Virus record (IMG/VR): IMGVR_UViG_2734482532_000005
Origin: a virus
Taxonomy: Duplodnaviria > Heunggongvirae > Uroviricota > Caudoviricetes
Direction: 5' to 3' (one strand)
Length of the DNA stretch: 8,785 nucleotides
Shown: positions 1 through 8,785 of the stretch, one piece after another
Position numbering within the stretch: the first letter of the stretch is position 1
How the letters are laid out: every line of letters begins with the position of its first letter
Program-made: the position numbers and the translations under genes
Notes under the pieces: model-generated
What the model was told of the DNA's origin: nothing
Database searches by the model: none
What the model saw: only the letters and a program-made list of their open reading frames with translations

Positions 1-2610
1 GCAGATGGCCAGAGTCAGGCGTCATTTTTCCGGTACGGAAAGTGATGCGAAAAAAACAGCGGCAGTCGTTGAACAGTCGCTGAGCCGACAGGCGCTGGCT
101 GCACAGAAAGCGGGGATTTCCGTCGGGCAGTATAAAGCCGCCATGCGTATGCTGCCTGCACAGTTCACCGACGTGGCCACGCAGCTTGCAGGGGGGCAGA
201 ATCCCTGGCTGATCCTGCTGCAACAGGGTGGTCAGGTTAAGGACTCCTTCGGCGGGATGATCCCCATGTTCAGGGGGCTTGCCGGCGCGATCACCCTGCC
301 GATGGTGGGGGCCACCTCGCTGGCGGTGGCGACCGGTGCGCTGGCGTATGCCTGGTATCAGGGCAACTCAACCCTGTCCGATTTCAACAAAACGCTGGTC
401 CTTTCCGGTAATCAGGCGGGACTGACGGCAGATCGTATGCTGGTCCTGTCCAGAGCCGGGCAGGCGGCAGGGCTGACGTTTAACCAGACCAGCGAGTCAC
501 TCAGCGCACTGGTTAAGGCGGGGGTAAGCGGTGAGGCTCAGATTGCGTCCATCAGCCAGAGTGTGGCGCGTTTCTCCTATGCATCCGGCGTGGAGGTGGA
601 CAAGGTCGCTGAAGCCTTCGGGAAGCTGACCACAGACCCGACGTCGGGGCTGACGGCGATGGCACGCCAGTTCCATAACGTGACGNNNNNNNNNNNNNNN
701 NNNNNNNNNNNNNNNNNNNNNNNNNNNNNNNNNNNNNNNNNNNNNNNNNNNNNNNNNNNNNNNNNNNNNNNNNNNNNNNNNNNNNNNNNNNNNNNNNNNN
801 NNNNNNNNNNNNNNNNNNNNNNNNNNNNNNNNNNNNNNNNNNNNNNNNNNNNNNNNNNNNNNNNNNNNNNNNNNNNNNNNNNNNNNNNNNNNNNNNNNNN
901 NNNNNNNNNNNNNNNNNNNNNNNNNNNNNNNNNNNNNNNNNNNNNNNNNNNNNNNNNNNNNNNNNNNNNNNNNNGCGCAAGGATGATTATTTCGTTAACG
1001 ATGAAGCACGGGCGCGTTACTGGGATGATCGTGAAAAAAAACGCCTGGAGCGGGATGCAGCCCAAAAGAGGGTAGATCAACAGCGTCAACAGGACAAAAA
1101 TGCGCAGCAGCAGAGCGATACCGAAGCGTCACGGCTGAAATATACCGAAGAGGCGCAGAAGGCTTACGAACGGCTGCAGACGCCGCTGGAGAAATATACC
1201 GCCCGTCAGGAAGAACTGAACAAGGCACTGAAAGACGGAAAAATCCTGCAGGCAGATTACAACACGCTGATGGCGGCGGCGAAAAAGGATTATGAAGCGA
1301 CGCTGAAAAAGCCGAAACAGTCCGGCGTGAAGGTGTATGCGGGCGATCGTCAGGAAGACAGTGCTCATGCGGCCCTGCTGACGCTTCAGGCAGAACTCCG
1401 GACGCTGGAGAAGCATGCCGGAGCGAATGAGAAAATCAGCCAGCAGCGCCGGGATTTGTGGAAGGCAGAAAGTCAGTTCGCGGTACTGGAGGAGGCGGCA
1501 CAACGTCGCCAGCTGTCCGCACAGGAGAAATCCCTGCTGGCGCATAAAGACGAGACGCTGGAGTACAAACGCCAGCTGGCTGCACTTGGTGACAAGGTTA
1601 CGTATCAGGAGCACCTGAATGCGCTGGCGCAGCAGGCGGATAAATTCGCACAGCAGCAACGGGCAAAACGGGCAGCCATTGATGCGAAAAACCGGGGGCT
1701 GACTGACCGGCAGGCAGCGCGGGAAGCCACGGAACAGCGCCTGAAGGAACAGTATGGCGATAATCCTCTGGCGCTGAATAACGTCATGTCAGAGCAGAAA
1801 AAGACCTGGGCGGCTGAAGACCAGCTTCGCGGGAGCTGGATGGCAGGCCTGAAGTCCGGCTGGAGTGAGTGGGAAGAGAGCGCCACGGACAGTATGTCAC
1901 AGGTTAAAAGTGCAGCCACGCAGACCTTTGATGGTATTGCACAGAATATGGCGGCGATGCTGACCGGCAGTGAACAGAACTGGCGCAGCTTCACCCGCTC
2001 CGTGCTGTCCATGATGACAGAAATTCTGCTTAAGCAGGCAATGGTGGGGATTGTCGGGAGTATCGGCAGCGCCATTGGCGGGGCTGTTGGTGGCGGCGCA
2101 TCCGCGTCAGGTGGTACAGCCATTCAGGCCGCTGCGGNNNNNNNNNNNNNNNNNNNNNNNNNNNNNNNNNNNNNNNNNNNNNNNNNNNNNNNNNNNNNNN
2201 NNNNNNNNNNNNNNNNNNNNNNNNNNNNNNNNNNNNNNNNNNNNNNNNNNNNNNNNNNNNNNNNNNNNNNNNNNNNNNNNNNNNNNNNNNNNNNNNNNNN
2301 NNNNNNNNNNNNNNNNNNNNNNNNNNNNNNNNNNNNNNNNNNNNNNNNNNNNNNNNNNNNNNNNNNNNNNNNNNNNNNNNNNNNNNNNNNNNNNNNNNNN
2401 NNNNNNNNNNNNNNNNNNNNNNNNNNNNNNNNNNNNNNNNNNNNNNNNNNNNNNNNNNNNNNNNNNGTGGTGATTCAGAACGACGGTACGAATGGTCTGC
2501 CAGGTCCACAGATGATGAAGGCAGTGTATGACATGGCCCGCAAGGGTGCCCGTGATGAAATTCAGACACAGATGCGTGATGGTGGCCTGTTCTCCGGAGG
2601 TGGACGATGA
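1..2610 (+). CDS. H: Tail tape measure protein (lambda gpH-like), 5'-partial; reads in frame 2 from 2 to 685, then in frame 1 from 976 to the TGA at 2608-2610; interrupted by N-runs 686-974 and 2138-2466
   Basis: Translation MARVRRHFSGTESDAKKTAAVVEQSLSRQALAAQKAGISVGQYKAAMRMLPAQF... before gap 1 and RKDDYFVNDEARARYWDDREK...QADYNTLMAAAKKDYEATLKKPKQ...MVGIVGSIGSAIGGAVGGGASASGGTAIQAAA...NDGTNG...KAVYDMARKGARDEIQTQMRDGGLFSGGGR after it match my recollection of lambda gpH nearly residue for residue. The ORF enters from the window edge (position 1 is the last base of a codon). The stop overlaps the M start as ATGA. The track ORF 1270..2610 is simply the first Met after the gap in the same frame. Confidence 0.93.
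686..974. other. Masked/unknown sequence (289 N) inside the H coding region; not frame-preserving
   Basis: Run of N. H reads in frame 2 up to 685 and in frame 1 from 976, so the run length is off by one from a frame-preserving length. Confidence 0.99.
2138..2466. other. Masked/unknown sequence (329 N) inside the H coding region; frame-preserving
   Basis: Run of N. The same frame (1) continues from AAA before the gap to VVIQNDGTNG after it. Confidence 0.99.
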
Positions 2611-2936
2611 AAACCTTCCGCTGGAAAGTGAAACCCGGTATGGATGTGGCTTCGGCCCCTTCTGTAAGAAAGGTGCGCTTTGGTGATGGCTATTCCCAGC
2701 GAGCGCCTGCCGGGCTGAATGCCAACCTGAAAACGTACAGCGTGACGCTTTCTGTCCCCCGTGAGGAGGCCATGGTACTGGAGTCGTTTCTGGAAGAGCA
2801 CGGGGGCTGGAAAGCCTTTCTGTGGACGCCGCCTTATGAGTGGCGGCAGATAAAGGTGACCTGCGCAAAATGGTCGTCGCGGGTCAGTATGCTGCGTGTT
2901 GAGTTCAGCGCAGAGTTTGAACAGGTGGTGAACTGA
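2607..2936 (+). CDS. M: Minor tail protein M (lambda gpM-like), 109 aa
   Basis: ORF translation MKTFRWKVKPGMDVASAPSVRKVRFGDGYSQRAPAGLNANLKTYSVTLSVPREEAMVLESFLEEHGGWKAFLWTPPYEWRQIKVTCAKWSSRVSMLRVEFSAEFEQVVN matches lambda gpM in length and sequence as I recall it. The start ATG at 2607 overlaps the H stop (ATGA), and the stop TGA at 2934-2936 overlaps the L start (TGATG). Confidence 0.95.
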   Translation: MKTFRWKVKPGMDVASAPSVRKVRFGDGYSQRAPAGLNANLKTYSVTLSVPREEAMVLESFLEEHGGWKAFLWTPPYEWRQIKVTCAKWSSRVSMLRVEFSAEFEQVVN

Positions 2937-3673
2937 TGCAGGATATCCGGCAGGAAACACTGAATGAATGCACCCGTGCGGAGCAGTCGGCCAGCGTGGT
3001 GCTCTGGGAAATCGATCTGACAGAGGTCGGTGGAGAACGTTATTTTTTCTGTAATGAGCAGAACGAAAAAGGTGAGCCGGTCACCTGGCAGGGGCGACAG
3101 TATCAGCCGTATCCCATTCAGGGGAGTGGTTTTGAACTGAATGGCAAAGGCACCAGTACGCGCCCCACGCTGATGGTTTCTAACCTGTACGGTATGGTCA
3201 CCGGGATGGCNNNNNNNNNNNNNNNNNNNNNNNNNNNNNNNNNNNNNNNNNNNNNNNNNNNNNNNNNNNNNNNNNNNNNNNNNNNNNNNNNNNNNNNNNN
3301 NNNNNNNNNNNNNNNNNNNNNNNNNNNNNNNNNNNNNNNNNNNNNNNNNNNNNNNNNNNNNNNNNNNNNNNNNNNNNNNNNNNNNNNNNNNNNNNNNNNN
3401 NNNNNNNNNNNNNNNNNNNNNNNNNNNNNNNNNNNNNNNNNNNNNNNNNNNNNNNNNNNNNNNNNNNNNNNNNNNNNNNNNNNNNNNNNNNNNNNNNNNN
3501 NNNNNNNNNNNNNNNNNNNNNNNNNNNNNNNNNNNNNNNNCGCGGATGAATATGACCAGCCAACGTCCGACATCACGAAGGATAAATGCAGCAAATGCCT
3601 GAGTGGCTGTAAGTTTCGCAATAACGTCGGCAACTTTGGCGGCTTCCTTTCCATTAACAAACTTTCGCAGTAA
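2936..3673 (+). CDS. L: Minor tail protein L (lambda gpL-like), interrupted by N-run 3211-3540
   Basis: N-terminus MQDIRQETLNECTRAEQSASVVLWEIDLTEVGGERYFFCNEQNEKGEPVTWQGRQYQPYPIQGSGFELNGKGTSTRPTLMVSNLYGMVTGM and C-terminus ADEYDQPTSDITKDKCSKCLSGCKFRNNVGNFGGFLSINKLSQ (Cys-rich tail) match lambda gpL as I recall it. The frame is continuous across the 330-N gap. Stop TAA at 3671-3673. Confidence 0.93.
   Translation: MQDIRQETLNECTRAEQSASVVLWEIDLTEVGGERYFFCNEQNEKGEPVTWQGRQYQPYPIQGSGFELNGKGTSTRPTLMVSNLYGMVTGMXXXXXXXXXXXXXXXXXXXXXXXXXXXXXXXXXXXXXXXXXXXXXXXXXXXXXXXXXXXXXXXXXXXXXXXXXXXXXXXXXXXXXXXXXXXXXXXXXXXXXXXXXXXXXXXADEYDQPTSDITKDKCSKCLSGCKFRNNVGNFGGFLSINKLSQ
3211..3540. other. Masked/unknown sequence (330 N) inside the L coding region; frame-preserving
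   Basis: Run of N. 330 is a multiple of 3 and the L frame is maintained on both sides. Confidence 0.99.
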
Positions 3674-3678
3674 ATCCC

Positions 3679-4422
3679 ATGACAGAGACAGAATCAGCGA
3701 TTCTGGCGCACGCCCGGCGATGTGCTCCAGCGGAGTCGTGCGGCTTCGTGGTAAGAACGCCGGAGGGGGAAAGATATTTCCCCTGCGTGAATATCTCCGG
3801 TGAGCCGGAGGCGTATTTCCGTATGTCGCCGGAAGACTGGCTGCAGGCAGAGATGCAGGGTGAGATTGTGGCACTGGTCCACAGCCACCCCGGTGGTCTG
3901 CCCTGGCTGAGTGAGGCCGACCGGCGGCTGCAGGTGCAGAGTGATTTGCCGTGGTGGCTGGTCTGCCGGGGGGCGATTCACAAGTTCCGCTGTGTGCCAC
4001 ATCTTACCGGGCGGCGCTTTGAGCACGGGGTGACGGACTGTTACACGCTGTTCCGGGATGCTTACCATCTGGCGGGGATTGAGATGCCGGATTTTCATCG
4101 TGAGGATGACTGGTGGCGTCACGGTCAGAATCTCTATCTGGATAATCTGGAGGCCACAGGGCTGTATCAGGTGCCGTTGTCAGCGGCGCAGCCGGGCGAT
4201 GTGCTGCTGTGCTGTTTTGGTTCATCGGTGCCGAATCATGCCGCCATTTACTGTGGTGACGGCGAGCTGCTGCACCATATTCCTGAACAACTGAGTAAAC
4301 GAGAGAGGTACACCGACAAATGGCAGCGACGCACACACTCCCTCTGGCGTCACCGGGCATGGCACGCATCTGCCTTTACGGGGATTTGCAACGATTTGGC
4401 CGCCGCATCGACCTTCGTGTGA
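3679..4422 (+). CDS. K: Tail assembly protein K (lambda gpK-like): N-terminal MPN/JAMM (JAB) domain plus C-terminal NlpC/P60-type cysteine peptidase domain
   Basis: Translation MTETESAILAHARRCAPAESCGFVV...EIVALVHSHPGGLPWLSEADRR... contains a JAMM-like H-x-H...S-x-x-D motif (HSH codons near 3880-3888). Downstream, ...RRFEHGVTDCYTLFRDAYHLAG... (Cys codon 4040-4042) and ...SSVPNHAAIYCGDGELLHHIPE (His codon 4237-4239) are consistent with an NlpC/P60 Cys/His active site. The sequence matches lambda gpK as I recall it. The start is ambiguous: ATG 3679 sits 5 nt after the L stop with a weak Shine-Dalgarno, while the in-frame ATG at 3823 follows GGAGG at 3808-3812 and corresponds to the classical 199-aa lambda K start. 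Confidence 0.88.
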   Translation: MTETESAILAHARRCAPAESCGFVVRTPEGERYFPCVNISGEPEAYFRMSPEDWLQAEMQGEIVALVHSHPGGLPWLSEADRRLQVQSDLPWWLVCRGAIHKFRCVPHLTGRRFEHGVTDCYTLFRDAYHLAGIEMPDFHREDDWWRHGQNLYLDNLEATGLYQVPLSAAQPGDVLLCCFGSSVPNHAAIYCGDGELLHHIPEQLSKRERYTDKWQRRTHSLWRHRAWHASAFTGICNDLAAASTFV

Positions 4423-4991
4423 AAACGGGTGCCGAAGCCATCCGGGCGATGGCCACACAGCTCCCTGCGTTTCGTCAGAAGCTGAGCGACGGCTGGTATC
4501 AGGTGCGTATTGCCGGGCAGGATGTTAGCACGTCCGGATTAACGGCACAGTTACATGAGGCTCTGCCTGACGGCGCTGTGATTCATATTGTTCCCAGAGT
4601 CGCCGGGGCCAAGTCAGGTGGTGTATTCCAGATTGTCCTGGGAGCAGCCGCCATTGCCGGATCATTCTTTACCGCCGGAGCCACCCTTGCAGCATGGGGG
4701 GCTGCCATTGGTGCCGGTGGTATGACCGGCATTCTGTTTTCTCTCGGTGCCAGTATGGTGCTCGGCGGTGTGGCTCAGATGCTGGCACCGAAAGCCAGAA
4801 CTCCCCGCACACAGACAACGGATAACGGTAAGCAGAACACCTATTTCTCCTCACTGGATAACATGGTTGCCCAGGGCAATGTTATGCCTGTTCTGTATGG
4901 TGAAATGCGCGTGGGGTCACGTGTGGTATCTCAGGAGATCAGCACGGCAGACGAAGGGGACGGTGGTCAGGTTGTGGTGATTGGTCGCTGA
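4320..4991 (+). CDS. I: Tail assembly protein I (lambda gpI-like), 223 aa; 5' end overlaps the K 3' end by 103 nt in a different frame
   Basis: Translation MAATHTLPLASPGMARICLYGDLQRFGRRIDLRVKTGAEAIRAMATQLPAFRQKL...VPRVAGAKSGGVFQIVLGAAAIAGSFFTAGATLAAWGAAIGAGGMTGILFSLGASMVLGGVAQMLAP...VVVIGR has the length and sequence of lambda gpI as I recall it. The K/I overlap is the same as in lambda. Stop TGA at 4989-4991. Confidence 0.92.
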   Translation: MAATHTLPLASPGMARICLYGDLQRFGRRIDLRVKTGAEAIRAMATQLPAFRQKLSDGWYQVRIAGQDVSTSGLTAQLHEALPDGAVIHIVPRVAGAKSGGVFQIVLGAAAIAGSFFTAGATLAAWGAAIGAGGMTGILFSLGASMVLGGVAQMLAPKARTPRTQTTDNGKQNTYFSSLDNMVAQGNVMPVLYGEMRVGSRVVSQEISTADEGDGGQVVVIGR

Positions 4992-5039
4992 TGCAAAATG
5001 TTTTATGTGAAATCGCCTCCGGGCGGTTTTATCGTTTAT

Positions 5040-5043
5040 GGAG
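5040..5043 (+). promoter_or_regulatory. Shine-Dalgarno (GGAG) for J, 8 nt upstream of the ATG at 5052
   Basis: GGAG at 5040-5043 followed by an 8-nt spacer and ATG 5052-5054. Confidence 0.6.
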
Positions 5044-5051
5044 CATGACGA

Positions 5052-8000
5052 ATGGGTAAAGGCAGCAGTAAGGGGCATACCCCGCGCGAAGCGAAGGACA
5101 ACCTGAAGTCCACGCAGCTGCTGAGTGTGATCGATGCCATCAGCGAAGGGCCGGTTGAAGGTCCGGTGGATGGATTAAAAAGCGTGCTGCTGAACAGTAC
5201 GCCGGTGCTGGACAGTGAGGGGAATACCAACATCTCCGGCGTCACGGTGGTGTTCCGGGCAGGTGAGCAGGAGCAGTCACCGCCGGAGGGATTTGAATCC
5301 TCCGGCTCCGAGACGGTGCTGGGTACGGAAGTGAAATATGACACGCCGATCACCCGGACCATCACGTCGGCAAACATTGACCGACTGCGTTTTACCTTCG
5401 GTGTACAGGCACTGGTGGAAACCACCTCAAAGGGAGACAGGAATCCGTCTGAAGTTCGCCTGCTGGTTCAGATACAGCGTAACGGTGGCTGGGTGACGGA
5501 AAAAGACATCACCATTAAGGGCAAAACCACCTCGCAGTATCTGGCCTCGGTGGTGGTGGATAACCTGCCGCCGCGCCCGTTTAATATCCGGATGCGCAGA
5601 ATGACGCCGGACAGCACCACAGACCAGCTGCAGAACAAAACGCTCTGGTCGTCATACACCGAAATCATCGATGTGAAACAGTGCTACCCGAACACGGCAC
5701 TGGTCGGCGTGCAGGTGGACTCGGAGCAGTTCGGCAGCCAGCAGGTGAGCCGTAATTATCATCTTCGCGGGCGCATTCTGCAGGTGCCGTCGAACTATAA
5801 TCCGCAGACGCGGCAATACAGCGGTATCTGGGACGGAACGTTAAAACCGGCATACAGCAACAACATGGCCTGGTGTCTGTGGGATATGCTGACCCATCCG
5901 CGCTATGGCATGGGGAAACGTCTTGGTGCGGCAGATGTGGATAAATGGGCGCTGTATGTCATCGGCCAGTACTGTGACCAGTCGGTGCCGGACGGCTTTG
6001 GCAGCACGGAGCCGCGCATCACCTGTAATGCCTGGCTGACCACACAGCGCAAGGCGTGGGATGTGCTCAGTGATTTCTGCTCGGCGATGCGCTGTATGCC
6101 GGTATGGAACGGGCAGACGCTGACGTTCGTGCAGGACCGACAGTCGGATAAGGTGTGGGCCTATAACCGCAGTAATGTGGTGATGCCGGATGATGGCGCG
6201 CCGTTCCGCTACAGTTTCAGCGCCCTGAAAGACCGCCATAATGCCGTTGAGGTGAACTGGATTGACCCGGATAACGGCTGGGAGACGGCGACAGAGCTTG
6301 TGGAGGATACGCAGGCCATTGCCCGTTACGGTCGTAACGTCACGAAGATGGATGCNNNNNNNNNNNNNNNNNNNNNNNNNNNNNNNNNNNNNNNNNNNNN
6401 NNNNNNNNNNNNNNNNNNNNNNNNNNNNNNNNNNNNNNNNNNNNNNNNNNNNNNNNNNNNNNNNNNNNNNNNNNNNNNNNNNNNNNNNNNNNNNNNNNNN
6501 NNNNNNNNNNNNNNNNNNNNNNNNNNNNNNNNNNNNNNNNNNNNNNNNNNNNNNNNNNNNNNNNNNNNNNNNNNNNNNNNNNNNNNNNNNNNNNNNNNNN
6601 NNNNNNNNNNNNNNNNNNNNNNNNNNNNNCACGCTGCCATCCTCCGGCACCACGCTGATAAGCCTGGTTGACGGGCAGGGGAATCCGGTCAGCGTGGAGG
6701 TCCAGTCCGTCACCGACGGCGTGAAGGTAAAAGTGAGCCGTGTTCCTGACGGTGTTGCTGAATACAGCGTGTGGGGGCTGAAGCTGCCGACGCTGCACCA
6801 GCGATTGTTCCGCTGCGTGAGTATCCGTGAGAACGACGACGGCACGTATGCCATCACCGCCGTGCAGCATGTGCCGGAAAAAGAAGCCATCGTGGATAAC
6901 GGGGCGCACTTTGACGGCGACCAGAGCGGCACGGTGAATGGTGTCACGCCGCCAGCGGTGCAGCACCTGACTGCCGAAGTCACCGCAGACAGCGGGGAAT
7001 ATCAGGTGCTGGCGCGCTGGGACACGCCGAAGGTGGTGAAGGGCGTGAGCTTCCTGCTCCGTCTGACCGTAACAGCGGATGACGGCAGTGAGCGGCTGGT
7101 CAGCACGGCCCGGACGACGGAAACCACTTACCGCTTCACACAACTGGCGCTGGGGAACTACAGGCTGACAGTCCGGGCAGTAAATGCGTGGGGGCAGCAG
7201 GGCGATCCGGCGTCGGTATCGTTCCGGATTGCCGCACCGGCAGCGCTGTCGCGGATTGAGCTGACGCCGGGCTATTTTCAGATAACCGCCACGCCGCATC
7301 TTGCGGTTTATGATCCGACGGTACAGTTTGAGTTCTGGTTCTCGGAAAAGCGGATTGCGGATATCAGGCAGGTTGAAACCACAGCACGCTATCTTGGCAC
7401 GGCGCTGTACTGGATAGCCGCCAGTATCAATATCAAACCGGGCCATGATTATTACTTTTATATCCGCAGTGTGAACACCGTTGGCAAATCGGCATTCGTG
7501 GAGGCTGTTGGTCAGCCGAGTGATGATGCATCCGGTTATCTGGATTTTTTCAAAGGCGAGATAGGGAAAACCCATCTGGCTCAGGAGCTGTGGACGCAGA
7601 TTGATAACGGTCAGCTTGCGCCTGACCTGGCTGAAATCAGGACGTCCATTACGGATGTCAGCAATGAAATCACGCAGACCGTCAATAAGAAACTGGAAGA
7701 CCAGAGTGCGGCAATTCAGCAGATACAGAAGGTTCAGGTTGATACAAATAATAACCTGAACAGCATGTGGGCTGTGAAGCTGCAGCAGATGCAGGACGGA
7801 CGCCTTTATATCGCGGGTATTGGTGCCGGTATTGAGAACACCCCTGACGGCATGCAGAGTCAGGTGCTGCTGGCGGCGGACAGGATTGCGATGGTTAATC
7901 CTGCGAATGGCAACACAAAACCGATGTTTGTTGGTCAGGGCGATCAGATATTCATGAACGACGTGTTCCTGAAACGCCTGACGGCCCCCACCATTACCAG

Positions 8001-8595
8001 CGGTGGAAATCCATCGGCATTTTCCCTGACTCCGGACGGAAAGCTGACCGCTAAAAATGCGGATATCAGTGGCAGTGTGAATGCGAACGCCGGGACGCTC
8101 AACAATGTCACGGTAAATGAAAACTGTACGATTAAGGGCATGCTGGAGGCGACTCAGGTCAGAGGTGACTTCGTTAAAGCTGTATCCAAATCATTTCCGA
8201 AACAGGCTGGTACGTGGGGTAACACGGAAACACCAAACGGGACGGTTACAGTCACCATAAGCGATGATCATAACTTTGACCGCCAGATTATTATTCCGCC
8301 CATTATTTTTAACGGTATAGCGTATGACGATCCGGGGAGCGGAAATAACCCAGGAGGCACGCGATACACGGGTTATGGTTTTGAAGTTCGCAAAAACGGC
8401 GTATTAATCGCATCCAGAGAAACTAAAGGTGCCATTCCCGGTAGTTACAGTGCAGTTATTGATATGCCTAGTGGTGGTGGTAGCGTCACTCTGGAGTTTA
8501 AGATTTTCCAGAAAGGCAATCAGGGGGCAGGCAATATCACCGACTGTACGGTGATTGTGACCAAAAAAGCGGCTTCCGGCATCAGTATTCGTTGA
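5052..8595 (+). CDS. J: Tail tip / host specificity protein J (central tail fibre, lambda gpJ-like); reads in frame 0 from 5052 to 6355, then in frame 1 from 6630 to the TGA at 8593-8595; interrupted by N-run 6356-6629
   Basis: N-terminus [54 protein letters not shown]...[51 protein letters not shown]...[13 protein letters not shown] and the post-gap segment [48 protein letters not shown]...[28 protein letters not shown]...[23 protein letters not shown]...[21 protein letters not shown]...[23 protein letters not shown] match lambda gpJ as I recall it, apart from divergent distal and C-terminal segments. The track ORFs 5052..6671 and 6262..8595 are the two halves of one gene. Confidence 0.93.
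6356..6629. other. Masked/unknown sequence (274 N) inside the J coding region; not frame-preserving
   Basis: Run of N. J reads in frame 0 before the gap and frame 1 after it; a frame-preserving gap would need a length divisible by 3. Confidence 0.99.
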
Positions 8596-8617
8596 AATAT
8601 TTATAACCCCAATAAAT

Positions 8618-8644
8618 GGCGTCAGGAATGACGCCTTTTTTATT
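8618..8644 (+). terminator. Rho-independent terminator downstream of J
   Basis: Perfect 7-bp GC-rich inverted repeat GGCGTCA (8618-8624) / TGACGCC (8629-8635) with a 4-nt GGAA loop, immediately followed by TTTTTTATT (8636-8644), starting 23 nt after the J stop. Confidence 0.82.
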
Positions 8645-8654
8645 GCAGAAAAGC

Positions 8655-8660
8655 GAGAGG
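8655..8660 (+). promoter_or_regulatory. Shine-Dalgarno (GAGAGG) for lom, 5 nt upstream of the ATG at 8666
   Basis: Purine-rich GAGAGG at 8655-8660 ahead of ATG 8666-8668. Confidence 0.6.
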
Positions 8661-8665
8661 TAATT

Positions 8666-8785
8666 ATGCGTAAAGTTTGTGCAGCCATTTTGTCCGCAGC
8701 CATTTGCCTGGCCGTATCCGGTGCGCCTGCATGGGCGTCTGAACATCAGTCCACGCTGAGCGCGGGGTATCTTCATGCCCGGACC
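8666..8785 (+). CDS. lom: Outer membrane protein Lom (Ail/Lom/PagC family beta-barrel), 3'-partial; N-terminal signal peptide present
   Basis: ATG at 8666 with an upstream Shine-Dalgarno. Translation MRKVCAAILSAAICLAVSGAPAWASEHQSTLSAGYLHAR... has a typical Sec signal peptide (hydrophobic core, A-x-A cleavage motif) and matches the N-terminus of lambda Lom as I recall it. The position immediately downstream of J is canonical. The ORF runs off the window end, which is why it is absent from the ORF track. Confidence 0.85.
   Translation, partial: MRKVCAAILSAAICLAVSGAPAWASEHQSTLSAGYLHART

What the first reader, a model, noticed from the sequence alone, without database searches (positions are those of the whole stretch)
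3679..4991. K and I form a peptidase plus ubiquitin-like pair with an internal Gly-Gly in I
K carries a JAMM/MPN motif (ALVHSHPGGLPWLSEAD) followed by an NlpC/P60-like Cys/His domain (VTDCYTLF … VPNHAAIY). I begins with a compact ~95-residue domain ending …VIHIVPRVAGAKSGG (Gly-Gly codons 4617-4622), immediately followed by a long Gly/Ala-rich hydrophobic segment (VFQIVLGAAAIAGSFFTAGATLAAWGAAIGAGGMTGILFSLGASMVLGG). Comparative-genomic work has proposed that lambda I has a ubiquitin-like beta-grasp N-domain that the JAB domain of K processes at the Gly-Gly. The arrangement is fully preserved here, including the 103-nt out-of-frame K/I overlap. It is a known but experimentally under-characterised system.
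Basis: partly seen in the sequence, partly recalled or inferred. Interest (0 to 1): 0.45.

Follow-up and report, generated by a model that had tools for sequence, protein, structure and literature searches.

The report
Lambda tail-tip K protease and I

Summary
K (3679-4422, 247 aa) has a complete JAMM/MPN+ motif (E19, H68-S69-H70, S78, D81) and an NlpC/P60 Cys-His-His triad (C121, H187, H199). I (4320-4991, 223 aa) has an N-terminal domain, a Gly-Gly at residues 100-101 (nt 4617-4622), two Gly/Ala-rich hydrophobic helices and a C-terminal plug domain. The genes overlap by 103 nt.

Structure prediction and fold search support all three proposed folds. The I N-domain matches MoaD, SAMP1, CysO, SUMO and ubiquitin. 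K matches P. furiosus JAMM1/Rpn11 and MepS/LytE.

The window is about 96% identical to lambda/434, and I is 97.8% identical to lambda gpI. All nine K catalytic residues are conserved in 16 diverse phages and in an F-pyocin locus.

One refinement: the Gly-Gly as such is not family-wide. G96 (95%) and G101 (82%) are conserved, whereas G100 is Gly in only 48% of distant homologs.

The proposal dates from Iyer et al. 2006. A 2026 F-pyocin preprint shows the I-homolog N-domain is removed on maturation. [quoted passage not shown]

Verdict: real, correctly interpreted and already known. Still open are the exact cut site and the role of the NlpC/P60 domain.

The parts
3679..4422 (+). Gene K: tail-tip assembly protein, 247 aa, with two peptidase domains
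   Evidence: ORF. Pfam Prok-JAB plus NLPC_P60. 98% identical to database clusters of 247 aa with thousands of members. AF2 mean pLDDT 88.2.
3679..3993 (+). K JAMM/MPN+ (Prok-JAB) metalloprotease domain, residues 1-105. Catalytic residues: E19 (nt 3733-3735), H68-S69-H70 (3880-3888), S78 (3910-3912), D81 (3919-3921)
   Evidence: Pfam PF14464, 5e-14. Sequence match to PDB 2kks, 2e-5. Foldseek top hits 5ld9/5lda (PfJAMM1), Rpn11 and CSN5. The motif is conserved in 16 of 16 diverse phages and in the F-pyocin locus.
4009..4353 (+). K NlpC/P60 (C40) papain-like domain, residues 111-225. Triad: C121 (nt 4039-4041), H187 (4237-4239), H199 (4273-4275)
   Evidence: Pfam PF00877, 5.8e-13. Foldseek hits to MepS/Spr, LytE and Acd autolysins. 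The triad is conserved in every homolog examined.
4303..4308 (+). Shine-Dalgarno-like GAGAGG, 11 nt upstream of the I start codon and inside K
   Evidence: Sequence. The phage 434 record annotates a ribosome-binding site at the homologous place.
4320..4422 (+). K/I overlap of 103 nt; I is in the -1 frame relative to K. It encodes I residues 1-34 and the C-terminal helix of K
   Evidence: No X XXY YYZ slippery heptamer lies in the overlap. The MA[AT] start is conserved in enterobacterial relatives even where Met14 is replaced.
4320..4991 (+). Gene I: precursor of the tail-tip plug/insertion protein, 223 aa
   Evidence: ORF. 97.8% identical to lambda gpI, with 5 substitutions. PDB 8iyk/8iyl/8k35/8xcg, E = 2e-139.
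4359..4604 (+). I ubiquitin-like beta-grasp domain, residues 14-95
   Evidence: Pfam PF06805 over residues 14-97. AF2 topology is beta-beta-alpha-beta-beta-(short helix)-beta with block-mean pLDDT 66-86. Foldseek matches MoaD, SAMP1, CysO, SUMO, Urm1 and ubiquitin: E from 3e-4, prob 1.00, TM (target-normalised) 0.66-0.73.
4605..4622 (+).
   Evidence: pLDDT falls below 50 from residue 96. Conservation in distant homologs: G96 95%, A/S97 92%, G101 82%, G100 48%. Lambda gpI is reported resolved from residue 101 in the closed tail tip (PMC11101478).
4623..4769 (+). Two Gly/Ala-rich hydrophobic helices (H1/H2), residues 102-150
   Evidence: Kyte-Doolittle windows above 1.6 start at residues 101-106 and 130-138, and 23 of 49 residues are A or G. 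Described as predicted transmembrane helices H1/H2 in PMC11101478.
4770..4988 (+). I C-terminal plug and beta-strand domain, residues 151-223. In lambda it sits as a trimer in the tip lumen under the C-terminus of gpH
   Evidence: Sequence identity to the solved lambda chains. Structural descriptions in PMC10721106, PMC11101478 and PMC12617516.

Best explanation
This is the K-I pair of a lambda-type siphophage or prophage tail-tip module (H-M-L-K-I-J).

I is made as a precursor. An N-terminal ubiquitin-like beta-grasp pro-domain (residues 14-95) is joined by a short glycine-containing linker (96-101) to the structural part: two hydrophobic helices and a plug domain.

K is a non-structural assembly enzyme. 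During tail-tip assembly its JAMM/MPN+ zinc-metalloprotease domain acts like a deubiquitinase on a linear ubiquitin fusion. It cuts in the linker and releases the ubiquitin-like domain. [quoted passage not shown] At infection it is released towards the outer membrane.

The pro-domain probably keeps the hydrophobic helices soluble, blocks premature docking, or both. Its removal would then act as an assembly checkpoint.

Basis of each step:
- Shown here: folds, catalytic motifs, conservation and gene linkage.
- From the literature: the N-domain is absent from mature particles, and gpK is reported to cleave gpI.
- Inferred: the exact scissile bond (after G101, or at G96-A97) and the purpose of the pro-domain.
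- Unassigned: the substrate of the NlpC/P60 domain.
For: Identity of the window:
- It is about 96% identical in DNA to lambda-like phages, with the K, I, L and J annotations under the match.
- I differs from lambda gpI at 5 of 223 residues.

Folds and motifs:
- Pfam gives Prok-JAB plus NLPC_P60 in K and Lambda_tail_I in I.
- The AF2 model of I 1-112 is a beta-grasp that becomes disordered from G96. Its best PDB matches are MoaD, SAMP1, CysO, SUMO, Urm1 and ubiquitin.
- The AF2 model of K (pLDDT 88) matches PfJAMM1, including its SAMP2 complex 5lda, plus Rpn11 and CSN5, and separately MepS and LytE.
- NCBIfam gives a sub-threshold match to desampylase.

Conservation and linkage:
- All nine catalytic residues of K are conserved in 16 diverse phages. 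Their hosts are Escherichia, Klebsiella, Salmonella, Cronobacter, Mannheimia, Ralstonia, Burkholderia, Bordetella, Stenotrophomonas, Pseudomonas, Acinetobacter and Vibrio.
- The same holds in a P. paraeruginosa F-pyocin locus.
- In every case K lies upstream of an I homolog carrying the P92...G96-[AS]...G101 motif.

Literature:
- Virion gpI is resolved only from residue 101 (PMC11101478) or from 134/135 (PMC10721106 and PMC12617516).
- gpK was not found in virions by mass spectrometry.
- The single gpI peptide found by virion mass spectrometry (9.87% coverage) matches in length only the 22-residue C-terminal tryptic peptide.
- The N-terminal region of F-pyocin PA0640 is absent from mature particles but present in assembly-stalled mutants. 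Deleting the K homolog PA0639 gives tubes without tips.
- The original prediction is in PMC1779556.
Against: - Nothing here tests catalysis or the cut site. No complex model could be made.
- The direct evidence that gpK is the protease rests on a meeting summary, not on a paper I could read.
- The F-pyocin preprint says the protease is unidentified. It also says PA0640 expressed alone in E. coli lost its N-terminal region to unknown host proteases.
- G100 is poorly conserved. G101 is replaced or lies in a gapped column in about 18% of distant homologs, although the alignment in this loop is uncertain.
- If G101 really is present in the mature lambda model, the cut cannot be after G101.
- The virion mass-spectrometry argument is weak, because only one gpI peptide was detected at all.
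Confidence: 0.82

Rival explanations
1. The ubiquitin-like domain of I is removed, but not by the JAMM domain. The cut would be made by K's NlpC/P60 cysteine-peptidase domain or by host proteases acting on an exposed linker. The JAMM domain would then have another substrate or only a binding role.
For: - The NlpC/P60 triad is as strictly conserved as the JAMM motif in all homologs examined, so it must do something.
- Iyer et al. raised this possibility.
- PA0640 expressed alone in E. coli lost its N-terminal region to unknown host proteases, and the preprint calls the protease unidentified.
Against: - JAMM enzymes are the established processors of beta-grasp fusions ending in Gly. Foldseek pairs K with PfJAMM1-SAMP2.
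- The conference report attributes the cleavage to gpK and describes gpK as having a deubiquitinating domain.
- NlpC/P60 enzymes usually act on peptidoglycan stem peptides (established knowledge of the family).
Confidence: 0.1
2. K's deubiquitinase-like domain is mainly a counter-defence. It would strip ubiquitin-like proteins that bacterial Bil-type systems conjugate to the central tail fibre J. Its linkage to I would be incidental.
For: The authors of the Bil study speculate this for deubiquitinase domains in siphophage tail assembly proteins (10.1101/2023.09.04.556158). K acts on the same tip complex that contains J.
Against: - K is essential for tip assembly in hosts without Bil: deleting PA0639 gives tubes without tips, and gpK is required for lambda tail assembly (PMC12617516).
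- A JAMM-bearing K was found next to a ubiquitin-like I in every locus examined, which points to an internal substrate.
- Drexlerviridae phages sampled here encode full K homologs. SECphi27 and SECphi4 are sensitive to Bil, but I did not check whether they encode K.
Confidence: 0.04
3. The N-domain of I is never cleaved in lambda-type phages. It stays attached but is flexible and so invisible to cryo-EM, and K is only a chaperone with vestigial peptidase motifs.
For: Cryo-EM papers describe the N-domain merely as unresolved. Virion mass spectrometry detected only one gpI peptide, so absence of N-domain peptides is weak evidence.
Against: - Nine of nine catalytic residues are conserved across very distant K homologs, which argues against vestigial motifs.
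- F-pyocin proteomics distinguishes precursor from mature particles.
- The conference report states that cleavage occurs.
Confidence: 0.04

Closest known systems
Bacteriophage lambda gpK / gpI (tail tip assembly proteins K and I; PDB 8IYK, 8IYL, 8K35, 8XCG, 9E7M for gpI)
   Same: Same genes in the same order (H-M-L-K-I-J), with the same 103-nt K/I overlap. I is 97.8% identical (5 substitutions). The DNA is about 96% identical.
   Different: The window's K is an intact 247-aa ORF. Reference lambda NC_001416 lacks one G (window position about 3813), so its K is annotated as 199 aa without the N-terminal part of the JAMM domain, including Glu19. Otherwise there are only point substitutions.
F-type pyocin PA0639 / PA0640 (Pseudomonas)
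   Same: The K homolog has the full JAMM motif (HSHPDAPATPSMAD) and the NlpC/P60 triad. The I homolog has the same ubiquitin-like domain, G-S...S-G linker and hydrophobic helices. Removal of the N-domain on maturation has been shown experimentally.
   Different: It is a tailocin, not a phage. K and I do not overlap (54-nt gap in L099). The dipeptide is Ser-Gly rather than Gly-Gly. It is only distantly similar to window I (E about 1e-17).
Prokaryotic JAMM / ubiquitin-like pairs: HvJAMM1 or PfJAMM1 with SAMPs, Mec+ with CysO, and JAMM cleavage of MoaD-MoaE fusions
   Same: A small MPN+ metalloprotease paired with a ThiS/MoaD-type beta-grasp that ends in Gly, sometimes as a linear fusion that must be cut. 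These are the best structural matches of both models. Weak NCBIfam desampylase match.
   Different: No E1-like adenylating enzyme and no sulfur-transfer or conjugation context. The beta-grasp here is a disposable pro-domain of a virion protein. The tail after the last strand is longer (9 residues to G101), and the JAMM domain is fused to an NlpC/P60 domain.
Eukaryotic ubiquitin fusion precursors (polyubiquitin, Ub-ribosomal protein fusions) processed by deubiquitinases
   Same: Works alike: an N-terminal ubiquitin fold is translated in line with a cargo protein and is clipped off at its C-terminal glycine by a dedicated peptidase. (Comparison from established knowledge.)
   Different: There the ubiquitin is the reusable product. 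Here the downstream fragment is the product, and no fate of the ubiquitin-like domain is known. The sequence families differ (MoaD/ThiS-like rather than ubiquitin proper).

Membership tests
JAMM/MPN+ metalloprotease (Pfam Prok-JAB PF14464) | Profile match above the curated cut-off | tested here: met
   52.6 bits against a cut-off of 25, K residues 4-98.
JAMM/MPN+ metalloprotease (Pfam Prok-JAB PF14464) | Catalytic motif E-x(n)-H-[ST]-H-x7-S-x2-D | tested here: met
   E19, H68-S69-H70, seven residues, S78, two residues, D81. Conserved in 16 diverse phages and in the F-pyocin locus.
JAMM/MPN+ metalloprotease (Pfam Prok-JAB PF14464) | MPN fold | tested here: met
   AF2 pLDDT 88. Foldseek top hits 5ld9/5lda (PfJAMM1; E = 4e-5, TM 0.67 on the target), Rpn11 and CSN5.
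JAMM/MPN+ metalloprotease (Pfam Prok-JAB PF14464) | Zinc-dependent (iso)peptidase activity on a beta-grasp substrate | not testable with these tools
   Only a conference summary reports that gpK cleaves gpI.
NlpC/P60 (C40) papain-like peptidase (PF00877) | Profile match above the curated cut-off | tested here: met
   49.2 bits against a cut-off of 23, K residues 111-224, full-length model match.
NlpC/P60 (C40) papain-like peptidase (PF00877) | Cys-His-(His/polar) catalytic triad | tested here: met
   C121, H187 and H199 are invariant in close homologs and in the distant ones.
NlpC/P60 (C40) papain-like peptidase (PF00877) | Papain-like fold | tested here: met
   Foldseek hits to MepS/Spr (8xup, 2k1g), LytE (8i2e) and Acd autolysins, with TM 0.55-0.67 on the target.
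NlpC/P60 (C40) papain-like peptidase (PF00877) | Known substrate (peptidoglycan stem peptide or other) | not testable with these tools
   No substrate is known for K's domain. gpK was not detected in virions.
Lambda_tail_I / ThiS-MoaD-like ubiquitin-like beta-grasp (PF06805) | Profile match above the curated cut-off | tested here: met
   95.1 bits against a cut-off of 23.8, I residues 14-97, covering model positions 2-83 of 83.
Lambda_tail_I / ThiS-MoaD-like ubiquitin-like beta-grasp (PF06805) | Beta-grasp fold | tested here: met
   AF2 strands and helices in beta-grasp order; mean pLDDT 71.1 over the whole 112-residue model and block means of 66-86 over residues 11-90. Foldseek matches MoaD, SAMP1, CysO, SUMO, Urm1, ThiS and ubiquitin, prob 1.00.
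Lambda_tail_I / ThiS-MoaD-like ubiquitin-like beta-grasp (PF06805) | Conserved glycine at the C-terminal end of the domain | tested here: met
   G96 is conserved in 95% and G101 in 82% of 77 distant homologs. The Gly-Gly dipeptide itself is present in only 47%.
Lambda_tail_I / ThiS-MoaD-like ubiquitin-like beta-grasp (PF06805) | Release of the domain by cleavage at that glycine | not testable with these tools
   Literature only. The exact bond is unknown.
Lambda gpI tail-tip plug (solved structures 8IYK etc.) | Sequence identity to the solved C-terminal structural part | tested here: met
   E = 2e-139 over residues 1-223. Residues 133-222 match 9e7m at E = 2e-51.

The most novel reading that the evidence does not exclude
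The strictly conserved NlpC/P60 domain of K has no assigned substrate. It could be the unknown protease that cuts the tape-measure protein gpH to gpH* in its glycine-rich C-terminal region. It could also make a second cut in I. Separately, K's deubiquitinase domain could also protect the J fibre from Bil-type ubiquitin-like conjugation. None of this is excluded by my evidence, and none was tested.
Probability: 0.1. Interest if true: 0.55.

Novelty: already known. Interest (0 to 1): 0.17.

Why it matters
The pair is a clean prokaryotic example of a ubiquitin-fold pro-domain removed by a JAMM deubiquitinase-type enzyme, used as an assembly checkpoint in a virus tail. It bears on the origin of ubiquitin processing and on how siphophage and tailocin tips are built. 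This particular copy adds nothing new. It is a near-identical relative of lambda, the idea dates from 2006, and experiments are now being reported. The useful residue is practical:
- K should be annotated at 247 aa.
- I should start at nt 4320.
- The family-conserved glycines are G96 and G101, not the Gly-Gly pair.
- The NlpC/P60 domain still lacks a substrate.

Tried and rejected
1. Programmed -1 frameshift making a K-I fusion. I is in the -1 frame relative to K, but the overlap has no X XXY YYZ heptamer. The K-I fusion ORFs in the databases are mostly single-member or very small clusters. Other phages separate K and I by morons. Rejected.

2. I starting at Met14 (nt 4359, giving a 64-nt overlap). 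Distant homologs and the fold do begin there. In enterobacterial relatives, however, the MA[AT] start is conserved even where residue 14 is Val or Leu. A GAGAGG precedes 4320, whereas nothing comparable precedes 4359. I kept 4320.

3. Wide locus sampling with the search for related loci. The diverse alignment had no usable conserved stretch. The closer alignment returned only loci 96-100% identical to the window. I sampled annotated phages by tblastn instead.

4. The one genome-contig scan, seeded with the PA0640 fragment, returned a single locus. That was enough to read the F-pyocin K homolog.

5. P0282, a 2783-aa hit with 23 matched stretches, looked like a possible poly-ubiquitin-like protein. 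It is a junk repetitive ORF.

6. The Vibrio phage p41 seemed to have I without K. K lies about 1.7 kb upstream, beyond an insertion.

7. I found no paper or preprint from the group reported to have shown the gpK-gpI cleavage.

8. A K-I complex model was not possible with the single-chain predictor.
Full report
**What is in the window**

The 8785-base window carries the lambda-type tail-tip module on the + strand.
- H (tape measure) runs up to 2610.
- M is 2607-2936, L is 2936-3673, K is 3679-4422 and I is 4320-4991.
- J starts at 5052.
- Four masked N runs lie at 686-974, 2138-2466, 3211-3540 and 6356-6629.

Pfam identifies M, L, K and I. The 1.5 kb around the finding is 96-97% identical to lambda-like coliphages, including phage 434. 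The annotated K, I, L and J genes lie under the match. Lambda and 434 are annotated with the same gene order and the same 103-nt K/I overlap.

**Checking the observation**

- The JAMM segment ALVHSHPGGLPWLSEAD is K residues 65-81.
- The NlpC/P60 segments VTDCYTLF and VPNHAAIY are K residues 118-125 and 184-191.
- I has ...VIHIVPRVAGAKSGG as residues 87-101, with ggt ggt at 4617-4622.
- A 49-residue stretch follows (residues 102-150) in which 23 residues are Ala or Gly.

The Pfam scores are well above the curated cut-offs:
- Prok-JAB, 52.6 bits against 25.
- NLPC_P60, 49.2 bits against 23.
- Lambda_tail_I, 95.1 bits against 23.8.

**The folds**

AlphaFold2 on I residues 1-112, with 45 aligned homologs (41-94% identity), gives strands and helices in beta-grasp order between residues 14 and 92. 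Block-mean pLDDT is 66-86 across residues 11-90. It is below 50 for residues 1-6 and from residue 96 onward.

Foldseek against the PDB returns MoaD, SAMP1 and CysO first, followed by SUMO, Urm1, ThiS and ubiquitin. The E-values start at 3e-4, the probability is 1.00, and the target-normalised TM is 0.66-0.73.

AlphaFold2 on K (mean pLDDT 88.2) gives two domains and a C-terminal helix. Foldseek finds Pyrococcus furiosus JAMM1 first, both alone and bound to the ubiquitin-like SAMP2. Rpn11 and CSN5 follow. For the second domain it finds MepS/Spr, LytE and clostridial autolysins.

By sequence, the JAB domain matches PDB 2kks (2e-5). It also matches the NCBIfam desampylase model below threshold.

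**Catalytic residues and linkage across distant relatives**

K has E19, H68-S69-H70, S78 and D81, which is exactly E...H-S-H-x7-S-x2-D. It also has C121, H187 and H199.

I sampled 16 phages spread down a tblastn ranking of 1732 phage records that encode an I homolog. Their hosts range from Escherichia to Vibrio, Burkholderia and Acinetobacter. I also examined one F-pyocin locus from Pseudomonas paraeruginosa.
- Every locus has a K homolog upstream of I, with all nine residues conserved.
- In the Vibrio phage, K is separated from I by a 1.7-kb insertion.
- K and I overlap by 4-58 nt in most of the sampled phages.
- They are separated by inserted genes in HK022 and in the Mannheimia, Bordetella and Vibrio phages.

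The long overlap is therefore a feature of the lambda clade and not a requirement of the system.

**The glycines**

I looked at 77 cluster representatives less than 60% identical to the window. Conservation there is:
- P92: 100%, though only because the filter required it.
- G96: 95%.
- Residue 97 is Ala or Ser in 92%.
- G101: 82%.
- G100: only 48%.
- The dipeptide at 100-101 is GG in 47%. Otherwise it is NG, AG, SG and others.

The F-pyocin homolog has Ser-Gly.

The predicted fold ends at about residue 95 and the Pfam model ends at A97. By hand, the last strand and tail line up with ubiquitin as LHLVLRLRGG against IHIVPRVAGA. That would put ubiquitin G75-G76 opposite I G96-A97. This is my own inspection, not a tool result.

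Two candidate cut sites therefore exist: G96-A97, and G100/G101. One lambda structure is reported to resolve gpI from residue 101 onward (PMC11101478). That fits a cut at or just before G101, but does not prove one.

**What the literature already says**

Iyer, Burroughs and Aravind (2006, PMC1779556) described the ubiquitin-like domain of tail assembly protein I. They noted its conserved C-terminal glycine and its linkage to K with JAB and NlpC/P60 domains. They predicted that the JAB domain releases the ubiquitin-like domain.

Cryo-EM of lambda places a gpI trimer in the tip lumen as a plug under the C-terminus of gpH. It is resolved from residue 134/135 (PMC10721106 and PMC12617516) or from residue 101 (PMC11101478).

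gpK was not detected in virions. The one gpI peptide found by virion mass spectrometry gave 9.87% coverage. That corresponds in length only to the 22-residue C-terminal tryptic peptide, since 22/223 = 9.87%. This is consistent with loss of the N-domain, but it is weak evidence.

A 2026 preprint on the F-pyocin (10.64898/2026.02.24.707460) reports the following.
- The N-terminal region of PA0640 is absent from mature particles and present in assembly-stalled mutants.
- Deleting the K homolog PA0639 gives tubes without tips.
- The protease is not identified.
- PA0640 expressed alone in E. coli loses its N-terminal region to host proteases.

[quoted passage not shown] It adds that this happens only after gpI has engaged other tip proteins. 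I found no full paper on that work.

**Most likely mechanism**

I is a precursor whose ubiquitin-like pro-domain is clipped off by the JAMM domain of K during tip assembly. This leaves the hydrophobic helices and the plug domain in the tip.

The folds, motifs, conservation and linkage are shown here. The removal of the N-domain and the role of gpK come from the literature. The cut site and the purpose of the pro-domain are inference.

The main rivals are:
- cleavage by the NlpC/P60 domain or by host proteases;
- an anti-Bil counter-defence role for the deubiquitinase domain, as speculated by Hor et al.;
- no cleavage at all.

Together I give these about 0.18.

**Things that differ from the reference or are worth fixing**

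Reference lambda NC_001416 lacks one G present in the window and in phage 434 (GGAGGC-TATTTCC against GGAGGCGTATTTCC, window position about 3813). This puts the upstream ATG out of frame. It explains why RefSeq K is 199 aa and lacks Glu19. In 75 of 77 near-identical viral contigs the JAMM motif and the NlpC/P60 domain are in one ORF.

Databases carry three different starts for I, giving 223, 210 and 190 aa. Conservation of the MA[AT] start and the GAGAGG at 4303-4308 favour nt 4320. The 190-aa call would delete the first two strands of the fold.

**Verdict**

The finding is real and correctly read. It describes a textbook locus whose mechanism was predicted in 2006 and is now being confirmed. 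Novelty: already known. Interest is low. The open points are the exact scissile bond and the substrate of the NlpC/P60 domain.

Noticed in passing
window about 3813 (lambda NC_001416 about 14267): Reference lambda lacks one G that is present in the window and in phage 434. As a result its K is annotated as 199 aa, starting inside the JAMM domain and lacking Glu19. This is either a 1982 sequencing error or a lab-strain lesion. The window's K is intact at 247 aa. In 75 of 77 near-identical viral contigs the JAMM motif and the NlpC/P60 domain are in one ORF.
   Followed up: partly
window 4320, 4359 and 4419 (alternative I starts): Public annotations start I at three places, giving 223, 210 (Met14) and 190 (Met34) aa. 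Conservation of the MA[AT] N-terminus and the GAGAGG at 4303-4308 favour 4320. The 190-aa call would remove beta-strands 1 and 2 of the ubiquitin-like fold.
   Followed up: yes
database proteins P0152, P0205, P0135, P0235 and P0237; PHROGs phrog_28576, phrog_35166 and phrog_31: K-I fusion ORFs, and profiles that join K to I or I to J, exist in the databases. The fusion clusters hold one or two sequences, so most are probably frameshift or assembly errors. Iyer et al. 2006 also listed such fusions.
   Followed up: partly
L083 (HK022), L096 (Mannheimia), L098 (Bordetella), L101 10873-12466 (Vibrio p41), L090 2103-2651 (Stenotrophomonas CUB19): Extra genes are inserted between K and I in four phages; they are annotated as morons in HK022 and include an opposite-strand DNA-binding protein gene in the Vibrio phage. 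HNH homing endonuclease genes sit between I and J in CUB19. The K/I junction is a tolerated insertion site outside the lambda clade.
   Followed up: partly
protein P0282: A 2783-aa representative with 23 stretches matching I residues 10-63 looked like a poly-ubiquitin-like protein. It is a repetitive junk ORF with a chance resemblance (FGDFENLSRRMDLKVFADAIRASIREQL).
   Followed up: yes
window 686-974, 2138-2466, 3211-3540, 6356-6629: Four runs of N (274-330 bases each) mask parts of H, L and J. K and I are unaffected.
   Followed up: no
window about 2050-2137 (H, just before the second N run): This is the glycine-rich segment of the tape-measure protein (...IGSAIGGAVGGGASASGGTAIQAAA). In lambda, gpH is cut to gpH* in a glycine-rich C-terminal region by an unidentified protease (PMC12617516). 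K's NlpC/P60 domain is an untested candidate.
   Followed up: no
window 5013-5032 (I-J intergenic): A short hairpin (CGCC-TCCG-GGCG) followed by TTTTAT lies at the place homologous to a terminator annotated in the phage 434 record. The terminator scan did not call it.
   Followed up: partly

What the first reader, a model, noticed from the sequence alone, without database searches (positions are those of the whole stretch)
8130..8595. J C-terminal receptor-binding region differs from lambda and drops in GC content
Most of J is close to lambda gpJ as I remember it, including [21 protein letters not shown] and [22 protein letters not shown]. The final ~150 residues (…[158 protein letters not shown]) do not match my recollection of the LamB-binding lambda C-terminus. 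The underlying DNA from about 8200 to 8595 is visibly more AT-rich than the rest of J. The gpJ C-terminal domain determines the receptor in lambdoid phages, so this looks like a swapped host-range module that probably targets an outer membrane protein other than LamB.
Basis: partly seen in the sequence, partly recalled or inferred. Interest (0 to 1): 0.55.

Follow-up and report, generated by a model that had tools for sequence, protein, structure and literature searches.

The report
Phage 434-type receptor domain on J
The end of this prophage's tail-tip gene J carries the long-known "h434" host-range module, which in phage 434 targets the porin OmpC instead of lambda's LamB; about 39% of complete E. 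coli genomes have it, so the finding is correct but ordinary.

Summary
The last 154 aa of J (window 8131-8592) are 35.8% identical to lambda gpJ, while the unmasked upstream parts of J are 96-97% identical. GC falls to 0.476 against 0.570 for the rest of J, and GC3 to 0.46 against 0.70.

The interpretation also holds. The segment is a member of the same Pfam receptor-binding family as lambda's (PF12421). It is 95.5% identical in protein to the J C-terminus of phage 434 and of the classical hybrid "lambda h434 imm21", and 100% identical to an annotated E. coli prophage gpJ. Phage 434 and lambda-h434 hybrids use OmpC, not LamB.

The same DNA occurs in 74 deposited phage genomes and in 2113 of 5426 complete E. 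coli genomes. The switch from lambda-like to 434-like sequence lies at about 8100-8133. The 434-like block runs past the J stop into the terminator and lom.

- The window holds four masked N runs that are not length-true.
- A second mosaic block (7531-7959) has a 28-aa longer helical shaft.
- The GC decline across 7360-7960 is shared with lambda.

OmpC use is inferred from identity and was not tested here. Verdict: already known, low interest.

The parts
5052..8595 (+). Gene J (tip attachment / central tail fibre protein), interrupted by the masked run 6356-6629. The true length is probably 1165 aa.
   Evidence: ORFs. Both unmasked parts are open. Pfam finds FNIII-A_GpJ, Phage-tail_3, Ig_J, Ig_J_second, Phage_Tail_Tip and Ig_GpJ_C. 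The related unmasked prophage L004 has an intact 1165-aa J.
6356..6629 (.). Masked N run inside J. Its length is not true (274 N against 228 nt in L004), which causes an apparent +1 frame change.
7531..7959 (+). Second mosaic block, equivalent to lambda gpJ aa 813-926 (alpha-helical shaft and top of the central straight fibre). It is a different allele with 28 extra residues.
   Evidence: 42-43% aa identity to both lambda and 434. DNA identity 0.20-0.66. 97-100% identical to phi458, Chlobot, Ayreon, cdtI and others. Domain names are from PMC11101478.
7960..8130 (+). Conserved lower central straight fibre segment (lambda aa 927-983). The recombination junction lies in its last ~30 nt.
   Evidence: 91.2% aa identity to lambda and 87.7% to 434. 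Informative sites are mixed L/4 over 8001-8121 and all 434-like from 8133.
8131..8592 (+). h434-type receptor-binding domain of J (154 aa). The Ig-like PF12421 domain covers about 8182-8589.
   Evidence: 95.5% aa identity to phage 434 J 984-1137, 100% to E. coli XJW9B277 gpJ, 35.8% to lambda and 42.3% to A8 gpJ. PF12421 at E = 6.8e-27. AF2 model with pLDDT 82.6 matches 9wca, 8xck, 9wcb and 8xcj at TMq 0.75-0.77.
8618..8641 (+). Intrinsic terminator after J (GGCGTC-AGGAAT-GACGCC plus a T run), 434-type.
   Evidence: Consensus scan. The alignment shows the stem kept through paired changes relative to 434 (GGCACC...GGTGCC). A terminator is annotated at the same place in the 434 record.
8666..8785 (+). 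Start of lom (Ail/Lom outer-membrane protein), 434-type allele, cut by the window end.
   Evidence: PF06316 at E = 1.7e-18. The region 8596-8785 is 88% identical to 434 and 39% to lambda.

Best explanation

By analogy with the solved lambda and A8 gpJ structures, three copies of this Ig-like domain would sit at the distal end of the central tail fibre. They would insert their bottom loops into the extracellular side of a trimeric porin, and binding would trigger the rearrangement that opens the tail tip.

Because the domain is 95.5% identical to the 434 domain, the porin is most likely OmpC, not LamB. The allele reached this otherwise lambda-like J by homologous recombination in the conserved fibre segment just upstream (about 8100-8133). 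It arrived together with the downstream terminator and a 434-type lom.

Shown here: the allele identity, the junction, the fold family, the GC shift and the prevalence. Inferred: OmpC binding, the trimeric docking mechanism, and that the prophage's J is functional.
For: - DNA is 95.3-96.8% identical to 434, lambda h434 imm21, Stx2 phages and mEp460-like phages. It is 99.4% identical to annotated gpJ genes in E. coli and is present in 2113 of 5426 complete genomes.
- Protein identity is 95.5% to 434, 100% to XJW9B277 and 35.8% to lambda.
- The window shares the 434 indel pattern relative to lambda: +2 beside lambda residue 1011/1012, +6 after about 1042, and -6 at 1109-1114. Indels at 1012 and 1107 define natural J lineages (PMC6646904).
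- PF12421 membership. PDB sequence hits to the lambda RBD (2e-19) and A8 gpJ (8.5e-28). The modelled fold matches the lambda gpJ-LamB and A8 gpJ-OmpC complexes.
- Literature: replacing lambda J with the 434 gene makes the phage bind OmpC, the receptor 434 uses (PMC3509688; PMC11101478 citing Fuerst & Bingham 1978). PMC12502783 describes 434 J as OmpC-targeting. A swap of the J C-terminus alone retargets lambda particles to OmpC (PMC11338833).
- In lambda h434 imm21 the 434-derived DNA starts at lambda coordinate 17619-17637, about J aa 705, and runs through lom. The host-range allele therefore maps to the region that contains this RBD.
Against: - No adsorption data exist for this sequence.
- The window differs from 434 at 7 of 154 RBD residues. 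Six of them lie in the two loops equivalent to lambda 1003-1017 and 1099-1107, where a few substitutions change receptor use in lambda and phi21 (PMC6646904, PMC11336670).
- The h434 hybrid also carries 434 lom and stf. The sequenced hybrid alone therefore does not pin OmpC use on the RBD.
- 274 masked positions inside J prevent proof that the gene is intact.
Confidence: 0.85

Rival explanations
1. It is the h434-type domain, but this sub-allele recognises a different set of OmpC variants, or another porin such as OmpF, because its differences from 434 sit in the receptor-contact loops.
For: Six of the 7 differences from 434 fall in the two hypervariable loops. Across 24 natural 434-type alleles, variation clusters in four loop patches: RBD positions 21-36, 63-78, 114-118 and 124-132. 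These are loops or hairpins in the model. Natural gpJ chimeras A8 and 1A2 differ in which OmpC alleles they use (PMC11338833). One mutation lets phi21 J use OmpC, and a few more let it use OmpF (PMC11336670).
Against: 95.5% identity overall. The window's residue at each of the 7 positions is itself common among natural alleles. Phages carrying close alleles were propagated on K-12 MG1655 (host column). No evidence points to any non-OmpC receptor for this lineage.
Confidence: 0.12
2. There was no module swap. The C-terminus diverged from a lambda-like ancestor in place by accelerated point mutation under diversifying selection.
For: The RBD is a known hot spot of amino-acid and indel variation (PMC6646904). 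It is homologous to lambda's RBD.
Against: The identity step is sharp, from 0.93 to about 0.45 within roughly 100 nt. GC3 shifts from 0.70 to 0.46. The same block at 95-100% identity sits on J bodies with different upstream alleles, for example with the short shaft in 434 and XJW9B277 and with the long shaft here. The divergence continues into non-coding DNA and lom. The phylogenies of the specificity region and of the rest of J are discordant (PMC6646904).
Confidence: 0.03
3. The module is a relic. The prophage is defective and J is not expressed or not intact, so the RBD has no current function.
For: Many E. coli lambdoid prophages are cryptic. 274 positions of J and parts of H and L are masked. 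The window gives no information on the rest of the prophage.
Against: Every unmasked stretch of H, M, L, K, I and J is open with no stops. Gene lengths match lambda/434 once the excess N-run length is subtracted. The J terminator is kept through paired changes. Close relatives are plaque-forming phages.
Confidence: 0.1

Closest known systems
Phage 434 central tail fibre J (UMO75286.1, OL657226) and the h434 allele in 'Lambda h434 imm21' (OM418627)
   Same: Same RBD allele: 147 of 154 aa and 95.3-95.5% DNA identity. Same indels relative to lambda, same terminator position and the same lom type downstream.
   Different: Seven substitutions, six of them in two variable loops. The window's J also has a different allele of the helical shaft and upper fibre, 28 aa longer, at 7531-7959.
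Annotated E. coli prophage gpJ, e.g. WP_216775742.1 in strain XJW9B277 (NZ_CP068041)
   Same: The RBD is 100% identical in protein and 99.4% in DNA, in the same H-M-L-K-I-J-lom context.
   Different: That J has the lambda/434-type short shaft. Genomes carrying both the long shaft and this RBD also exist, at up to 98.1% identity over 7400-8785.
Lambda gpJ RBD bound to LamB (PDB 8xcj, 8xck; PMC11101478)
   Same: Same Pfam family and same Ig-like fold at the same position on the fibre. The presumed trigger mechanism is the same.
   Different: Only 35.8% identical, with indels in the loops equivalent to lambda 1011/1012, about 1043 and 1109-1114. The receptor is LamB rather than OmpC.
A8 gpJ RBD bound to OmpC of E. 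coli EDL933 (PDB 9wca, 9wcb; chimera from PMC11338833)
   Same: Same fold (TMq 0.77) and best PDB sequence match (E = 8.5e-28). It is an OmpC-binding J RBD.
   Different: 42.3% identity, so it is a separate RBD lineage. OmpC binding by A8 cannot be carried over by homology alone.
phi330 J (OmpC-dependent long-tailed EHEC phage; PMC12502783)
   Same: A lambda-like J whose receptor was shown by knockout and complementation to be OmpC.
   Different: It is reported to share only 35-40% RBD identity with the 434 and lambda RBDs, so it is another lineage. It was not compared directly here.

Membership tests
Lambda-type tip attachment protein J (central tail fibre) | Position in the tail operon: H-M-L-K-I-J-lom | tested here: met
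   The ORF layout matches the annotated lambda, 434 and E. coli prophage records. The start of lom matches PF06316.
Lambda-type tip attachment protein J (central tail fibre) | Domain architecture: hub domains, two FNIII/Ig domains, tail-tip fibre, C-terminal RBD | tested here: met
   PF24801, PF13550, PF24421, PF24489, PF09327 and PF12421 all score above their curated cut-offs.
Lambda-type tip attachment protein J (central tail fibre) | Uninterrupted reading frame | tested here: inconclusive
   The unmasked parts are open. The run 6356-6629 is masked and not length-true.
h434-type (phage 434) J receptor-binding domain | Near-identity of the last ~154 aa to phage 434 J | tested here: met
   147 of 154 aa = 95.5%. 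DNA identity 95.5%.
h434-type (phage 434) J receptor-binding domain | 434-specific indel pattern relative to lambda in the specificity loops | tested here: met
   The alignment shows the window, 434 and XJW9B277 sharing every indel against lambda.
h434-type (phage 434) J receptor-binding domain | OmpC-dependent, LamB-independent adsorption | not testable with these tools
   Known for 434 and lambda-h434 hybrids from the literature (PMC3509688, PMC11101478). It needs plating or adsorption assays on ompC and lamB mutants.
   35.8% identity.
Pfam PF12421 Ig_GpJ_C (J C-terminal receptor-binding domain) | Score above the gathering threshold | tested here: met
   94.6 bits against a cut-off of 26.2, E = 6.8e-27, covering profile positions 1-134 of 135.
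A8-type OmpC-binding gpJ RBD (PDB 9wca/9wcb) | Same allele (high sequence identity) | tested here: not met
   42.3% identity. Only the fold is the same.

The most novel reading that the evidence does not exclude
The four loop patches that vary among natural 434-type RBD alleles may form an allele-matching code between prophage J proteins and the highly polymorphic OmpC of E. coli. Six of the window's seven differences from 434 sit in two of these patches. On this reading the window's sub-allele has a different OmpC-variant range from phage 434, or reaches another porin. That would make 434-type J alleles a predictable determinant of which strains a prophage can enter.
Probability: 0.15. Interest if true: 0.3.

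Novelty: already known. Interest (0 to 1): 0.1.

Why it matters
The finding has annotation value only. It allows the prophage's J to be labelled 'h434-type, predicted OmpC-dependent' rather than 'lambda-like, LamB'. That label helps predict host range and superinfection patterns, and helps in choosing natural J C-termini for engineered lambda particles. The modular exchange of the J specificity region is textbook lambdoid mosaicism, and this allele is among the commonest in E. coli.

Tried and rejected
- I searched the supplements of PMC11338833 for the window's RBD peptides, to see whether the OmpC-targeting chimera 1A2 is this allele. No sequences are held there.
- I searched the literature for receptor data on phages with the closest full-length J 3' halves (phi458, Chlobot, ev243, 569R4, phiSTEC1575-Stx2k). 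Nothing relevant turned up.
- An exact 56-mer scan of genome contigs aimed at the source genome returned only a 96%-identical relative, L004. It was still useful as an unmasked comparator.
- I wanted to test whether the four polymorphic patches sit together on the receptor-facing pole of the model, but model coordinates are not exposed to scripts. Only their loop character could be shown.
- I considered and rejected the idea that the frame change across 6356-6629 is a real frameshift. All three N runs that could be compared with L004 are longer than the DNA they replace.
- I considered and rejected the GC values near 0.1 as biological. They are masking artefacts.

Full report
**What the window is.** The 8785-nt window is the distal half of a lambdoid tail operon. 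It holds the 3' two-thirds of H (tape measure), then M, L, K, I, J and the first 40 codons of lom. This follows from the ORF layout, the comparison with annotated lambda, 434 and E. coli prophage records, and Pfam. Four stretches are masked as N: 686-974, 2138-2466, 3211-3540 and 6356-6629. These masks produce the GC values near 0.1 in the first composition profile and are not biological. An unmasked prophage that is 96% identical (L004, E. coli SCPM-O-B-8794) shows that the masks are not length-true. They are 274 N against 228 nt in J, 330 against 291 in L, and 329 against 233 in H. The apparent +1 frame change in J across 6356-6629 is therefore an artefact. L004's J is an intact 1165-aa gene, and every unmasked part of H, L and J in the window is open.

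**Checking the observation.** The last 154 residues of J (window 8131-8592) align with lambda gpJ 984-1131 at 35.8% identity. The other unmasked parts give 97.2% (5052-6354), 96.3% (6631-7530) and 91.2% (7960-8130). At the DNA level, identity to lambda falls from 0.93 to 0.42-0.52 within about 100 nt.

GC is 0.476 in 8130-8595 against 0.570 in the rest of unmasked J (chi-square p = 2e-4). GC3 is 0.458 against 0.703. This is the lowest-GC N-free stretch of its size in the window. The drop is specific to this allele: lambda's own last 450 nt are 0.551, and 434's last 466 nt are 0.483. One correction is needed. GC already declines from about 7360, and the 7531-7959 block is 0.503. Lambda's equivalent segment is 0.507, so that earlier decline is a shared property of this part of J and not evidence of a swap.

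**What the segment is.** It is a receptor-binding domain of the same family as lambda's, not an unrelated replacement. It matches PF12421 (Ig_GpJ_C) at 94.6 bits against a cut-off of 26.2. It hits the lambda RBD (E = 2e-19) and 'A8 gpJ' (E = 8.5e-28) among solved structures. An AlphaFold2 model (pLDDT 82.6) superposes on the closed and open lambda gpJ fibres and on A8 gpJ, alone and bound to OmpC, at TMq 0.75-0.77. No other hit has a TMq above 0.47.

Its allele is that of phage 434. DNA identity is 95.5% to 434 and 95.3% to 'Lambda h434 imm21'. Protein identity is 147 of 154 residues to 434 J 984-1137, with all indels relative to lambda shared. It is 100% identical in protein to the gpJ C-terminus annotated in E. 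coli XJW9B277. The block occurs in 74 deposited phage genomes, including Stx1a-, Stx2a-, Stx2c- and Stx2d-converting phages, mEp460-like phages, mEp332 and ECOR-derived PhiR phages. It also occurs in 2113 of 5426 complete E. coli genomes. The 434-like sequence does not end at the J stop codon. The terminator hairpin (8618-8635) and the start of lom are 88% identical to 434 and 39% to lambda.

[quoted passage not shown] Binding spreads the bottom of the RBD, tightens the beta-prism fibre above it, flips the alpha-helical shaft and opens the tail tip (PMC11101478). The window's domain has the same fold at the same position, so the same trigger mechanism is inferred.

The receptor is inferred to be OmpC. 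Replacing lambda J with the 434 gene makes the phage bind OmpC, the receptor 434 uses (PMC3509688; PMC11101478 citing Fuerst & Bingham 1978). 434 J is described as OmpC-targeting in PMC12502783. Swapping only the J C-terminus retargets lambda particles to OmpC in lamB-deleted hosts (PMC11338833), although the structurally solved chimera A8 is only 42.3% identical to this domain. In the sequenced lambda h434 imm21 hybrid, the switch from lambda to 434 DNA lies at lambda coordinates 17619-17637, about J residue 705, and 434 DNA continues through lom. The classical host-range allele therefore maps to a segment whose only strongly divergent part within J is this RBD.

**How the allele got there.** Acquisition by recombination is supported by four observations:
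- The identity step is sharp.
- GC3 shifts from 0.70 to 0.46.
- The same RBD occurs on J bodies with different upstream alleles.
- The phylogenies of the specificity region and of the rest of J are discordant in published work (PMC6646904).

**Residual uncertainty.** The window differs from 434 at seven RBD residues. Six lie in two loops equivalent to lambda 1003-1017 and 1099-1107. These loops contain residues 1012 and 1107, the sites required for lambda's gain of OmpF use and the sites whose indels define natural J lineages (PMC6646904). Among 24 natural 434-type alleles from the protein search, variation clusters in four patches at RBD positions 21-36, 63-78, 114-118 and 124-132. In the model these coincide with loops or hairpins between strands. 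Natural J C-termini differ in which OmpC alleles they accept (PMC11338833), and one mutation is enough to give phi21 J access to OmpC (PMC11336670). The sub-allele could therefore have a somewhat different OmpC-variant range from 434 itself. I put about 0.12-0.15 on that.

J contains a second mosaic block at 7531-7959, equivalent to lambda residues 813-926. This covers the alpha-helical shaft and the top of the central straight fibre. It is only 42-43% identical to both lambda and 434 and has 28 extra residues. This allele is also common: it is 97-100% identical in phi458, Chlobot, Ayreon, cdtI and many 'Lambda_ev' phages. The combination of the long shaft, the 434-type RBD and lom occurs in 40 phage records and in more than 1100 complete E. 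coli genomes at 80% coverage or more.

**Verdict.** The feature is the long-known h434 host-range module, already annotated as gpJ or host specificity protein J in thousands of genomes. Novelty: already known. Interest: low.

Noticed in passing
window 686-974, 2138-2466, 3211-3540, 6356-6629: There are four masked N runs. They create false GC dips and are longer than the DNA they replace: 274 against 228 nt, 330 against 291, and 329 against 233 relative to the unmasked relative L004. The run at 686-974 could not be compared. The masks produce spurious frame changes in J, L and H.
   Followed up: yes
window 7531-7959: A second mosaic block in J covers the alpha-helical shaft and upper central straight fibre (lambda aa 813-926). 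It is 42-43% identical to both lambda and 434 and has a 28-aa insertion in the helical part, which would lengthen the shaft. The allele is shared at 97-100% with phi458, Chlobot, Ayreon and cdtI. Its functional consequence is unknown.
   Followed up: partly
window 8618-8641: The terminator hairpin after J differs from the 434 version by paired changes that keep the stem (GGCGTC/GACGCC here, GGCACC/GGTGCC in 434). This suggests the hairpin is under selection.
   Followed up: partly
window 8596-8785: The non-lambda block continues past J. The intergenic region and the first 40 codons of lom are 434-type (88% identical) and not lambda-type (39%). The RBD and lom alleles may therefore travel together.
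   Followed up: partly
window 8191-8238, 8317-8364, 8470-8484, 8500-8526 (RBD positions 21-36, 63-78, 114-118, 124-132): Polymorphism among 24 natural 434-type RBD alleles clusters in four short patches. These are loops or hairpins in the AF2 model. Six of the window's seven differences from phage 434 lie in the first and last patch.
   Followed up: partly
L005 (Lambda h434 imm21, OM418627), lambda coordinates 17619-17637: The sequenced classical hybrid switches from lambda to 434 DNA at about J residue 705 and keeps 434 DNA through lom. The h434 marker therefore includes more than the RBD. The hybrid's stf is annotated at the same coordinates and length as in 434.
   Followed up: yes
window about 5014-5031 (I-J spacer): A short GC-rich hairpin followed by TTTTAT (CGCCTCCGGGCGG TTTTATCG) lies between I and J. 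A terminator is annotated at the same position in the phage 434 record. It was not analysed further.
   Followed up: no
PDB 9wca/9wcb: A structure of an OmpC-bound J RBD ('A8 gpJ 713' with OmpC of EDL933, released 2026-01-28) exists, but no paper describing it was found in the library. Together with 434 and phi330, at least three J-RBD lineages that are 35-42% identical to one another are reported to use OmpC.
   Followed up: partly
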